Shown here: in pieces, positions 1 to 64,000 of the stretch
Numbering within the stretch: position 1 is the stretch's first letter
Layout of the letters: each line of letters starts with the position of its first letter
Assembly (NCBI GenBank): GCA_017556585.1
Contig: JAFYMP010000044.1
Coordinates: forward strand, 26,463 to 90,462
DNA length: 64,000 bases
From: Bacteroidaceae bacterium
Lineage (GTDB): Bacteria; Bacteroidota; Bacteroidia; Bacteroidales; Bacteroidaceae
Direction: 5' to 3'
Notes under the pieces: generated by a model
What the model saw: the letters and a program-made list of their open reading frames with translations, nothing else
Databases searched by the model: none
What the model was told of the DNA's origin: nothing
Made by a program: the position numbers and the translations under genes

Positions 1-974
1 TACACATCAAAACGATGAACAAATGCCTGACTGACAAGATAAGTTCCTATACCTGATTCAAAAATATGCCCCCATGCTTTACGATCAAGTATAGCCTGTT
101 CGAATGTAAGAGAACTATATACCATCTTCAAGGCATTGTTATATACTTGAAACTTAGGGATGCTAGCCCTTCTACGCGACATATCAACACTATATTTCTG
201 TAGGCCGCATAGCAATCCACTTTCATTAAGCAAATTTATATAGCCTGCCAATGTAGAAGTATTGCCAGCGTCTTGCAACGAACCAAGCATCTTATTCAAT
301 GACAATAGATTCCCGGAATAGGCAGCACCGAGTTCAAAGGTCTGTTTTAATAATGCGGGTTTACTAATTGGGGTATCCATAAGAATATCCTTGTTAATAG
401 TGGCATCAATTATTGCAGATTGGATATACTGCTCAAAGCGATCGCTATCGCCAATCAGCGTCGCAGCCCCCGGATAGCCTCCGTAGAATAGATATTGATC
501 AACTGTAAAGCCAAAGCACTCTTTCATCTCCTTATAGCTCCAATGACTCATACGAATCTCTTCGAACCGTCCTGCCAAAGATTCGGACAAACCCTTTTCG
601 AGTAAAACACGGCTGCTACCGAGGAGCAATACTTTAATGTTGAGGCCGTGAAATGTATCATCATCCCACTCCTTCTTTACAACCTCACTCCAATTAGTAA
701 TTTTCTGTATCTCGTCAATTACTAGAACCACACTCTCCCAGCCATTATTCTCTTTTATGCTACGAGTTGCAGCCCAGCAGTTAGAAACCCATGCAGTATT
801 TGTAGCAGGAACATTATCAGCAGAGTAGAATTGGAACGGCAATGACAAGTCTTTGAGCACTTGCTTAACAACCGTAGATTTACCAATCTGACGTGCACCC
901 ATTACTATCTGAATAAACTTTCTATCTTCTTCTAGTCTTGACTTAATCTTTTGATATTCAGCCCTTTTATACAT
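1..974 (-). CDS. AAA+ ATP-binding protein (AAA_14/DUF4143-like); 3' end runs off the window
   Basis: Absent from the ORF track because the window edge truncates it. The reverse complement from the ATG at 972-974 reads MYKRAEYQKIKSRLEEDRKFIQIVMGARQIGKSTVVKQVL. It has Walker A GARQIGKST and a Walker-B-like VVLVIDEIQ, and the frame stays open to position 1. Confidence 0.7.
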   Translation of the reverse strand, partial: MYKRAEYQKIKSRLEEDRKFIQIVMGARQIGKSTVVKQVLKDLSLPFQFYSADNVPATNTAWVSNCWAATRSIKENNGWESVVLVIDEIQKITNWSEVVKKEWDDDTFHGLNIKVLLLGSSRVLLEKGLSESLAGRFEEIRMSHWSYKEMKECFGFTVDQYLFYGGYPGAATLIGDSDRFEQYIQSAIIDATINKDILMDTPISKPALLKQTFELGAAYSGNLLSLNKMLGSLQDAGNTSTLAGYINLLNESGLLCGLQKYSVDMSRRRASIPKFQVYNNALKMVYSSLTFEQAILDRKAWGHIFESGIGTYLVSQAFVHRFDV

Positions 975-1115
975 AATTCTACATTTTACGCAGTTGGTTG
1001 ATTATTTTTACGCAATACAAATATATAAAATCTCACCTTTATATGCTAATTATCTGAAACAATTTTACCACCGATACTCTGTAAATTTTTACCGTTTTTT
1101 TTCGCAAAAAAAGAT

Positions 1116-1123
1116 TATATTTG
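1116..1123 (+). promoter_or_regulatory. Bacteroidota-type -7 promoter box (TAnnTTTG) upstream of slyD-aroC
   Basis: TATATTTG lies 28 nt upstream of the ATG at 1151. Confidence 0.45.
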
Positions 1124-1150
1124 CAACCTTATTAAAGGATTAAAAAGAAT

Positions 1151-1720
1151 ATGGAGACAAAAAGAAATTTTATAAGCCTTTCTTACGATCTGTTTTTGAA
1201 GGACGATGAAGGTGGTTTGGCACTTTATGAACGTGCACCAAAAGAGAAACCTTTCCAGTTTATCAGTGGTATAGGTTATACTCTGGAATTGTTTGAAAAC
1301 AATGTGATTAATTTGGCAGTTGGAGATTCTTTTGAATTTTCAATTCCCGCAGAACAGGCATACGGTGAATATGACGATGAAAGTGTACTTGAATTGCAGA
1401 AGGGTATATTTATGCGCGATGGAAAATTTGACGATGAACACGTAAAAGAGGGTTATGTTATTCCACTAAGCGACGGTCAGAGCACATTCAATGCGCTTGT
1501 TACAAAGATTACTGACAATACTGTAACTGTGGATTTGAATCATCCGTTGGCAGGCGAAGAACTTACTTTTAAAGGTAAGATTTTAGAAAATCGTCCTGCA
1601 ACAGACGAAGAACTTGCTGCTGCACTTCAGCCTGCAGGTGGTTGCGGTGGTGGATGCGATTGTTGCGGACACGACCACGATTGCGATGGCGGCGACTGCG
1701 GTTGCGGACATTGTCACTAA
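1151..1720 (+). CDS. slyD: FKBP-type peptidyl-prolyl cis-trans isomerase, SlyD-like, with Cys/His/Asp-rich C-terminal tail
   Basis: 189 aa. FKBP/IF-domain-like core (VDLNHPLAGEELTFKGKILE). The tail is GGCGGGCDCCGHDHDCDGGDCGCGHCH. Confidence 0.85.
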   Translation: METKRNFISLSYDLFLKDDEGGLALYERAPKEKPFQFISGIGYTLELFENNVINLAVGDSFEFSIPAEQAYGEYDDESVLELQKGIFMRDGKFDDEHVKEGYVIPLSDGQSTFNALVTKITDNTVTVDLNHPLAGEELTFKGKILENRPATDEELAAALQPAGGCGGGCDCCGHDHDCDGGDCGCGHCH

Positions 1721-1723
1721 TTT

Positions 1724-2806
1724 ATGAATAGCATAGGACAGATACTCAGATTGACCACCTTTGGCGAATCGCATGGCGCAGCTATAGGTGGTATATTAGA
1801 TGGTTTTCCTACCGGCATAACCATTGATATGGATTTTGTACAGCAGGAGCTGAACAAACGCCGTCCGGGACAGAGTGCTGTTACCACAGGCAGACAAGAG
1901 GCCGATAAGGTGGAGTTCTTATCAGGTATAATGGAGGGTGTATCTACAGGTACACCTATAGCTTTTATAGTGCGTAATGCAGACCATCACTCATCTGACT
2001 ATGATAATCTTAAAGATCTGTTCAGACCATCGCATGCCGATTTTACATATCTGTCAAAATATGGTATAAGAGACCATCGTGGAGGTGGTAGAGCTTCTGC
2101 CCGCACTACAATAGCACAATGCGTGGCAGGGGCACTTGCAAAATTGGCGCTAAAGCAGTTGGCTCCACAAATGGATATTTATGCATTCTGTTCGCAGATA
2201 GGCACTATATATGCAAATAATCCCGCAGATATAAAGGCGGCAAGAGCTATTTCCGATAGCAATGCTGTTCGCTGCCCTGATAGCGAAGCTGCAAATAAGA
2301 TGGAGTCACTTATTAAAGAGGTGCATAAAGAGCAAGATTCTATAGGCGGTGTGGTAAGTTGTATAATAGAGAACTGTCCTGTGGGGTTGGGTGAACCTCT
2401 GTTTGATAAACTTCATGCACGACTGGGTTACACTATGCTGAATATAAATGCTGCCAAAGGTTTTGAATATGGCGATGGATTTTATTCTGCCACACAACGT
2501 GGTTCATACCACAACGACTCTTTCACAACCAATAAAAAAGGTAATATTGCTACCACTTCAAACCATTCAGGTGGTATTCAAGGCGGAATAAGCAACGGGC
2601 AGACTATTAGTTTCAGAGTGGCATTCAAACCCACCCCTACTATTGGTATAGCCCAACAGACTGTAGATAAAAATCTTAATGCAGTAACTTTAGAAGCTAA
2701 AGGCCGTCACGACCCTTGTGTAGTTCCCAGAGCGGTTCCGGTAGTGGAGAACTGTGCTGCATTTGTTATATTAGACAGTATCTTAACTAATAAGATTTGG
2801 CAATAA
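1724..2806 (+). CDS. aroC: chorismate synthase
   Basis: 360 aa. N-terminus [19 protein letters not shown], then RPGQS and [14 protein letters not shown] motifs. Starts 3 nt after the slyD stop. Confidence 0.95.
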
Positions 2807-2829
2807 CAAACCATACCTATTTATATAAT

Positions 2830-2856
2830 AAAAGCCTCATTTTTTTTGAGGCTTTT
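2830..2856. terminator. bidirectional intrinsic terminator between convergent aroC and the HAD gene
   Basis: AAAAGCCTCA / TGAGGCTTTT forms a perfect 10-bp stem around a T7 loop, with A/T runs on both sides. Confidence 0.75.
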
Positions 2857-2860
2857 ATTA

Positions 2861-3541
2861 TTAAAACAACGTTTCCCATTTATCTGCAAGTTCCTGCATA
2901 GAACTGAAGAGTATTGATGCCCCTTCGTTCATTAGAACCGCATCATCCAAAGGACCTGTATTTACTGCTATGGTCTCTATTCCTGCTGCAACTGCCGCAC
3001 GCACACCCATTGGTGCATTCTCTACCACAACTGCTTGTGATGCATCTACACCTGCTAATTCCAAACCTTTCAGATATGGATCGGGGAATGGTTTTCCACG
3101 TTTCACATCAAACGATGTAACCATTTTTTCTCTGGTTATGTATCCTTCAAAATCTTTTACAACGCGCTCTATCAGAGTCTTTTGACCGGAACCTGTAACT
3201 ATATGAATTTTAAGTCCGGCTGCCTTTGCCTTCTTGAATACCTCCATAGCTCCCGGCATTATCTCTGCCATAGGCATATTCCTAAAGAGTTCGGCTTTAT
3301 GAGCATAAATCTCCCTTACCTCCTCTTCTGTTGCTCCATAACCACGTTCACGCAGACTTACCTGGTTTACTGTGTATGAACCGGTACAACCTTCGTGCAT
3401 ATATACCTCCATAGGCGGCATGTTCATACCGTAAAAGGCCATGGTTTCACTCCAAGCTTTTGCGTGATTGGGCATTGAATTATATAAAACGCCATCCATA
3501 TCGAAAAGGATGGCGCTTTTGTTATTAAGTTTCAGGCTCAT
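2861..3541 (-). CDS. HAD-superfamily hydrolase (beta-phosphoglucomutase-like)
   Basis: 226 aa. Motif I is FDMDGVLYNS, with GSG and VVENAPMGVRAA motifs. Its ATG overlaps the pgi stop by 1 nt (TAATG). Confidence 0.8.
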   Translation of the reverse strand: MSLKLNNKSAILFDMDGVLYNSMPNHAKAWSETMAFYGMNMPPMEVYMHEGCTGSYTVNQVSLRERGYGATEEEVREIYAHKAELFRNMPMAEIMPGAMEVFKKAKAAGLKIHIVTGSGQKTLIERVVKDFEGYITREKMVTSFDVKRGKPFPDPYLKGLELAGVDASQAVVVENAPMGVRAAVAAGIETIAVNTGPLDDAVLMNEGASILFSSMQELADKWETLF

Positions 3542-4890
3542 TATTTCTTTATTCTTTCCAATATTGCCTTAGATTCAGCTTCGTAACCCGGCTTATTCAA
3601 CAGCGCAAACATATTCTTTTTGTAAGCCTCTACACCCGGCTGGTTAAATGGATTTACCTGTAGCATATATCCGCTTATACCGCAAGCCTTTTCAAAGAAA
3701 TAGATAAGTTGTCCTAACCAGTACTCTTTCAGTTCAGGTATTGTAATACGAATGTTAGGAACACCGCCATCTACGTGTGCAAGCTGTGTGCCTAATTCTG
3801 CCATCTTATTAACTTCGTCAACGTGTTTGCCTGCCAGGAAGTTCAAACCATCCAGATTCTCTTCGTCAGAAGGAACCAAAACAGAGTGCTGCACCTTATC
3901 TATAGAGAGTACTGTTTCAAAAATGGTACGTTCGCCCTCCTGAATCCACTGTCCCATAGAGTGCAGGTCTGTAGAGAAATCTACTGATGATGGGTATATA
4001 CCCTTATTATCTTTACCTTCTGATTCACCATACAGCTGTTTCCACCACTCTGCAAAGTAGTGTAACTTAGGCTGGAAATTCACCAGAATCTCTATCTTTT
4101 TACCTGTACGATACAGAGCGTTTCTGGCTGCTGCATATACGGCAGCAATATTATCGTTGAAAGCAACTTCTGATGAAGTCATCTTCTCCATATCGGCAGC
4201 GCCTTTTACCAATTCTGCTATATTGAAACCGGCAACGGCAATTGGTAGCAAACCTACAGGAGTAAGTACTGAATAACGTCCGCCTACATTGTCAGGAATA
4301 ACAAAGCTCTTGTAGCCCTCTTTATCGGCACAAACACGCGCTGCACCTTTATTTGCATCGGTAATAGCTACTATAACTTTCTTTGCCATCTCCTTACCAC
4401 GTTCGTCTTCACACTGTTTCTTTAGAAGACGAAATGCCAATGCAGTTTCTGTTGTAGTACCCGATTTTGATATATTGATTACACCAAAACGTTTTCCTGA
4501 AAGATACTGTGTAAGTTCAAACAGATAATCTTCACTGATATTGTGTCCGGCAAACAGAACAACAGGCTGATCTTTCTGTTGCAACAGATGTGCAAAGCTA
4601 TTGCTGAATGCCTCAATCACTGCTTTTGCACCTAAATAGCTGCCACCAATACCTGCTACAACCACTACATCGCAGTTCTCTTTCAACACTGCTGCAGTTG
4701 CATCAATTTCTGCAATAAATTCAGCACTGATAGAAGAAGCCAAGTTTACCCAACCTATGTAATCGTTGCCTAAACCTGTACCTTTTTCCAATTTTTCAAT
4801 AGCCTCTTTTGCTTCGGATTCCATGGCCTGCACTGCACCTGCAGGTATGAATCCCTGAATCTGTGAAATATCAACTTTAATCATACACAT
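3541..4890 (-). CDS. pgi: glucose-6-phosphate isomerase
   Basis: 449 aa. Motifs [21 protein letters not shown] and GGRYSVLT. The start could instead be the ATG 2 codons downstream. Confidence 0.95.
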
Positions 4891-4905
4891 ATTGTTGTTT
4901 CGTTA

Positions 4906-5907
4906 TTATTTAAATGAATCTGTCAGTAATTTAATCTCTATTACCGGAGATATCTGGTCATAAAGTATATCGTATATTGCATTAAGTATAGGCATATTGA
5001 CACGATAGTGTTCATTTACCTCTTTCATACATTTTGTACCATAATATCCTTCTGCTATCATCTCCATCTCCAACTGAGCCGATTTTACAGAATAGCCCTT
5101 ACCTATCATTGTTCCAAACACTCTGTTTCTACTAAATTTGGAATAACCTGTAACCAACAAGTCTCCCAAATAGACTGAATCGTTAACAGCTCTGTTTGGC
5201 ATAGGTCTGGCCACTGCCAAAAAGTCGTTCATCTCTTGAATGGCATTCGACATAAGAACTGCCTGGAAATTATCGCCATACTTTAAGCCACTGCAAATAC
5301 CGGCAGCAATAGCATAGACATTCTTTAGTACAGAACTGAATTCAATACCTGCCACATCGGTGCTGACCGAAGTCTTAACGTAAGTATTGGTAAGTTTTTT
5401 GGCTATCATCTGGGCATTTTCAATATTCTGACAACCAACAGTAAGATAAGAGAGACGTTCCATTGCCACCTCTTCTGCATGACAAGGACCTGCTACTACC
5501 GATATATTTTCTACAGGAACTCCGTAATAGCGATGGAAATAATCTGACATAAGTAGATTATCGTCCGGAACAATTCCCTTTATGGCCGATACTACAAACT
5601 TGTCGCGTATCTTCACTTTAAGTTTCTTCATGTGAGACTTAAAGTAAGGCGACGGAGTTACAAAGACCAACACTTCTGAATCTTCTACCACTTTATTGAT
5701 ATCTGAATAGAAGTTTATGCGGTTGGTATCGAACTGCACAGTGGTAAGATACGCCGGATTATGCCCCAATCTTTTAAAGTCCTCAATTCTATCTTCTCTA
5801 CGAATGTACCAGTTGATAGAATCTTCTGTTGAGAGCAGAATCTTGGCTATGGCAGTTGCCCAACTGCCACCTCCCATTATTGCCAGTTTTCCTTGTGGAA
5901 TAGCCAT
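4906..5907 (-). CDS. gpsA: NAD(P)H-dependent glycerol-3-phosphate dehydrogenase
   Basis: 333 aa. N-terminal Rossmann motif MGGGSWATAIA; GpsA-like KGI, NVYAIAAG and GRN-like motifs. Confidence 0.9.
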   Translation of the reverse strand: MAIPQGKLAIMGGGSWATAIAKILLSTEDSINWYIRREDRIEDFKRLGHNPAYLTTVQFDTNRINFYSDINKVVEDSEVLVFVTPSPYFKSHMKKLKVKIRDKFVVSAIKGIVPDDNLLMSDYFHRYYGVPVENISVVAGPCHAEEVAMERLSYLTVGCQNIENAQMIAKKLTNTYVKTSVSTDVAGIEFSSVLKNVYAIAAGICSGLKYGDNFQAVLMSNAIQEMNDFLAVARPMPNRAVNDSVYLGDLLVTGYSKFSRNRVFGTMIGKGYSVKSAQLEMEMIAEGYYGTKCMKEVNEHYRVNMPILNAIYDILYDQISPVIEIKLLTDSFK

Positions 5908-5911
5908 ATAA

Positions 5912-7426
5912 TTAATCTTTTGTTTCAGGCTTCATTTGTGGGAAGAACAGCACCTCTTGAATAGCCTGCTGTCCTGTCAAAAGCATAGTAAGACGGTCTA
6001 TTCCTATACCAATACCACTGGTAGGAGGCATACCGTATTCAAGCGCACGTACAAAATCCTGATCTATAAACATAGCTTCGTCATCGCCCTTCTGGCTTAA
6101 ACGCAACTGTTCCTGGAAACGTTCGTACTGGTCTATAGGATCGTTCAATTCGCTATATGCATTTGCCAACTCCTTACCGTTTACCATAAGTTCAAAACGT
6201 TCTGTCAAACCCGGTTTACTGCGATGAGCCTTTGTTAGTGGTGACATCTCTACAGGATAGTCTATTATGAATGTAGGCTGTATGTATGTACCTTCGCAGA
6301 ATTCACCAAAGATTTCATCTATAAGTTTACCCTTACCCATGCTGGCATCCACATCCAGTTTAAGAGCCTTGCAAACTTCGCGAATTTCATCTTCCGATTT
6401 GCCTTCCAAATCGTATCCTGTCTTCTCTTTGATAGAATCCAATATAGAGATTCTCTTATATGGAGCCTTAAAGTTGATGGTGTTATCGCCTATCTTGGCT
6501 TCGTATGAACCATTAACCTCAAAACAGATTTTTTCCAATAGTTTTTCTGTGAAATCCATCATCCAGTTGTAGTCCTTGTACTGAACATAAAGTTCCATAC
6601 AGGTAAATTCCGGATTATGAGTTCTGTCCATACCTTCGTTACGGAAGTTCTTACCAATTTCGTAAACGCCTTCAAAACCACCTACTATAAGGCGTTTCAA
6701 ATACAATTCTGTTGCTATACGGCAATACAAATCTATATCCAGACTGTTATGATGTGTAATGAAAGGTCTTGCGCTTGCACCACCCGGTATAGACTGCAAA
6801 ATAGGAGTTTCTACCTCTGTGTAACCGGCACCATCCAATACTGAACGCATTGTTGAGATTATCTTTGAGCGTTTCAGGAAGGTCTCTTTTACACCTTCGT
6901 TCACTACCAAATCCACGTAGCGCTGACGATATCTTGAATCGGGATCGTCAAACTTATCGTATGCCACACCGTCTTTATATTTTACTATAGGCAGAGGACG
7001 AAGTGATTTAGCCAATACGGTTAGTTTCTGTGCATGAATGGTAATTTCTCCCATCTGTGTACGGAACACAAAGCCTTCAATGCCAATAAAATCGCCTATA
7101 TCAAGCAACTTTTTGAATACCTTATTATACATCTCTTTGTCTTCGCCCGGGCAAATATCATCGCGGGTTACATATATCTGGATACGTCCTTTTGAGTCCT
7201 GCAATTCTACAAACGATGCCTTACCCATAATGCGACGGCTCATCAATCTGCCGGCCACACACACCTTTCTTGGTTCATCTTCGTCTTTAAATTCTGCTTT
7301 TATATCTACCGAGAAGGCATTTGTTGGGTACATAGCAGCAGGATATGGGTCTATACCCATTGCGCGCAACTCTTTCAGGCTTTCACGTCTGTATTGTTCC
7401 TGATCGTTTAATTCAATGTTACTCAT
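5912..7426 (-). CDS. lysS: lysine--tRNA ligase (class II)
   Basis: Motifs [15 protein letters not shown] and GIGIGIDRL. The track ORF extends to 7528, but I place the start at the ATG at 7424-7426 ([15 protein letters not shown]). The TAACTTTG -7 box at 7495-7502 lies inside the longer ORF. Confidence 0.93.
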
Positions 7427-7494
7427 TTCTATTTCCAAATGATTGATAAAAAGTCTTTTTTGCCAAATAAAGCACAATTCGGCAATATCATTTG

Positions 7495-7502
7495 CAAAGT
7501 TA
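7495..7502 (-). promoter_or_regulatory. -7 promoter box for the lysS-gpsA-pgi-HAD operon
   Basis: The plus strand reads CAAAGTTA, which is TAACTTTG on the minus strand, 69 nt upstream of the lysS ATG at 7426. Confidence 0.45.
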
Positions 7503-7717
7503 GTTATTTTTAGTTTATCAACAGACAAAGTTTTCTATTTTTCCACCTTGTTTATATAACAATAATTGTCCTCATAGCGATATTTTTTAACAGACGTTAT
7601 CACCAATCCTTTCATTTATATAATATTCAGGTTTGTTCAACTCAATAAACTATTGTTATCGCGCACTAATAAAACACAAACTTTCAATAAATATTTCTTA
7701 CAGTAATTTGATTCACA

Positions 7718-7725
7718 TACATTTG
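7718..7725 (+). promoter_or_regulatory. -7 promoter box upstream of the CDP-alcohol phosphatidyltransferase operon
   Basis: TACATTTG lies 22 nt upstream of the ATG at 7748. Confidence 0.4.
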
Positions 7726-7747
7726 TCACAACAAAACAACAACGAAT

Positions 7748-8440
7748 ATGGAGAAACTTGCAACTGAAAAATCCGTAAGGATACAGACATCTGTACTAAG
7801 CAAAATAGAAAAGAGAGTACTAATTTGGTTGGCACAACGACAGCCAAGATGGGTAAATTCCGATATGATGACATTTTTAGGCACTGTAGGAGCACTGATA
7901 ATAGCCGCGGGGTATATTCTTTCTAATTTGAATATCAACTTTTTATGGATTGCATCATTGGGATTCATCATAAATTGGTACGGCGATTCGCTTGACGGTA
8001 CATTAGCAAGAATCAGACATTGCCAACGCCCAAATTATGGTTACTATTTAGACCATTCTATAGATGCTATAAACGAAATCTTTATGTTTATAGGCATAGG
8101 ATTATCGCCTTTTTTGGATATCAGATTAGCAATGGCAGGCTTAGTTATCTATTTTCTGCTAACCATAAATGTAAGCATAAATGCTCATCTGAAAGGTGAA
8201 TTCAGACTGACATACGCAAAGATGGGACCAACCGAACTGCGTATTATTATGATTATAATCAACACACTCATCATCTATTGGGAAGCATTACGTGAACAGA
8301 TGAATTTTATAGGTGGAATTTTAATACTATTACTGCTTATAACCTATATAGCCACAGTTGTAACAGATGCAAAGGGTTATGAAAAAATGGATAATGAAAT
8401 AAAAAACAAGAAAAAGAGCAATGCCACTCTTAACCCATAA
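7748..8440 (+). CDS. CDP-alcohol phosphatidyltransferase family protein
   Basis: 230 aa, multi-TM. Family signature DSLDGTLAR-x9-GYYLDHSIDA (D-x2-DG-x2-AR...G-x3-D-x3-D). Confidence 0.8.
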   Translation: MEKLATEKSVRIQTSVLSKIEKRVLIWLAQRQPRWVNSDMMTFLGTVGALIIAAGYILSNLNINFLWIASLGFIINWYGDSLDGTLARIRHCQRPNYGYYLDHSIDAINEIFMFIGIGLSPFLDIRLAMAGLVIYFLLTINVSINAHLKGEFRLTYAKMGPTELRIIMIIINTLIIYWEALREQMNFIGGILILLLLITYIATVVTDAKGYEKMDNEIKNKKKSNATLNP

Positions 8441-9239
8441 CGATTTAGAGAAAATTTCTCCACTGTTCAAAGGGAGATCCGGACATCTGCTTGCAGATAT
8501 CCTTATGAAACTGTTTGCTGTAGATAAAGTTTGCGCTCTATACAACAATAACGAACAATATTCAGGTGTAGATTTTGCACATCATATACTGCAAGATATT
8601 GGCGTTAATTACACTGTTTTGGGATCTGAAAGGCTGGAACAGCTCCCCAAAGGTGCATTTATCACAATAAGCAATCATCCATACGGAAGTATTGATGGAA
8701 TTATGCTTATAGATCTGATAGGCAAATATCGTCCGGAGTACAAAGTTTTAGTAAATCAGATATTAGGTCATATAGAACGGTTAGAGCCCAATTTTATTAA
8801 GGTAGTACCTACAGGAAAGCAGAAAGAGGGTGTAAAAAAAGAGAGTTTAAGAGGTATTATGCAGTCACTTAAACATCTGCAATCGGGCGCACCGTTAGGA
8901 TTGTTTCCGTCGGGAGCCGTATCTGATTTAAGCATAAAAGATGGTTGCATACGCGACAGAGAATGGCAACTTTCTGCCATTCAACTAATAAAGAAAGCAT
9001 GCGTTCCCATTGTCCCTATAAGATTCAGAGACAAAAATTCAATGTTTTACTATCTATTGGGGCTACTAAACTGGAAGATTAGGGTTACCAGGCTCCCTCG
9101 CGAAGTTTTTAACAAAAGAGACAAGATTACGCGCGTAGAGGTGTGCCCCATAATTACAGTGGAAGAACAAGACAAATACTCCAACATTGAAGAGTTCCGC
9201 AATTATTTACGTTCCACAATCTACCCTATCCCCAAGTAA
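8421..9239 (+). CDS. lysophospholipid/glycerolipid acyltransferase family protein
   Basis: 272 aa. NHPYGSIDG histidine/aspartate acyltransferase-like motif and FPSG motif. The ATG overlaps the upstream gene by 20 nt. Confidence 0.6.
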   Translation: MPLLTHNDLEKISPLFKGRSGHLLADILMKLFAVDKVCALYNNNEQYSGVDFAHHILQDIGVNYTVLGSERLEQLPKGAFITISNHPYGSIDGIMLIDLIGKYRPEYKVLVNQILGHIERLEPNFIKVVPTGKQKEGVKKESLRGIMQSLKHLQSGAPLGLFPSGAVSDLSIKDGCIRDREWQLSAIQLIKKACVPIVPIRFRDKNSMFYYLLGLLNWKIRVTRLPREVFNKRDKITRVEVCPIITVEEQDKYSNIEEFRNYLRSTIYPIPK

Positions 9240-9269
9240 GTTTGCAATTGGATTGCACATTAAAGTAAT

Positions 9270-9277
9270 TACTTTTG
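9270..9277 (+). promoter_or_regulatory. -7 promoter box upstream of the metal permease gene
   Basis: TACTTTTG lies 26 nt upstream of the ATG at 9304. Confidence 0.4.
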
Positions 9278-9303
9278 CAGCGACAAATATAATATGATAG
9301 TCT

Positions 9304-10554
9304 ATGCAAGAAATAATCGCTTTAATCAATGAAATGTCGCCATACCTTCTATTAGGTTTTTTATTGGCAGGTTTAATGCACTCTTTTATTCCAAACAGAT
9401 ATTATAGAACTTATTTGGGAGGCAATTCGTTTCGTTCGGTTCTGTATGCCACACTATTTGGTATTCCGCTGCCACTATGTTCATGCGGGGTTATTCCCAC
9501 TGCAATGTCTTTACGTAAAGAAGGAGCGTCAAAGGGAGCTACTACAGCATTTCTGATAGCCACACCGCAAACGGGGGTTGATTCTATAATTGCGACCTAT
9601 TCTCTAATGGGACTGCCTTTTGCACTTGTACGCCCCATTGCCGCTCTATGCACTGCGCTTTTTGGTGGTTGTTTGGCAAATATCTTCAGCAAAAAAGAGA
9701 TAGAAACACCCATACAGAACATAGAAGAACAAAGCCACAAAGAGGAGAAACAGAACTTTATACAGAAGATTATCTCTGCATTTCGCTATGGTTTTGTAGA
9801 TATGATGCAGGATATAGGCAGATGGTTGGTTTTAGGTTTGATAATTGCAGGTCTTATAACAGTATTTGTACCTGAATCTTTCTTTGCATTGTTTGCACAC
9901 AATTCATTACTCAGTATGCTGATAGTTCTGCTATTTGCCATACCTATGTACCTGTGCGCAACCGGTTCCATTCCCATTGCAGTTGCACTGATGTTAAAAG
10001 GATTGTCACCGGGAACAGCTTTGGTTCTACTTATGGCAGGACCTGCAGCCAATATGGCATCTATTTTGGTCATTAATAAAGTTTTAGGCAAACGTAATCT
10101 TATTATTTATCTTTTTTCAATTATATCAGGAGCCATATTATTTGGTTTGGGAATAGACTACCTTTTGCCAAGAGAATGGTTCACTACAGGATTATCTGTA
10201 ATACAGGAATCGTGCCACAACCACACCAACGGATGGAGTGAATATATCTGGACAATAATATTGTCTATTCTTCTTATCAATGCATTATTATTAAGATATT
10301 GCAAAAAAGAGAAACATTGTCACTGTAACAGTTGCGAAACTACTAAACAAAAAGAAGAGAATATGACTATTACTATTCAAGGAATGAACTGCAACCACTG
10401 TAAGAACAGTGCCGAAAAGGCTCTTTTGAGTGTTGAGGGTGTAGAAAAAGTGGAGATAGATTTAGCATCGGGAACAACCATTATTACAGGAAAGGCAACT
10501 ATTGAAGATGTAAAAAATGCAATCTACTCTATAGGTTTTACCATAAAAGAGTAA
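9304..10554 (+). CDS. ArsP/SO_0444-like metal permease fused to a C-terminal heavy-metal-associated (HMA) domain
   Basis: 416 aa, polytopic. Permease motif LPLCSCGVIP, a His/Cys linker (CHNHTNGW, KHCHCNSC), then an HMA fold with GMNCNHC. Confidence 0.75.
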   Translation: MQEIIALINEMSPYLLLGFLLAGLMHSFIPNRYYRTYLGGNSFRSVLYATLFGIPLPLCSCGVIPTAMSLRKEGASKGATTAFLIATPQTGVDSIIATYSLMGLPFALVRPIAALCTALFGGCLANIFSKKEIETPIQNIEEQSHKEEKQNFIQKIISAFRYGFVDMMQDIGRWLVLGLIIAGLITVFVPESFFALFAHNSLLSMLIVLLFAIPMYLCATGSIPIAVALMLKGLSPGTALVLLMAGPAANMASILVINKVLGKRNLIIYLFSIISGAILFGLGIDYLLPREWFTTGLSVIQESCHNHTNGWSEYIWTIILSILLINALLLRYCKKEKHCHCNSCETTKQKEENMTITIQGMNCNHCKNSAEKALLSVEGVEKVEIDLASGTTIITGKATIEDVKNAIYSIGFTIKE

Positions 10555-10719
10555 AAGACTGTTTACAGAGATACAGCACCGGAACAAAAGTGCGCTCAAA
10601 CTGTAACATCAAAGAAGAATGTACAACCATACAGTGTTTACTTAAAGTTTTAAAGGCATTTAGAATCGATTAGTACAAATAGGGGTATAGTAATAACAAG
10701 ATTGTAGAAAAAATATTCT

Positions 10720-10727
10720 TAACTTTG
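10720..10727 (+). promoter_or_regulatory. -7 promoter box upstream of tRNA-Arg
   Basis: TAACTTTG ends 16 nt before the tRNA 5' end. Confidence 0.45.
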
Positions 10728-10743
10728 CGCATAATTATAAAGC

Positions 10744-10817
10744 GGCCCCGTAGCTCAGCTGAATAGAGCGTCAGATTCCGGTTCTGCAGGTCTTGGGTTT
10801 GAATCCCAACGGGGTCA
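10744..10817 (+). tRNA. tRNA-Arg (anticodon CCG)
   Basis: Hand-folded 74-nt cloverleaf. Acceptor GGCCCCG/CGGGGTC (one G-U), D stem GCTC/GAGC, anticodon loop TTCCGGT (U33, CCG, G37), T stem TTGGG/CCCAA, discriminator A. CCA is not encoded. Confidence 0.9.
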
Positions 10818-10866
10818 CTATGGTTAAACTAAGACAATAATTGTCCTATAAAATAGATAGAATAGA

Positions 10867-11904
10867 ATGAGTTACCTAATTGTACCAAAGAACTACAAAC
10901 AGTTGCTCACAATGAGACAGACTGAGCAAGGTATTAAACTTATTAAAGAGTTCTTCCAGCAAAACCTATCCACAGGTTTGCAGCTTCGCCGTGTTACCGC
11001 ACCTTTATTTGTGTTAAAAGGTATGGGTATAAACGACGATTTAAGTGGTAAAGAACGCGCTGTAACATTCCCTATTAAAGATTTAGGCGATGCGAAAGCA
11101 GAAGTTGTACACTCTTTGGCAAAATGGAAACGTTTAACCCTGGCTGAATATGACATCAAGCCCGGATATGGTATTTACACCGATATGAATGCCATACGTT
11201 CCGATGAAAGTTTAGGCAATCTACACTCTCTTTATGTTGACCAATGGGACTGGGAACGCACCATAACAGCAGAAGACAGAAACATTGATTTCCTGAAACG
11301 CATTGTTAGAAAAATCTATTCTGCAATGTTAAGAACAGAATATCTCATAAACGAAACATATCCGCAGTTAGAGCCATTCCTGGCACGCGAAGTATTCTTT
11401 ATTCACTCTGAGGAGCTAAGAAGATTATACCCTGATATGAGTGCAAAGGAGCGTGAAGATGCTATAACAAAAGAACATGGTACTGTATTCATAATGGGCA
11501 TAGGCGGTAATTTAGAAGACGGCAAACCACACGATTTGCGTGCCCCTGACTATGACGATTGGACCACACCAAATAGCGATGGTTTCTGTGGCTTAAACGG
11601 AGACCTGCTTGTTTGGAACTCTATTCTGGACCGTTCTATTGAATTGTCATCAATGGGAATAAGAGTAGATAAAAAAGCATTACTACACCAATTGGAACTA
11701 ACAGGACAAGAGGATCGCAAAGAGCTATATTTCCACAAAAAGTTACTGAATGGAGAACTACCGTTATGTATAGGTGGCGGTATAGGTCAGTCCAGACTGT
11801 GTATGCTCTTCTTGCAAAAAGCCCACATTGGAGAGATTCAGGCAAGTATTTGGCCGGAAGATCAGATTGCCGAGTGTAAAAAAGCAGGAATTGAACTTAT
11901 ATAA
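10867..11904 (+). CDS. asnA: aspartate--ammonia ligase (asparagine synthetase A)
   Basis: 345 aa. AsnA-like throughout ([23 protein letters not shown]). Confidence 0.93.
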
Positions 11905-11909
11905 TATCT

Positions 11910-12572
11910 ATGAAGGTAAAGATTGAAGAGAGTTGGGAGAAGGTTTTGCAGCCCGATTTTGAGAAGCCTTATTTTAAGGAACTGACAGATTTTGTCAGGT
12001 CTGAATATGCTACCACTACCATATACCCACCCGCTTCACTTATCTTCAATGCTTTCAATCTATGTCCGTTTGACAAAGTAAAAGTGGTAATAATAGGGCA
12101 AGATCCTTACCATGGTCCCGGGCAGGCGCACGGTTTATGTTTCTCTGTGAATGACGGCATTCAGTTCCCCCCATCGTTACAAAACATATTCAAGGAGATA
12201 AAATCAGATTTGGACATACCCATACCCACAAGCGGGAATCTTACAAGATGGGCAGAACAGGGCGTTCTACTTTTGAATGCTACACTTACTGTAAGAGCCC
12301 ACAATGCAGGTTCACACCAGAAAAAGGGATGGGAGACATTTACAGATTCTGTAATAAGAATTTTAGCAGAACAGAAAGAGAATTTAGTCTTTATTCTATG
12401 GGGAGCATACGCACAGAAGAAGGGAGCATTTATAGATAAAAATCGTCATCTGGTACTCTCATCTGCACATCCATCGCCACTATCGGCATACAATGGTTTT
12501 TTTGGCAACCATCACTTCAGTCTGACCAACAAATGGCTGACCGAACATAATCTAAAGGCTATAGATTGGTAA
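11910..12572 (+). CDS. ung: uracil-DNA glycosylase
   Basis: 220 aa. Catalytic motif [18 protein letters not shown] and HPSPLS. Confidence 0.95.
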
Positions 12573-15386
12573 TCAATACCAAGTTACTGCATTTGCAGAA
12601 CTTGAACGTTTCTTCAGCTTCAGCACATCTGACAGCATGGTGGAATTTGCACGTACTGTAAAGTTATAAGAGGTGTAAGGCGATAATACTACGCTGCATG
12701 ACATATTGAAGCAATGCAAATCGCGTGTGACGCTCATTGTTGTAGTAGTAAAGTCTTTATACACAAAGTCCCAACCGGACGAGAAGTTTATATTCCACTT
12801 ATTTGTAAGTTTCACATTACCCGATATATTCATATTCTGAGTGAATTTATAAGGGTAACGCATATTCTTTTCGTTAATTTTGGCCTTAGTATCTTCACGC
12901 ATTGTTATACCGTATGAGAACGACAACGACCAAGGCAGTGTATAATCCAAATAACCATCAGGATCTACGTTAGAAGAGCCCGCTGCACCCGAAGCTCCCG
13001 CCCTGCCGCTGTTTGTACCAGTCTGCAATTGAGCTGTCTCTGTAGTTTCTGACTCTTCACCCTCTTCCGGTTCTTCACCACCGTTGCGGAACTTCTCCCA
13101 CTTCTCTTTCCACTCTTTCAGCGTGTTATTAGAGAATGTATATGAGAAGTTTTGGCTCATACCCTGAAAACGACCAAAGCGTCCGTATGACCACTCTGTT
13201 CTATCGCCTACCACTACTCTGCCGGCATCGTTAAATTCGTATGCGTATGTAGCCCAAGTGGCATTCAGATTGAATGTATAGTTCTTAGTCAGTTTAATTC
13301 TGGTACGGGTACTCAGGTTACTCCAAGGCTTAGTTTTAGCAGCCATATTGTAAGATATAGAGCCACCCAATTCATCAATTACGCTCAATTTTTTGATACC
13401 GGTAGTATCTTTATCGGTACGAATTTTCATCTCTAAGTTATTCGATACGCTTAACGATATGCTTCCTGTCTTACCTTTTCTGGCATTACCATACATAGCA
13501 CCTTCAAATGGTGAATACTGTACAGTACGTACTTCACCTTGTTCATCGGTATATGTATAGGTATCGTAGAAGCCATACTTTTCTGCGCTGAAATCGGGCG
13601 CCATACTATAACTTACAGATGGAGTAAAGACGTGTCGGGCCATAATAAACTTATCGCCAAACAACTTTATCCACAACTGCGATGGTTGATAAAAACCATA
13701 CAGTTTTGTATTTGCCGATACGCTGAAGCTATAATCATAAACACGATTAAAGCCATAGACTGTATCGCGCTGCACTGCACCCTTTGTTTCGTCCCAAGAT
13801 TGATTAATCCTGTGGGTGTACCACCTTTCTGTGTAGTTAAATGATGGTGTTACATTTATATTTTTCAGGAACTGGAATGTGGCACTTACCGGAATAGAGT
13901 GACGCATACCGTTCTTCCAGTCTCTTACCAGACTTGTGTGAAGAATCTCGTTCTCTTTTGATACTATGCTGTTACTGAGTGTACCGCTATATGTAAACGA
14001 AATCTTTTCATACCACTTTTCTGCACCAGCCACTTTCTTGCGTTTGAACGGATAGATACGATTCAACGAAATAGACAATGAGGGCAGATTAACAGATAGT
14101 GTAGAGTCACGCATATTCTGCGACAAGTTCATAGAAGAAGATAGATTCAATCCTATTTTTGGAAAACTGCGAGAATAGCTTACACTTGATGTTCTGGTAC
14201 TCTGCGAAGTAAGAGCCGGATTATAGAGGCTGGTCAGGTTTGAACGTTCATAGCTTGAAGTTGCAAAATTCACACTTGCAGAGAAGTTACTGTTAGGGTT
14301 TGCCTTAGCATCCTGACGATGTGTCCAGCGTACCTTAAAATCTTTTGATTTGGAGTAGTCCGGCAGACCTTTTTCACCTAATATTGTTGTAAGAGAACTG
14401 ACATATACATTACCTGAATAACGGTATCTCTTTTTATATTTACTCTCTGCCGATACACCCCACGAACCTTTTGTAAAGACTTCTCCTAACAACTTTAAAT
14501 CAAATTTATCGGAAAGTGCAAAATAGTATCCACCATCTTTCAGATAGAATCCGCGTTCAAGTTCGTCACCGTAACTTGGCATTAGAATACCGGATGCATA
14601 ATCGCTTTCAGTAAATGGGAAGAATCCAAAAGGTATGAATAGTGGCAGAGGAACACCAAGTACTTCCAAATAAGCCGGTCCAAATACCACATCTTTTCCG
14701 GGACGTACCTTTGCACGGGTTATTCTAAGGCCAAAATGGGGATCTAAATGGTCTTCGCAAGTGGTATAGATACCATCCGATATAAAATACTCTCCATCAG
14801 GGCTCTTTTTAGCCTCTGTACTTGTCATATAGCCATCGCCCTGCTGAGTAATTATTTCATTTATATAGCCTTTTTCTGTTTTGAAGTTATAGCGTATATG
14901 ACTGGATTCGTAAGGGGTTGCTCCATCGGTAAAGACTGGAGCACCTATCCAGTTTCCGGTTGAATCTTTTACACCATCAGCATATACCAGGCTGCTATCA
15001 ACCTGCATTTTAATGATTTGAGCAGTCAAAGTAATGTTCTTGTATTCAATTTTACTGTCTCCAAATAGCGAAGCATATCCGCCCTTAGTCCAGATGGTGG
15101 AATCGCTCGATTCATATTTAACCGGAGCATCCAGCATATCTTTTTTCTTTTTAGGAACGGTATCTGTAGCTAAAGTATCTGCAGGAATAGAATCTGATAA
15201 GAGAGAATCTACAGGGAGTAATTGCAACACTGAATCAGCCGGAATGCGTAAAGAGGGAATAGATAAAGAATCCATTCTATTATCTTGCTGTGCGCTGACA
15301 GCAACCATAAAGAACAGTCCTATACAGGTAAGAATTATTGTTCGAATCTTATTTACCACCTCTTTATATATAATTACGCGTATCAA
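12573..15386 (-). CDS. LptD-like LPS-assembly outer-membrane protein (Bacteroidota type)
   Basis: 937 aa. Signal peptide, an OstA-like N-terminal region, then a long Y/F/S/N-rich beta-barrel-like sequence ending in an aromatic residue (TWY). Its stop abuts the ung stop with no spacer. Confidence 0.65.
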   Translation of the reverse strand: MIRVIIYKEVVNKIRTIILTCIGLFFMVAVSAQQDNRMDSLSIPSLRIPADSVLQLLPVDSLLSDSIPADTLATDTVPKKKKDMLDAPVKYESSDSTIWTKGGYASLFGDSKIEYKNITLTAQIIKMQVDSSLVYADGVKDSTGNWIGAPVFTDGATPYESSHIRYNFKTEKGYINEIITQQGDGYMTSTEAKKSPDGEYFISDGIYTTCEDHLDPHFGLRITRAKVRPGKDVVFGPAYLEVLGVPLPLFIPFGFFPFTESDYASGILMPSYGDELERGFYLKDGGYYFALSDKFDLKLLGEVFTKGSWGVSAESKYKKRYRYSGNVYVSSLTTILGEKGLPDYSKSKDFKVRWTHRQDAKANPNSNFSASVNFATSSYERSNLTSLYNPALTSQSTRTSSVSYSRSFPKIGLNLSSSMNLSQNMRDSTLSVNLPSLSISLNRIYPFKRKKVAGAEKWYEKISFTYSGTLSNSIVSKENEILHTSLVRDWKNGMRHSIPVSATFQFLKNINVTPSFNYTERWYTHRINQSWDETKGAVQRDTVYGFNRVYDYSFSVSANTKLYGFYQPSQLWIKLFGDKFIMARHVFTPSVSYSMAPDFSAEKYGFYDTYTYTDEQGEVRTVQYSPFEGAMYGNARKGKTGSISLSVSNNLEMKIRTDKDTTGIKKLSVIDELGGSISYNMAAKTKPWSNLSTRTRIKLTKNYTFNLNATWATYAYEFNDAGRVVVGDRTEWSYGRFGRFQGMSQNFSYTFSNNTLKEWKEKWEKFRNGGEEPEEGEESETTETAQLQTGTNSGRAGASGAAGSSNVDPDGYLDYTLPWSLSFSYGITMREDTKAKINEKNMRYPYKFTQNMNISGNVKLTNKWNINFSSGWDFVYKDFTTTTMSVTRDLHCFNMSCSVVLSPYTSYNFTVRANSTMLSDVLKLKKRSSSANAVTWY

Positions 15387-15411
15387 ACTGCAAAGTTATT
15401 CATAAATAATG

Positions 15412-15437
15412 AAAAACCACCGCAATTGGTGGTTTTT
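15412..15437 (-). terminator. intrinsic terminator after the GH2-HD operon
   Basis: AAAAACCACC / GGTGGTTTTT forms a perfect 10-bp stem with a 6-nt loop. On the minus strand it is followed by TTTTTCATTATTT. Confidence 0.7.
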
Positions 15438-15465
15438 CACTCTATCATTAACCATTTTTGGATAT

Positions 15466-16005
15466 TCAGAGAAACAAATTACACCATTCTCTAAAACGTT
15501 CAACACCCTCTACTCCAAACTTTGCAAGCGATTTTTCTGCTTGCTCCACACTTTTTTCTCTTTGTGGCGATGTTTTAGAAAAGAATTTATCGGCAAAACA
15601 TATTATCTTCTCTTCTATAGTTTGCGGCATATATTCTCTCTCTGTAGGTAGTGGCAAATCTTGTTCTACTATCTGATTAGCAGAAATTCCTGCACCGGTA
15701 TGCCGTTCACATACTAAAGCGTACGCATCCAGTCCCTCACTACGCAATATATCAGCACCTAAATAGCCATGGCAGATATATTTATGTTCTCCGTAACAAT
15801 GTATGGCGGGAGCATCGGTTAGAACTACTCCTATATCGTGCAGCATTGCAGCCTCTTCTACAAATGAAGCATCGGCACCTAATTCGGGATGATTTTTTAC
15901 TATCTGCAACGCCTTTTGCGCCACAGAGCTACTATGCAATACCAGCAACTCCTTTAGAGGGGAGTTGCCGGCACAGTATTTATCAATTATAGATTCCCAA
16001 AGCAT
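15466..16005 (-). CDS. HD-domain phosphohydrolase
   Basis: 179 aa with an HD signature (AAMLHDIGV, ERHTGAG). Starts 1 nt after the GH2 stop. Confidence 0.75.
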   Translation of the reverse strand: MLWESIIDKYCAGNSPLKELLVLHSSSVAQKALQIVKNHPELGADASFVEEAAMLHDIGVVLTDAPAIHCYGEHKYICHGYLGADILRSEGLDAYALVCERHTGAGISANQIVEQDLPLPTEREYMPQTIEEKIICFADKFFSKTSPQREKSVEQAEKSLAKFGVEGVERFREWCNLFL

Positions 16006-16006
16006 C

Positions 16007-19135
<3,129 letters not shown>

Positions 19136-19153
19136 TTATATTTTTCATTCCAT

Positions 19154-19185
19154 TTTGCGAAGATAGAAAAAAAATCTTATTTTTG
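19154..19185 (+). promoter_or_regulatory. candidate -33 TTTG / -7 TAnnTTTG promoter for the LRR surface-protein gene
   Basis: TTTG at 19154-19157 and TATTTTTG at 19178-19185, with a 20-nt spacer. This implies a ~200-nt 5' leader before the ATG at 19391. Confidence 0.4.
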
Positions 19186-19390
19186 CACATAAAATCAGAA
19201 CCTACTAACAGAAGTTTGCATATAATAAAAGTTTGTTTGCGTATAAAATTAGAATATAATAGTTTAAGGCAAGCAGTATATTCAAAACTGTAAATAACTG
19301 TCTATGTGATCGGACCAACATTTTCTCCGATGACACTGATTTTAAATTTAAAAGAAGTTTAATTATTAATGGATAAACATAACTAAAACA

Positions 19391-22000
19391 ATGAAAAAAA
19401 GATTGAGAACAATGCTCCTGGCCCTCGTGGCCATTATTATGCCCATCAAAGTCATAGGCCACGACTTCGAGGCGGGCGGTATCTACTATAACATCACCTC
19501 GGTCAAGGAGAAGACCGTAGAGGTCACCTACAGCGGAAGTTCACACTCTGAGGTTGCCGATGAGTACATCGGCGAGGTCATCATTACCGCTACGGTTACA
19601 CACGAGGACATCACCTATAACGTGAGGAGCATAGGAGATTGTGCGTTCTATGACTGCTCCTCACTAACCAATATCACCATCCCCAAGGGCGCTACGAGCA
19701 TTGAAAACCATGCGTTCTATAACTGCACCTCGCTCACCAGCATCACCATCCCCGAAGGCGTGAAGAGCATTGGAAACTGTGCGTTCTATGACTGCTCCTC
19801 ACTAACCAATATCACCATTCCCAGGAGCGTTACGCGCATTGAAAACACTACGTTCTCTGGTTGCTCCTCACTAACCAACATCACCATCCCCAGCAACGTA
19901 ACGAGCATTGGAAACAGTGCATTCCATAGTTGCAGTAGCCTCGCCAGCATTACCCTCCCCAGTAGGATGACGAAGATTGAGAACTATGCGTTCTATGGCT
20001 GCTCAGCACTCACCGATATACACTATTTGGATTCAGAAGAAAATTGGGAAAATATCAAAAAAGGAGATCTCCACAGCAACTCCCCCCTCACCAGTGCTAC
20101 CAAGCACTACTATGTAAACGGCTTCAATACCGAAGATGGAGCATACCTGCCCGCTACACTCAATACCGAGGGCTACTACGAGATAGAGAACGGTGGTCAG
20201 CTCTTCTGGTTTGCCAACCACATCAACACGATTGACAGAACAGCCAACGCAAAGCTAATAGCTGACATCAATCTCGAAAACAGAGCTTGGACTCCAATAG
20301 GCTCGACGGGTGAGACTAACAATAACTTCCGTGGACACTTTGACGGGCAAGGCTATACGATTGAAGGGCTTAACGTGAACGCAAATCGCGCAGGCGCAGG
20401 TCTTTTCGGAGAGGTCAGACTCGGCACGGTGGAGCACTTTACCGTCAAAGGTACTGTGAGTGTAACAGAAAATAGCGTAACCTACGTTGGCGGTGTCTTC
20501 GGCTCTGCTCCTGGCGCAAACTCTGACGCACCCGACCATAATGGTGCAACCATTCGCGATATTGTTTCCTACGTGAATGTATGCGTAGCGGACGGCAAGA
20601 CGGGCGTTGGCCGTATCGGTGGATTCATCGGATATGCCAACCACGAAACTGTCATCGAAAACTGTGCATGGTACGGCACGCTTGACCTTGGCAACCAGAC
20701 AATGACGCTCGGTGTAGGCGGATTCATCGGACGCGTCCACGAGAACTCCACCGTGACCATCACCAACTGTGCGGCCTACGGTAGCATCGTTAACGACAGT
20801 GTAACAGAGAATGTGGGCGCCTTCTTAGGATATAGTGGCACGAATACTGGCACCTTGCTTGAGAACTGTCTCTTTGCTGGCACCGTGTCGGGTGATAACA
20901 GCATAGCTGTCACTGCATTCGGAACCTGGAAAGCAGGAACGGAAATCCGAAACAGCTATTACGTCAACACCATCAGCACGGCATACACGGGGACCATTCC
21001 TACGGTTTCGGCTGTAGCCGTCACCACCGCCCAGCTCGCAAGTGGTGAAGTAGCCTATAATCTCGGCAAGGCGTGGGGACAGATTATCGGCACCGACAAA
21101 GAGCCAGTGCTAGGCGGTGCTGTGGTGTACTACGGCTATCTCTCATGTGCCAAGGATACCCAGAAAGAATATACCAACAATGCCGCTGGCGACGAGAAAC
21201 CTCATAGCTACGTGGATGGTTTCTGCACCGTGTGCGGACACATCAACACAGAGGGCAGCGTCATCATCCACGACGGCCAGCACACCGCGTTCACCATTGC
21301 CGGTGACATAGAGGTGACATCCCTCACCTACACCCGCACCCTGCCCAACCTGATGTGGAATGCGCTGTATGTACCATTTGAAATTCCATTAAGTGAATTG
21401 GCAGACGACTATGACGTGGCCTACATCAACGATATCCGCTCTTATGACAATGATGAAAACGGAGAAATTGATGATATGACAATGGAAATAATACGTATTA
21501 ATAATGGTACGTTAAATGCAAACCACCCATACCTAATACGCGCAAAGAATGAAGAAGCGCGGAATATGGAGATAGTGCTTAACGATGCCACACTATACAG
21601 CACTGAAGAAAATTCCTTTAATTGTTCATCAATGTATATGGAGTTCACTATAACCGGAACATATCAATCTCTAAGCGCAGAAGATTTAGAGGACAGATAT
21701 GCAATCTCTACCAGTGGTGCATGGCAAAAGCTAAGCGCAGGAAGCTCACTAAAGCCATTCCGCCTATATATGGAAATGACACCACGTGATGGTTCACCCG
21801 TAAAGGTGGAAGCTGCTGCACTTTCACGCATCCGTATCAATATGCAGGATGAAGATGGAAATACCACAGGGGTTGAAATTTTGGAGGCGCCACAGAGCAT
21901 AAACGATGCAGTTCTTTACGATTTATATGGTCGCAAGGTAACCACTCCGGTTAAAGGCGGCATATATATTAGTAACGGAAAGAAAGTAATAGTTAAGTAA
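19391..22000 (+). CDS. BspA-type leucine-rich-repeat / GLUG-motif surface protein with T9SS C-terminal sorting domain
   Basis: 869 aa with a signal peptide. About six 23-aa LRR units (IGNCAFYDCSSLTNITIP...). The GLUG-like region has FRGHFDGQGYTIEGL followed by repeated GG(F/V)(I/F)G. The C-terminus VLYDLYGRKVTTPVKGGIYISNGKKVIVK is typical of Por-secretion tails. Confidence 0.8.
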   Translation: MKKRLRTMLLALVAIIMPIKVIGHDFEAGGIYYNITSVKEKTVEVTYSGSSHSEVADEYIGEVIITATVTHEDITYNVRSIGDCAFYDCSSLTNITIPKGATSIENHAFYNCTSLTSITIPEGVKSIGNCAFYDCSSLTNITIPRSVTRIENTTFSGCSSLTNITIPSNVTSIGNSAFHSCSSLASITLPSRMTKIENYAFYGCSALTDIHYLDSEENWENIKKGDLHSNSPLTSATKHYYVNGFNTEDGAYLPATLNTEGYYEIENGGQLFWFANHINTIDRTANAKLIADINLENRAWTPIGSTGETNNNFRGHFDGQGYTIEGLNVNANRAGAGLFGEVRLGTVEHFTVKGTVSVTENSVTYVGGVFGSAPGANSDAPDHNGATIRDIVSYVNVCVADGKTGVGRIGGFIGYANHETVIENCAWYGTLDLGNQTMTLGVGGFIGRVHENSTVTITNCAAYGSIVNDSVTENVGAFLGYSGTNTGTLLENCLFAGTVSGDNSIAVTAFGTWKAGTEIRNSYYVNTISTAYTGTIPTVSAVAVTTAQLASGEVAYNLGKAWGQIIGTDKEPVLGGAVVYYGYLSCAKDTQKEYTNNAAGDEKPHSYVDGFCTVCGHINTEGSVIIHDGQHTAFTIAGDIEVTSLTYTRTLPNLMWNALYVPFEIPLSELADDYDVAYINDIRSYDNDENGEIDDMTMEIIRINNGTLNANHPYLIRAKNEEARNMEIVLNDATLYSTEENSFNCSSMYMEFTITGTYQSLSAEDLEDRYAISTSGAWQKLSAGSSLKPFRLYMEMTPRDGSPVKVEAAALSRIRINMQDEDGNTTGVEILEAPQSINDAVLYDLYGRKVTTPVKGGIYISNGKKVIVK
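19641..19818 (+). repeat. perfect 40-nt direct repeat inside the LRR array
   Basis: GTGCGTTCTATGACTGCTCCTCACTAACCAATATCACCAT occurs identically at 19641-19680 and 19779-19818. The 138-nt offset equals two LRR units. A third near-copy lies at about 19862. Confidence 0.9.
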
Positions 22001-22055
22001 AAACAGATAACAATAAGATATTAAGAGTATAAAACAAAAATAACTTTCAACAACT

Positions 22056-22172
22056 ATGCAAACAAAAGAGTATGTAAGCCCGGAAATCACAGTTGTAGAA
22101 TGCTGTGTAGAAAAAGGATTCGCAGTAAGTGAAATGCCTATCGACCGAAACGGATGGGGCGACCCGGCATAA
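22056..22172 (+). CDS. unlisted small ORF (38 aa), hypothetical peptide
   Basis: The ATG at 22056 reads MQTKEYVSPEITVVECCVEKGFAVSEMPIDRNGWGDPA and ends at TAA 22170-22172. It lies 56 nt after the LRR gene stop and 19 nt before a strong terminator. It is too short for the track. Confidence 0.3.
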   Translation: MQTKEYVSPEITVVECCVEKGFAVSEMPIDRNGWGDPA

Positions 22173-22191
22173 ATCAAACCTAACAATTATT

Positions 22192-22221
22192 GCAGGGAGC
22201 GGCACTATTGTCGCTCCCTGC
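22192..22221 (+). terminator. intrinsic terminator
   Basis: GCAGGGAGCG / CGCTCCCTGC forms a perfect GC-rich 10-bp stem with a 10-nt loop, followed by TTGTGTT. Confidence 0.6.
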
Positions 22222-22350
22222 TTGTGTTATTACAGAAGAACAGAACTATAACATAGTAAAGCAAAATCTTTAAGGTTATAACATTGAAAAAAGGATGAAA
22301 AATGTTATCTTTACGCACTAAATAAATATCATTAACAGAAATTACTAACA

Positions 22351-24300
22351 ATGGCGTTAACAGATAGCAAGAAAATTATAGAGAAATATGGTTTTTGGAT
22401 CTATTCATTGCTTTTGGCTATTATTGTATTTTACACTTTAGGAGTGGAATACAACGAATGGCTTATAAGAATAGAATCAAAATCGTTGTTTATTTACAAT
22501 AGTGACTTTTTTAAAGAGACGGTGCTTGTCCCTACAGGATTGTTAAGCTACATATCGCTGTTCTTAACACAGTTTTTGCATTCGCCACTGATAGGTGCAA
22601 CCATTTTCACATTGTTGCTGTTTTTTTCGGCTTTTATTACAAAAGTCGCATATAACATTTCCGACAGAGATTCTATAATTGCATTTCTGCCTGCAGTGCT
22701 TATACTGATTATAAACGGCAGCATAGGTTATGCCCTTTACACACTTAAATCACCGGGATTCTTCTTTATGCCTGTTTTGGGTTATGCCATTTCCACCACA
22801 GCAGTATGGGGCATAAGTAGAATTAAATCGCCGGTACTATCAATCCCGGCTATTATAATCTGGTGTTTTTTGGGTTATTTAAGTTTTGGTATATATGCGT
22901 TAGCGGCAACAGTAGCTGTCACGGTTGTTCAGTACAAACGTGAATGTATCAATGTAGCCAGAATAGCAATCCTCCTGTTTGCTGTAATATTCTTAGTGTT
23001 TACTCCGCTGATTACGTATAATCTGACAACAACAGTAAGTTCCGTTTCCAAAACGTTTTTGTTAGGAATTCCAAATCTCACCGCAGGACAACACAGCTCT
23101 GTTTTCGGTACAGCATTTGCCATACTTATTGCTATTCAGATTGCACTTTCCATATACAAACCACTACCACAAGCAAAAGCGCCAAGTTACCTGTTTATGC
23201 AAAGTGGTATTTTGATTATATATCTGCTTTCCGCATATCTTTGCTGGTTTAGAGACCCAAATTTCAAGGCAGAGATAGCAATGTCGAATGCCATTGACAA
23301 CAACAATTGGAAAGAGGTATGCAACATTCACAAAGAGATTTCTGACAAATACATAAACAGTGACAGAAAGGCATACGAAAAACTTTCTGCAAAAGCGAAT
23401 ATAGCCACATCGCCTGCTGAACTTGAAAATCTTATAGAAGAGACGAAGGGCAAATTCTACGAACCAAGTCGTATGATGGTTCAATTTAAGAATCTGGCAC
23501 TTGTAAAATTAGGAACAGAGGCTAACCAGGCTTTTGCATATAAAGATGGAGGACGTATTCAAAAGTTCAAGAACACTATTCCTATAGCTCTGCAATGCGG
23601 CAAGCAGTTATATCTGCATTACGGATTACCTTTTTTTGCTTACAGATGGTGTATAGAAGAGGCTGTTGAATATGGTTGGAATGTAGATAATTTAAAATAT
23701 GCCACACTATCTTGTATTCTTACCGGCGATTATGGCGTTGCTTGCAAATTTCTGGATAAACTTGATAAAACATTATACCATAAGAGATGGGCAAAAGAGG
23801 TGAGAAAATACATAGACCACCCATCACTAATAGCAGAAGCAGAGCAATTCAAAAGCATAAAGCAGTTAATGTGTTATGACAGTACACTGGACAACGACAA
23901 TGCTGTAATTGAGTCATATCTCATTAAACATTTTACTACACACAGGCCACAAAATGCAACTCCTCAGTTTGACAAAGTTGCTATGCTATGGGCATTGCAG
24001 ACACAAGACATTGCTACTTTTTGGAAATGTTTCTCTAATTACATTCAGACAAACGATACACAAAAGATGCCTCGTTACTATCAAGAGGCCGCCCTACTCT
24101 ACGGCAATCTTGAAAAGAGTGTCAATATAAGCAATATGCCTTTCGATAAGGCTGTACTTACATCGTATGAGAATTTCAACAGATTCTCTTCCGGTCACGC
24201 GGTACGTTCTATTGAGGTTTCACGTTTTCCATATTCAGAACGATTTGGAAACACTTTCTACTTTTACTACTATTTCATTAGGAACTTGAATACTTATTGA
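22351..24300 (+). CDS. large polytopic membrane protein, DUF6057-like (uncharacterised)
   Basis: 649 aa. About 9-10 hydrophobic helices in the first ~300 aa, then a ~350-aa helical soluble region. The family assignment is from memory of the N-terminal pattern (LF.YNSDFF...PTGLLSY..LFLTQF) and was not searched. Confidence 0.55.
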   Translation: MALTDSKKIIEKYGFWIYSLLLAIIVFYTLGVEYNEWLIRIESKSLFIYNSDFFKETVLVPTGLLSYISLFLTQFLHSPLIGATIFTLLLFFSAFITKVAYNISDRDSIIAFLPAVLILIINGSIGYALYTLKSPGFFFMPVLGYAISTTAVWGISRIKSPVLSIPAIIIWCFLGYLSFGIYALAATVAVTVVQYKRECINVARIAILLFAVIFLVFTPLITYNLTTTVSSVSKTFLLGIPNLTAGQHSSVFGTAFAILIAIQIALSIYKPLPQAKAPSYLFMQSGILIIYLLSAYLCWFRDPNFKAEIAMSNAIDNNNWKEVCNIHKEISDKYINSDRKAYEKLSAKANIATSPAELENLIEETKGKFYEPSRMMVQFKNLALVKLGTEANQAFAYKDGGRIQKFKNTIPIALQCGKQLYLHYGLPFFAYRWCIEEAVEYGWNVDNLKYATLSCILTGDYGVACKFLDKLDKTLYHKRWAKEVRKYIDHPSLIAEAEQFKSIKQLMCYDSTLDNDNAVIESYLIKHFTTHRPQNATPQFDKVAMLWALQTQDIATFWKCFSNYIQTNDTQKMPRYYQEAALLYGNLEKSVNISNMPFDKAVLTSYENFNRFSSGHAVRSIEVSRFPYSERFGNTFYFYYYFIRNLNTY

Positions 24301-24303
24301 TAT

Positions 24304-25794
24304 ATGAAAAAGATTACACCTTATATATTATTGTCGTTCCTGCTTGCAGCATGTACGGCAAACATACCTCAGAATTTTTCTGAAAGCAAAGAGGCTACAG
24401 AGATTTTTCCGGATTTTTCAAACATTACAATTCCGTCTAACATTGCTCCTCTGAATTTCCAAATTCTGACTGAGGCAGATAAATATGTAACCCGTTTTTC
24501 AAATGGAAGTTATGAATATCTGCAATCGGGCAATACCATAAACATTCCGTTATCCAAATGGGAAAAATTGATGGCAAACAGTAATAAGATAGAGGTAGAT
24601 ATCTACTCATCACACCACGGCAGTTGGGTAAAGCACCCTACATTTACCTGGCAAATAGCAGAAGAAATAGACCCCTACATATCTTACAGACTTATTCCAC
24701 CATCGGTAGAAAGTTACGAAAGACTAAGTATCAATCAGCGTAATCTGACAAATTTTGAAGAGACAGTTATTTACGCCAATTCTATGGTACAGCACGATGA
24801 TAACGGACAGTGTATAAACTGCCATCACTACAAAAATTGGGAGACAGACCAGATGATGTTCCACGCAAGACAGTATTTGGGTGGCACAGTAATCATCAAT
24901 AATGGAGATATGAAGAGAATCAACCTGAAGACCGACTCAACCATATCGGCAGGTGTTTATCCGGCATGGCATCCAACACACAACTACATTGCATTCTCCA
25001 CAAATAAGACACGCCAATCTGTACATACCAATAACAACAATCGTATAGAGGTGTTCGATACAGAAAGCGATCTTATTCTTTACAACATAGACAAAAACAG
25101 CGTAAGCATAGTAGAAAACGATACCGCAGAATTTGAATGTTTTCCGGCCTGGACACCCGACGGTAAAACCCTGTATTACGTTTCAGCCCACTTTGATTAC
25201 GGTTTTGGTTCTGACAGAGAAGAGTATATTGTAAAGAACCACAAGAGCATTCACTACAATCTGTACAAAAAATCGTTCAACCCTGAAACTGCAGCGTGGG
25301 GCAAACCCGAATTGGTTTACGATGCAGCATCAGAAGACAAAAGCATCACTCTGCCAAGAGTATCACCTGACGGTAGATATCTGTTGTTCACTATGGGCGA
25401 TTATGGGGTCTTCCACATTTGGCACAAAGACGCTAATTTATATCTAATGGATTTGCAGAATGGCTCTACACGTGAATTATCCGAAATAAACAGTAGCGAC
25501 GTAGAGAGTTATCACTCTTGGTCCAGCAATGGTAAGTGGATTATTTTCAGTACCAGACGCGATGATGGTGGTTTTACCCGTCTGTACTTATCTCATTTAG
25601 GCGAGGATGGAAAGTTTACAAAAGCATTCCCCATTCCGCAACAATCACCTGACTACAGTACTAATTTTATGTTCTCATACAACATACCTGAATTTATGAA
25701 AGAACCAGTAAGCGTATCTCCAAAAGAGATTGCATCGTTCTTTAAGAATTCAGAAACCATTCAAGCCAATTACACTAAAACCGTCAACGAATAA
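24304..25794 (+). CDS. lipoprotein with a CXXCH heme-binding motif and PD40/TolB-like beta-propeller repeats
   Basis: 496 aa. Lipobox LLAAC. One CINCH motif (NGQCINCHHYK). Repeated PD40-like blades (AWHPTHNYIAFS, AWTPDGKTLYYVS, VSPDGRYLLFT, WSSNGKWIIFS). Starts 3 nt after the upstream gene. Confidence 0.6.
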   Translation: MKKITPYILLSFLLAACTANIPQNFSESKEATEIFPDFSNITIPSNIAPLNFQILTEADKYVTRFSNGSYEYLQSGNTINIPLSKWEKLMANSNKIEVDIYSSHHGSWVKHPTFTWQIAEEIDPYISYRLIPPSVESYERLSINQRNLTNFEETVIYANSMVQHDDNGQCINCHHYKNWETDQMMFHARQYLGGTVIINNGDMKRINLKTDSTISAGVYPAWHPTHNYIAFSTNKTRQSVHTNNNNRIEVFDTESDLILYNIDKNSVSIVENDTAEFECFPAWTPDGKTLYYVSAHFDYGFGSDREEYIVKNHKSIHYNLYKKSFNPETAAWGKPELVYDAASEDKSITLPRVSPDGRYLLFTMGDYGVFHIWHKDANLYLMDLQNGSTRELSEINSSDVESYHSWSSNGKWIIFSTRRDDGGFTRLYLSHLGEDGKFTKAFPIPQQSPDYSTNFMFSYNIPEFMKEPVSVSPKEIASFFKNSETIQANYTKTVNE

Positions 25795-25797
25795 GAG

Positions 25798-26898
25798 ATG
25801 AGATTATTTAGAAGCGTTACACTTTTGTTAATACTGTTATTTGGAGCAAGCACAGATTTGTTTTGTGCAGATCAGTTTGTTGTGGTTTTAGATGCAGGAC
25901 ACGGAGGAAAAGATCCGGGTGCCGTTAATGGCAAGGCACAGGAAAAGAACATCAACCTGAATGTTGCTCTTAAAGTAGGCAAACTTATTGAAGAGAATTG
26001 CAAAGATGTAAAGGTTATATATACAAGAAAGAGTGATACCTTTATAGAATTGAGCAAGCGTGCAGATATTGCAAACAAAGCAGATGCAGATCTGTTTATC
26101 TCTATACATACAAATTCGGCTACAAATAAATCGGCATACGGTGCCGAAACTTTTCTTTTAGGTGTTGAAGAGAACAGGACAAGCGCAAATTTCAATGTAG
26201 CCATAGCAGAGAACAAAGCCATATTGTACGAAAGCGACTACGAAACCACATACGCAGGATACGACCCAAATAGTGCAGAGAGTCAGATTATCTTTGAATT
26301 TATGCAGAATGAGCATCAAAAGGAGAGCCTGAAGTTTGCATCTATTGTACAGAACAGATTGGTTAATACAGCACAAAGGCATAACAGAGGGGTCCATCAG
26401 GCTGGTTTTCTTGTTTTGTGGCGTAGCGCCATGCCAAGCATCCTTATAGAATTGGGATTCATATCGAATGCCAATGATATGAAGTATATGACATCACAAA
26501 AAGGTATGGACGAATTAAGCCAAAGCATATATCTGGCATTCAATGAATATCTGACAGAAACCAGAAACGGTCAAAACAAAACAGCATCGGTTGTTATGGA
26601 AAGTAAGCCGCAAACAGAGGTTATCACAGCCGGTATACCTGTATTCAAAGTGCAGTTCCTTACATCTAAAACTGTTTTAGGTAAAAAAGACAGCCGTTTA
26701 TCCGGCCTATCGGATGTAGAATACTATAAAGATAATGGCCTGTATAAGTACACTTGTGGTGCAACCACCGATTACAATAAGATTCAAGCTACAAAGAAAG
26801 AGGTAAACAAAAAATATAAAGATGCATTTATTGTTGCTTTTTTAGGCGAAAAGAGAATTAGTATTGACGAAGCAAGACGATTAGCCGGCAAGAACTAA
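25798..26898 (+). CDS. N-acetylmuramoyl-L-alanine amidase (Amidase_3) with C-terminal SPOR domain
   Basis: 366 aa with a signal peptide. Motifs VVLDAGHGGKDPGA, SIHTNS and ILIELGFISN. The SPOR-like tail is VFKVQFLTS...AFIVAF. Starts 3 nt after the upstream gene. Confidence 0.85.
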   Translation: MRLFRSVTLLLILLFGASTDLFCADQFVVVLDAGHGGKDPGAVNGKAQEKNINLNVALKVGKLIEENCKDVKVIYTRKSDTFIELSKRADIANKADADLFISIHTNSATNKSAYGAETFLLGVEENRTSANFNVAIAENKAILYESDYETTYAGYDPNSAESQIIFEFMQNEHQKESLKFASIVQNRLVNTAQRHNRGVHQAGFLVLWRSAMPSILIELGFISNANDMKYMTSQKGMDELSQSIYLAFNEYLTETRNGQNKTASVVMESKPQTEVITAGIPVFKVQFLTSKTVLGKKDSRLSGLSDVEYYKDNGLYKYTCGATTDYNKIQATKKEVNKKYKDAFIVAFLGEKRISIDEARRLAGKN

Positions 26899-27222
26899 AA
26901 TAGATTTTGTCTAAATAACACCATATTTTAAAACCTTTATTTATTTTTTCACTTACCCCACTACGCAGTACTTAAAACGGCATTTTTAAAGTTAAAAAAC
27001 AATCCACGCAAAAAGTTATCAACAGGTTAATACCTTGCTTATCAGAACTTTAATTCAAGTCAAGGACTGTTTTTCAACACTAAAACACGATTTTCGCAAA
27101 CCATTAAATAACAAGCACTTACAAAATGCCGTTTTTGGGAGATTAAAAACAGATTTGTAGGAATGAAATAAGATTGCCAATTTTGCATTGCAATTAGAAA
27201 CGAAAGCAAGGAGATATTAACA

Positions 27223-28623
27223 ATGTCAAATAGTGAACTAAATACAAAATGGAACAGTTGTCTTGAGTTTATACAAGATAACGTAGAGCCTATGGTTTGT
27301 GAAACCTGGTTCACTATACTCAAACCTGTAAGTTTAGATAATAACACCTTACTTATAGAAGCTCCAAGTTCTTTTGTTTGTGAATTTATTGAGGAGAACT
27401 ACCTGAATGAATTCCAGGCAGCTGTTTGCAAATATTTTGGTAACCAGATTACTGTAGATTACAAAATAATTGTTGATAAGACAAATTCACAAAGCACTAC
27501 TGTACGTTCACAGGAATTTCAGCCTGCAATCATTAAGAACCAGAAGCCATTAAGCAACACTGCCCCTTCTGCTACAGATGCACCGCAGGTACAGGATTTG
27601 GATTCCATGCTGAACACAAAGTACAGTTTCAGCAATTTCATTGAGGGTTACAGCAACAAAATGGCAAGAATAGCCGGTGAGACTATTGCTCAGAATCCCG
27701 GAAGCACCTCTTTTAACCCACTTTTCATACATGGTTCATCCGGTGTAGGTAAAACTCACCTTCTGAATGCTATTGGTATGAAAGTAAAAGAGCTGCACCC
27801 AGACAAAAGAGTACTATACGTGTCTTCACATCTGTTCCATATACAGTATATAGATGCTATAAGAAGCAACAATATCAACGATTTCATTCACTTCTATCAA
27901 ACTATAGATGTACTTATCATAGACGATATGCAAGAATTGTCTGGCTTTCCTAAGACCACAAATACATTCTTCCATATATTTAATCACCTGCATCAAAACC
28001 GCAAGCAGTTGATTATGTCTTGTGACAGACACCCTAAAGATTTAAAAGATATTGAAGAGAGAATGATTACCAGATTCAAATGGGGACTGGTTACTGAATT
28101 AGAAAAACCGGATCTTAAGTTAAGAAAAGACATTCTAAGAGACAAAACTTCAAGAGATGGATTGGTTGTAAACGACGAAGTTATAGATTATGCTGCAGAA
28201 AACATCACAGGCAGCGTAAGAGACTTAGAAGGCTTTATAGCTTCACTTATGGCCCACTCTACTTTCTACAATAAGGAGATAAATTTAGAACTCACACAGG
28301 ATATTCTAAACAAGAACAGCAAGAAAGAAGAAAAGCCTATCACCATTGAATCAATCATAAATACAGTTTGTGATTATTACGATGTTGATATTGATGCCAT
28401 TCAAACCAAATCCAGAAAACATGAAGTGGTTCAGGTAAGACAAATCAGCATGTATTTGGCAAAAAAACATCTGGACTTCTCAACATCAAAAATTGGTGCT
28501 TACATAGGCAAAAGAGACCACGCCACAGTTTTGCATGCTTGCAATATGGTAAAAGACCAGTTACAAGTTGACAAAAACTTTAGAAAAGATATGGAAAATA
28601 TTGAGAGTTCTCTTAAGTCTTAA
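27223..28623 (+). CDS. dnaA: chromosomal replication initiator protein DnaA
   Basis: 466 aa. Walker A GSSGVGKTHL, Walker B LIIDDMQ, and the domain IV DNA-binding helix RDHATVLHACNMV. Confidence 0.97.
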   Translation: MSNSELNTKWNSCLEFIQDNVEPMVCETWFTILKPVSLDNNTLLIEAPSSFVCEFIEENYLNEFQAAVCKYFGNQITVDYKIIVDKTNSQSTTVRSQEFQPAIIKNQKPLSNTAPSATDAPQVQDLDSMLNTKYSFSNFIEGYSNKMARIAGETIAQNPGSTSFNPLFIHGSSGVGKTHLLNAIGMKVKELHPDKRVLYVSSHLFHIQYIDAIRSNNINDFIHFYQTIDVLIIDDMQELSGFPKTTNTFFHIFNHLHQNRKQLIMSCDRHPKDLKDIEERMITRFKWGLVTELEKPDLKLRKDILRDKTSRDGLVVNDEVIDYAAENITGSVRDLEGFIASLMAHSTFYNKEINLELTQDILNKNSKKEEKPITIESIINTVCDYYDVDIDAIQTKSRKHEVVQVRQISMYLAKKHLDFSTSKIGAYIGKRDHATVLHACNMVKDQLQVDKNFRKDMENIESSLKS

Positions 28624-28654
28624 TTCAACACGAACAACAAAATAGCAACATACA

Positions 28655-28690
28655 ATCCGGAGAACAAAACATTCTTCGGATTTTTCTTTT
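28655..28690 (+). terminator. intrinsic terminator after dnaA
   Basis: ATCCGGAGAA / TTCTTCGGAT forms a 10-bp stem (one G-U) with a 7-nt loop, followed by TTTTTCTTTT. Confidence 0.7.
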
Positions 28691-28868
28691 ATTTCACATC
28701 GGCATTTTACACAAAACAAGATAAAGCCACAATAGCGCAAAACACAAAAATTTCACATTTCGGAAAACTTTTTAATGTAAGTTATTTTTTAATTACCTAT
28801 TAATCACATATTTAAAATTACAAAACGGAAAACTTTTAAAATTGTTGATAACTATTTTTAAGAAATCT

Positions 28869-28898
28869 TTTGCAGTTATAATAGTATCATTATCTTTG
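28869..28898 (+). promoter_or_regulatory. candidate -33/-7 promoter for nrdJ
   Basis: TTTG at 28869-28872 and TATCTTTG at 28891-28898, with an 18-nt spacer. It lies 67 nt upstream of the ATG at 28966. Confidence 0.45.
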
Positions 28899-28965
28899 TC
28901 GTCGCTTAGCAGTAGTGCAGCACCTAATTACGCAAAACAAACAAAAGAACAAATATAAAACAACA

Positions 28966-31533
28966 ATGGCCAAACAACAAACTTACACTTTCGAAGAAGC
29001 ATTTAAAGCTTCCATCGAATACTTTGGCGGCGACGAATTGGCTGCTAAAGTATGGGTAAACAAGTATGCCGTTAAGGATTCATTCGGAAACATATTCGAA
29101 AAGACTCCTGACGATATGCATTGGAGAATTGCTAACGAAGTTGCAAGAATTGAGGCTCGTTACAAGAATCCTATCAGCGCAGAAGAGCTTCACGATCTCT
29201 TCAAAGGCTTTAAGCACATTGTACCACAGGGTAGCCCTATGACAGGTATTGGAAATGACTTCCAGATTGCATCACTTTCAAACTGTTTTGTAATAGGTAA
29301 TGACGGAGCTGCCGATTCGTATGGTGCTATTATCAAAATTGACGAAGAACAGGTACAGTTAATGAAACGCCGTGGTGGCGTAGGTCACGACCTTTCACAC
29401 ATTCGTCCAAAAGGTTCTCCTGTAAAGAATTCAGCACTGACTTCTACAGGTTTGGTTCCATTCATGGAACGTTATTCCAATTCAACCCGCGAAGTTGCAC
29501 AAGACGGCCGTAGAGGCGCACTTATGCTGAGTGTAAGCATTAAGCATCCTGATTCAGAATCGTTTATAGATGCTAAAATGACTAGCGGTAAGGTTACAGG
29601 TGCAAATGTATCTGTAAAGATAGACGATGCTTTTATGCAGGCAGCCATTGAAGGTAAACCATATACACAGGCTTATCCTATAGACTCTGCAAACCCTACA
29701 TATACCAAAGACATTGACGCTTCTGCACTTTGGAAGAAGATTGTTCACAATGCTTGGAAATCGGCAGAGCCGGGTGTTCTTTTCTGGGATACCATAACAA
29801 GAGAATCAGTTCCTGATTGTTACGCAGACCTTGGTTTCCGCACAGTCAGCACCAACCCTTGCGGAGAAATTCCACTTTGCCCATACGACTCCTGTCGTCT
29901 GTTGGCTATCAATCTATATTCATACGTTGTTAATCCATTCAAAGAGAATGCTTACTTTGATTTTGATTTGTTCAAGAAGCACGTTGCACTTGCACAGCGT
30001 ATTATGGACGATATAATCGACCTTGAAATTGAAAAGATTGAAAAGATTCTTGCTAAGATTGAAAGCGATCCTGAAGGCGAAGATATTAAACGTACCGAAA
30101 GAGAACTCTGGCACAAAATTATGCGTAAGAGTACTATGGGACGTCGTACCGGCGTTGGTATCACAGCAGAAGGCGATATGATTGCGGCTATGGGCTTGCG
30201 TTATGGTACAGAAGAGGCTACAGCATTTGCTGAAAAAGTTCAGAGTACACTGGCTATAGAGGCTTATCGTTCTTCTGTAAATATGGCTAAAGAACGTGGA
30301 GCATTCGAAGTTTTCGATTGGAAACGAGAAGAAGCAAATCCATTTATCGGCCGTATTCGCGAAGCAGATCCTGCTTTATACGAAGATATGAAAAAGTATG
30401 GCCGTCGTAACATTGCTTGTTTGACTATCGCTCCTACAGGTACCGTTAGCTTGATGACACAGACAACATCTGGTTTGGAACCAGTATTTATGCCTGTCTA
30501 TAAACGTCGCCGTAAAGTTAACAGCGAAGACGAAAATGCAAACGTAACATTCCACGACGAAAATGGCGATGCATTCGAAGAGTTTGTAGTATATCACCAC
30601 AAGTTTGTAGAATGGATGAAAGCCAACGGCATAGACCACACAAAGCAGTATTCACAGGAAGAGCTTGACGAACTTGTTGCACGTTCACCATATCACAAAG
30701 CAACTGCACAGGACGTTGACTGGGTTAACAAAGTGAAGATGCAGGGTGCACTCCAAAAGTGGGTTGACCATTCAATCAGTGTAACCATTAACTTACCGGC
30801 CGATGTTTCAGAGGAACTTGTAAATGAACTCTACGTAGAGGCTTGGAAGTGCGGTTGTAAAGGTTGTACCGTATATCGTGACGGTTCACGCGACGGCGTA
30901 TTGGTAGATGTCAAGAGCGACAAGAAAAAAGCAGCAGAAAGCAAAGAGCCTACTATGGCTCCTGGCGATTGTCATCCAAGAGAGGTTGTAGAGACCCGTC
31001 CAAGAGTATTGGAAGCCGATGTGGTACGTTTCCAAAACAACAAAGAGAAGTGGGTAGCATTTGTTGGTCTGCTAAATGGACGTCCATACGAAATATTCAC
31101 CGGTCTGCAGGACGACGAAGAGGGAATTATGCTTCCAAAGACTGTAGAAAAGGGTCAGATTGTAAAGAATGTCGATGAAAACGGCGTAAAACGTTACGAT
31201 TTCCAATTTACAAATAAACGCGGATACAAAATCACTATTGAAGGTCTGTCAGAGAAATTCGACAAAGAGTATTGGAACTACGCAAAACTGATTTCAGGTG
31301 TATTGCGTTACCAGATGCCTGTTGATCTCTGTATGAAACTTATCGGTTCTCTGGATTTGGGTAGCGAAAACATCAACAACTGGAAGAATGGTGTAGAACG
31401 CGCGCTCAAGAAATATATCCAGGACGGAACTCAGGTAAGCGGTGAGAAATGTTCCGTTTGCGGTTCAGAATCTTTGGTTTACCAGGAAGGTTGCCTGATT
31501 TGCAAGAACTGCGGTTCATCACGTTGCGGATAA
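28966..31533 (+). CDS. nrdJ: adenosylcobalamin-dependent (class II) ribonucleotide reductase
   Basis: Active-site motif NPCGEIPL, and a C-terminal Cys4 ribbon CSVCGSESLVYQEGCLICKNCG. The track ORF starts at GTG 28915, which lies upstream of a sensible leader. I prefer the ATG at 28966 (MAKQQTYTFEEAF). Confidence 0.88.
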   Translation: MAKQQTYTFEEAFKASIEYFGGDELAAKVWVNKYAVKDSFGNIFEKTPDDMHWRIANEVARIEARYKNPISAEELHDLFKGFKHIVPQGSPMTGIGNDFQIASLSNCFVIGNDGAADSYGAIIKIDEEQVQLMKRRGGVGHDLSHIRPKGSPVKNSALTSTGLVPFMERYSNSTREVAQDGRRGALMLSVSIKHPDSESFIDAKMTSGKVTGANVSVKIDDAFMQAAIEGKPYTQAYPIDSANPTYTKDIDASALWKKIVHNAWKSAEPGVLFWDTITRESVPDCYADLGFRTVSTNPCGEIPLCPYDSCRLLAINLYSYVVNPFKENAYFDFDLFKKHVALAQRIMDDIIDLEIEKIEKILAKIESDPEGEDIKRTERELWHKIMRKSTMGRRTGVGITAEGDMIAAMGLRYGTEEATAFAEKVQSTLAIEAYRSSVNMAKERGAFEVFDWKREEANPFIGRIREADPALYEDMKKYGRRNIACLTIAPTGTVSLMTQTTSGLEPVFMPVYKRRRKVNSEDENANVTFHDENGDAFEEFVVYHHKFVEWMKANGIDHTKQYSQEELDELVARSPYHKATAQDVDWVNKVKMQGALQKWVDHSISVTINLPADVSEELVNELYVEAWKCGCKGCTVYRDGSRDGVLVDVKSDKKKAAESKEPTMAPGDCHPREVVETRPRVLEADVVRFQNNKEKWVAFVGLLNGRPYEIFTGLQDDEEGIMLPKTVEKGQIVKNVDENGVKRYDFQFTNKRGYKITIEGLSEKFDKEYWNYAKLISGVLRYQMPVDLCMKLIGSLDLGSENINNWKNGVERALKKYIQDGTQVSGEKCSVCGSESLVYQEGCLICKNCGSSRCG

Positions 31534-31560
31534 ACACACAACACAAACATACTCAAATAG

Positions 31561-31587
31561 AAATGGTCGGTTAAACACCGACCATTT
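31561..31587 (+). terminator. intrinsic terminator after nrdJ
   Basis: AAATGGTCGGT / ACCGACCATTT forms an 11-bp perfect stem with a 5-nt loop, followed by CTTATTT. Confidence 0.65.
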
Positions 31588-31651
31588 CTTATTTGAGCTG
31601 TTTGTCTATCCTTATCTATAAGGCTTCCTACGGAAGCGCGCTTCGCGCCAA

Positions 31652-32014
31652 TTAATCACCTGCTTCTACTGTGATTGAGGCAGAACCACACTCTGCACAT
31701 ACGGGTGGATTCTCCTTCGCTATAGTAAAGCTAAGGCGTTGCAATGCAGGAAACTCCTGTTGCAGACGCTGCACTACCCTACCCGCTACATGCTCCATTA
31801 GTTTTGACGGTACTTGCATCTCCTCCTTTATAATCCTGGCTGCCTGAGCATAATTAAGTGTATCAGATAGTTCATCGCTTTGCAAAGAAGCAGTGATATC
31901 TGCATACATATCCAAATTTATCACATACCAAGCGCCTACAGATTGTTCCTGCGGCTCTACACCATGATAAGCATAGAAGCGCAAATTATTCAGAGATATT
32001 TTCTGTACCGACAT
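31652..32014 (-). CDS. folB: dihydroneopterin aldolase
   Basis: 120 aa. FolB-like N-terminus ISLNNLRFYAYHGVEPQEQ and a typical size. Confidence 0.85.
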   Translation of the reverse strand: MSVQKISLNNLRFYAYHGVEPQEQSVGAWYVINLDMYADITASLQSDELSDTLNYAQAARIIKEEMQVPSKLMEHVAGRVVQRLQQEFPALQRLSFTIAKENPPVCAECGSASITVEAGD

Positions 32015-32030
32015 ATACTTTTATTTTTAA

Positions 32031-33380
32031 TTAGAATGTAAAGTCGAGTGACAAACCGAATGCTTCGCTCTTACGTGTATAGTTACAAGCTGTACTGTTT
32101 GCATTTGTAAATTCTCTGCCATCAAACATTGAGTGCAGATAACCTGCATTCAGCTTAAGCATATCGTTAATTTTATATGCAGCACCAAAGCTCAGTCCGT
32201 ATGAACTTGTGCTAAAGTTTGTATCTGACATATCTGAATCGGCAAAGCCAAGACCTGTACGCTGACCACCGCAGCTGATTGTCCATCTATCAGTGATATC
32301 CCATTCTGCACCTAATACAACTTCCCAGCTGTTATCGCCAGCCTTGATAGCAGAACCTTTGGCATCTTTATCCCAGAAATAGTGATAACCAGCAGCAACG
32401 CGAACTTCCGAGAATGAATATTCTGCGCCAAGTGCCAAATATGCAGGTATGTCTGTACGTACTATGTTACCATCGCCATAAACAGCTACAGCTGGAACTG
32501 TTGTTGCAAGAGCAGCAAGATTTGCGCTATTGTTTGCTTCGTTTTCCATAGCAATCTTTGTACGGAATTCATATTTAGCAGCCAAATTCAAGTCACCGAG
32601 TTTAACATCTACACCTAATATTGGAGTAAAGCCAAAATCGCTCTGAGTACAGTCAAGTTTATAATCTGAAAGAAGTGCGGCATACTGTGCCATTCCCGGC
32701 ATAAGCTGGAAAACAGGTGATGATGCTGTAATACCACCTATATTGATATTGCTGATAGAGCCCACATACGATGCTTTTGCCATAACTGTACGCAAACCAC
32801 CAAAAACAGATACCATATCTGCAATTTTATAAGTACCACCTACCTGAAGACCAAAGAAATACTGCTTTCCGGTAAGATTCTGGTCCAATGAATATGCGTT
32901 TGAACCTATCATGCTACCAAACTGATATGCCATACCTCCAATCAGTTCTTCAAACATAGGCAGACCATTTGCAAATTCGCAAGCTCCACCACCGCCGCCT
33001 ACTGCAAACTGAGCAGATACTGACCATTTATCATTAAAAACGTATGCAGCCTGGAATGAAGGGATAACAGGTGCAAATGTTTCACCTTCAAATAAACGAT
33101 CTTTAGACTGATTTTCTGTATTAAACATAAACAGAGGATTTGAAACATTCATCTGACGTTTCTGAGCAGCTGCCTGCCAGCTTAATGAAAGATGAAAACC
33201 TTCCGGCATAAAAGCTACACCTGCAGGGTTGCTATACACACCATCAATAGCAATTGCTGCATCGCGAGCAGGATTACGCAAATAAGTTGCATTCTGATTT
33301 GTATTTGTCAAAAGACCACCTGCAAAAGATGTTGCAGAAACCAAAAGTGCCATAGCACCAATAAAGAAATTCTTTTTCAT
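32031..33380 (-). CDS. outer-membrane transport protein, OMPP1/FadL/TodX family
   Basis: 449 aa. Signal peptide, a conserved GGLLTNTNQNATYLRNPARDA hatch-like N-terminus, amphipathic beta-strand pattern, and a terminal F. Confidence 0.78.
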   Translation of the reverse strand: MKKNFFIGAMALLVSATSFAGGLLTNTNQNATYLRNPARDAAIAIDGVYSNPAGVAFMPEGFHLSLSWQAAAQKRQMNVSNPLFMFNTENQSKDRLFEGETFAPVIPSFQAAYVFNDKWSVSAQFAVGGGGGACEFANGLPMFEELIGGMAYQFGSMIGSNAYSLDQNLTGKQYFFGLQVGGTYKIADMVSVFGGLRTVMAKASYVGSISNINIGGITASSPVFQLMPGMAQYAALLSDYKLDCTQSDFGFTPILGVDVKLGDLNLAAKYEFRTKIAMENEANNSANLAALATTVPAVAVYGDGNIVRTDIPAYLALGAEYSFSEVRVAAGYHYFWDKDAKGSAIKAGDNSWEVVLGAEWDITDRWTISCGGQRTGLGFADSDMSDTNFSTSSYGLSFGAAYKINDMLKLNAGYLHSMFDGREFTNANSTACNYTRKSEAFGLSLDFTF

Positions 33381-33409
33381 TTTGATAAAAATTTGGTTAA
33401 TTCTGGCTG

Positions 33410-33417
33410 CAAATATA
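33410..33417 (-). promoter_or_regulatory. -7 promoter box for the FadL-like gene and folB
   Basis: The plus strand reads CAAATATA, which is TATATTTG on the minus strand, 30 nt upstream of the ATG at 33380. Confidence 0.4.
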
Positions 33418-33484
33418 GTACATAAAACTATTCGTTATCCCCAAAATGCACACATTCGCAAATATTGTATAAAAAGAGCCGCTA

Positions 33485-33542
33485 TAGTAATAGGGTTAGG
33501 TTTGCTGGCATTGCCACCCTGCCCAAGTAAGTAGTGGAAACT
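33485..33542 (+). repeat. 58-nt direct repeat, copy A (solo copy of the left arm of the 33737-34004 element)
   Basis: Matches 33738-33795 at 55 of 58 positions: TAGTAATAGGGTTA(G/A)GTTTGC(T/G)GGCAT(T/A)GCCACCCTGCCCAAGTAAGTAGTGGAAACT. Confidence 0.9.
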
Positions 33543-33575
33543 TAATGACGTTACTGTAAGCTCGTAGTTAAAATA

Positions 33576-33607
33576 TTTGGAATTCCTTCAAAAAGGCATT
33601 ACTTTTG
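33576..33607 (+). promoter_or_regulatory. orphan -33/-7 promoter inside the ORF-free region
   Basis: TTTG at 33576-33579 and TACTTTTG at 33600-33607, with a 20-nt spacer. This matches the geometry of the other candidate promoters in the window. No CDS follows. Confidence 0.4.
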
Positions 33608-33613
33608 TACCAC

Positions 33614-33704
33614 CTTTGGTATGATTAGTTCATCATAACTATATGATAATGAGCCTCCCAGGCGAGCCGCAAGGCAGCATACTTGGGAGGCGTTCTTAAT
33701 TTTA
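33614..33704 (+). ncRNA. candidate ~90-nt small RNA (orphan promoter to terminator-like hairpin)
   Basis: Bounded by the promoter above and a hairpin GCCTCCCAGG / ACTTGGGAGGC (33653-33691). That hairpin has an inner GCC-GCAA-GGC GNRA-capped stem and is followed by GTTCTTAATTTT. Only trivial ORFs (18 aa or less) lie inside. The 5' end is inferred. Confidence 0.3.
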
Positions 33705-33736
33705 GGCGAGACTCAATATAATACTATCCACACAGA

Positions 33737-34004
33737 GTAGTAATAGGGTTAAGTTTGCGGGCATAGCCACCCTGCCCAAGTAAGTAGTGGAAACTGAGGG
33801 ACTATCTGTGAGGAGCGGAATAGCGCAGTGAGCCGGAAGAACGTTAAAAAACGGCGGTGTCTGAGGTACGTTAGACAGCGAATGCTGGCTAAAAGACCGA
33901 GTTCGCCGTTTTAGTTCTGTAGGTGAACGAAGCAGCTACGAACAGCTTGTCCTGAAGTTCCACTATAAACAAACGGAACCATAGCAAACTTAACCCTATT
34001 CTAC
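33737..34004 (+). other. ~270-nt nested rod-like imperfect palindrome (structured ncRNA or MITE-like element)
   Basis: Hand-paired nested helices. S1 is 33737-33758 with 33984-34004 (21 bp, 1 bulge). S2 is 33785-33802 with 33949-33965 (16 bp plus a tandem G-A/A-G). Next come CTGT/ACAG, then S3 at 33838-33856 with 33904-33918, then the S4 hairpin TGTCT/AGACA at 33858-33877. Confidence 0.5.
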
Positions 34005-34090
34005 GAACAACACAGCTACTGCACGAAACTCCACTAAACACTACTATAGTTTTTTAAAGATAAAACACACTACTTCAAACAAAAAAACAT

Positions 34091-34098
34091 TAACTTTG
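34091..34098 (+). promoter_or_regulatory. -7 promoter box for the O-antigen-ligase-like gene
   Basis: TAACTTTG lies 30 nt upstream of the ATG at 34129. It overlaps the TTG start used by the track ORF, which argues for the ATG start. Confidence 0.45.
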
Positions 34099-34128
34099 CA
34101 TCACAGAAAATTTAAACACACAGTTACT

Positions 34129-35763
34129 ATGAAAAGACTTTTAATCAAACTCAATGCAGTAGATTTACTTGCATCCACACTATTCCTGGTGTTTATCATC
34201 ACTTGGTTTAACAATCAAACAGAGGTAGCATTTCACAAAATGTATAGTATTGCTATATATGTTTTACCATACATTGTATTCAGATACATAGCATCAAAAG
34301 AATACTATTACTTTTGGAAAAGAATTATACTTATTATTCTTTCAGCCTGTGCAATCTGGCAATCCATATATGCCATTCTTCAAGTTATCGGTATTTGCGA
34401 ATCACACAATTTCATGTTCACCATAACAGGTTCTTTTCATAACCCGGGACCATTTGGCGGGTTTCTTGCAATATGCGCCAGTTTGTTTATACCCAGCATT
34501 CAAGAAGAGGCATACCGTTTTCTAAGAACTTTATACTACGTAGCCACCATATTTTGTATTATACTTTTACCGGCCACATTAAGCAGAACAGCTTTGTTGG
34601 CATTTGGAACAAGTATGCTGATATATGCCTTATCGTTTCAATATTTTAGAGATACAATAAAACGATACTGGATAATAGCAGTTGTGGGAATATCTCTATT
34701 GGGTGTTAGTGCTTATCTGTATAAAAAGGATTCTGCCAACGGCAGATTCTACATAAACAAGATTAGTGCCATAGCCATGAGAGATAATGGCTTTAAGGGT
34801 AGCGGATTAGGAAAATTCAGTACAACATACGGAGAAACGCAAGCTAATTACTTTGCGCCATATATAGATAATATAATAGAAGGTGACGCACCGGAAAAGA
34901 TTGAACAAGAACGGATGATTGCCGATTGCCCCGAATATGCCTTTAATGAATATATGGAGATAGGTGTGGAATGTGGCATAATAGGTATAGTAGCATTCAT
35001 TGTGCTTACCCTTACTGCCATTTGGATTCTATATAAAACAAAATCTATATGGTGCTACGGTCTAATTACACTTTCAATATTTGCACTGTTTTCATATCCT
35101 TTTAAAATGGCTGTGTTCTGCATTTTTGAAGGTTTATTTATTGCCATGGCTGGAATAAAGGCAAATAAAGGTATTAAAACTTATGCTCCTATACATATAA
35201 CAGCAATCCTGGCTATAACTTTTATTATAGCTGGATTCAGCAGAATCAGTTCTTCTAAAAAGGCAGAAAAGTTGTTAGAAAAATCTATTACCTTATACGA
35301 TATTAAATACTACGAAGCATTTGTAGAGGATTGTTATTCTTTAACCAAAGAGTTAACCCACAACTATAATTTTTTGTTTGCTTTAGGACAATCACTCAAC
35401 AAGTGTGGTGATTATAACAAAAGCGATTCTATTCTTATCTTGGGCAGTTCCATTAGTTGCGATCCTATGTTTTGGAATATAATGGGCAATAATGCCATAG
35501 CACAGGGAAATTATGAACGTGCAAAAGAGTGTTACACAAAAGCTTTCTGTATGATTCCAAACAGATTATATCCTCTCTCACTTTTGGCTAAGATGTATCA
35601 CGAAAACGGCGACACATCTGCCCTCCTCCACTTAAGCAATGCAATAAATAGTTTTACACCAAAAGTAGAGTCTGAACTCACCAAAGAGCTGAGAGAGGAG
35701 ATAAATTTAATTATTCATGAATCTTATTTACAAAAGCCCGCTCCAACTCCTGCGAGATATTGA
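34129..35763 (+). CDS. O-antigen ligase (Wzy_C)-like polytopic membrane protein with C-terminal TPR region
   Basis: About 12 hydrophobic helices, including the SRTALLAF-containing loop typical of WaaL/Wzy_C proteins. The C-terminal ~150 aa are TPR-like (NYERAKECYTKAFCMIPN). Confidence 0.65.
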   Translation: MKRLLIKLNAVDLLASTLFLVFIITWFNNQTEVAFHKMYSIAIYVLPYIVFRYIASKEYYYFWKRIILIILSACAIWQSIYAILQVIGICESHNFMFTITGSFHNPGPFGGFLAICASLFIPSIQEEAYRFLRTLYYVATIFCIILLPATLSRTALLAFGTSMLIYALSFQYFRDTIKRYWIIAVVGISLLGVSAYLYKKDSANGRFYINKISAIAMRDNGFKGSGLGKFSTTYGETQANYFAPYIDNIIEGDAPEKIEQERMIADCPEYAFNEYMEIGVECGIIGIVAFIVLTLTAIWILYKTKSIWCYGLITLSIFALFSYPFKMAVFCIFEGLFIAMAGIKANKGIKTYAPIHITAILAITFIIAGFSRISSSKKAEKLLEKSITLYDIKYYEAFVEDCYSLTKELTHNYNFLFALGQSLNKCGDYNKSDSILILGSSISCDPMFWNIMGNNAIAQGNYERAKECYTKAFCMIPNRLYPLSLLAKMYHENGDTSALLHLSNAINSFTPKVESELTKELREEINLIIHESYLQKPAPTPARY

Positions 35764-37453
35764 TAAGGAAATCGCCCATTCGTTCTAATTCGTTCACTAC
35801 ATCTATATAGTAAACACTGGTTTGATAGTTCTTATCACCATCTTCCATATTTTCTATTTCTGCATCACGCAAATTACTTCTCAAGCGATTGATGCGGTCT
35901 TCTGCATTATACGCATTTGCAATATCTGCAAGTTCACCTTTGTGAGCTGCTTCAAGATTCTCCAGCACCACTTGATAAGCCTCATCTACAACATTAACCA
36001 TATCATCAAGTTTATGCATCGTTTCAGCATCGAATTTCTTGTTATGGATATTCTTGCGAGAGAGAATACGGCTTATAGCTTCGCCCGAATCGCCCAGTGA
36101 TTCCAATTCGCCTATAATCTTATACATTGCCTTAATCTTAAAAGATGTAGCCTCACTGATATCGCCCATAGAGACAGCATTTAGGAATGCAGCAATTTCA
36201 TAATCTATCCTATCGGAAATCTCTTCGTATTTAACCAGCTTATTACGCAATTCTTCAAACTTATCACCATTACTCTCTGCAATAGCCTGTCTTGCATAAC
36301 CAAGTCCATTTCTTGATATTTGAGCAAAATGCATAATTTCATTAAAAGCCTGTTCTGTTGCAAGTTCAGGAGTAGCCAAAGGACCGGCTGAGATATATTT
36401 CAATCTAAACATTTCCTGCTCTTGGCTCTTAGGTGTCTTTATAATCCAAACAACTGCATTTTCTATGAACTTCACAAACCATATCAGAATACAGGTATTG
36501 ATAGTATTGAATAATGTATGCAACATAGACAATCCATATAGGGCTGCAGTACCTTCAGCAGATGTAGCACTACCTACAGCAAAACCATCTGCAGCAGGGT
36601 TTGGCAGACCGAAAAGTTCAATAATTCTACCTACAAGCATCAAGAATGGTTTAAAGAAGATTAATGCCCATACTACTCCAAACAGATTAAAAATAGTATG
36701 AGACATAGCAGCCCTCTTAGCCTGTGTATTACCTACCGATGCCGCAATATTTGCAGTAATTGTAGTACCAATATTTTCACCAAGTACCATAGCGCAAGCC
36801 ATATCAAATGGTATCCACCCCATACTGAGCATAATGAGTGTGATAGCCATTGTAGCCGATGATGACTGAAGCACAAGAGTAAGGGCAGTACCAAAAGCCA
36901 AGAATATGAGCACCGAACCAAAGCCATGGCTTGACCATGTCTTGACAAAATCCAGAACCTGTGGGGTTTCATTCAAATCGGGAACGGATTCCTTCATGAA
37001 TGAGAGTCCAAGAAACAACAAACAGAAACCCACCAGGAGTTCACCAATATTCTGTCTCTGATTCTTCTTTGAATTTGAGAAGAGGAATGCCAACGCCATT
37101 AATGGAACTGCAAGAATTGAAATATCTGCTTTGAACCCCAACCAGGAGACGAGCCAGGCAGTTACCGTAGTACCTATGTTAGCACCCATAATAACACCTA
37201 TAGCTTGTGCTAAAGTCAATAAACCTGCATTCACAAAACTAACCACCATAACGGTTGTTGCCGACGAAGACTGAATTACAGAAGTAATTCCCAAACCTGT
37301 CATAACCCCTTTAAATGGATTAGAAGTCATTGCAGTTAAGAATCCACGCAATTTATCACCGGAAGCTTTTTGTAAACCGGAACTCATTAAATTCATTCCG
37401 TATAGGAACATTCCTAATGCTCCCAAAAGTGTAAATACTTGAAGTATTGCCAT
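35711..37453 (-). CDS. Na+/phosphate cotransporter family protein (NptA-like with PhoU-like C-terminal domain)
   Basis: 580 aa. Duplicated Na_Pi_cotrans motifs (VIQSSSATTVMV, LQSSSATMAI) and a helical PhoU-like tail. Its 3' end overlaps the convergent upstream ORF by 53 nt. Confidence 0.85.
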   Translation of the reverse strand: MAILQVFTLLGALGMFLYGMNLMSSGLQKASGDKLRGFLTAMTSNPFKGVMTGLGITSVIQSSSATTVMVVSFVNAGLLTLAQAIGVIMGANIGTTVTAWLVSWLGFKADISILAVPLMALAFLFSNSKKNQRQNIGELLVGFCLLFLGLSFMKESVPDLNETPQVLDFVKTWSSHGFGSVLIFLAFGTALTLVLQSSSATMAITLIMLSMGWIPFDMACAMVLGENIGTTITANIAASVGNTQAKRAAMSHTIFNLFGVVWALIFFKPFLMLVGRIIELFGLPNPAADGFAVGSATSAEGTAALYGLSMLHTLFNTINTCILIWFVKFIENAVVWIIKTPKSQEQEMFRLKYISAGPLATPELATEQAFNEIMHFAQISRNGLGYARQAIAESNGDKFEELRNKLVKYEEISDRIDYEIAAFLNAVSMGDISEATSFKIKAMYKIIGELESLGDSGEAISRILSRKNIHNKKFDAETMHKLDDMVNVVDEAYQVVLENLEAAHKGELADIANAYNAEDRINRLRSNLRDAEIENMEDGDKNYQTSVYYIDVVNELERMGDFLINISQELERAFVNKIHE

Positions 37454-37457
37454 AAAC

Positions 37458-38414
37458 TTATACTATTTGATTAGAAATCAGATACCAATTATATGCCACA
37501 AAACATATAAACATCAACAATCCGCTTATTCTGTTAATCTTTCCTGTAAAACCTATCAGCAGTATCAATATTGCAGCAACTATCATAACTATGTAATCCA
37601 CAGATGTAATACCTGCCGATGTAAGTGGCATAACCTGCGAACTAAGTCCCAGGATTAGGGTGATATTAAAGATATTCGAGCCCACAATATTACCCAAAGC
37701 CATATCGGTATTCTTTTTTACTGCAGCAGCTACAGACGCAGCAAGTTCCGGCAGTGATGTTCCGCAAGCAATAAGTGTAAGAGATATAAAGGCATCGTTC
37801 ACTCCAAATCTCTTTGCTATAAGCACTGCATTGTCAACAAAGAAATCGCAACTGACTATTAATAATGCCAACCCGCCGACAACTTTAACTATCGCCAGCC
37901 ATAAAGGCGATTCTGCATCAGTTATCTGCTCTGTAGATTCGTTACCATCTTTTCTATCGCGAGCAAACGAATACCACATAAATCCCACAAAAGAGAGCAA
38001 CAGTATCCAACCATCAGCACGTCCTATAGTTGCAGCAGTTCCATCAAAGAAATTTAGGGCGAGTATCATCAACCATACAGACACTGCTATACATAAAGGT
38101 ATTTCAAACTTCATGTTTTTCTTTTCTATTGCAACAGGAAAGAAAAGTGCTGTAAGTCCCAGTATTCCCAATACATTAAAGATATTTGAGCCTACTACAT
38201 TACCAATGGCAACATCGGCATTTCCGTTCACCGCGCCCATAAAACTTACTACTAATTCGGGCATAGAGGTACCCACTCCCACTATTGCGGCACCTATTAC
38301 AAAATCGGAGACTCTATATCTTCTAGCCAAAGAAACAGCTCCTGAAACCAAATAATCAGCTCCAAAGACAATACCGGCCAGTGAAGCTATCAAAATTAAA
38401 TATTCCATAATCAC
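37458..38414 (-). CDS. Ca2+/Na+ antiporter (CaCA/YrbG family)
   Basis: 318 aa. Two alpha-repeat motifs (GTSMPELVVS and GNVVGSNIFNV; GTSLPELAAS and GNIVGSNIFNI). Confidence 0.85.
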   Translation of the reverse strand: MIMEYLILIASLAGIVFGADYLVSGAVSLARRYRVSDFVIGAAIVGVGTSMPELVVSFMGAVNGNADVAIGNVVGSNIFNVLGILGLTALFFPVAIEKKNMKFEIPLCIAVSVWLMILALNFFDGTAATIGRADGWILLLSFVGFMWYSFARDRKDGNESTEQITDAESPLWLAIVKVVGGLALLIVSCDFFVDNAVLIAKRFGVNDAFISLTLIACGTSLPELAASVAAAVKKNTDMALGNIVGSNIFNITLILGLSSQVMPLTSAGITSVDYIVMIVAAILILLIGFTGKINRISGLLMFICFVAYNWYLISNQIV

Positions 38415-38860
38415 AATAATTGCTGTATTGATTCCTTATCAACTTCATACACAATTGATGCAGGTTCGTAAACATAAGGCACATATTTGAATAGTTGCAA
38501 ATAAGCCTTATCGCCCGATTTGGCATAATATACATCCAATCTTAAAACATCTTCATTATCATTATCGGGCGGAAAAAGCATCATTCCCGGCTCACCCATA
38601 AGTGCACCTACAATTTCCGATTTTTTTTTCAAAGGATAGTAATATTCCAACTTCTTAAAATGTCCCTTTAGCTGCAGATTCTTATATTCGGTTTTATTAA
38701 TAAGTGCAACTACAATCCCGGAGACTATTAGAAAACAGCCAAAAACGGCAATAACCTGACCAAATGGCAAGAGTATCATTAATACACCTGCTATTATTAA
38801 AGCCACATATATAAAGGTATCCATTAAAGAATGGACTTTAACGAATTCTGAATTTATCAT
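38411..38860 (-). CDS. hypothetical small membrane protein
   Basis: 149 aa. Two N-terminal TM helices, then a soluble domain. Its stop overlaps the antiporter start by 4 nt, so the two are co-transcribed. I recognise no motif. Confidence 0.5.
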   Translation of the reverse strand: MINSEFVKVHSLMDTFIYVALIIAGVLMILLPFGQVIAVFGCFLIVSGIVVALINKTEYKNLQLKGHFKKLEYYYPLKKKSEIVGALMGEPGMMLFPPDNDNEDVLRLDVYYAKSGDKAYLQLFKYVPYVYEPASIVYEVDKESIQQLL

Positions 38861-38941
38861 AATCTGTTTTATTTAGTATGTTGAATATCAAATAAATGGA
38901 CACACTTATTACTATGTCCTAAAGAGAAACAGATTATGAGA

Positions 38942-39310
38942 CTAAATGATATATCTTCGCAGAATAGTAAGATGAGAATGTTTATTTGTTATAAGCCCTG
39001 TAAAAAAGGACGATAAACCTGCATTATTCTTTAATGTATATACAAAAGAATCCAATTTAAAAACGGCAGAAAACATCAGACTGTTTCTGGAGTTCTGTTT
39101 TAATCGTTTTTGGGATTGTTCACGGGATACTTTTACATGTATGCTGTTTGTTAGCAGACCACTCTGCTCAATAACGAAATCACTTCCTGAATCATATACG
39201 ACATCTTCTATACAGCAAGCCTGTTCTATCTCCGAAACACAAGATGTTTCCGCAGAGCTAGAAAACAGAGCCACACAAAGCAGCAATATATAACGGCATA
39301 GCATTACCAT
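38942..39310 (-). CDS. hypothetical small secreted protein
   Basis: The track ORF starts at TTG 39352. The ATG at 39308-39310 gives MVMLCRYILLLCVALFSSSAETSC, a plausible signal peptide. No recognisable domain. Confidence 0.35.
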   Translation of the reverse strand: MVMLCRYILLLCVALFSSSAETSCVSEIEQACCIEDVVYDSGSDFVIEQSGLLTNSIHVKVSREQSQKRLKQNSRNSLMFSAVFKLDSFVYTLKNNAGLSSFFTGLITNKHSHLTILRRYII

Positions 39311-39468
39311 AACGCGCGCAAAATTACAGAAAAAATCAGAACTGCAATCCAAGCAGCCTATTTATAAAGAATATTTCACAAATAATATAATGATAGTATG
39401 CCCCCAAAAGTGTTTGACGAACTTTTTGGGGGCATATCAATTAAAATCGTATGTATTTTGCTTACTTT

Positions 39469-41901
39469 TTACATCTCTACCTCTACATTGCAAACTGAAC
39501 CTACAGGCATAATTGGAATAATATCACCATCTATAAGCTTACCATCAACTTTTAATGATCTAATACCCTTCATTGAACCCGACAGATTCTTAACCTCAAT
39601 ATTATAGGTAGCACCACGGAATTGACGCTGAACATTATATCCTTTCCAGTCTGCAGGAATACATGGCTCAACTTTTAGACCCGAATAGGTTGGTTTAATA
39701 CCCAGGATAAACTGAGTTATAGTATAGTAGTTCCATGCTGCAGTACCTGTAAGCCATGAATTCTTACCTTCACCGGGACGGAAAGCGTCCTTTCCTGCAA
39801 CCATTTGAGAATATACGTATGGTTCTACTTTATGTAGCTTTTGGTCTTTTATGTATGCAGGACATATCTTTCTGTAATAATCCCATGCGGCATTACCATT
39901 ACCACGAACAGTTTCACCTATTATAACCCAAGGATTATTATGGCAGAATATACCGGCATTCTCTTTATAACCTGCCGGATAACTGGAAATCTCACCATAC
40001 TCTATGTAATATTTTGTAAAGGCAGGATTATTCAGAACTATTCCATGTTCGCAGTCCAATCGCTCTTTTACAGAATCCAGGGCTTTATCTACCAATCCTT
40101 CTTCCAGACCTATACCTGCCATAGTGCACCAGCCGTTTGATTCAATAAATATCTTACCCTCTTCATTTTCGTTAGAGCCCACCTTATTGCCATAATAATC
40201 GTATGCACGCAGGAACCATTCTCCGTCCCAACCGTACTTTTTAACAGCCTCAACCATATCATCAATAGCCTTTTGAGCTTCGGCAGCTTCAGTTTCTTTA
40301 CCCAACTGTCTGCAGAGTTCCACATAATCGCGTCCGCTGAATACAAAAAGACCGGCTATCATAAGGCTCTCTGCTTTGCTACCTTCAGTCTTATTTTCTG
40401 TAGTCTGGAAGCTTTCGTTAGGATCATTAGAGAAACAGTTCAAATTCAGGCAGTCATTCCAGTCAGCACGACCTATCAACGGCAATCCGTGAGGTCCCAG
40501 ATTATTTACAACGTGTTCAAACGAGATCTTTAGATGCTCAAACAGACTCTTTTCGCGACCCGGCTGATTATCGAATGGAACTGGTTCGTCAAGAATTGAG
40601 AAATCGCCTGTTTCACGCAGATAACCCACTGTTCCGAATATCAGCCACATTGGATCATCGTTAAAACCACCACCTATTCCGTCGTTACCACGTTTGGTAA
40701 GTGGTTGATATTGGTGATAACAGCCACCATCAGGGAACTGTGTAGATGCAATATCTATTATTCTCTCTCTGGCTCGCTCCGGAATCTGGTGTACAAAACC
40801 AATCAAATCCTGATTAGAATCACGGAATCCCATGCCACGTCCTATGCCGCTTTCAAAGAAAGATGCAGAGCGTGAGAAACAGAATGTTATCATACACTGA
40901 TACTGATTCCAGATATTAACCATGCGGTTCAACCTATCATCGTCACTCCGGACAGTATATATCTGCAACAATTTATCCCAATAGTTACACAATTCAGCAA
41001 ATGCGGCATCAACCTTTTCAACTGTATCAAGTTTTGCCAAGGTCTGCTTTGCACGTGCCTTATTTATTACACCCTTGCTTTCAAATTTCTCTTCCTGAGG
41101 ATTTTCAACATAACCCAGAACAAAAATCAAATCCTTGCTCTCGCCTGCTGCCAGTTCCACCTCTATATAGTGCGATGCAATAGGAGACCAGCCATGCGCC
41201 ACAGAATTGCGTGGCTTGCCTTCCAGCACCGTTTGCGGTTCATCAAATCCGTTATAGAGTCCAAAGAAGGTCTCTCTATCTGTTTCAAAACCTTGAATAG
41301 GAGCATTCACAGAATAGTATGCATAGTGATTTCTGCGCTCCTTATATTCTGTCTTGTGATATATGGTAGAACCATCAATTTCAACTTCACCAGTAGAAAA
41401 GTTTCTTTGGAAATTTTCCATGTCGGTAGCTGCATTCCACAAACACCACTCTACAAACGAAAAGAGTTTGATCTGTTTATTTTCTGTAGATGTATTGGTG
41501 AGTGTCACCTTTTGCACCTCTGCCCAAGTTTTTAATGGAACAAAGTATAGCACACTTGCTTCAATACCGTTTTTACTACCTACAATCTTAGTGTAGTTCA
41601 TACCATGACGACATTCATAACTGTCTAATCTGGTTTTACAGGGTTTCCAACCAGGATTCCAGATATCTTTTCCATCGTTTATGTAGAAATACTTACCACC
41701 ACTATCCATTGGAACATTGTTATAGCGGTATCTGGTTATTCTGCGAAATTTTGCATCCTTACAGAAAGAATAACCACCGGCTGTATTAGATATCAGGCTA
41801 AAGAAATCTTCTGTACCCAAATAGTTTATCCAGGGCCAGGGAGTACGCGGTTCTGTAATTACATACTCTCTGTTTTTATCATCAAAAAATCCGTATTCCA
41901 T
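39469..41901 (-). CDS. GH94 disaccharide phosphorylase (cellobiose/chitobiose phosphorylase family)
   Basis: 810 aa. Characteristic N-terminus [29 protein letters not shown] and the catalytic-region motif RADWNDCLN. Confidence 0.9.
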
Positions 41902-41922
41902 TTTAAATGTATCAAAAAAAGA

Positions 41923-43788
41923 TTAATCTTCCAGTTTGTTGTACCAATTCTTTTTCAAGATAATTGTACCTACCACTATGCACATAACAGCCAATCCCAA
42001 ACCCACAAAGTCTTTTACAACCAGATAGATAGGTCCGGCAACCAATGCTGTCTGCCAAACTATACCTGCGGCTACATTAACCATATCCTTAACAAAGTTC
42101 TTATTCTCCTTGAAGTCAGGATGTTCTGCCATTACTTTCTCTTTTATTGGTTTCCAGAAGCCCCAAGGACGAGTTTTGTAGTAGAAGTTCTTCAATGTTT
42201 CTTCGTCAGTTGGCTCTGTAGTATAAGTTCCTACCAAACATCCTATTACTGAGAACAGAAGAATTATTGGGAAGTAATAGAGAGCCGAAACAGAACCCCA
42301 CTGATTAAAGAATGGTATTTGTGAAAGTAATAGTGCCGGTATCAAACCGAATACCATACCCCATGCAAAACCGCGTGAGTTAAATCTCCACCAGTGCCAT
42401 TTAAGTACATTTGCTGCAACATAGCTACCATAAAGTGCATTTGTTACCCATTGCAAAATACTATTAACATCTTGTGCCAAAACGCCAAAGCCAATACTAA
42501 TCAGTACAACCACCAAACCTACTATGTAGTTGGCATTTGTAGCCTGTTTTGGAGTAGCCTGCGGCTTGAAATATTTAATGTAAATATCGTTCACAATATA
42601 TGCCTGAGCCGCATTCAGTGTGCCGGCGAATGTTGACATAAATGCAGCAAGCAAACCAGCTACAAGCAGACCGGTCAAACCTGCAGGTATGCAGGAATGA
42701 TTAATTATAGCCGGAAGTACCAATTCAAAGTCTATATTACCTGCGCTGTTGCGTACCAATGGTTCTATATCGCTAAATAGTATTAAGCCAAGTACTGCAA
42801 TACCCGCAATCATAAGATAACGAACAGGCATTAAAACCACAGTTACAAAACCACTCATCATAGATGCCTCTTTAGGCGATTTTGTAGAAAGAATCTTCTG
42901 CATATCGTAAGTTGGAGCAGGGCCGGCTATACTTACCATTATACCCTTTACCAATACTAACCCAAAGAAGAGACTGAATAGTGAATATCCATCGGATGCT
43001 ATTGTTTTATTAAACTCTTCCAATGCTCCGGACCAGCTGATTCCCAATCCTGAACCTTTCCACCACATAGAGGTCCAACCTTCCGGAAGTATGGCCATTA
43101 AATCAAAATCGGTAAGTTTTACCATTGCAATTACAGCTATTGCTATAGATGCCAAAGTCATTAACACATATTGTGCCACATCGGCCCAGACTATACTTGT
43201 CATACCTCCAAGCAGTGAATAGAAGACTGCAAACAGAGTAAACAGTATGCCCCATACATGAGGAACGTATGCATCGGGCAGTGAAGACAAGAATGGGAAT
43301 ACGGTCTTAAGAGGAAGGAATATCTCAACAAATTTTCCCAAACCTATAAAACCATACGCAAGCATACTGAGACACACAATAATTGCAAACACTACAATAA
43401 TCCAATGAGAGAACTTAGCCCCTGAATCTTTACCAAAACGGAATCCTATCCACTCAGCTCCTGTAGTACAGTTAGATCTTCTTAGCCATGTGGACAGATA
43501 TGCCATTAGGAAAATCTGGTTAAATACAGGCCATACCCAAGGCATAAATACGCTCTTCAATCCATATACAACGGTAATACCTACCAGCCATACTGTTCCG
43601 GATATATCAAACATACCGGATGCATTTGACAGTCCCAACAGATACCAAGGGATGTTTTTACCGCCTAAAAGATAAGTTTCAAGGTTTTTAGATGCCTGTT
43701 TTTTCAGATAAATACCAATAAAAATCAGGATACCCAAATAAGCTGCTATAATAAGCAGGTCGGCAGTAGTTAATGCGATTTGTCTCAT
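41923..43788 (-). CDS. sodium:solute symporter (SSS) family transporter
   Basis: 621 aa with about 13-14 TM helices and an SSS-like N-terminus (YLLGGKNIPWYLLGLS). Lies directly upstream of the GH94 gene on the same strand, with a 21-nt gap. Confidence 0.82.
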   Translation of the reverse strand: MRQIALTTADLLIIAAYLGILIFIGIYLKKQASKNLETYLLGGKNIPWYLLGLSNASGMFDISGTVWLVGITVVYGLKSVFMPWVWPVFNQIFLMAYLSTWLRRSNCTTGAEWIGFRFGKDSGAKFSHWIIVVFAIIVCLSMLAYGFIGLGKFVEIFLPLKTVFPFLSSLPDAYVPHVWGILFTLFAVFYSLLGGMTSIVWADVAQYVLMTLASIAIAVIAMVKLTDFDLMAILPEGWTSMWWKGSGLGISWSGALEEFNKTIASDGYSLFSLFFGLVLVKGIMVSIAGPAPTYDMQKILSTKSPKEASMMSGFVTVVLMPVRYLMIAGIAVLGLILFSDIEPLVRNSAGNIDFELVLPAIINHSCIPAGLTGLLVAGLLAAFMSTFAGTLNAAQAYIVNDIYIKYFKPQATPKQATNANYIVGLVVVLISIGFGVLAQDVNSILQWVTNALYGSYVAANVLKWHWWRFNSRGFAWGMVFGLIPALLLSQIPFFNQWGSVSALYYFPIILLFSVIGCLVGTYTTEPTDEETLKNFYYKTRPWGFWKPIKEKVMAEHPDFKENKNFVKDMVNVAAGIVWQTALVAGPIYLVVKDFVGLGLAVMCIVVGTIILKKNWYNKLED

Positions 43789-43890
43789 TTTAATTACAAT
43801 TAGTTAGTAATAGGTTAGTTTATTGAAACGCAAATTTAATAAAGTTATTTAATAGAAGTCCATTATTTTGATAAAATACATAACTTTGCA

Positions 43891-44793
43891 ATGATGATAA
43901 GATTCAGTTTAGTTATTGCCACCTACAACAGAGCAGAGCAACTTATGATAACGTTACGTTCTGTGGCAGCCCAAACGGCCGATGAGACCATTTGGGAGTG
44001 CATTGTTGTGGACAACAACTCCCAAGACCACACATGCAGAAACATTGATCAGTTTATTGCAGACAACCCATCACTGAACATCAAGTATTGTCTGGAAAAA
44101 CAGCAAGGGCTATCACATGCAAGAAATGCAGGTATCAACAATGCTCTGGGAGACATTATTGCTTTTATTGACGATGACGAACATATAGTTCCGGAATTTA
44201 TAGATTCATATATCGAACTATTTGATAGGATTCCACAAGCTATGTCAGCTGGCGGAAGAATAATAGCTGAATATCCGGGAGGCAGACCGGTCTGGATGTC
44301 AAAATATTCAGAAGAACCTATTGCAAACCCAATGGATTTTGGAGATGAAATAAAACCATTTCCCAAAGGACGTATTCCCGGCGGTGGTAATATGGCTATG
44401 AGAAAAACAGTGTTTGAAGAGATAGGAGTTTTTGACACCACATTAGGACGTACAGGCAAAAAACTTTCAGGTGGTGAAGAGAGCGATCTGTTTGAACGAA
44501 TGAAATCCAAAGGTATGGAGTGTTACTACGTTCCCAAAGCCGTAATGTATCACATTATTCCGGAATCAAAATTAAACAGAGACTATTTTGCACGTTTGGC
44601 ATTCAACAACGGAATTGGTCAATGGACCAGAGCCACATTGCATAATCACAGATTCCGCCTTGTTTGCAAAGAGTGCTGCAAATGGATTGCCACATTACTT
44701 CTCTGCTTGACGCATAAACCTGCACAATCAAAGTATCTTATCATAATGCGTTGGAATATCTCCAAAGGAATAATAAATGCTGCCCGTTCATAA
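43891..44793 (+). CDS. family 2 glycosyltransferase
   Basis: 300 aa. Motifs SLVIATYNR and AFIDDDE (DxD). Confidence 0.85.
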   Translation: MMIRFSLVIATYNRAEQLMITLRSVAAQTADETIWECIVVDNNSQDHTCRNIDQFIADNPSLNIKYCLEKQQGLSHARNAGINNALGDIIAFIDDDEHIVPEFIDSYIELFDRIPQAMSAGGRIIAEYPGGRPVWMSKYSEEPIANPMDFGDEIKPFPKGRIPGGGNMAMRKTVFEEIGVFDTTLGRTGKKLSGGEESDLFERMKSKGMECYYVPKAVMYHIIPESKLNRDYFARLAFNNGIGQWTRATLHNHRFRLVCKECCKWIATLLLCLTHKPAQSKYLIIMRWNISKGIINAARS

Positions 44794-44830
44794 CAGGCAG
44801 CATTTTTAGTATATAGATGTATGAGTTTTA

Positions 44831-45841
44831 TTACAACATATTTACAATAGCATCTATTCTTTGCAGTTCACTCTCCGTAAAGTTTATATTCTCCACTGCT
44901 TTTATATTGGCTTTCAGTTGTTTGGAACTACTCGCACCAATAATTGCCGATGTCACTGCATTATTTTTCAACAACCAGGACAACGCCATAGCAGAGAGTG
45001 TCTGCCCTCTGTCTGTTGCGACTTCGTCCAAAGCAGAGATTCGCTGTAACATTTCGTCAGTAAGAACATCACGTTTCAAAAAAAAGTTTCTGGCCATTCT
45101 TGAATCGGCCGGTATGCCATTCAAATATCTATCGGTTAAAAGTCCTTGTGCCAATGGTGAAAAGGCGGTAAATCCTACTCCGGCCTCCTTACAAGTTTCT
45201 AAAATACCTTCTGTTTCGGGCTGACGATGAAAGATATTGTACTTTCCCTGATAAATTAAACAAGGTACATCATGCTCTTTAAGATACGAAAAGACAAACT
45301 GTAACGTATGTAATGGATAATTTGATATACCCACATAAAGAGCCTTACCGCTACGAACAATATCCACCAATGCCTGCATTGTCTCCTCTAACGGAGTGTC
45401 AGGATCGTATCTGTGAGAATAAAAAAGATCCACATAATCTACCTTCATTCTCTTTAAACTTTGGTCTAAACTGCTTATCAGATATTTTCTGGAACCTCCG
45501 TTACCGTATGGGCCCTGCCACATATCGTAACCGGCTTTAGTGACCAAAAAGAGTTCGTCCCTGTATGGTTTGAAAGAGCGTTCGTAAATAGCGCCAAAAG
45601 TCTCTTCTGCAGTTCCGTAAAGCGGACCGTAGTTATTTGCCAAATCGAAACATGTAATACCATTATCGAAAGCTGTATGCAGTATATTTACACAGTTTTC
45701 CAAATTATCTACGCTTCCAAAGTTATGCCACATTCCCAATGACAACAATGGCAAATAGAGCCCACTATTTCCACATTTTCTATATGGCATTCTTCCGTCA
45801 TATCTGTTGACATCAGGTATATAGTTCTCTTTTATATTCAT
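44831..45841 (-). CDS. aldo/keto reductase (YghZ/Gpr-like)
   Basis: 336 aa. Motifs MPYRKCGNSGLYLPLLSLGMWHNFG, FDLANNYG and HRYDP. Confidence 0.88.
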   Translation of the reverse strand: MNIKENYIPDVNRYDGRMPYRKCGNSGLYLPLLSLGMWHNFGSVDNLENCVNILHTAFDNGITCFDLANNYGPLYGTAEETFGAIYERSFKPYRDELFLVTKAGYDMWQGPYGNGGSRKYLISSLDQSLKRMKVDYVDLFYSHRYDPDTPLEETMQALVDIVRSGKALYVGISNYPLHTLQFVFSYLKEHDVPCLIYQGKYNIFHRQPETEGILETCKEAGVGFTAFSPLAQGLLTDRYLNGIPADSRMARNFFLKRDVLTDEMLQRISALDEVATDRGQTLSAMALSWLLKNNAVTSAIIGASSSKQLKANIKAVENINFTESELQRIDAIVNML

Positions 45842-45859
45842 GCAAATTTAATTTAAATA

Positions 45860-47863
45860 TTATCTATACAATCTATACACAACAAAAGTTTTGGCAGGAA
45901 TTGTTACAGATAAATTCTGACCATTTAATTCAATCTCACTTGTTATAGGTTTGATTGTTTCGGGAGCTATAACCAAATTGGTATGTGGAACATTATCGGC
46001 ATAAATATCATCGGAATGCAAGGTGGTTACCACACCCTTTTTCAATGTTTCATTACGCTTTAAGCCAGACAAAGCCACATTTATCTCCTGACTCTCATCA
46101 CCTATATTGATTACCTTTATTACAATTGTATTATCGGTTTCATCGTACACTGCACTTGCATAAAGCCCATCCTGTCCTGCTGCACCTGTATATGGTTTCT
46201 GTGCATCATCCAACAGTTTCAGCACATGTGTTCCCTTATTTGTGCTGTACATCTGCTGAACATAATAGCTGCAACTGCGTGTTACATTCAGATTATCATA
46301 CCAGATAAGGTCCGGACGCCACTGCCAGCCTTCCACATGGGCAAACAGAGGTGCGTATGTTGCCATACGAACTATATCGGCATTACGCTCCAATCCTGTC
46401 ATGAATCCGGCCTCAAGCAGAGAGGCATTAAAGTGATTCCACTTTCTGCCCGCACCATGGCATGCATACTCACCTGCAAACACCTTTGGGCCCTTACGTT
46501 CATAGCTGTCGTAACGGGCAGCATTGTTTATAAACCAATCCTCAGGGCAATAATAGTGCTCATCTACCAAATCGGCCTCCAGTTCTTTCATCTTAGGCCA
46601 GAGATAATCAAAGTAATCACCACTTGCGTATGGTCATGAAGTTCCAACAATCTCTATTTCAGGACAGTTTTTACGCAATGCTTCAATGAATGGAACTACG
46701 TGTTCTATGTACTCTTCGCCCCACTGTTCATTACCTACGGCAAGATACTTCATTCCAAATGGTTCCGGATGTCCCATTTCTGCTCTTAAAGCACCCCATC
46801 TGGTATTTACATCACCATTTGCAAATTCCACCAAATCTATTGCATCCTGTACAAAAACGTCTATCTCTTCCAATGAGCAATGTGCATCTCTACCATTCTG
46901 GAACTGACAAGCCAGTCCGCAACTAACCACAGGAAGAGGTTCTGCGCCTATATCTTCGCAAAGCTGAAAGAATTCAAAGAAGCCCATACCATAGCTTTGG
47001 AAATAATCGGGGAAGAGACGTGAATCGAAAGTATAGTGCCAACGGTTTTCATTCAGTTTTCTATTCTCCACAGGGCCAACTGAGTTTTTCCAATTATATC
47101 GTGTTTCTAAATCGGTTCCCTCTACTATACAACCACCCGGGAAACGGAACACACCAGGTTTCATATCGGCTAAAGCCTGAACCAGGTCCTTTCTTAATCC
47201 ATTCTCACGCCCTTTCCATGTATCAACAGGAAATAGTGAAACATGCTCCAGATCCACATTTGACTGACCTGTTAAAAATATTCTAAGTTGTGCCTTGCTG
47301 ATTGTAACAGGCGATGTCAATTCTACCGTATATTTTTTCCAATCTTTAGAATCTACACGCAGATTGTGTTTTACAAAAGCCTGCTGTTCGCCCATAGATG
47401 CTCTGTCAATCAATTCTATTCTGATAGAAGATCCACGCGGAGCATCACTACGTGCATAAACTGAAAAGCGGTATTTTTCACCGGCCTTTAATCCAATACC
47501 AAAGAAACCTTCGTTGGTAATTGCAGTGAATTTTGCACCGTGTCCCGACCCACCTAAACGAACATAATTAGGATTGTTTTCAAATGGGCCATCATTCATA
47601 ATCTGCACATTTCCGGCTGGAAGCCATCCTGTCAGAGCATACGGAAAATCGAATGAACGGTTCTTCACCAATTCTGCATACAGACCACCATCGGCTGCAA
47701 AGTTTATGTCTTCAAAAAAGAGTCCATACATAGTGTTACTTATCTCTGCACCCTTCTTTTTAACATCGATATTCATCTGGTGTACTCCATCAGCGTATGA
47801 TACACCAAATCCCGCCCACGCAATGAGAGCAGGCAGGATCAGTTTAAATCTTGATATTTTCAT
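45860..47863 (-). pseudogene. GH51 alpha-L-arabinofuranosidase interrupted by a single in-frame TGA
   Basis: Track ORFs 46634-47863 (signal peptide through the GNE catalytic region, YLAVGNEQWG) and 45860-46591 (Alpha-L-AF_C-like) are in the same frame. The read-through is ...EIVGTS-TGA(46634-46636)-PYASGDYFDYLWPKMKELEADLVDEHYY... Confidence 0.85.
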
Positions 47864-47879
47864 TTTTATTCCTTAATTG

Positions 47880-49394
47880 TCAATCCACTTTGATTGGTTC
47901 ATATTTTGGAACCAGCGATTTCATAATAGCCCAGCCAATCAGATAGCACAATCCGCAAATACAGAACATGATGAAATATCCTGCCGGTTTACCGGTGAAT
48001 CCCATAAATTCCATTGCAGGACGAACATATTGTGCGCCGCTTTCCAATAATGCTTTGGTCATTTCCACCTCCTGACCATTCACCATAGTTGTTCCTGAAG
48101 CATACACAAACAATATACCGGACAGTTTATTAAAGAGGAAACAGCTCAAACCGCCAGCCATACCACCAATACCTGTAATTGTAGCTACTGAACTGCGTGG
48201 GAACATATCACTTACTGTTGAAAACAGATTTGCACTCCATGACTGATGTGAAGCACCTGCTATACCTACAATTACCACTGGGAACCAGAAGGATATTGAT
48301 CCTAAAGGCTGTGCCAGCAGTGCCAGCAATGGAATAAATGCAAAAATCAACATTGCACGCATCTTGCCTGCATATGGTTCCATCTGCTTTTTCTCTACAA
48401 AATATTTTGGCAGATAACCGCCAATTACAGAGAAAAGACAGATAAAGTAGATGGTAAACAGTCCCCAACGGCTCTGAGGTGTATCTGTTGTGTAGCCATA
48501 TACTGAACTTAGATATACCGGCATCCAGAAGAGGAAGAACCACCAGGCACCATCTGAGAAGAATTTACCTGCTGCAAAAGCCCAGGTCTGCTTAAATGAG
48601 AAACATTTCCAGAATGAAATTACATTTTCGTCCTTCTGAACATTTTTCTCCGCGGTCTTCTCCTCTGAATCCTGATGAATATAAGCAAGTTCTGCCTGAT
48701 TTACAAACTTTGACTGCTCTGGCTTTTCATACATAAAGTACCAGAAAACCAGCCAGATAAAGCCCAATCCACCGATTACTATGAATGCCATCTCCCATCC
48801 CCACTTCTGTGCCAGCAATGGAATACAGAGAGGAGCCAGCAAAGCACCTACCTGAGCACCCTGATTATATACACTTGTTGCAAATGCGCGATCCTTCTTT
48901 GGGAAGTATTCTGCTACCACTTTATTTGCAGCAGGGAAGTTACCTGATTCACCTACTGCCAACACAAATCGTGCTGCAATAAAGAGCCACATACTTGTTG
49001 TAGATATTGCCAGTGCTATATTGCCTGTAGCCTGAATCATTGCTTCTTTACCCTCCAGACCTACAAACCATTGTGTTGCTACACCACATACTGCATGCGC
49101 ACAAGCGCCTAATGACCATACACCAATAGCCCAGATATAGCCCCACTTTGTTCCGAACTTATCTACAAAGCGTCCTACAAATAACATAGAACATGCATAG
49201 AGCAGCGAGAACCAGCCTGTTATATTACCGTATGTCGCATCGTCCCAATGGAATTCCGGTGCAATAAAATCATTGTAAGTTAAAGATAGAACCTGACGGT
49301 CAAGATAATTGATGGTAGTTGCAAAGAATAGCATTGCGCACAATACCCAACGGTAGTTGCTCATCTTTGCAACAGATTGTTTGTTTTGAGTCAT
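47880..49394 (-). CDS. MFS transporter (anion:cation symporter/ExuT-like)
   Basis: 504 aa with 12 or more TM helices and the INYLDRQVLS motif typical of ACS-family MFS sugar-acid transporters. Confidence 0.8.
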   Translation of the reverse strand: MTQNKQSVAKMSNYRWVLCAMLFFATTINYLDRQVLSLTYNDFIAPEFHWDDATYGNITGWFSLLYACSMLFVGRFVDKFGTKWGYIWAIGVWSLGACAHAVCGVATQWFVGLEGKEAMIQATGNIALAISTTSMWLFIAARFVLAVGESGNFPAANKVVAEYFPKKDRAFATSVYNQGAQVGALLAPLCIPLLAQKWGWEMAFIVIGGLGFIWLVFWYFMYEKPEQSKFVNQAELAYIHQDSEEKTAEKNVQKDENVISFWKCFSFKQTWAFAAGKFFSDGAWWFFLFWMPVYLSSVYGYTTDTPQSRWGLFTIYFICLFSVIGGYLPKYFVEKKQMEPYAGKMRAMLIFAFIPLLALLAQPLGSISFWFPVVIVGIAGASHQSWSANLFSTVSDMFPRSSVATITGIGGMAGGLSCFLFNKLSGILFVYASGTTMVNGQEVEMTKALLESGAQYVRPAMEFMGFTGKPAGYFIMFCICGLCYLIGWAIMKSLVPKYEPIKVD

Positions 49395-49482
49395 AATTTA
49401 TAAGTTTTGTTAGTATTTCAGTTAGTAATTGCAATATTCGTCATTTTTATTGGATTACACAAAAAAAATGTTCTGTTAAGAC

Positions 49483-51948
49483 CTATTCTGTGTAATAAAC
49501 TCTCTTAACTCTGGTAGAAATAGTAGATAAAATTTCGTATGGAATTGTACCTAATACATCCGACAACACTGTCACCGGAAGGGATGGGCCAAATATCTCC
49601 ACGGTATCTCCTTCCGTACACTCAATATCAGTTACATCTATCATGCAAACATCCATACATATATTACCCACATAGTATGCTTTCTTGCCATTTACCAAAC
49701 AATACGCATTTCTATTTCCTAAACGACGATTAAGTCCATCTGCATAACCTATGGGCAGAGCAGCTATTTTGGAATCTCGTTCCAGTACACCTTTTCTGCT
49801 ATACCCTACGGTTTCGTCTTTCGGTAAGTTGCGTATCTGCAATATAGTGGTTTTCAGGGTTGCTACATTGTCAAGCAACTGATTGTTTATAGGATTTACT
49901 CCATATAATCCCAATCCCAGTCTTACCATATCAAAATGTTGTTGTGGCAACCTTTCTATGCCGGCAGAATTACATATATGTCTTGCAATATAATGTCTGA
50001 ATGCCTCTTGTAACGTATCTGCAGCCATTTTAAATCTTTCCACCTGCAATTCTGAATAATCGTCAAAATAGGCCGAATCGCTACCGGCAAAATGAGAGAA
50101 CACAGAACTTGGAATAACCGCAGTCTGACGTTTCAGACGACGCACCAGTTCAGGAATATCAGATGGTGCAAATCCCAATCTGTGCATTCCTGTATCTATT
50201 TTAATATGTATTGGGAAATTTGTTATGCCATTGTGTTCTGCTGCTCGTATCAACTCTTCCAAAAGGTGGAAACTATATATCTCAGGTTCCAATTTGTAAT
50301 CGAAAAGAAGTTTAAATGATGTCCTTTCCGGATTCATTACCATTATGCTTGTGGTTATACCGGCATTACGCAATTCCCTGCCTTCGTCTGCTACTGCAAC
50401 TGCCAAATAATCTACCTTACAATCTTGCAGCGTCTTTGCCACCTCTATAGCACCTGTTCCGTAAGCCGACGCTTTTACCATACATGCTATTTTAGTATCG
50501 GCAGACAACATACCGCGATATTTGTCAAGATTATTAACTATAGCATTAAGATTTACCTCCAGAATTGTCTCATGCACCTTTAGTTCCAATCTCTCTGTTA
50601 TTCTATCAAAATTAAAACTGCGGGCACCCTTCACAAGAACCAATTCGTTTTTAATCTCTTTAAAGACTTGAGAAGAGAGAAGTTTTTCTGTAGATTCAAA
50701 GAAGTACTTTTGATCTACATCAAAAATTTTTGATACAGACGATATATTTTTTCCTACACCTATTAACTTTGTTATACCCCTGCCTTCTACCAGTTGTTTA
50801 ACACGTTTATAGAGTTCATTATTCAACCAACCGGTTTGCAATATATCAGACAGAATCAATGTTCTGGAATGGGATTTGTCATCATGTCTTCTCTCCATAA
50901 AATCCAATGCGATAGAGAGCGATGATATATCGGAATTATAACTGTCATTTATTATTATACAGTTGTTTTTTCCATCTTTTACCTCTAATCGCATAGCCAA
51001 TGGTTCAAGTTTTGCCATACGCTCTGCTATTACATCAGGAGAGAGCATAAGATATAGACAAACCGCCAAACAATGTATGGAATTTTCTATTGAAGCATCA
51101 TCTATAAATGGTATTGAATATTGGTTATCCAGTCCCAAATACCTATACTTGACGATTGTTGAAGCCTTACTTTTTTCAATGGCAGAAATAAAGAGTGGTT
51201 TCTCCTGATTCTTTTTAGACCAAGCTATCTCACCGGCTGTCATAACTGCCTTGTTTACACAACCTTGAATCAATTCATTATCGGCATCGTAAACTAAAAT
51301 ATCACATTTTCTAAACAGATTGAGTTTCTCAATACACTTATCTTGTAAAGTAGAAAAATTCTCCTGATGTGCGCCTCCTATATTTGTTAGAATACCTATT
51401 GTCGGGTTGATTATTTTATATAGTGGCAACATTTCGTTTGGTTTAGAAATACCTGCTTCAAAGATACCTAACTGGGTCTGCCTGTTCATTAGCCAAACCG
51501 ACAAAGGAACACCTATCTGAGAGTTATAGCTCTTAGGCGAACGAGTAACTACGTAGTTCTGTTCCAAAAGCTGATAAAGCCACTCTTTAACAATAGTTTT
51601 ACCGTTACTTCCGGTTATTCCTATCACAGGTATGGAAAATGCCTTGCGGTGCGCCATAGCCAAAGTCTGCAAAGCCAATAATGTATCTTTCACCAATAGG
51701 AAATTAGACTCCAGATAATCGTCCATTCTATCGGGCAACCTACTAACTACAAAGTTTCTGACGCCTTTATCATAAAGATCCCGAATGTATTCATGACCAT
51801 CACGCTTACCTTGTAAGGCAAAGAAAAGAGTCTCATCCGGAAAACACAAAGAACGGCTATCTGTCAGGAGCCAGGCTATTGTTGCCGGACAAAAACCACG
51901 TCTTGATGCTCCTATCATTGAAGTTACAATATCTATAGTGTATCTCAT
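49483..51948 (-). CDS. murF-alr: bifunctional UDP-MurNAc-tripeptide--D-Ala-D-Ala ligase / alanine racemase fusion
   Basis: 821 aa. The N-terminal Mur ligase part has GITGSNGKT. The C-terminal ~370 aa are an alanine racemase with the PLP lysine in CMVKASAYGTGA and the YGVNP motif. Confidence 0.9.
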   Translation of the reverse strand: MRYTIDIVTSMIGASRRGFCPATIAWLLTDSRSLCFPDETLFFALQGKRDGHEYIRDLYDKGVRNFVVSRLPDRMDDYLESNFLLVKDTLLALQTLAMAHRKAFSIPVIGITGSNGKTIVKEWLYQLLEQNYVVTRSPKSYNSQIGVPLSVWLMNRQTQLGIFEAGISKPNEMLPLYKIINPTIGILTNIGGAHQENFSTLQDKCIEKLNLFRKCDILVYDADNELIQGCVNKAVMTAGEIAWSKKNQEKPLFISAIEKSKASTIVKYRYLGLDNQYSIPFIDDASIENSIHCLAVCLYLMLSPDVIAERMAKLEPLAMRLEVKDGKNNCIIINDSYNSDISSLSIALDFMERRHDDKSHSRTLILSDILQTGWLNNELYKRVKQLVEGRGITKLIGVGKNISSVSKIFDVDQKYFFESTEKLLSSQVFKEIKNELVLVKGARSFNFDRITERLELKVHETILEVNLNAIVNNLDKYRGMLSADTKIACMVKASAYGTGAIEVAKTLQDCKVDYLAVAVADEGRELRNAGITTSIMVMNPERTSFKLLFDYKLEPEIYSFHLLEELIRAAEHNGITNFPIHIKIDTGMHRLGFAPSDIPELVRRLKRQTAVIPSSVFSHFAGSDSAYFDDYSELQVERFKMAADTLQEAFRHYIARHICNSAGIERLPQQHFDMVRLGLGLYGVNPINNQLLDNVATLKTTILQIRNLPKDETVGYSRKGVLERDSKIAALPIGYADGLNRRLGNRNAYCLVNGKKAYYVGNICMDVCMIDVTDIECTEGDTVEIFGPSLPVTVLSDVLGTIPYEILSTISTRVKRVYYTE

Positions 51949-52045
51949 ACTTGCAAAATCGTTACTTGAAGTGCAAAATAAGACATTATTTTCAAAACAT
52001 TCCCATCAATAGGGCATTTTATTATGAAAAAACAGACATTTTTAT

Positions 52046-52053
52046 TAGTTTTG
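52046..52053 (+). promoter_or_regulatory. -7 promoter box upstream of dxs
   Basis: TAGTTTTG lies 49 nt upstream of the ATG at 52103. Confidence 0.4.
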
Positions 52054-52102
52054 CAAATTGCATGCAAGCATCTAACTAACACAAGCAAAAGAAAAGATGT
52101 AA

Positions 52103-54037
52103 ATGCAACAATTTTATATGAGAAAGAAAGCAGATCCGTCCACATCGGAAAACATATTAAAGACTATAGATAGCCCTAAGGATCTTAGGTCTTTAAACCA
52201 GGACTCGCTACCACAAGTATGCGATGAACTAAGGCAGATGATAATTGAAGAGTTATCACGCAACCCCGGTCATTTTGGTTCGAGTTTAGGTACTATTGAA
52301 CTAACTGTAGCTCTGCATTATGTTTTCAACACACCGGAAGACAGAATTGTATGGGATGTAGGTCATCAAGCATACGGACATAAAATTCTTACCGGCCGCC
52401 GCGACAGTTTTAGCACCAATCGCAAATTCAAGGGAATTCGTCCTTTCCCATCGCCGGCAGAGAGCGAATATGACACATTCACTTGTGGTCACGCATCAAA
52501 CTCTATTTCGGCCGCATTGGGTATGGCGGTAGCCAACAAGAAGAACGGCAATCCCAAACGTAAGGTAGTCGCAGTTATTGGCGATGGAGCTATGACAGGA
52601 GGATTAGCTTTTGAAGGATTAAACAATGCTTCTACTACCGACAACGATTTGCTCATCATACTGAATGATAATGACATGAGCATATCACACAGCGTTGGTG
52701 GTATGCGCAATTATTTAACAAGACTGCAAACATCCCGTTCATATAACAAGTTCAGATATCTTGTTTCAAGAGTCCTTTACAAAATGGGCATGATGAACGA
52801 AGAGCGCAGAAAAAGAATCATTCGCAGAAATAACCATTTCAAACTTCAATACAACACTACCAACAATGTATTTGAAGGTATGGACATCAGATACTTTGGT
52901 CCTATAGACGGACACAATGTACTTGATTTGGTACGTGTAATGCAGAACATAAAGAATATGCACGGTCCAAAATTGTTGCATATCAAAACAAAAAAGGGCA
53001 AAGGATACAAACCGGCTGAAATTGATTCAGATATATGGCATGCACCGGGACTTTTTGACAAAGAGACCGGCGAACGCATAATTAAAAGCGACAAGGAACT
53101 TCCACCACTATACCAGGATGTGTTTGGAGAGACTTTGTTGGAATTGATGCACGAAAACAAAAAAATTGTTGCCATCACTCCGGCAATGCCTTTAGGTTGC
53201 AGCATGGATATACCTATGAAGGTCTATCCTGACAGATGTTTCGATGTTGGCATAGCAGAAGGACATGCAGTAACATTCTCCGGCGGATTAGCCAAAGAGG
53301 GAATGATTCCATTCTGCAACATATACTCCACATTTATGCAACGTGCGTATGACAATCTTATTCACGATATAGCCATTCAGAAACTGAACATGGTGTTATG
53401 CCTTGACAGAGCAGGACTTGTAGGAGAAGACGGTCCAACTCATCACGGAGCATTCGATATGGCATATCTAAGAACAGTGCCAAACATTATAATATCATCG
53501 CCTTACGACGAAATAGAGATGCGTAATTTAATGTACACTGCACAGCTACCTGACCAAGGACCATTTGTGATAAGATATCCACGTGGCAGAGGTTTGATTT
53601 GCGACTGGAAACAGCCTTTCAAACCAATTGTGGTAGGTACCGGACAATGCATTAAAGAAGGTACAGATGTAGCTGTACTATCAATAGGCCCAATAGGTAA
53701 CATAGCCCACGAAGCTATAAAGCTATGGGAAGAGAATTCCGGAAAGAGCGCAGCCCTATTTGATATGAGATTCCTAAAACCACTTGATACCGAGTTATTA
53801 CATAAGGTTGCAAAAGAATACAACCGGATAATAACTATTGAAAACGGTACAGTTTTAGGTGGTTTGGGTAGCGCAGTAATGGAATTTATGGCAGAGAATA
53901 ATTACAAACCATCTATCATAAGACTTGGACTGCCTGATCAATTTATTGAGCATGGTTCTACCCCTCAACTTTTACATCTCTGTAACATTGACAAGGAGGC
54001 GGTTATAGATGCGTTAAACAGAATTGTTGAACAATAA
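52103..54037 (+). CDS. dxs: 1-deoxy-D-xylulose-5-phosphate synthase
   Basis: 644 aa. Motifs [21 protein letters not shown] and the TPP motif [16 protein letters not shown]. The start may instead be the ATG at 52118. Confidence 0.93.
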
Positions 54038-54048
54038 GACACAACGTT

Positions 54049-55386
54049 ATGAAGATTGTAATAGCAGGAGCCGGCAATGTTGGTACCCATTTGGCAAAAC
54101 TTCTTTCGGGCGAGAATCAGGATATTATTCTTATAGACGATGATTCCGAAAAGATTAACCGTTTGGATTCCAATTTCGATCTTCTTACTATAGATGCATC
54201 ACCAACATCTTTCGTAGCACTGCGTGAAGCGGGAGTGGAAAAAGCAGACCTGTTTGTAGCAGTGACACCCGACGAAAGCACTAATCTTGTAGCTTGTCAG
54301 CTTGCCAATGCACTTGGTGCAAAAAAGACTGTGGCAAGAATAGACAACTACGAATATATGCTCCAAAGGAATCGCGATTTCTTTACAAAGATGGGCATAG
54401 ATTCGCTCATCTATCCGGAACTGCTTGCCGCAAAAGACATTGTAGATGGCATGAAATTAAGCTGGATTCGCCAATGGTGGGAATTTGCAGGTGGAGCACT
54501 TGTCTTAATGGGTATAAAACTTAGAGAGAACGCACAAATTCTGAATACTCCGTTCTATATGTTAGGTAGCAATCTACCATATCATATAGTAGCCATACTT
54601 AGAGACGGACACACTATCATCCCGGGCGGTAAGGACGTAATTCTTGCTGGCGACTTAGTCTATTTTATGACTATGAAAAAGCACATTCCTTACATCAAAA
54701 AAATAGCAGGTAAAGAAGAGCTGCCTGATGTAAGAAATGTCATTATAATGGGTGGTAGCAGAATAGCAGTCAGAGCATCACAGTTGATGCCAGACTATAT
54801 GAACTTAAAAATAATAGAAAGTGATATAGCCCGTTGCAACAGATTAACCGAACTTGTAAGCAGCAAGGTGATGATTATAAATGGCGATGGTAGAGATTTA
54901 AGTTTGCTTAATAGTGAAGGCATTGACCATACAGAGGCATTTATTGCATTAACCGATAGTTCAGAGACCAATATTCTGGCTTGTCTTGCAGCCAAACGTT
55001 TAGGCGTTACAAAGACTATTGCAGAAGTTGAGAATATTGACTACATAAGTATGGCCCAGAAATTGGATATAGGCACCGTAATCAACAAAAAGAAGATTGC
55101 CGCAAGCCATATTTACCAGATGTTGTTAGATGCTGACGTAAGCAACTTTAAATGCTTGACCTTTGCAAATGCCGATGTTGCAGAGTTTAACGTAAGACCG
55201 GGAGCAAGGATAACAAAAAGTGCAGTTAAGGATATAATGTTACCACGTGGTGTTACCATAGGCGGACTTATTCGTAACAAAGAGGCTATTCTGGTAACAG
55301 GTAATACAAGAATTGAAGCAGATGACCACGTAGTGGTATTCTGTCTGGAAGGTATGATTAAAACAGTAGAAAAGTTTTTCATTTGA
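54049..55386 (+). CDS. trkA: Trk potassium uptake system NAD-binding subunit
   Basis: 445 aa. Duplicated RCK/TrkA-N domains (IAGAGNVGTHLA; IMGGSRIAVRA). Confidence 0.93.
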   Translation: MKIVIAGAGNVGTHLAKLLSGENQDIILIDDDSEKINRLDSNFDLLTIDASPTSFVALREAGVEKADLFVAVTPDESTNLVACQLANALGAKKTVARIDNYEYMLQRNRDFFTKMGIDSLIYPELLAAKDIVDGMKLSWIRQWWEFAGGALVLMGIKLRENAQILNTPFYMLGSNLPYHIVAILRDGHTIIPGGKDVILAGDLVYFMTMKKHIPYIKKIAGKEELPDVRNVIIMGGSRIAVRASQLMPDYMNLKIIESDIARCNRLTELVSSKVMIINGDGRDLSLLNSEGIDHTEAFIALTDSSETNILACLAAKRLGVTKTIAEVENIDYISMAQKLDIGTVINKKKIAASHIYQMLLDADVSNFKCLTFANADVAEFNVRPGARITKSAVKDIMLPRGVTIGGLIRNKEAILVTGNTRIEADDHVVVFCLEGMIKTVEKFFI

Positions 55387-56843
55387 TACACTTAAGACTC
55401 ATAGAACGAATTGTTGGTATTCTGCTTCTTATTGAAGCGGGAATACTAATGCTATGTTCCTCTATACCACTCATTTATAAAGAGGACGATTTCTTTGCAT
55501 TCATAATATCAGCCTTAATTACAGCATGCGCAGGTATGTTGTTTATTGCAACGGGAGGTTCAAACAGACAGAGAGAGGTATTGACCCGTAGGGACGGATA
55601 TATTGTAGTCAGTATTTCATGGATTATCTTTTCTCTATTCGGCGCCCTGCCATTTTATATAAGTGGTTACATACCTAACTTTACAGATGCATATTTTGAA
55701 ACAATGTCCGGATTCACCACAACAGGTGCAACCATTATTAACGATATAGAGATTGTTCCACACGGTTTACTCTTTTGGAGAAGCCTGACCCAATGGATTG
55801 GCGGTTTGGGTATTGTATTCTTCACGGTAGCTGTACTACCTATTTTCGGAATAGGAGAAGTACAACTCTTTGCTGCAGAAGCTACCGGTCCAAAACGTGG
55901 TAAACTACACCCCAGAATAAGCGTCAGTGGTAGATGGATTTTGATAGTATATCTTCTTATTACCATACTGTGTACTATCACTCTGAATATCTTTGGAATG
56001 AATTTCTTTGATAGTATCAATCACGCATTATGTACTGCTGCCACAGGTGGTTTTTCTACAAAAAATGCAAATCTTGCATTCTACGAATCAAAAGCTATAG
56101 AGAATACAATAGCATTCTATATGTTACTATCGGGTATAAATTACGGATTGCTATTTGTTGCTATCTTTAAAGGAAACATCAAAAAGATTATAGATGATAC
56201 CGAATTCAAATGGTACATAGGAATAACATTATTATTTGCATTATTGGTTGCCAGCAGTCTGTTTGCTTCTAAACAATATGGATTTGCAGAATCTATAAGG
56301 CAAGGCCTGTTCAATGTTATATCTATTATCACCACTACAGGATTCACCATAACAGACTATACCCTTTGGCCTCCATTCATTTGGATGATACTTGGTTTTT
56401 GTATGTATTTTGGTGCATGCGGTGGATCTACATCGGGAGGTGCCAAGATTATCAGAATTACCATTTTGATTAAAGCCATGCGTAATGAATTCAACAGAAT
56501 TCTACATCCAAATGCTGTATTACCCATAAGAATAAGCGACAAAGTTTTATCGTCTTCCATAAAACAGAGCGTGCTTACATTTATCATCTTTATGATTGCC
56601 ATTGTCTTTGTTGGATGGTTCTTCTACATTGCAATAGGCCTGAATATCACCGATGCTTACGGCACATCGTTGGCATGTATCAGCAATATAGGTATTACCA
56701 TAGGCGACCATGGTTGTAACATTTCGTGGGACGATATGCCAACCATAGGTAAATGGTTTTCTACCTTCTTAATGCTGATTGGACGTTTAGAGCTATTTGC
56801 CGTTCTCATTCTGTTCACACCCGCATTCTGGAAGCACAGATAA
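55383..56843 (+). CDS. trkH: Trk-type potassium transporter membrane subunit
   Basis: 486 aa. TrkH selectivity-filter-like MSGFTTTGAT, TGGFST and TTTGFT repeats. The track start is a TTG overlapping the trkA stop by 4 nt, so the exact start is uncertain. Confidence 0.88.
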   Translation: MIHLRLIERIVGILLLIEAGILMLCSSIPLIYKEDDFFAFIISALITACAGMLFIATGGSNRQREVLTRRDGYIVVSISWIIFSLFGALPFYISGYIPNFTDAYFETMSGFTTTGATIINDIEIVPHGLLFWRSLTQWIGGLGIVFFTVAVLPIFGIGEVQLFAAEATGPKRGKLHPRISVSGRWILIVYLLITILCTITLNIFGMNFFDSINHALCTAATGGFSTKNANLAFYESKAIENTIAFYMLLSGINYGLLFVAIFKGNIKKIIDDTEFKWYIGITLLFALLVASSLFASKQYGFAESIRQGLFNVISIITTTGFTITDYTLWPPFIWMILGFCMYFGACGGSTSGGAKIIRITILIKAMRNEFNRILHPNAVLPIRISDKVLSSSIKQSVLTFIIFMIAIVFVGWFFYIAIGLNITDAYGTSLACISNIGITIGDHGCNISWDDMPTIGKWFSTFLMLIGRLELFAVLILFTPAFWKHR

Positions 56844-57845
56844 AGCATCGCTTTCTTTCATATCCAAAAGGATGCGTACATCGCTACGCATTCTTTCGTA
56901 TAGCTCACAATCTCTATAATGGGTATTCTTGCGTATTGCATCGTGCAGACTCATTTGACTGTGTCTGTAAGAGCTTAGCTCATTATTTAATTGTTCGGTA
57001 TGAATAGCATATTTATAAATTTCCTGTTCACGTTCGGTAATAAGTGACGAACATACAGGCGACAACACCTTATTTATTATACACTCTAACATAGAATGTC
57101 CCCTAATAAACAGATAAGTATTATCTTCATTTACGCCTAACTGCTTTAATTCTGCAGATAAACGTCCAACCTCTTCTATAAAATCAGAATAGTTTCTTTT
57201 AAGATATGCTATCTTCTTTTCTACACGTATAGATAAAAGAGACAAAGAATGATTCGGATCTTTTACATTGATTGTCTTCAGATTAACATCTTTACAGAAA
57301 TCCAATATGCTATATTGATTATGCTTTTTAGCACCGTAGAACCAGACGCTCCATACAAAAAGAGGATAAACTATTTGGGAGTAGAGTTTAAAGAAGACAT
57401 CAAAATCTATTACCCTTCTATCGTTCAAAGTACACTGCACACAGATATTATGCAGACTTTCTGAATAACATTTGTAGTTCTCTATTGCATAAGCATAGGT
57501 ATGCAATATAAATGGATTCTTAATTATTTGAGTAGAGGTTTCAGTCTTTCCTTGCAGTAGATAATCATAATCACTATCCACACAAGCTATCATATTCTTT
57601 CCTAATGCACACTGCTGCAAGCAAGACCTAATAGCCGATTTCTTTCCTTTTACCAAACTTGTACGAGAAGGAAGCATTATCTGAAAACATCTTGTTTCGT
57701 CTTCAAATTCTTCAAGCAATAGGCGCCAGAAAGCTATATCATCGTAGCTCTCAACGTAGGCAACTATTCTCTGTTTTTTACCAGAATAAAACTTATTCAG
57801 TGCCGCTACATACCTGGAATTTACATTATCTGTCAGCCTTTTCAT
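56793..57845 (-). CDS. DUF4435-like (OLD/TOPRIM-related) protein, putative nuclease partner of the upstream ATPase
   Basis: 350 aa. Conserved acidic pattern IVAYVESYDDIAFW, then ACVDSDYDYL (DxD), then HTYAYAIENY, as I recall for DUF4435/TOPRIM-like proteins. The ATG overlaps the ATPase stop (ATGA). The last 51 nt are antisense to the trkH 3' end. Confidence 0.6.
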   Translation of the reverse strand: MKRLTDNVNSRYVAALNKFYSGKKQRIVAYVESYDDIAFWRLLLEEFEDETRCFQIMLPSRTSLVKGKKSAIRSCLQQCALGKNMIACVDSDYDYLLQGKTETSTQIIKNPFILHTYAYAIENYKCYSESLHNICVQCTLNDRRVIDFDVFFKLYSQIVYPLFVWSVWFYGAKKHNQYSILDFCKDVNLKTINVKDPNHSLSLLSIRVEKKIAYLKRNYSDFIEEVGRLSAELKQLGVNEDNTYLFIRGHSMLECIINKVLSPVCSSLITEREQEIYKYAIHTEQLNNELSSYRHSQMSLHDAIRKNTHYRDCELYERMRSDVRILLDMKESDALSVLPECGCEQNENGK

Positions 57846-58663
57846 TGCACAGTTATGTCATCTACCTCTGTAACCACATCCATCCAACCGTCCATAATAA
57901 CAGCAGGAGAATGGGTTGTCAGAATGATTTGAGCATTTGGATTCATAGTGCGTATTGCCGATATCAATTTCTGCTGCCATTCTATATGCAGCGAAACTTC
58001 CGGTTCATCCATAAAAATTGCACAAGGCTTCATATCCTGTACAAGCAGTGTCAGTAAGATAACCAATAGTTGTTTTTCACCCGATGACAGACTATATGGC
58101 AACAATTTCACGCCGTTCTGATCAAAAAGTATCTCATTACTGTCACGTACTATTTTCTTTCCTGTTTCAGCAAACATAGAATCAACAAAATCAAGGAATT
58201 CTTTCTTCTTTGCCGATGTCTGCTGAGCTAAAAGAATTTTATCGGGAGTACCTGAGGTCAGCAATTCTATTGTTCGGTTACCTATGTTAACCTGATAATC
58301 CAGGTATCTTCTTTGCAATTTATATATCTGCCAATCAAGTTCCGATACAACATTCCTGTCTGCCATTTTCTCCAACAGATTACTGTGCATCAATGGTCTA
58401 TCCACACATCTTATTACATCGTAGGCAATTATCTCTGCTTCCGGCGGATAAAAGTTAATCTTAACATCTGTGCATTCATCATCGCTATTCCCCGACAAAT
58501 AATCCAGTCTGGAAACAGCTTTATTCAGAATAGTACTCTTACCGGCGCCATTCACACCACTTAATATATTTATATCGGGACGCAATTCCCATATAATATG
58601 CTTGATACCCCACATAGATTTAATCTCTATGCTGCTTATTCTTTCTGCCTGAATTTTGCCCAT
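57842..58663 (-). CDS. small ABC-type (AAA_15/21-like) ATPase
   Basis: Walker A GVNGAGKST (58532-58558), ABC signature LSSGEKQ, Walker B/D-loop IFMDEPEVSLH, and H-loop TTHSP. The track ORF starts at TTG 58693. I prefer the ATG at 58661-58663 (MGKIQAERISSIEIK). Confidence 0.75.
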   Translation of the reverse strand: MGKIQAERISSIEIKSMWGIKHIIWELRPDINILSGVNGAGKSTILNKAVSRLDYLSGNSDDECTDVKINFYPPEAEIIAYDVIRCVDRPLMHSNLLEKMADRNVVSELDWQIYKLQRRYLDYQVNIGNRTIELLTSGTPDKILLAQQTSAKKKEFLDFVDSMFAETGKKIVRDSNEILFDQNGVKLLPYSLSSGEKQLLVILLTLLVQDMKPCAIFMDEPEVSLHIEWQQKLISAIRTMNPNAQIILTTHSPAVIMDGWMDVVTEVDDITVQ

Positions 58664-58782
58664 AGTGATGCAATTTTTAGAATGTTTCCCCAAAAGTAAA
58701 AAAAGAAATCAACAATTAGACACAAAACAGATATAACTTTCTGCTTTAATTCAATATTTAGTGTTCTATAAAAGTAAAAGGA

Positions 58783-59859
58783 TTATCTAGATTTCAAATC
58801 TTCCTTAGTCAATGCTTGACAAGATTGAATAAGGTATTGAGATTCACTACCTACTATCAAGCCATTGTTATCATCATTGAAACAACTATCATATACATTG
58901 TGTCCGCCTTCAGATGGTTTTATTTCATTAGTTCTTGCTACAACAAGCCCTGTAAGCACCTTGTTATTATCATCCGATTTACCGGGAACAACCAGTCCAG
59001 AGTTTGTACATTCATCTATCGATGCCACTTCAAAAGCACAAGCTGCAATACCACCGGTCTCTACACTTCCTGATTCAACCGTAGCTCCTATAATTTTTCC
59101 CTTATTATGAGAATTAATCATTGTACCCTCGCATATTGCAACAAGTCCGGCAGCATAATGCCTTGAACTTTCTACTATTCTGCCTCCTACAACTTCCCCT
59201 TCGTTTACACAATCCTTCATTGTAGCTTTATGAAGAGTTCCGGTCAAACCTCCAATACTAATGTTTTTGGTTGCTCTTGAAGGTCCTACTACCTGACCAA
59301 AATTTTTACAATTTATAATATCTGCATCGGCCCTTCCAACAACAGATCCTATATATGTTGTAAACTCCGACGATATATTCGATGCATCGATCTTTGCAGA
59401 CATGTTTAAATTTGAAATTGAACCGAATTGTACATATCCAAAGAAACCAAATACATCGGCATCAGGTTTTGCAATTAGAGTACCTGTAATTGTATGTCCA
59501 TTACCATCAAAATTACCCTTAAATCTGCGCGACCTGCTTCCTACCGGTTCCCATCTTGTTTCGGCTATTATCAAATCGGTTTCCAGACGTATATATTCGC
59601 TCTCAAAGTTTTTACCTAACTTTACTTGTTCTGCGAAATATTTAAATTGTTCTGGCGAAGCTATTACGTATGGTTCGGAAGAGGTTCCATTACCTTTTTC
59701 AAAGGTTTTTGCCATAGTTGTTTCATTATTCAGAACGCACTCTGAATCTTCTCCTGAATTATTGGGAGAGAAACCTTCATTGCTGTTTGAACATGCAATC
59801 AGAAACAAACTAACCAAAATTAAACATTTTGCTAATGCAATTCTTTTTTCCATAACCAC
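58783..59859 (-). CDS. GLUG-motif lipoprotein
   Basis: 358 aa. Lipobox FLIACS. RFKGNFDGNGHTITGTL followed by repeated G-x-x-G units (FGFFGYV, IGSVVGRA, IGGLTGTL, AAGLVAIC, TGGIAACA). This parallels the GLUG region of the 19391-22000 protein. Confidence 0.6.
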   Translation of the reverse strand: MVMEKRIALAKCLILVSLFLIACSNSNEGFSPNNSGEDSECVLNNETTMAKTFEKGNGTSSEPYVIASPEQFKYFAEQVKLGKNFESEYIRLETDLIIAETRWEPVGSRSRRFKGNFDGNGHTITGTLIAKPDADVFGFFGYVQFGSISNLNMSAKIDASNISSEFTTYIGSVVGRADADIINCKNFGQVVGPSRATKNISIGGLTGTLHKATMKDCVNEGEVVGGRIVESSRHYAAGLVAICEGTMINSHNKGKIIGATVESGSVETGGIAACAFEVASIDECTNSGLVVPGKSDDNNKVLTGLVVARTNEIKPSEGGHNVYDSCFNDDNNGLIVGSESQYLIQSCQALTKEDLKSR

Positions 59860-60012
59860 TTAAGCAATCGACTGCAAAATTAGTGATTATTTTTATACAA
59901 CTATTATTAATTGTAAAATTTTAATCACCAACACCAATATTATTTTTCCAGCAATATCACAACTTGCTGATATTCATTGTATTAACAAATTCTCAAGCTT
60001 TATATAAAATTT

Positions 60013-60055
60013 AATAAAAGACCATTACGCCACTAATAAAGACCATTACGCCACT
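60013..60055 (+). repeat. head-to-tail tandem duplication (22 + 21 nt) upstream of the MATE gene
   Basis: AATAAAAGACCATTACGCCACT (60013-60034) is immediately followed by AATAAAGACCATTACGCCACT (60035-60055). This core is GC-richer than the very AT-rich spacer around it. Confidence 0.9.
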
Positions 60056-60227
60056 AGTAAGCAACAACTCATTAAATTTTAACACATTGAACAAAAATGA
60101 ACAAAACTATTTTAAAAAACCTGAAATATAGCATAGGCAATAATTTGCCAATCAAAATCAGTTTAATTAATTTCGCAATGTGAAGAGGATTAAATCGGAG
60201 ATAGAGAAGAGGAACAATCGGCATAAC

Positions 60228-61574
60228 ATGATGACTCAACGGCCGGTTGACCGTCTCATACTGAAATTGGCCATACCAACCATAATCAGTATGACCATTA
60301 CAGCTATGTATAATTTGGCAGATTCTTACTTTATAGGTCATTTAAGTACACAAGCTACAGCCGGAGTTGGTATAGCATTCGCATATCAATCTTTTATACA
60401 AGCTATAGGATTCTTTTTCGGGTCAGGTTCAGGTAACTACATATCAAGAGCATTAGGAGCTAAAAAGGAACAAAATGCTGAGAAGATGGCCTCAACAGGA
60501 TTCTTTTCAGCGCTTTTGGCAGGTATTGCAATAGGTTTGGCCGGACTCATTTTCATTAAACCGCTTGCTACACTTTTGGGCGCTACCCCCGACATTGAGA
60601 GTTATGCAATTGATTATCTCAAGTACCTGCTGATTGCCGCTCCATTTATGATTTCTCAAATGGTTCTTAATAATCAGCTTAGATTGCAAGGCAATGCACT
60701 ACAAGCCATGATTGGTCTGGTTTCTGGAGCAATTATAAACATCATCTTAGACCCAATATTTATATACACATTAGGGTTAGGGGTATCAGGTGCCGCAATT
60801 GCCACACTTGTAAGCCAAATCATATCTTGGTCCATTTTACTTATTGTAACCACATTCAAAGGTAATGTTCATATTAGAATAAAACAGTTCAGGCCCACCT
60901 TATACTATTACAGAAATATTTTTGGCGGGGGAATACCATCATTTCTACGTCAATCTTTAGGTTGCGTTGCCACTATTCTGTTAAATTGGGGGGCCGCAAA
61001 ATTTGCCCTACCGGGACAAGAGGCATCCAACATTGCAGCTTTTGCAGTTGTTTCCAGAATAATGATGTTTGCCATGTCTATAATTCTTGGATTCGGACAG
61101 GGTTTCCAACCTGTTTGCGGCTATAATTGGGGCGCAAAACGATTTGACAGAGTTAAAGCATCATATCTGTTTACTATAAAGACAAGCACGCTTGCAATAA
61201 TAGCGATGTCAGTAACAGGTATAATTTTTGCGCCGCAAATTGTAGCTTTTTTCCGCGACGAAGATCCTTTGTTAATAGAGATAGGAGCCAGAGTCTTACG
61301 TTGGCAGTGTCTTGCATTCCCATTGGTAGGACTAACCACACCAACAAATATGTTATTACAGAATATCTGTAGAACATTACCTGCTACAATTTTGGCAATG
61401 AGCAGACAAGGTATATTTTTTATCCCGGCCATAATTATTGTCCCCAGACTATTTGGCATCCACGGTTTAGAAGCAACAATGGCTATTGCAGATTTCTGTA
61501 CATTCATTTTAGCATTGCCATTTGCAATCAATATTCTTAAAGAATTATCTGCAAAAGAGAATACAACCACATAA
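60228..61574 (+). CDS. MATE family efflux transporter
   Basis: 12-TM pattern and MATE N-terminus LILKLAIPTIISMTITAMYNLADSYFIGHL. The track ORF starts at GTG 60180. I prefer the ATG at 60228. Confidence 0.88.
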   Translation: MMTQRPVDRLILKLAIPTIISMTITAMYNLADSYFIGHLSTQATAGVGIAFAYQSFIQAIGFFFGSGSGNYISRALGAKKEQNAEKMASTGFFSALLAGIAIGLAGLIFIKPLATLLGATPDIESYAIDYLKYLLIAAPFMISQMVLNNQLRLQGNALQAMIGLVSGAIINIILDPIFIYTLGLGVSGAAIATLVSQIISWSILLIVTTFKGNVHIRIKQFRPTLYYYRNIFGGGIPSFLRQSLGCVATILLNWGAAKFALPGQEASNIAAFAVVSRIMMFAMSIILGFGQGFQPVCGYNWGAKRFDRVKASYLFTIKTSTLAIIAMSVTGIIFAPQIVAFFRDEDPLLIEIGARVLRWQCLAFPLVGLTTPTNMLLQNICRTLPATILAMSRQGIFFIPAIIIVPRLFGIHGLEATMAIADFCTFILALPFAINILKELSAKENTTT

Positions 61575-61644
61575 TTTTTGTCTGCTTTGTGTAAAAATCA
61601 TTGTTTTATTCATGAACAAAGAAATCCATTAAACTATAATTATG

Positions 61645-61652
61645 TAATTTTG
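61645..61652 (+). promoter_or_regulatory. -7 promoter box upstream of queA
   Basis: TAATTTTG lies 19 nt upstream of the ATG at 61672. Confidence 0.45.
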
Positions 61653-61671
61653 CTGGTGAAAACCATAGATT

Positions 61672-62910
61672 ATGAAAGATTTTGAAGCAATAAGAACAAT
61701 TGACTATAATTACAATCTACCGGACGAAAGGATTGCAAAGTTTCCACTTACAAAAAGAGATAGTTCCAAACTCCTCATTTATAATAGTGGCAAGATAAGT
61801 CACAATCTTTTTACTTCACTACCCGAGCACCTACCCTCAGGGGCTTTAATGGTATTCAACAACACTAAGGTTATACAAGCGCGTCTGCATTTTCGCAAAG
61901 AGCCTACAGGTGGTCCAAAATCGCAAGGAGCACTTATTGAGATTTTTCTATTGGAACCGGTATTTCCTGCAGACTATCAGCTTATGTTCACTCAAACAGA
62001 AGAGTGCACCTGGCATTGTCTGGTAGGAAATCTTAAAAGATGGAAAGAGGGCTCCCTCAAAAAGAATATCTCCATAGGAGCAAAAGAGATTTGCGTTACT
62101 GCAGAAAGAATAGAGTCTACAAACAACGGACATATTATAAAATTCAGATGGAATGGTAATGTTACTTTTGCAGAACTACTTGAAGCAACTGGAGAAATTC
62201 CAATTCCGCCTTATCTGAATAGAGAATCACAAGAGAGCGATAAAACCACATACCAAACAGTATATTCTAAAATTAAAGGAAGTGTTGCGGCTCCTACAGC
62301 AGGTCTTCATTTCACTGATACTGTTTTAGCCAATTTAGATAGTCACAATATAGAAAGAGAAGAGTTGACACTACATGTTGGCGCAGGCACATTCAAACCT
62401 GTTAAGAGTGAGAATATAGCCGGTCACGAGATGCACACAGAATACATTGTAGTCAAGAAATCCACTATTGAAAAGCTGATTGCACACAATGGTGAAGCAA
62501 TAGCAGTAGGTACTACATCGGTTCGTACGCTGGAAAGTCTATATTATATAGGTGTATATTTAAGTACCCATCCGGATGCGTCAGAAGAAGATATGCATGT
62601 TCAGCAATGGACTCCTTACAATAGCGAAAACAACAAACTGACCACTATTGAATCGTTGCATTACATATTGGACTATCTAAACAATCACAATCTGGACTCT
62701 TTAAAAACAAGTACCTGCATAATTATTGTTCCAGGATACAAATTCCATATTGTCAAAATGATGGTTACAAATTTCCACCAGCCACAAAGTACTCTCTTAC
62801 TGCTTGTGTCGGCATTTGTAAATGGCAATTGGAGGGAGATATACAAATATGCACTTGAAAACGATTTCCGTTTCTTGAGCTACGGCGATAGTTCTCTACT
62901 TATACCTTAA
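61672..62910 (+). CDS. queA: S-adenosylmethionine:tRNA ribosyltransferase-isomerase
   Basis: 412 aa. Motifs YNLPDERIAKFPL, GSVAAPTAGLHFT and VGTTSVRTLES. It is longer than the ~350 aa I recall as typical, because of internal insertions. Confidence 0.9.
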   Translation: MKDFEAIRTIDYNYNLPDERIAKFPLTKRDSSKLLIYNSGKISHNLFTSLPEHLPSGALMVFNNTKVIQARLHFRKEPTGGPKSQGALIEIFLLEPVFPADYQLMFTQTEECTWHCLVGNLKRWKEGSLKKNISIGAKEICVTAERIESTNNGHIIKFRWNGNVTFAELLEATGEIPIPPYLNRESQESDKTTYQTVYSKIKGSVAAPTAGLHFTDTVLANLDSHNIEREELTLHVGAGTFKPVKSENIAGHEMHTEYIVVKKSTIEKLIAHNGEAIAVGTTSVRTLESLYYIGVYLSTHPDASEEDMHVQQWTPYNSENNKLTTIESLHYILDYLNNHNLDSLKTSTCIIIVPGYKFHIVKMMVTNFHQPQSTLLLLVSAFVNGNWREIYKYALENDFRFLSYGDSSLLIP

Positions 62911-63600
62911 CTATTGCGCCAAAGCAAGAGTAAATACGCTCAGTTTTACAGAGGGTACCGTTTTCTCTATTATTTCTAAAATAGATGACAACGTAGAACC
63001 TGTAGTCATTACATCATCTACTACAAGCAGATGTCTGTTTTCCAGCATTTCAGGTTTTGCCACCATAAATATGCCATCGGCATTACCCCAACGCTGATAC
63101 TTACCTTTTCCGGCCTGTTGAGTGTTGGCAACTGTACGTACCACAGCGTTTTCCACTATTTCTATCCCGGTTATTTTATTAATTCCCTTTGCTATATAGC
63201 TGCACTGATTATATCCGCGTTTTCTAAACTTTTTACGCGACAATGGAACCGGTATAATTAAATCTACTCCATCAAAGAAGCCATCGTTCTTAAGCCGTGA
63301 AGCTGCTATGGCAGATAGATAAGTAGCTACATCAGGATGACCATAATACTTCAAATGATAAAGAATTTTTCTGTAGTTACTCTCTTTGTCATAAACCAAC
63401 ATTGATTCTGCTCGCACAAGTGTATGGCTTGATATCAGCAACTCTTCCGGCCGGTTCATTCCGCCCTTATAATTCTTAAACAATGGCATTGACAGCAGGC
63501 AAGTTATACATAGATGTTCTTCCCCTATAGTCAAACGACGGCCGCACACTTTACAATAGCGCGGCAGCAACATCTCAGTTAGAGATTTCAGTATGTTCAT
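62911..63600 (-). CDS. comF: ComF family protein (phosphoribosyltransferase-like)
   Basis: 229 aa. N-terminal Cys4 (CKVCGRRL...CITC) and the C-terminal PRTase motif LLVVDDVMTTGSTL. Its stop abuts the queA stop with no spacer. Confidence 0.85.
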   Translation of the reverse strand: MNILKSLTEMLLPRYCKVCGRRLTIGEEHLCITCLLSMPLFKNYKGGMNRPEELLISSHTLVRAESMLVYDKESNYRKILYHLKYYGHPDVATYLSAIAASRLKNDGFFDGVDLIIPVPLSRKKFRKRGYNQCSYIAKGINKITGIEIVENAVVRTVANTQQAGKGKYQRWGNADGIFMVAKPEMLENRHLLVVDDVMTTGSTLSSILEIIEKTVPSVKLSVFTLALAQ

Positions 63601-64000
63601 CAGAGTTCTTCTATTTTTACAAAACGTGTTATCAATGGTATTTCAAATCCTCTGCTTGCAACCGATTTAATCAGTTTTGCAGATCTTTCATACTCTGTTT
63701 TTCCCTTTATTCCTCTCTTTTTTGAGTTTATTACATCCTTAAGAATAGTTATGTATTCATCATCATCAATGGTATTCAAAGCATCTGCTATAATAGATTC
63801 TGATATACGTTTCTGCCAAAGCATATTGGAGATTTTTACTCGCCCCCATTTGGCAAAAAAGAGTTTATCATGAACAAATGCTGCTGCATAACGATTTTCA
63901 TCAACAAACCCTTGCTGCTGAAGTTTATTGATTATACGTTCCACCTCATCTTTCTGCAATTCACAGTTATCCAACTTTTTACGAACATCATAAATACAAT
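63600..64000 (-). CDS. recX: regulatory protein RecX; 5' end runs off the window
   Basis: RecX-like helical repeats (QQGFVDENRYAAAFVHDKL, WGRVKISNMLWQKRIS). The frame stays open upstream of the track's TTG at 63974 to the window edge. Confidence 0.78.
   Translation of the reverse strand, partial: CIYDVRKKLDNCELQKDEVERIINKLQQQGFVDENRYAAAFVHDKLFFAKWGRVKISNMLWQKRISESIIADALNTIDDDEYITILKDVINSKKRGIKGKTEYERSAKLIKSVASRGFEIPLITRFVKIEEL

Follow-up and report, generated by a model that had tools for sequence, protein, structure and literature searches.

A GC-rich LRR_5 passenger within a conserved gene frame at a multi-allelic surface-protein locus of a Bacteroidaceae bacterium

Organization of the locus

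The window, i.e., the whole 64-kb stretch of Bacteroidaceae DNA that was analyzed, contains an ORF of 869 codons for a surface protein (positions 19391-22000). Its neighbors are a GH2 beta-galactosidase gene on one side and a DUF6057/Tricorn-like/amidase operon on the other, near dnaA, and all features described here are on the forward strand. It is preceded by an upstream intergenic/promoter region (19124-19390) with a GC content of 0.24, which is part of the 5′ frame common to all alleles of the locus. The first 19 codons (19391-19447) encode a signal peptide, MKKRLRTMLLALVAIIMPI, and this peptide and near-identical DNA are present in all alleles. Codons 20-643 (19448-21320) form the passenger cassette, which consists of a BspA-type LRR_5 array (approximately residues 61-243), a middle region of 400 residues rich in GGxxG, and a CTVCG linker. 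A preliminary description, made from the letters of the sequence, had labeled this region as LRR and GLUG. The LRR label is borne out by PF13306, which matches in two stretches and scores 178 bits (gathering cut-off 27.7; E = 8.9e-53). The GLUG label is not confirmed, as an HMM search of residues 241-643 gave no PF07581 match at E ≤ 1. All that speaks for it is a weak PDB match to 3n6z, a putative IgA1 protease (E = 0.02), and the presence of PF07581 in the relative P0047.

The C-terminal module (21320-22000; 226 codons and the stop codon) combines an all-beta domain with a disordered linker and a short C-terminal motif (VLYDLYGRKVTTPVKGGIYISNGKKVIVK), which is probably a secretion or anchoring signal. 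The AlphaFold model of the tail has a pLDDT of 87.5, its C-terminal hairpin following the disordered linker and comprising only about 30 residues, and a Foldseek search against the PDB returned no match at E ≤ 0.001. The tail had been described as a T9SS sorting tail, an assignment that none of three approaches confirmed. No Pfam or NCBIfam match to Por_Secre_tail (PF18962/TIGR04183) was obtained at the C-terminus even at relaxed E-values, the gene is absent from the six PF18962 matches of its own genome, and hhalign of the tail against the CTDs of that genome gave a probability of 1.4%. The C-terminus holds only a YDLxGRxV...GIYIxNGKKVxxK motif and no canonical sorting domain. The genome does encode T9SS machinery, including a full-length GldM/PorM (552 bits), and other Por_Secre_tail proteins; the route by which the surface protein would be secreted is one that we infer. 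Frames with this type of tail are widespread on LRR_5 proteins of many Bacteroidales, the tails being 45-58% identical in amino acids.

A 38-codon ORF (22056-22172) travels with the tail and is found downstream of it in the loci L001, L017, L019, and L021. It also occurs in a second lineage (lineage B; L016 and L031), where about 65% of the residues match in peptides aligned by eye. This ORF has a single copy in the genome, and no family in Pfam or NCBIfam matches it. The unit is closed by a terminator-like hairpin (22192-22221) with a 13-bp stem, including nine GC pairs, followed by a T-rich tail. Homology among alleles extends to 22231 in L017 and through the last query position, 22500, in L019 and L020, and the hairpin lies within this stretch. 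Both the upstream region and the hairpin are thus part of the DNA conserved among alleles, in agreement with the earlier proposal that the promoter and terminator are native.

Compositional step within the gene

The ORF shows a sharp compositional step. In the 200-nt windows, GC is 0.22-0.26 over 19100-19399, 0.46-0.56 over 19400-21399, and 0.38-0.44 from 21400 onward; the segment 19400-21399 is the GC-richest part of the 64-kb window, in which the remaining 1-kb bins range from 0.33 to 0.44. GC3 is 0.622 in codons 1-659 and 0.362 in codons 660-869, compared with a genome background of 0.350 ± 0.055 (905 ORFs of at least 300 codons each). The maximum-likelihood GC3 change point is codon 659 (nucleotide 21368; 2-lnL support interval, 21353-21452); its log-likelihood ratio is 21.9, against a highest value of 9.5 among 500 permutations. 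When amino-acid composition is controlled for, the cassette (codons 20-643; overall GC 0.517) has a GC3 of 0.609 against 0.299 expected (z = 17.2), whereas the tail (codons 644-869) has 0.372 against 0.312 expected (z = 2.0). The GC-rich core between AT-rich ends that had been described from hand-counted samples is confirmed by these values, and GC3 is far from uniform under this control, the core deviating by 17 SD and the tail lying near expectation. The reported preference of the core for ATC, ACC, and GGC is likewise real, these codons being used at 54%, 54%, and 46% in the cassette versus 16%, 22%, and 20% in the genome. Coding for LRR repeats does not explain the high GC, because the native LRR_5 paralogues of the same genome have GC3 values of 0.22-0.34.

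Alleles at one chromosomal site

Both the opening 19 codons of the signal peptide and the final 226 codons of the gene recur in about 27 protein clusters from other assemblies. A search with the tail only retrieved about 25 clusters with tails 91-94% identical in amino acids, the same signal peptide, and other passengers. Clustering of the passengers placed 25 of the 27 alleles in AT-richer classes unrelated to the cassette of the window; the LRR_5 passenger is found at this locus only in the window and in one other strain (2 of 27 clusters). Protein similarity to the cassette was absent from 23 of the 25 other passenger clusters and limited to a short LRR stretch in P0128 and P0132.

In five of the other loci (L017, L019, L020, L021, and L026), the flanking genes match those of the window, from the GH2 gene to the DUF6057 operon. 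These loci are 90-97% identical to it in nucleotides at both ends of the gene and in the flanking DNA, and show no blastn homology across 19448-21320; for the 5′ frame up to 19446/19447, blastn identity to L017, L019, L020, and L021 is 91-94%. The passengers of these five loci have GC3 values of 0.36-0.43, versus 0.61 in the window. Passengers of this common class are themselves mildly enriched in GC3 (z = 3-7.6) and therefore not perfectly native. Alignment of the locus from several strains, which the preliminary description had proposed, thus reveals alternative passengers between conserved ends, and the combination of ends with 90-97% identity and a non-homologous middle supports its view of a cassette-like replacement of the passenger as opposed to acquisition of a whole gene.

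The second carrier of the LRR passenger, L001, comes from an independent assembly of another sample (ERZ27247112) and likewise has the GH2 gene and the DUF6057 operon as its neighbors. It is 97.9% identical in nucleotides over the aligned 7.8 kb and has the same GC3 step. The cassettes of the two carrier strains differ by 2.3%; the import would not be a very recent event, a point against the reading preferred below, as some amelioration might be expected by that age. In a scan of 60 species representatives of the same genus, a high-identity tail was present only in the genome of the window itself and in a sister species (G075; 92%), and the LRR cassette was found in no other species. The sister species carries a common-class passenger at this locus (L026).

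Relatives of the cassette and of the tail

The cassette and the ends of the gene have different evolutionary origins. The tail finds its closest relatives among alleles of AT-rich genomes. The nearest relatives of the cassette, P0002 (55% amino-acid identity) and P0003 and P0009 (45-48%), are encoded on contigs of 50-55% GC and exhibit the full architecture of signal peptide, LRR, middle region, and tail. In the GC-rich homologous loci L002 and L003, GC3 is about 0.7 throughout the gene, tail included. The full protein was searched against 5.8 billion proteins and the middle region against JGI metagenome contigs; no donor sequence was recovered from these or from GTDB genome contigs, the best matches reaching 55% amino-acid identity overall and 66-73% nucleotide identity. 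One match of 73% spans only a fragment of 84 residues. The higher-GC donor assumed in the preliminary description is consistent with the composition and with the GC content of the distant relatives, and it rests on these two lines because the best matches are only 55% identical; the donor sequence itself was not among the matches. Paralogues in the same genome were rejected as a source of the cassette, since tblastn and blastn detected only distant LRR repeats (at most 47% amino-acid identity) and short matches to the tail end.

Junctions of the cassette

At the 5′ side, homology among alleles ends at 19446/19447, which places the crossover in the ATGCCCATC (MPI) motif at the end of the 19-codon signal-peptide segment. 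L003 and L016, two GC-rich homologues, also have MPI in their signal peptides; in L002 the motif reads MPL. Codons 8-19 (CTCCTGGCCCTCGTGGCC...CCCATC) have a high GC content in all alleles and form part of the conserved frame. The switch previously placed within about 25 nt of the start codon therefore corresponds to a change in composition, at about 19414, but not to the recombination junction. By the same token, the start of the signal peptide is native as proposed, but the GC-rich codons just after it, which had been taken as foreign, are native as well. The visible homology at this junction comprises the 9-nt motif and about 57 nt of signal-peptide sequence with 84-90% identity, which would be little for a RecA-dependent exchange unless the true donor is more alike.

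At the 3′ side, homology to the native alleles resumes at 21321-21324, where the junction zone (21321-21460) opens with the start of the C-terminal module (TYTRTLPNLMWNALYVPFEIP...). Almost all alleles of the two lineages, as well as the GC-rich homologues, share an unchanged block within this zone, ACCTACACCCGCACC (TYTRTLPN); lineage A, lineage B (L016 and L031), and L002/L003 all have it in identical or near-identical form. In both families, the two junction motifs are conserved down to the nucleotide sequence. Over the first ~150 nt of the tail, lineages A and B are 90-97% identical in most 30-nt bins, versus 50-87% (mostly 50-80%) beyond that point, and the junction zone shows a mosaic pattern among alleles. 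The GC3 step lies about 45 nt downstream of the point where homology resumes, an offset that arises because the first 17 codons of the tail are GC-rich in all alleles (GC3 0.87). The 3′ switch had been put at approximately 21370-21440, a range that agrees with the compositional step (21353-21452) but not with the homology boundary (21321-21324). The native end of the gene is correspondingly longer than the ~190 codons originally proposed, and comprises 226 codons.

The same frame in a second lineage

The same frame occurs with other passengers in two lineages, A and B, and the latter provides a chimera of the reverse kind, in which an AT-rich passenger is joined to a GC-rich tail. In the lineage-B protein P0147 (locus L031; 47% GC), GC3 is 0.415 in the passenger and 0.67 in the tail. 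Segments of its passenger are 81-91% identical in nucleotides to a lineage-A allele, and its tail is 95.9% identical to the tail of the LRR-type protein P0002. In L016, another member of lineage B, GC3 reaches 0.56 for the passenger and 0.68 for the tail.

Origin of the LRR passenger

The preferred reading, to which a probability of about 0.85 is assigned, is that this is a hypervariable locus with a conserved frame, in which the resident passenger was replaced, through recombination, by DNA from a higher-GC lineage of Bacteroidales. The frame would comprise the promoter region, the 19 signal-peptide codons, the 226-codon C-terminal module, the small downstream ORF, and the terminator. In the strain of the window and one other sampled strain, the resident passenger would have been exchanged for approximately 1.87 kb (19448-21320) encoding the LRR_5 array and the GGxxG-rich middle, derived from a homologous gene of the higher-GC lineage. 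Homologous (homeologous) recombination of imported DNA is the most likely route, with one crossover in the signal-peptide motif ATGCCCATC and the other in ACCTACACCCGCACC.... The direction of transfer is suggested by composition, and the participation of a RecA-type mechanism is presumed. Local signals for expression, export, and anchoring would be kept, while an entirely different domain, putatively an adhesin, would be exposed, and the new passenger may alter binding specificity and antigenicity.

The opposite direction seems improbable. According to that account, the LRR passenger is the older resident, stemming from an older import of the whole gene, and the common-class passenger spread by replacement. 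The wide occurrence of the frame on Bacteroidales LRR_5 proteins, with tails at 45-58% amino-acid identity, and the mild GC3 enrichment of the common-class passengers (z = 3-7.6) are in its favor, but the LRR allele has a tail and flanks of native composition around a cassette that is 17 SD off, the LRR type accounts for only 2 of 27 allele clusters, and the common class occupies this locus in the sister species. A long-resident cassette should also have ameliorated like the tail. Transfer of a whole gene whose parts then evolved differently, through faster amelioration of the tail or through codon selection that maintains a high GC3 in the passenger, with no internal recombination, is very improbable. 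Such an import is conceivable given the full architecture of P0002, P0003, and P0009; however, the ends are 90-97% identical in nucleotides to same-locus alleles with non-homologous passengers, a pattern that differential amelioration cannot produce, and the GC3 of 0.22-0.34 in native LRR paralogues also speaks against this reading.

An artifact of assembly or binning, in which reads from two organisms were merged into one contig at a conserved motif, deserves consideration for a metagenome-assembled genome of 103 contigs and 83% completeness, particularly as the junctions fall in motifs conserved between lineages, where assemblers can switch organism. It is nevertheless scarcely credible, as the same junctions recur in the independent assembly L001, whose divergence of 2-5% is spread over the cassette, tail, and flanks and which is therefore no copy of the same contig; the gene also has an intact reading frame and a plausible signal-peptide cleavage region. 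The conserved ends and variable middle also resemble the expression sites of programmed antigenic variation within one genome, by gene conversion from silent cassettes or by a site-specific shufflon or invertase. This option is extremely improbable: the 2.09-Mb assembly (83% complete) contains no second cassette, tail, or common-class passenger, inverted repeats flanking the cassette were not found, and there is no recombinase gene within ~8 kb at any of the syntenic loci.

A broader proposal, extending the passenger replacement favored here, is that the frame (signal-peptide motif, tail-start block, C-terminal module, and small ORF) is a cross-species scaffold for two-way trade of passengers, with the ~150-nt junction zone as the recombination handle. 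It is regarded as doubtful. If it were true, gut Bacteroidales of different GC would trade whole architectures (LRR_5, Flg_new-type, and others), and synonymous sites in the junction zone would stay alike for the sake of recombination.

Relation to known systems and significance

Mosaic surface-protein loci are known, and this locus is an additional case. In flagellin (fliC), the conserved N- and C-terminal ends serve as recombination substrates, and the hypervariable, antigenically variable center is exchanged laterally. Here, too, conserved ends keep export or assembly functions while the exposed center is swapped between lineages, although the protein family and secretion route are different, the 5′ end comprises only 19 codons, and the architectures swapped are unrelated instead of being variant forms of a single domain. 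Autotransporters (type V) retain a signal peptide and a C-terminal translocation/anchor module and exchange passenger domains. Both ends are similarly kept in the present gene while the passenger changes; unlike in autotransporters, no beta-barrel translocator is present, the tail model being an all-beta soluble-type domain with a short motif. The word "passenger", used in the preliminary description, was borrowed from these proteins. The strong PF13306 array of the cassette is reminiscent of BspA of Tannerella forsythia and BspA-like LRR_5 adhesins, a likeness limited to the type of repeat (NCBIfam HupY/LrrG, 58 bits against a cut-off of 1250).

Within the Bacteroidota, the adhesin modules of Kgp, RgpA, and HagA, as well as FimA and RagAB, of Porphyromonas gingivalis form a mosaic unrelated to the core phylogeny, which the authors explained by horizontal exchange together with inter-strain recombination (Dashper et al. 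2017, PMC5266723). The present protein resembles the T9SS surface proteins of P. gingivalis in that a conserved C-terminal domain is combined with a varied exposed part. In P. gingivalis, the exchange takes place inside a single species of uniform GC and involves variant forms of homologous domains, whereas here a non-homologous architecture replaces the whole passenger, the composition indicates another lineage, and at least two lineages of different GC use this frame.

Two practical lessons emerge from this locus: a within-gene GC3 step is a reliable pointer to such events, and conserved GC-rich junction motifs can shift the compositional boundary off the true crossover. The case represents a natural replacement of a whole passenger, with junctions resolved to a few bases, in a probable secreted adhesin of an uncultured gut-type member of the Bacteroidales. 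The exchange spans lineages approximately 10 percentage points apart in GC, implying that what commensal Bacteroidales expose at their surface can change while the signals for expression and export stay in place.

Unrelated passengers at one chromosomal site

The surface-protein ORF of the window (19391-22000, + strand) encodes 869 aa and lies at a site where other strains carry unrelated passengers, i.e., exposed middle parts, between conserved ends. A search with the last 215 residues of the protein as the query identified approximately 25 protein clusters (P0121-P0146), the tails of which are 91-94% identical to that of the window (85% in P0146). These proteins (857-1414 aa, the majority without an LRR_5 domain) start with the window's signal peptide MKKRLKTMLLALVAIIMPI and show no similarity to the window's protein between signal peptide and tail. 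Clustering of 27 passengers grouped that of the window with that of P0001 and placed the remaining 25 in two classes unrelated to the LRR_5 passenger of the window (the cassette); at 70% identity, all 27 form 10 clusters, and the non-window group is internally diverse. P0128 and P0132 share with the window only a short LRR_5 stretch placed before the tail. Both P0128 (4927-9171 of locus L020) and P0132 are common-class alleles with an extra LRR_5 segment and a CTVCG-type linker immediately before the tail; they represent a third, composite passenger form and suggest exchange of parts as well as of whole cassettes.

Four loci fetched with their contigs (L017, L019, L020, and L021) and that of the sister-species representative G075 (L026) all occupy a chromosomal site identical to that of the window's gene (5/5). 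AsnA, UDG, LptD, an HD protein, and a GH2 beta-galactosidase are the shared upstream neighbours, and the DUF6057/Tricorn-like/amidase operon and dnaA are shared downstream. In blastn comparisons of the window with these five alleles, homology runs through the upstream intergenic region at 91-94% identity and ends at 19446/19447, is absent from the 1.87 kb after 19447, and returns at 21321-21324, extending beyond the stop codon at 90-97% identity. Therefore, the exchanged cassette comprises 19448-21320 (codons 20-643). The cassette-like passenger replacement between conserved ends put forward in the preliminary description is supported by the unrelated passengers that other strains carry between these ends (25 of 27 clusters; 5 loci at the same site).

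The surroundings of the gene vary as well. The GH2 gene is 80-97% identical to that of the window and varies independently of the DUF6057 operon (window 22351-26898), of which strains with the common conserved ends have one or the other of two deeply divergent haplotypes; nucleotide identity of the operon to the window is ~99% in L001 (the locus of P0001), L019, and L020 and ~70-76% in L017, L021, and L026. The neighbourhood is strongly mosaic, consistent with frequent recombination around a locus under diversifying selection. In one strain, an extra gene for a 376-aa thioredoxin/AhpC-like protein (L017 10822-11952, minus strand) lies between the small downstream ORF and the DUF6057 gene.

Compositional step inside the gene

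Upstream of the gene, GC is 0.22-0.26 (200-nt windows); it climbs to 0.46-0.56 at 19400-21399 and is 0.38-0.44 thereafter; all other 1-kb bins of the 64-kb window have GC ≤ 0.44. The window's assembly (2.09 Mb, 103 contigs) has a GC content of 39.0% and a GC3 background of 0.350 ± 0.055 (905 long ORFs). GC3 is 0.62 in codons 1-659 of the ORF and 0.36 in codons 660-869, with a maximum-likelihood change point at codon 659 (nt 21368; support interval 21353-21452) and a log-likelihood ratio of 21.9 versus a permutation maximum of 9.5 (500 permutations). When amino-acid composition was controlled, with the expectation drawn from genome-wide codon usage, GC3 was 0.609 observed and 0.299 expected in the cassette (z = 17.2) versus 0.372 and 0.312 in tail codons 644-869 (z = 2.0). 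The composition step first reported is genuine and far outside chance: it survives amino-acid control, the refutation test proposed with it, and the preference of the core for ATC, ACC, and GGC codons likewise holds in a codon-usage comparison with the genome. In the other alleles, passenger GC3 is 0.36-0.43.

GC3 is 0.22-0.34 in the LRR_5 paralogues that the genome carries at other sites; therefore, repeat coding does not lift GC3, and high GC3 as a property of LRR coding is ruled out. An assembly artefact is made very unlikely by L001 (ENA ERZ27247112), a separate assembly from another sample that has the same gene (protein 94% identical; DNA 97.9% identical across 7.8 kb), with a matching GC3 step and downstream genes. 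Outside the window, three long ORFs of the genome (C95:33297-35544, C95:261-1617, and C71:151574-156365) have GC3 of 0.63-0.72 versus 0.35 genome-wide, so that GC-rich imports occur beyond this locus.

Junctions of the cassette

The 5′ end common to all alleles reads ATGAAAAAAAGATTGA(A/G)AACAATGCT(C/T)CT(G/T)GCCCTCGTGGCC...ATGCCCATC, apart from a few more variable positions within it, and the alleles diverge thereafter. Foreign DNA had been placed from the GC-rich codons at ~19412 onward; these codons belong to the native frame and are present in all alleles, and the true 5′ junction lies at codon 19/20. The GC-rich relatives L003 and L016 likewise have the MPI motif in their signal peptides; the L003 signal-peptide region reads ...CTCATGCCCATCGGGGCC...CACGACTTCAAGGTGGGCGGTATCTACTAC, and the cassette resembles the L003/L016 family from CACGAC onward.

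At the 3′ end, the window tracks the LRR family until ...IHDGQHTAFTIAGDIEVTSL and then continues with TYTRTLPNLMWNALYVPFEIP... exactly as in native alleles. Nearly every allele of lineage A (the AT-rich lineage of the window) has an identical copy of the block ACCTACACCCGCACC, as do L016 of the GC-richer lineage B and the GC-rich homologues L002 and L003, the tail protein of which is only 45% identical although the block matches; L019 and L031 differ in it by one or two synonymous bases. Because the first 17 tail codons are GC-rich in every allele (GC3 0.87), the GC3 change point at 21368 falls ~45 nt past the homology junction. Lineages A and B are 90-97% identical in most 30-nt bins of the first ~150 nt of the tail versus 50-87% (mostly 50-80%) beyond, and alleles vary as to which tail sub-segment resembles lineage B. 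This identity pattern is the footprint of repeated crossovers in the junction zone.

Origin of the cassette and reciprocal exchange

Beyond P0001, the closest relatives of the full protein are P0002 (55%) and P0003-P0016 (45-49%), all with the same overall architecture. The contigs of the cassette relatives have GC of 50-55%, with flanking-gene GC3 of 0.54-0.91. In L002 and L003, GC3 stays at ~0.7 over the whole gene, tail included; the passenger of L016 (P0002) has GC3 of 0.56 and its tail 0.68. The cassette (GC 0.517, GC3 0.61; 66-73% nucleotide identity to relatives) fits a genome like those of its relatives, not that of the strain it now resides in. Searches of the protein database, GTDB genomes, and JGI metagenomes yielded no closer donor, and we infer that the donor was an unsampled, higher-GC member of the same gene family; composition together with allele frequency indicates the probable direction of transfer.

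P0147 (L031 8001-11012) is the reciprocal chimera. Its locus has 47% GC, with flanking-gene GC3 of 0.50-0.68, and the gene sits between uvrD and gyrA, outside the window's synteny. The tail (GC3 0.67) and small downstream ORF are 95.9% identical in nucleotide sequence to those of P0002, and the signal peptide and passenger are of lineage-A type (GC3 0.415), including stretches of 269 and 503 nt that match the L020 allele at 91% and 81.5% identity, respectively. One and the same frame architecture thus holds a GC-rich passenger in AT-rich lineage A and an AT-rich one in GC-richer lineage B, and exchange runs both ways. L016 and L031 have no flanks in common, so that lineage B gives evidence of one frame architecture and not of one site.

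Mechanism of replacement

The all-or-none homology, together with junctions in motifs common to donor-type and resident genes, points to passenger replacement by recombination, in which imported DNA would have recombined with the resident gene. Programmed variation within the genome is unlikely, since there are no silent copies in the assembly (83% complete), no inverted repeats flanking the cassette, and no recombinase genes within ~8 kb in any syntenic locus. The LRR array contains internal direct repeats (19641-20030; shifted self-matches of 74-76% over 178-292 nt in blastn), through which repeat units could be gained or lost.

Domains, tail, and small downstream ORF

The cassette contains a strong BspA-type LRR_5 array (E = 8.9e-53) and a middle region of 400 aa with recurrent GGxxG motifs. 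The label GLUG given to the passenger is not upheld, as this region has no Pfam GLUG match at E ≤ 1; it weakly matches the PDB sequence of a putative IgA1 protease (3n6z, E = 0.02). The 226-aa tail is modelled with confidence (pLDDT 87.5) as an all-beta domain that a disordered linker joins to a short terminal hairpin; it matches no PDB fold at E ≤ 0.001. The last ~45 aa (TGVE...VLYDLYGRKVTTPVKGGIYISNGKKVIVK) are shared by the C-termini of numerous Bacteroidales surface proteins that differ elsewhere, which suits a sorting or anchoring signal. Export by T9SS through this tail, as earlier proposed, is plausible but unproven, because the genome encodes T9SS machinery (GldM, 552 bits), yet the tail is unrecognised by Por_Secre_tail HMMs and by hhalign against the genome's own CTDs.

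A small ORF of 38 codons (MQTKEYVSPEITVVECCVEKGFAVSEMPIDRNGWGDPA) at 22056-22172, 56 nt past the stop codon, is followed by a strong terminator-like element (22192-22221). In every allele, and also in lineage B (L016 and L031: MQNEEYVSPQIRVVECRVENGFAVSEI...), the small ORF is conserved 3′ of the tail, with which it therefore travels. The genome has a single copy of it, and neither Pfam nor NCBIfam contains a matching family.

Relationship to known mosaic surface proteins

The interpretation of the gene as a product of passenger exchange is supported, with its boundaries corrected and two domain labels unverified. In flagellin-type and autotransporter-type mosaic genes, the ends are conserved and the exposed part is swapped, and the window's locus is alike in this respect. 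Of the cases described in Bacteroidota, that of P. gingivalis comes closest: there, the adhesin modules of Kgp, RgpA, and HagA (all T9SS cargos), along with other surface proteins, are strain mosaics ascribed to allelic exchange (PMC5266723). Three features are particular to the window's locus: a non-homologous architecture has replaced the whole passenger, the compositional signature is sharp, and one frame is used in lineages of differing GC, with reciprocal chimeras.

Follow-up and report, generated by a model that had tools for sequence, protein, structure and literature searches.

A long imperfect palindrome in a polymorphic repeat cluster upstream of a Wzy_C-type gene of Bacteroidaceae may be unstable DNA rather than an RNA gene

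Introduction

A DNA segment that is predicted to fold into a long rod can be read as an RNA gene, as a mobile element or as the outcome of the way in which the DNA was duplicated, and the question of which of these applies is raised by an intergenic region in a 64-kb stretch of DNA from a Bacteroidaceae bacterium (the whole of this stretch is referred to here as the window). The region, at 33381-34128, is flanked by diverging genes, with a FadL/OMPP1-type outer-membrane protein gene (32031-33380, minus strand) on its 5' side and a Wzy_C + TPR 'O-antigen-ligase-like' gene (plus strand, ATG at 34129) on its 3' side. This ORF-free gap of 750 bp was confirmed to be the largest in the window between ORFs of at least 120 aa. 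The neighbourhood is ordinary chromosomal DNA, with dnaA at 27223-28623, followed by ribonucleotide reductase and folB.

The original prediction placed a rod-like imperfect palindrome of approximately 270 nt at 33737-34004 in this gap. It was proposed that the palindrome could be a structured non-coding RNA, either a 6S-like rod or a switch for the ligase-like gene, or a palindromic repeat of the MITE/ERIC type, and that a second, solo copy of its left arm could compete with the first for one right arm. Here, the palindrome (hereafter the rod) and its surroundings were compared with homologous loci from related genomes.

Results

The palindrome and its fold

The palindrome was found at 33737-34004 (268 bases) as predicted, and was highly significant. 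Aligned as a palindrome, its two halves scored 34, compared with -17.8 +/- 9 for shuffles, and the plus strand folded at -107 kcal/mol (z -7.44; 0/200 shuffles as good), while the minus strand folded at -89.9 kcal/mol (z -4.77). Most of the helices that had been proposed were recovered. S1 is a perfect 17-bp inverted repeat (33742-33758 with 33984-34000), which in the minimum free energy structure (MFE) reaches 21 bp with one bulged T; S2 (33785-33799 with 33951-33965) is 80% complementary and contains the tandem G-A/A-G; and S3, in which AAAACGGCG pairs with CGCCGTTTT, belongs to the MFE. The proposed terminal hairpin S4, TGTCT-N10-AGACA, was not used in the MFE, the apex of which closes on UUAGACAGC-GAAU-GCUGGCUAA. 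A further hairpin, GGGCA-N9-TGCCC, has its 5 bp in the window only, G33759 being a T in most relatives.

The left part of the rod alone (33762-33916) folded no better than shuffles (z -0.48), so that the exceptional energy of the rod comes from the inverted duplication. It had been argued that the G-U pairs are valid on the plus strand only; there are indeed 4 on that strand, but the minus strand still has 2, and the choice of strand from this count was rejected as not decisive. The plus-strand fold was 10-17 kcal/mol more stable than the minus-strand fold in three lineages. When folds were compared between loci, the window was the least well paired, at -105.6 kcal/mol versus -110.4 and -111.5 kcal/mol for the other two, L005 and L041.

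Parts of the repeat cluster

The rod belongs to a cluster built from a unit of approximately 70-100 nt, which consists of a 21-nt arm, a variable head and a TAGTGGAA(A)CT..GGAC box. The arm is defined as (T/G)AATAGGGTTAAGTTTGC plus 4 outer bases. The left arm of the rod (L2, 33737-33758, plus orientation) forms the left strand of S1 and contains TAAGTTTG, which resembles a -7 box, at 33750-33757. It is followed by the head (33759-33802) and the 22-nt d_left (33803-33824), which include a small hairpin (33759-33777) and the left strand of S2 (33785-33802) and which, in some strains, are repeated in tandem together with the arm with a period of 102 nt. The 110-nt core (33825-33934) forms the apex with S3 and the terminal hairpin, and resembles a two-way terminator in that a GC stem is flanked by A6 to the left and T4 to the right. 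The fast-changing d_right (33935-33983) contains the right strand of S2 (33949-33965) and leads into the R arm (33984-34004, minus orientation), an inverted copy of the arm that provides the right strand of S1 and in which TAAGTTTG reads from 33992 to 33985. In L032, L033, L036, L049 and L050, d_right and the right arm occur in tandem with a 71-nt period. The sequence after the R arm (34005-34060) resembles, by eye, a diverged extra d_right unit (CGAACA...CCACTA...).

The solo copy, L1 (33485-33549, plus orientation), consists of an arm and head. It is paralogous to, and in tandem with, the left end of the rod, with 91% identity over 65 nt to 33738-33802. The earlier observations on it held: within its first 58 nt (33485-33542), 55/58 positions are identical to the start of the rod, and its arm, including the A-to-G difference, can still pair with the right arm, to which it is 94% complementary. 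The L1 arm contains TAGGTTTG at 33497-33504. L1 is followed by a segment called post29 (33542-33569, plus orientation), which weakly resembles 33796-33824 by eye. Between the two left-arm copies lies a spacer of 188 nt, the foreign part of which is a 'module' at 33570-33706 (plus orientation), and a junction sequence at 33707-33736, ending in CACAGAG, precedes L2.

Both flanking genes appear to have their promoters outside this cluster. The promoter and leader of the FadL-like gene lie at 33381-33471 (minus strand), with a -7 box, TATATTTG, reading from 33417 to 33410 on the minus strand, and this stretch is kept at 97-100% in all relatives, including the cluster-free L006. The -7 box of the Wzy_C/TPR gene, TAACTTTG (34091-34098, plus strand), is downstream of the rod and outside it, and is conserved together with the leader in the rod-free L006 and L028.

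Architecture among relatives

Approximately 25 homologous loci were recovered by exact look-ups, by homologue searches with both flanking proteins and by one DNA scan; all were from closely related metagenome assemblies of uncultured Bacteroidales/Bacteroidaceae. Their architectures differed widely. The rod stands alone in L041, L042 and L044, with one left arm, head, d_left, core, d_right and one right arm in a 488-nt gap, and L049 and L050 have a single left arm and two right arms 71 nt apart. The window and L005 have, in addition to the rod, the upstream copy of arm and head with the 188-nt spacer. L027 has a left arm and interior but no right arm, and its upstream copy is a more diverged relative of L1 (approximately 60% identical by eye), without the module or spacer but followed by post29 (a query with this copy matched 33532-33567 in the window). 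Two tandem left units with a 102-nt period, without a right arm, were found in L045 and L046, and three in L047, the contig of which stops within the interior of the short unit described below. Where the right arm is missing (L027, L045 and L046), the interior is still approximately 96-99% identical.

The core can be missing as well. In L023, L031 and L039, which have no core, a left unit cut at 33824 is followed by a short unit in complete form. This short unit is 134 nt long and shares its arms with the rod; its 92-nt interior, made of three hairpins, is unrelated; it also takes the place of the core in L033. A second right unit in tandem was seen in L032, L033 and L036. The long interior, the short interior and the spacer showed no mutual homology above that of shuffles.

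Two more distant relatives, L006 and L028-30, have no element whatever: in L006, an epimerase gene lies 90 nt before the outer-membrane protein gene, with the Wzy_C gene oppositely oriented, and in L028-30 the distance from folB to the Wzy_C gene is 191 nt. Many short-read contigs end inside the repeat cluster. In L043, 23S/5S rRNA genes (an rRNA operon) are joined at 33966, and the assemblies of L043 and L003 may be chimeric; in L003 the join would be in the module, a sequence that is present at other loci as well.

The solo left-arm copy is missing in five loci (L041, L042, L044, L049 and L050), each of which has a single left arm. Therefore, competition of two left arms for one right arm is not a conserved mechanism; instead of a regulatory competitor, the solo copy represents a paralogue of the unit in tandem.

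Conservation within the rod

Four full-length rods were available for comparison (window, L005, L041 and L049). Among these, the only strongly conserved part was 33742-33923, with 6 variable columns in 182 nt, and 33833-33924 was invariant in the four lineages. There were 9 variable columns in the 60 nt of 33924-33983, and 15/22 of all variable columns fell in the right half. The changes in the right half turn mismatches into pairs or vice versa, while the left side is unchanged, and no two-sided compensatory change was found in the long rod in the four sequences. Pairing in L005 and L041 is improved by A33938C and by GA-to-TC. In L005, the latter change is a 4-nt flip (TGAA to TTCA, in the context TGAA/TTCCA), of the kind that would be expected from quasi-palindrome template switching.

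In the short unit, there was one true compensatory change, from A-U to C-G in a hairpin, which was seen in 2/4 full sequences and matched in partial ones; this could also be produced by a single template-switch event. Three one-sided changes remain paired, as G-U, on the plus strand only. Among lineages, 33742-33923 was 97-100% identical, compared with 67-99% for the neighbouring coding DNA (150-nt windows), and the identity profile against L005 was a mosaic. The high identity of 33742-33923 indicates either constraint or recent exchange, which a pure by-product fails to explain. The compensatory change in the short unit, the G-U changes on the plus strand and the greater stability of that strand also count against regarding the fold as a by-product.

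The arms also carry a promoter-like motif. TAnnTTTG is the documented -7 consensus of Bacteroidetes (PMC7366714). It occurs 6 times in the 750-bp gap, with three sites in arms and three at plausible promoters, whereas its frequency in the window is 0.75 per kb per strand. Every arm carries this -7 box as TAAGTTTG or TAGGTTTG, and none of the arm variants in relatives touches its six specified bases, which also speaks against a mere by-product. No consensus promoter outside the arms that would be able to transcribe the whole rod was found on either strand.

The foreign module

The module between L1 and L2 corresponds to the 3' flank of an Abi_2 gene in a type I restriction-modification (R-M)/Abi island. 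Homologues were found directly after the Abi_2 stop codon at the same locus in L031 (820-955), after the Abi_2 stop codon in L025 (5301-5445), and, again after the Abi_2 stop codon, inside an intact hsdR-hsdM-hsdS-Abi_2-hsdS'-recombinase (tyrosine recombinase) locus in L052 (10952-11112). In L025, perfect 56-bp inverted repeats enclose Abi_2 and the module beside a recombinase gene, and these repeats include CTTGCCAGAAGGGTGG, which by reading encodes an hsdS-type LPEGW motif. L003 is otherwise near-identical to the window, and diverges at 33707 into a gene for a 268-aa tyrosine recombinase of a family that was also found next to hsdS genes in L024, L025 and L052; L023 lacks 33704-33714. In L033, HipA (of a HipBA pair) directly adjoins an arm. 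The segment at 33570-33706 is therefore what is left, in decayed form, of a defence island with type I R-M and Abi_2 genes. Searches by tblastx and six-frame translation found no similarity in the gap to a hidden coding remnant of hsdS, of the neighbouring genes or of the island genes.

The module is a candidate gene for an RNA of approximately 90 nt, with a full promoter of the Bacteroidetes type (TTTG-N20-TACTTTTG, 33576-33607), a hairpin (33653-33693) and a T run (33700-33703). No arm-like sequence was found on the island in its native loci, L052 and L025. The possibility that L1 and L2 represent the attL and attR sites left by an island with its own att copy was considered, and is weakened by the intact island of L052, which lacks the arm, and by tandem arms with no foreign DNA between them.

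Searches for known families and for other copies

In agreement with the original prediction, which had found no likeness to RNase P, tmRNA, SRP or cobalamin riboswitches, the Rfam scan was negative in the element. The sole match at gathering thresholds in the whole window was a tRNA at 10744-10817; for 33350-34160, at E up to 10, only chance matches (E > 2) were obtained, none of them in the rod, and L023, L031, L033 and L043 gave nothing in the element. ARAGORN found no tRNA-like or tmRNA-like gene in five loci.

The arm was found only at this locus across all loci compared. No other copy, even a diverged one, was detected with nhmmer (E up to 10) in the 64-kb window or in unrelated loci, and a 20-mer from the head was present in one contig among 241 million metagenome records, which was this same locus. 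The description of a single locus is provisional, as the sequence behind it comes from one metagenome scan, the 64-kb window and a few flanks. Phage and plasmid collections contained no BLASTN match to the gap, nor did plasmids contain one to the short unit, and four scans of viral contigs with patterns from the arm, head, core and short unit gave chance 17-mer matches or none. There was no target-site duplication, with the rod flanked by ACACAGA and GAACAAC in the window and by GAGTTACT and GAACAGCT in L041, which has the rod only.

Two other identities were tried and rejected. The core sites of integron attC are 5'-RYYYAAC ... GTTRRRY-3', in that order; the GTTAAGT and ACTTAAC of the arms are in the reverse order, with GTTRRRY first, and there is no integron integrase in the window. 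For a replication origin, TTATCCACA (at most 1 mismatch) had 23 matches in the window compared with 22 expected, two of them in the gap, and there was neither a skew switch nor an enrichment of DnaA boxes in the window.

Discussion

The gap contains a repeat cluster that is polymorphic among close relatives, with no other copies in the sequence examined. The explanation that we prefer, to which we would give about an even chance of being correct, is that the rod is a long imperfect DNA palindrome that is unstable, and not a gene dedicated to a rod-shaped RNA. The rod would have arisen when a unit of approximately 70-100 nt, specific to this intergenic region in one Bacteroidaceae lineage, was duplicated in inverted and tandem orientation, and in it the left unit opposes inverted right units across the 110-nt core. 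The RNA-like fold would be a consequence of this duplication history and not a selected structure, and the fold of the whole rod, as such, is probably without a function. Slippage, template switching and breakage readily occur in long palindromes. A palindrome at this locus could therefore gain and lose arm copies, swap its interior and take up foreign DNA at unit boundaries. Among the relatives, the rod is one state of a hypervariable cluster. We infer that the instability of the palindrome, and not a dedicated recombinase, is the driver of these changes. The conserved segment at 33742-33923 may nevertheless be functional.

One option of the original prediction is a regulatory RNA of approximately 270 nt, either 6S-like or a leader switch of the Wzy_C gene, with competition between the solo and main left arms. 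Its great stability (z -7.4), the advantage of the plus strand in three lineages, the few substitutions compatible with plus-strand G-U pairing and the better pairing of L005 and L041 than of the window would all suit such an RNA. However, Rfam gave no match, the 6S families included, and many close relatives lack the right arm or the core. The substitutions in the right half are uncompensated, the solo copy is missing in five loci, and no promoter lies upstream of the rod, the Wzy_C gene having its own -7 box downstream of it. The structured RNA of the original prediction is thus unsupported, and we regard it as extremely unlikely. It is also possible, though doubtful, that the plus strand encodes a small RNA in the conserved left part only. 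The arm would then supply a sigma-ABfr -7 box (TAAGTTTG, 33750-33757), and transcription may start near 33763 and stop at the S3 stem and UUUU (approximately 33913), giving an RNA of approximately 150 nt; the right half would be a decaying or convergent inverted paralogue, the promoter of the right arm would give an antisense-overlapping RNA of approximately 135 nt that ends at the minus-strand T6 run, and extra left arms would be duplicated promoter and 5' modules. This is consistent with the agreement of the arm motif with the documented consensus (PMC7366714), with its enrichment in the gap and its unchanged specified bases, with the limits of the conserved block, which begins at the arm and ends just past the T run, and with the terminator-like A and T runs around the GC stem of the core. 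Against it, the -7 box of the arm has no -33 TTTG at the right distance, and S3 was not called by the terminator scan because its loop is approximately 50 nt. L023, L031 and L039 lack the core and have an interior without an obvious terminator, no terminator is present within the 102-nt tandem units, and there is no Rfam relative. As the profile of identity against L005 is mosaic, recent recombination may also account for the high identity. In its fullest form, this idea would make 33742-33923 an undescribed Bacteroidaceae small-RNA gene, with a promoter/5' module copied in tandem and in inverted orientation, giving convergent, partly complementary RNAs (or a long hairpin RNA from the upstream arm), and with a 5' end that serves as the landing site of defence islands; this seems unlikely.

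The other half of the original prediction, the palindromic repeat, is nearer to the truth than the structured RNA, although it is correct in part only: repeat units make up the cluster, with arms that behave like terminal inverted repeats, but in the sequence examined it is not dispersed, and it has no target-site duplication. A non-autonomous mobile element, either a MITE or the ends of an internally deleted transposon with 21-bp terminal inverted repeats, long (268-bp) and short (134-bp) forms and nested copies, would account for identical 21-bp inverted termini around unrelated interiors, for the small size and lack of an ORF, and for the high identity across lineages, as after recent spread. 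It would also account for the position of the short form after a truncated left unit of the long form in L023/L031/L039 and before a tandem right unit in L032/L033, and the presence of several arms per end would recall Tn7- or Mu-type ends, in which transposase-binding sites are repeated. Such an element should leave target-site duplications, which are missing in the window and in L041, and should have copies elsewhere, whereas none was found in the window or in unrelated loci, the only metagenome contig with the 20-mer among 241 million records was this locus, and viral contigs, phages and plasmids gave no matches. No transposase gene is nearby, and the spacers between tandem arms are homologous, which points to segmental duplication and not to an array of binding sites. 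We consider a mobile element distinctly unlikely. The arms could instead be the sites of a site-specific recombinase, in which case the region would be either an inverton or shufflon that switches orientation in front of the Wzy_C gene or the attachment site of a defence island that leaves direct repeats. In a Bacteroidales genome the geometry is that of an inverton: the inverted repeats measure 17-21 bp, are separated by 225 bp and lie 125 nt upstream of a gene of the surface-polysaccharide type. Compared with the 'rod only' state, the window has an insertion of 253 nt between direct repeats of 58-65 nt, other strains have cargo at the arm boundaries (Abi_2, recombinase, HipA), and TTAAGTTTGC in the arm resembles GTANNTTTGC, which we take to be the core target of the CTnDOT integrase. 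This is very unlikely all the same, as no inverted state was seen; every arm kept the same inner neighbour in approximately 20 assemblies, with no hybrid junction, and no TAnnTTTG occurs on either strand between 33759 and 33983. The only recombinase seen belongs to the 268-aa family, whose members in type I R-M loci are neighbours of inverted copies of hsdS, and the island in its native loci (L052 and L025) has no arm. Tandem arm copies also occur without intervening foreign DNA, and the duplicated length varies among insertions, reaching approximately 33802 in one and approximately 33824 in others.

If the rod is an unstable palindrome, it illustrates that a very strong predicted RNA fold (z < -7) can stem purely from duplication history. 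Comparison with approximately 25 sister loci was sufficient to reveal the rod as a transient state of an unstable repeat cluster. On the present evidence, we regard the element as a local curiosity that does not define a new class. Should the small-RNA reading be true, the locus would encode a lineage-specific small RNA, the gene of which would be a hot spot for defence-gene insertion in an RNA gene other than a tRNA, and this would be relevant to genome plasticity and phage defence in rumen and gut Bacteroidales.

Each of the known systems that the locus recalls shares some of its features. The 6S and rod-like RNAs have the same predicted shape, an extended rod with internal loops, but the rod is approximately 90 nt longer than a typical 6S RNA, has no covariance-model match, and its structure is not kept among close relatives. 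Elements of the MITE, ERIC and Correia type are likewise small and non-coding, with terminal inverted repeats and a predicted long hairpin if transcribed, and, like the rod and the short unit, can come in two size classes with the same termini. Unlike these, the cluster is undispersed in the sequence examined, with no target-site duplication or cognate transposase, and its copies are tandem or inverted at a single locus.

The invertons of Bacteroidales have the same inverted-repeat length, spacing and position upstream of a surface-glycan gene, but the rod has no internal promoter, no flipped orientation in the assemblies and no linked invertase in the window, and its interior is itself palindromic. 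Islands at att sites in RNA genes (tRNA/tmRNA) are similar to L1/L2 in having a 58-65-nt direct repeat around foreign DNA, an empty state in sister strains (one copy and no module in L041/42/44/49/50) and a cargo of defence and toxin-antitoxin genes. They differ in that the target here is no recognised RNA gene by ARAGORN or Rfam, no island-type integrase was seen, and the same island occurs elsewhere without a matching att.

The long quasi-palindromes of bacteria are similar to the rod in being inverted duplications of more than 100 nt per arm, and in the loss of arms, the tandem gain of arms, small flips that perfect or spoil the pairing, and the many short-read contigs that break off within it. 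In those palindromes, SbcCD-type cleavage, slippage and template switching are known, and a comparable mechanism may act on the rod. The rod is set apart from them by its segment 33742-33923, which is conserved well beyond what would be expected of junk, and by unit boundaries that repeatedly host foreign defence genes.

Gene neighbourhood and structure of the rod locus

For gene order, positions 784-4000 of L006, a contig from a sister species, were compared with window positions 33381-35763. In L006 the Wzy_C gene is reversed relative to the OMP gene when compared with the window, and a GlcNAc-2-epimerase gene separates the two. In the window, the Wzy_C gene shares 53 nt (35711-35763) with the 3' end of the Na/Pi-cotransporter gene, which converges on it. 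An identical Wzy_C protein is encoded in L031-L040, contigs from relatives, yet downstream of it lies the Na/Pi cotransporter gene in some contigs and a Lactamase_B/flavodoxin gene in others, and the upstream neighbours vary too; the Wzy_C gene has therefore been rearranged on both sides among strains.

In a further contig, L043 (positions 1-485), the 3' end of a 23S rRNA gene and a 5S rRNA gene, both Rfam matches, adjoin the rod where the right arm would be expected, to the right of position 33966 in window orientation, with inverted partial 5S fragments close by. A faint likeness to a 5S fragment was also seen at window 34016-34030 (CTACTGCACGAAAC). The sole Rfam match within the window was a tRNA gene at 10744-10817, which has no relation to the rod.

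The short unit, a 134-nt element sharing the arms of the rod, was aligned from L023, L031, L033 and L039. Its hairpin, GC(A/C)GGAAC-TT-GTTCC(T/G)GC, contains a compensatory change from A-U to C-G (alignment A6, columns 89/102), and the left arm of L033 has lost a T opposite the site of an A-to-G change in the paired right arm.

The Abi_2-linked module

Between the two left-arm copies lies a module of ~137 nt (window 33570-33706), also present at L025:5301-5445, L031:820-955 and L052:10952-11112. It carries a full Bacteroidetes promoter, TTTG-N20-TACTTTTG (window 33576-33607), a hairpin with a 10-bp stem (33653-33693) and a T run. In L025, L031 and L052 the module is always preceded by an Abi_2 gene within type I R-M loci, and in the window it persists without this gene. 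The module could encode a small RNA of ~90 nt with a link to Abi_2.

Up to a junction at window-equivalent 33706/33707, the contig L003 (2-643) has almost the same sequence as the window, with a single mismatch over 507 nt, and from 33707 it changes to the 3' end of a gene for a 268-aa tyrosine recombinase. It represents either a strain that has retained an island at the rod locus or an assembly chimera formed via the shared module. The recombinase family is conserved at >80% identity across Bacteroidales genera.

In L025, perfect 56-bp inverted repeats (3700-3755 and 5904-5959) flank Abi_2 and the module, ~40 nt upstream of the 268-aa tyrosine recombinase gene; reading by eye, we found an hsdS-type LPEGW-coding sequence within them. 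The corresponding type I R-M/Abi_2 region of L052 lies at 7316-12529. The arrangement in both contigs resembles a phase-variable type I R-M system whose invertible segment holds an Abi gene.

Follow-up and report, generated by a model that had tools for sequence, protein, structure and literature searches.

PARIS, as studied in the E. coli B185 P4 satellite (8UX9, 8V45-49), is a cassette of two genes in which the ATPase gene precedes the nuclease gene. AriA is a Rad50/SMC-like ABC ATPase with an AAA_15/AAA_21 signature and a four-helix coiled-coil bundle that serves hexamer formation and Ocr binding, and AriB is a DUF4435-type TOPRIM nuclease with five acidic residues. AbiL of Lactococcus (AbiLi/AbiLii) likewise pairs a split ABC ATPase with a TOPRIM-type nuclease in abortive infection, whereas P2 Old, Gabija GajA (OLD classes 1-2) and fused AriAB join an ABC ATPase to a nuclease of the Toprim_Old type in a single polypeptide. 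PtuA of Septu shares the AAA_15/AAA_21 clan; it is 375-550 aa long with long insertions, and its partner is the HNH nuclease PtuB. Outside conflict systems, the TOPRIM ribonuclease RNase M5 carries out 5S rRNA maturation. This chromosomally encoded housekeeping enzyme has a two-metal TOPRIM catalytic site, works without an ABC ATPase partner and has been cited as the nearest structural counterpart to the active site of AriB (PMC12409363). PARIS has been reported in B. fragilis NCTC 9343 and B. thetaiotaomicron jmh43, which may or may not represent the same locus as the one described here.

Layout of the gene pair

The window analysed is a 64,000-nucleotide stretch of a Bacteroidaceae genome (GCA_017556585.1, contig JAFYMP010000044.1). 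It contains two intact open reading frames on the minus strand, coupled as the original prediction had proposed through an ATGA stop/start overlap at 57842..57845, in which the nuclease ATG occupies 57845-57843 and the ATPase TGA 57844-57842. The first gene (57842..58663, minus strand) encodes a minimal, Rad50/SMC-like ABC ATPase of 273 aa, here called short AriA. The second (56793..57845, minus strand) encodes a 350-aa DUF4435 TOPRIM nuclease that is a distant relative of AriB. While the ATPase stop at 57842 was placed correctly from the outset, the far end originally given, 58693, corresponds to a TTG start that would yield 283 aa (57842..58693, minus strand). Because ATPase homologues are 272-278 aa long, the ATG at 58663, which gives 273 aa, is the likelier start. 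Bacteroides promoters carry a -7 box with the consensus TAnnTTTG, and direct reading of the sequence identifies a candidate box of this type, TACTTTTG (58691-58698, minus strand), 28 nt upstream of this ATG. The TTG lies inside the candidate box and is therefore unlikely to be used.

The nuclease gene converges with trkH (55383..56843, plus strand), and its last 51 nt are antisense to the trkH 3′ end (56793..56843), as first noted. An overlap of 51-84 nt recurs in 21/21 MAG species loci of rumen and horse Bacteroidaceae (L009-L029). Most loci of Prevotella and Segatella lack it and carry manA between trkH and the nuclease gene. The nuclease tail within the overlap (residues 335-350) shows little conservation and low AF2 model confidence. 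At the ATPase/nuclease junction, the genes of relatives range from overlapping by 23 nt to lying ~100 nt apart, and despite this variation the order ATPase then nuclease is kept. The GLUG lipoprotein gene beside the pair is itself variable, being present in two of the related loci (L009, L011) and absent from a third (L010). The reading frames are not chance occurrences, since their homologues number in the thousands, dN/dS against the nearest relative is 0.03-0.07 and the Pfam scores lie far above cut-off.

Motifs and family assignment

All four ATPase motifs named in the original prediction are present. In the translation, Walker A GVNGAGKST comprises residues 36-44 (58532..58558, minus strand), of which G36, N38, G39, G41, K42, S43 and T44 are identical throughout 30 ATPase homologues, with V37 almost so. 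Invariant columns also mark the region from the ABC signature LSSGEKQ (192-198) to Walker B IFMDEPE (216-222, with D219 and E220; 57998..58090, minus strand), which aligns with AriA residues 366-437. The translation and homologue alignment place the H-loop TTHSP at residues 249-253 (57905..57919, minus strand). The protein matches Pfam AAA_21 (1e-21, 79 bits) and AAA_15 (4e-17, 63 bits), and the PADLOC AriA model PDLC04164 over positions 3-251 of 253 (1.5e-55); its N-terminus also shows weak matches to the recF and SMC_N models. The AF2 model (pLDDT 81) finds its top fold matches exclusively among defence ATPases, namely PtuA and AriA. The best structural matches are PtuA and the retron Ec78/Ec83/Eco7 effectors, which reach a Foldseek value of 8e-10 and a query-normalised TM-score of ~0.5.

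The ATPase is a reduced form, as suspected, although the length of ~580 aa given for AriA in that comparison was too high: 273 aa compares with 464 aa in the solved AriA. Unlike AriA, it lacks the four-helix bundle and carries in its place just one conserved two-helix hairpin (residues 108-163; 58175..58342, minus strand; AF2 secondary structure), with helices at residues 108-136 and 140-163. The ATPase head has no insertion other than this hairpin, whose first helix is almost invariant across homologues. The hairpin is also kept in a prophage-borne relative.

The nuclease contains the acidic motifs VESYDD (31-36), CVDSDYD (88-94) and AIENY (120-124) in the order first read from the translation, and its proposed DUF4435 assignment is borne out by a Pfam match of 168 bits (3.3e-49 over residues 26-272) and by conservation of the acidic residues. 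Two PADLOC AriB models also match (5.7e-59 and 2.1e-35). The AF2 model (pLDDT 86) shows a TOPRIM fold at the N-terminus with a helical domain after it, and AriB is its sole meaningful fold match in the PDB (8ux9_A, probability 1.0, TM-score 0.40-0.44, 13% identity). The acidic pair E32...D36 (57738..57752, minus strand) has the spacing of AriB E26/D30, D90-S-D92 (57570..57578, minus strand) is the counterpart of AriB D88/E90, and E122 of the ENY motif (57480..57482, minus strand) is that of AriB E122 in SLENY, taking the AriB catalytic residues from PMC11464382. In one alignment (A1), E32, D36 and D90-S-D92 are invariant and E122 nearly so; in a set at 23-42% identity (A3), the equivalents of E32 and D36, D90-S-D92, and the E and N of ENY are all invariant. 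The catalytic site is intact, with all five AriB TOPRIM acidic positions conserved at equal spacing and kept down to 23% identity.

The relationship to the studied AriB is nevertheless remote. The AriA-contacting AriB residues R28 and R31 are absent from the nuclease, and a profile of the Bacteroidaceae nuclease clade did not retrieve AriB by sequence. While the Bacteroidaceae nucleases score 150-235 bits against the Pfam DUF4435 and PADLOC AriB models, a close orthologue of the studied AriB matches neither.

The PARIS-like architecture originally proposed agrees with end-to-end matches to the PADLOC AriA and AriB models. The pair passes the published PARIS detection thresholds (PMC9122126) for AAA_21/DUF4435, and the locus would be labelled PARIS by both DefenseFinder and PADLOC. 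The suggested kinship with AbiL found no support. No PADLOC AbiLii model matched the nuclease at E <= 1, AbiLi is absent among the best 25 PADLOC models for the window ATPase, and close ATPase relatives score only 51-54 bits against AbiLi compared with 190-197 bits against short AriA. The AriAB and ATPase-Toprim models likewise score low in PADLOC (54-66 bits). Neither a sequence nor a fold match to RNase M5 was obtained, and that analogy is functional only.

Inheritance and genomic context

The pair had been viewed as an accessory insertion between core genes. Comparison of the trkH locus in relatives instead identifies it as an ancient chromosomal resident, syntenic and vertically inherited throughout the Bacteroidaceae, and the family-wide presence with housekeeping co-conservation that the original prediction had listed against itself is largely what was found. 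In most sampled Bacteroidaceae species genomes the pair adjoins dxs-trkA-trkH. In Bacteroides it occupies a different, equally conserved block, EamA / ATPase-nuclease-MscS, found in B. fragilis, B. intestinalis and B. finegoldii; the EamA / pair arrangement is common to Segatella and this Bacteroides block. Within 8 kb of trkH the pair is absent from ~10 species loci, and because EamA is missing there too, relocation is as likely as loss.

Among 56 species genomes that hold dxs, trkA, trkH and the pair together, pairwise distances of the ATPase and nuclease correlate with those of the core genes at r = 0.986 and 0.968, respectively, compared with r = 0.966-0.987 for the core genes among themselves. 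The ATPase and nuclease distances correlate with each other at r = 0.96, indicating that the two genes co-evolve. Relative rates are 0.96 for the ATPase, 1.38 for the nuclease, 0.96 for TrkA and 1.22 for TrkH, and purifying selection on the pair (dN/dS 0-0.07) equals in strength that on dxs, trkA and trkH. The nuclease tree follows taxonomy (bootstrap 97% for Bacteroidaceae, 100% for Prevotella, 94% for Bacteroides plus Phocaeicola). Composition resembles that of the neighbours, with GC flat across the pair (0.35-0.38 vs 0.36-0.41), and neither protein contains a hypervariable region. Family-wide vertical inheritance at housekeeping-like rates places a classical mobile-defence role in doubt, and the locus differs in this respect from the satellite or phage-hotspot carriage of the studied PARIS. 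Bacteroidales 'PARIS' calls are treated in the literature as an ordinary defence system, part of the 'second line', whereas the core-like, syntenic and vertical nature of the locus is not remarked in searchable papers.

The pair had no match in 50,697 phage genomes and just five distant loci among 2.9 million viral contigs, the only close plasmid matches were mislabelled chromosomal fragments, and no integrase, transposase or tRNA gene adjoins the pair in the window. One genuine prophage, with tape-measure and major-head genes, carries full-length relatives of both genes as an opposite-strand moron (nuclease 29% identical; ATPase 43% over 194 residues). A Methylovulum homologue lies among hypothetical genes near an S24 repressor, and one S. 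copri species has two genes inserted next to the pair, one for RhuM and one with a Panacea antitoxin domain. All three contexts speak for a conflict-type function in the broader family.

Several lineages have the pair packed on a single strand together with the housekeeping genes serS, dus and MscS. serS lies 8 nt downstream of it in Arcicella and dus directly upstream in another related locus (L101), and queA is a few kb distant both in the window and in relatives. The Rikenellaceae keep the nuclease with catalytic residues intact in a fixed synteny adjoining SUI1/yciH, and no ATPase gene was found within flanks of up to ~6 kb on each side, as far as the contigs extend. The same search of up to ~6 kb on each side found no ATPase at a related locus (L113), which has a catalytically intact nuclease and ybeY-mnmG one gene upstream of it. 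The retention of the nuclease alone in Rikenellaceae is not remarked in searchable papers either.

Possible roles of the pair

We favour, at a probability of roughly 0.45, a model in which the pair is a chromosomally fixed ATP-gated TOPRIM nuclease, forming a Bacteroidota branch of the 'PARIS' family (AriA/AriB, OLD-like class 4). The minimal ATPase, a head with one helical hairpin, would pair with the DUF4435 two-metal nuclease and, by analogy with PARIS, form a head-to-head dimer that keeps it inactive. The nuclease would then be released by a signal linked to the binding or hydrolysis of ATP, and once free it may cleave RNA, most likely tRNA, and so arrest translation. Nucleases without an adjacent ATPase in Rikenellaceae and L113 argue against obligate sequestration. 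Also counting against the model are the scarcity of the pair in phage genomes and viral contigs, the lack of hypervariable regions, the one-strand packing with housekeeping genes, the missing R28 and R31, and the remoteness of the nuclease from AriB. Because the ATPase has no variable domain for trigger binding and a strongly conserved hairpin, a conserved host-side perturbation is the likelier signal, and a guard-type or stress trigger would be more probable than a fast-evolving phage protein. An anti-phage role is plausible, yet conservation of sequence and position over family-level divergence is atypical for immune systems. The pair may serve immunity or may act in cellular RNA metabolism.

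Somewhat unlikely is that the nuclease works constitutively as a cellular ribonuclease in the maturation, turnover or quality control of tRNA or rRNA, like RNase M5, with the ATPase as an accessory loading or regulation factor. The core-like rates and vertical descent, the fixed synteny in Bacteroides, Prevotella and Rikenellaceae, and the solitary, catalytically intact Rikenellaceae nuclease beside SUI1/yciH all fit such an enzyme, as do the conserved rather than variable hairpin and the resemblance of the AriB catalytic site to that of RNase M5 (PMC12409363). Genes for tRNA or rRNA metabolism often lie nearby (serS, dus, ybeY-mnmG, queA), but this apparent enrichment is a post hoc observation over ~10 contexts. 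Against a constitutive enzyme stand the prophage moron, the ~10 species loci in which the pair is missing near trkH through relocation or loss, and the fact that all characterised AAA_15/AAA_21 ATPase-nuclease pairs, like the best fold matches of the ATPase, are conflict systems. Were it correct, the mobile PARIS-type effectors would be offshoots of a cellular enzyme.

It is improbable that the pair is a selfish, toxin-antitoxin-like addiction module of no net benefit to the host, fixed because loss of the ATPase antitoxin would free a lethal nuclease. PARIS does act as a toxin-antitoxin pair, with AriA neutralising and chaperoning AriB (PMC10802264), and the two genes here are tightly coupled and co-evolving. 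Addiction alone, however, explains neither why purifying selection equals that on dxs and trkA across family-level divergence nor why the position is stable across families, and the Rikenellaceae hold the 'toxin' without an adjacent 'antitoxin'.

Still less probable is a DNA-repair or genome-maintenance complex resembling RecF plus RecR or an OLD-type DNA nuclease. RecFR combines a minimal ABC ATPase, RecF, with a TOPRIM protein, RecR. The pair shares this layout, and its core-like conservation and the weak recF and SMC_N matches would suit such a role, but the TOPRIM domain of RecR is non-catalytic while the nuclease keeps all metal ligands, its only structural relative, AriB, cleaves tRNA, and none of the neighbourhoods examined contains repair genes. 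Finally, a mobile PARIS/AbiL-type anti-phage module recently inserted at the end of trkH, which the domain architecture, the PADLOC and Pfam matches, the variable lipoprotein neighbour and the absence of terminator space between the pair and trkH would fit, is already contradicted by the missing AbiLii match, the flat GC, the lack of adjoining integrase, transposase or tRNA genes in the window, the syntenic orthologues in Prevotella and Bacteroides, and the recurrence of the pair and its trkH overlap in all 21 related MAG species loci at a divergence matching that of the core genes.

The gene pair and its family assignment

The two minus-strand genes predicted from the sequence are real and coupled. 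An ATPase ORF (57842..58693) and a nuclease ORF (56793..57845, 350 aa) share a 4-nt ATGA stop/start overlap at 57842-57845, and the motifs that the original prediction listed for both proteins are all present. Translation of the ATPase ORF would yield 283 aa if it began at a TTG codon, or 273 aa if it began at ATG 58663. Because homologues are 272-278 aa long and the TTG lies inside a candidate promoter box, TACTTTTG, the ATG is the likely start; the box, read from the sequence by eye, fits the Bacteroides -7 promoter consensus. A sigma-70 promoter scan, a method ill-suited to Bacteroides promoters, returned fewer sites than shuffled controls. The trkH gene (55383..56843) converges on the nuclease gene, and the antisense overlap reported for their 3′ ends was seen at its full 51 nt. 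Just outside this overlap, within the 3′ part of the nuclease gene, lies a terminator-like hairpin with a T-rich tail (56872-56891, minus strand), which may be a chance occurrence since the region contains three such sites against 1.3 ± 1.2 in shuffled sequences.

Profile searches bear out the assignment of the 350-aa protein to DUF4435 (Pfam, residues 26-272, 3.3e-49, 168.2 bits), with its catalytic acidic residues conserved, while the ATPase matches AAA_21 (1e-21, 78.7 bits), AAA_15 (4e-17, 63.2 bits) and SMC_N (7e-12). The published PARIS rule used by DefenseFinder (Rousset 2022; PMC9122126) requires an AAA_15 match of at least 32 bits or an AAA_21 match of at least 27 bits, adjacent to a DUF4435 match of at least 27 bits; the scores of the pair exceed all three values and its genes overlap by 4 nt. 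Both HMMs of the PARIS test in PADLOC-DB v2 were also matched, the ATPase by AriA model PDLC04164 (1.5e-55, profile positions 3-251 of 253) and the nuclease by AriB models PDLC02983 (5.7e-59) and PDLC04165 (2.1e-35). Annotation pipelines would therefore label the locus PARIS, and a short AriA class already exists as a PADLOC model. A search of NCBIfam gave no match for the nuclease, and for the ATPase only matches far under cut-off.

The architecture had been likened to both PARIS and AbiL, and the profile matches favour PARIS. The nuclease matched no AbiL model, AbiLii included (its sole PADLOC matches at E ≤ 1 were the AriB models), and AbiLi scored orthologous ATPases weakly, at 51-54 bits versus 190-197 bits for AriA. 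OLD classes 1-2 and fused AriAB were rejected because here two separate ORFs are joined by a stop/start overlap; the AriAB and ATPase-Toprim models gave weak partial matches only. An ABC transporter subunit was likewise rejected: as predicted, there is no coupled permease, the partner of the ATPase gene being the nuclease, and NCBIfam transporter models all scored far under cut-off (e.g. 36 bits vs 255). Taken as a whole, the sequence evidence shows a co-evolving ABC ATPase and TOPRIM nuclease belonging to a family annotated as PARIS.

Comparison with the characterised AriA and AriB

In the studied PARIS system, AriA carries a four-helix coiled-coil bundle responsible for the coiled-coil interface and dimerisation, for hexamer assembly and for binding of the Ocr trigger (PMC10802264; PMC11464382). 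In contrast, the window ATPase aligns with AriA at its two ends only (residues 8-48 and 192-265 to AriA 5-45 and 366-437), and its Walker A motif and signature are separated by ~150 residues rather than ~327. The AF2 model (pLDDT 81) contains an ABC head and, in place of the bundle, a single two-helix hairpin at residues 108-163. The ATPase thus lacks the trigger-sensing domain and is a reduced subtype, as had been suspected, albeit from an AriA length of ~580 aa that proved too high (solved AriA is 464 aa). Its best fold matches were PtuA (Septu and retron effectors, 8e-10) and AriA (~2e-8), all of them much longer proteins. The C-terminal tail (residues 254-273, window 57842-57904) has pLDDT below 50 and is predicted to be disordered. 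It contains several invariant residues (M257, G259, W260, V264, V267 and I270), is conserved in a prophage relative too, and is a candidate partner-binding motif.

For the nuclease (AF2 model, pLDDT 86), a fold search of the PDB gave one meaningful match, the AriB chain 8ux9_A (Foldseek E 1.6e-3, probability 1.0; TM-score 0.40-0.44, 13% identity). At the sequence level AriB was undetected among PDB sequences by phmmer with the nuclease or by a 34-sequence clade profile, and hhalign of the clade against a close AriB orthologue returned a probability of 0.25%. The two-metal TOPRIM site of AriB comprises E26, D30, D88, E90 and E122 (PMC11464382), and these correspond to E32, D36, D90, D92 and E122 of the window nuclease, with identical spacing. 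The acids are invariant or nearly so in an alignment of close homologues, and the corresponding residues do not vary among nucleases that are only 23-42% identical. R28 and R31 anchor AriB, as a monomer, to the interface between the AriA heads, and the phage trigger leads to the release of AriB, its dimerisation and cleavage of tRNA-Lys (PMC11464382). The equivalents of R28 and R31 in the window nuclease are Y34 and I37, so these contacts with AriA are not conserved.

The annotation models were also informative. A close AriB orthologue from the Pseudoalteromonas replicon pTHAF3_a (3794-4726 of locus L110) scores 239 bits to 8ux9_A and matches neither Pfam DUF4435 (E ≤ 0.01) nor the PADLOC AriB models (E ≤ 1e-10), whereas Bacteroidaceae nucleases score 150-235 bits on the DUF4435 and AriB models. 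Hence the Pfam DUF4435 and PADLOC AriB profiles are centred on the Bacteroidota type and not on the characterised AriB.

We favour a model, to which we assign a probability of roughly 45%, in which the pair encodes a resident, gated nuclease. The ATPase would gate the nuclease, as in PARIS; the target would be RNA, probably tRNA; and the activating signal would be a conserved, host-side one. On that model, Bacteroidales may have turned an abortive-infection module into a stable brake on translation, either guard-type or stress-responsive, which would be a rare example of an immune gene that has become fixed.

Relatives, genomic contexts and a possible cellular role

The main alternative, though rather unlikely, is that the Bacteroidota DUF4435 clade is a conserved cellular, ATP-regulated TOPRIM ribonuclease for tRNA or rRNA and not an immune system. 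Support for it comes from the recurrence of genes for tRNA, rRNA and translation metabolism beside the pair, and in a Rikenellaceae nuclease encoded without an adjacent ATPase. Under this alternative the clade would be a housekeeping relative, or even an ancestor, of mobile PARIS effectors, and Rikenellaceae would have done without the ATPase entirely. If true, most of the "PARIS" widely reported from gut Bacteroidales would be an artefact of annotation, and a dominant gut phylum would offer a new RNA-processing enzyme to characterise.

Outside Bacteroidaceae the pair keeps company with ordinary genes. Its neighbours in Tannerellaceae are metabolic genes, in Arcicella it separates lysC from serS with 8-nt gaps, and in other lineages it borders either dus or arginase, or is embedded in a microcompartment locus. 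The last is from an uncultured organism (4082-6032 of locus L111), where BMC shell genes and aldehyde dehydrogenase precede the pair, and EutN, RpiB and DeoC follow. We noticed post hoc that translation, tRNA and rRNA genes recur near the pair or a solo nuclease in independent lineages (L104, L101, L113 and the window at 61672-62910). For example, serS lies 8 nt downstream, dus lies upstream and ybeY-mnmG is upstream beyond one intervening gene; Rikenellaceae have SUI1, and in the window queA (61672-62910) is a few kb from the pair.

Scanning metagenomes with a diverse alignment of nucleases yielded 80 loci, 18 of them with an ATPase partner and 62 with no ATPase relative in the flanks, as judged by six-frame profile search (E ≤ 0.01) of at most 6 kb per side, many contigs being shorter. 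Exact-sequence look-up placed solo nucleases in Alistipes finegoldii, A. dispar, other Alistipes and Tidjanibacter, all Rikenellaceae. Their context is conserved, running SUI1/yciH (-), nuclease (+), aspartokinase (-) and S9 peptidase (-), and their catalytic motifs are intact (VEGYED, CVDSDFD and TENY). In the Alistipes and Tidjanibacter loci among L119-L194 (e.g. L125:5893-6984 and L150:5926-7020) the nuclease gene is invariably divergent from SUI1/yciH and convergent with aspartokinase, and the protein has a basic N-terminal extension of ~35 aa that paired proteins do not have. Long upstream ORFs in high-GC Alistipes loci (~990-1109 aa, either strand) were considered as the missing ATPase and rejected, having no Pfam match. 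The flanks of a sister locus (L113: ybeY, mnmG, an unknown gene, nuclease, ispG) contain no ATPase either. The Rikenellaceae nuclease provides a natural experiment on the need for the ATPase, and the genetic tractability of Bacteroides would allow a direct test between an immune and a cellular RNA role.

Against a cellular RNA role stand the kin of the ATPase, which are uniformly conflict-related, and a prophage-borne relative of the pair. The latter belongs to L196, a true prophage that encodes tape-measure, tail and major-head proteins. There a 339-aa ATPase and a 338-aa DUF4435 nuclease (6967-8996) are encoded on the opposite strand, as a moron flanked by structural genes. Each is related over its full length to its window counterpart, with 29% identity (E 1e-43) for the nuclease and 43% across 194 residues for the ATPase, a stretch that takes in the conserved hairpin and C-terminal tail. 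The wider family with a minimal ATPase therefore includes mobile members. A scan of 2.9 million viral contigs yielded five distant loci, L196 among them, and 50,697 phage genomes contained no match to the nuclease (tblastn) or to an AriA fragment. In Methylovulum the homologue is surrounded by hypothetical genes, with an S24 repressor close by. In a Segatella copri species (L031:10490-13470), RhuM-family and SocA/Panacea antitoxin-domain genes are inserted between manA and the nuclease. Matches to plasmids (~50% identity) were rejected as signs of mobility. The two PLSDB "plasmid" records concerned (NZ_OY725943.1, B. finegoldii "plasmid 41"; OY726067.1, P. massiliensis "plasmid 93") show the ordinary synteny of Bacteroides chromosomes and are best taken as pieces of chromosome from fragmented assemblies, wrongly labelled.

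Inheritance of the locus in Bacteroidaceae

Inheritance was assessed from the loci of 80 species-representative genomes, anchored on TrkH. In about 60 of them the pair follows dxs-trkA-trkH; among these are all 21 Bacteroidaceae MAG species from rumen and horse, and the majority of Segatella and Prevotella species. Among the loci without it, several are too short to judge and the rest are without the neighbouring EamA gene as well. We therefore rejected clean deletion of the pair near trkH; the latter loci are rearrangement breakpoints, and are uninformative on whether the pair is dispensable.

Pairwise distances were compared with the core-gene mean in the 56 genomes having all five genes. 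Divergence of the ATPase correlated with that mean at r = 0.986 (relative rate 0.96) and that of the nuclease at r = 0.968 (1.38), compared with 0.994 for TrkA (0.96) and 0.996 for TrkH (1.22); each core gene against the other two gave r = 0.966-0.987. The ATPase had dN/dS values of 0.00-0.05 and the nuclease of 0.00-0.07, a range matching dxs, trkA and trkH. Neighbour-joining of the nuclease gave a tree that follows taxonomy, with bootstrap values of 97% for Bacteroidaceae, 100% for Prevotella, 94% for Bacteroides with Phocaeicola and 100% for the MAG clade of the window. These data show the pair to be fixed in the chromosomes of Bacteroidaceae, where it has resided for the whole existence of the family, and to be under housekeeping-grade constraint.

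Gene order is conserved to match. The convergent trkH overlap (51-84 nt) is kept throughout the MAG clade, and another abundant gut lineage has it too, with an M20 peptidase, MATE and queA on the opposite side. A fixed block contains the pair in B. finegoldii, B. fragilis and B. intestinalis (A2M, DUF1573, MeaB and a minus-strand EamA, followed by ATPase, nuclease and MscS), and the divergent arrangement of EamA and ATPase is common to Phocaeicola and Segatella. With this synteny and vertical descent, GC content flat across the pair, no phage-genome matches and no integrase, transposase or tRNA gene flanking it in the window, the pair does not have the patchy, mobile-element distribution expected of defence systems, and its original interpretation as a recent accessory insertion between core genes is hardly credible.

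The evidence marks the locus as a distinct, minimal, vertically inherited PARIS variant, as opposed to the ordinary PARIS that annotation tools report, and the pair bears on what "PARIS" counts in gut Bacteroidales mean. Surveys rank PARIS among the commonest gut "second-line" defence systems, present in 20% of gut MAGs and mainly in Bacteroidales, and DefenseFinder calls of PARIS are published for B. fragilis NCTC 9343 and B. thetaiotaomicron jmh43. In the literature searched we found no statement that a Bacteroidales PARIS locus is syntenic and vertically inherited, and no experimental report on the subtype with the short ATPase. Much of the gut PARIS signal may come from one ancient, vertically inherited, core-like locus.

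Two loci, each from a single metagenome assembly, carry frameshifts: L002 (9187-12429), with a split ATPase and a truncated trkH, and L093 (8866-9928), in the nuclease. The frameshifts are probably assembly errors and not signs of pseudogenes; those of L002 are small indels in a sequence otherwise 99.8% identical to the window. The GLUG-repeat lipoprotein gene beside the ATPase (window 58783-59859) varies among close relatives, being present in two of the MAG loci (L009 and L011) and absent from another (L010). Beyond it, the order and orientation of MATE and queA vary between clades and the pair stays with trkH; among Segatella species the gap between trkH and the pair ranges from 1.1 to 4.9 kb.
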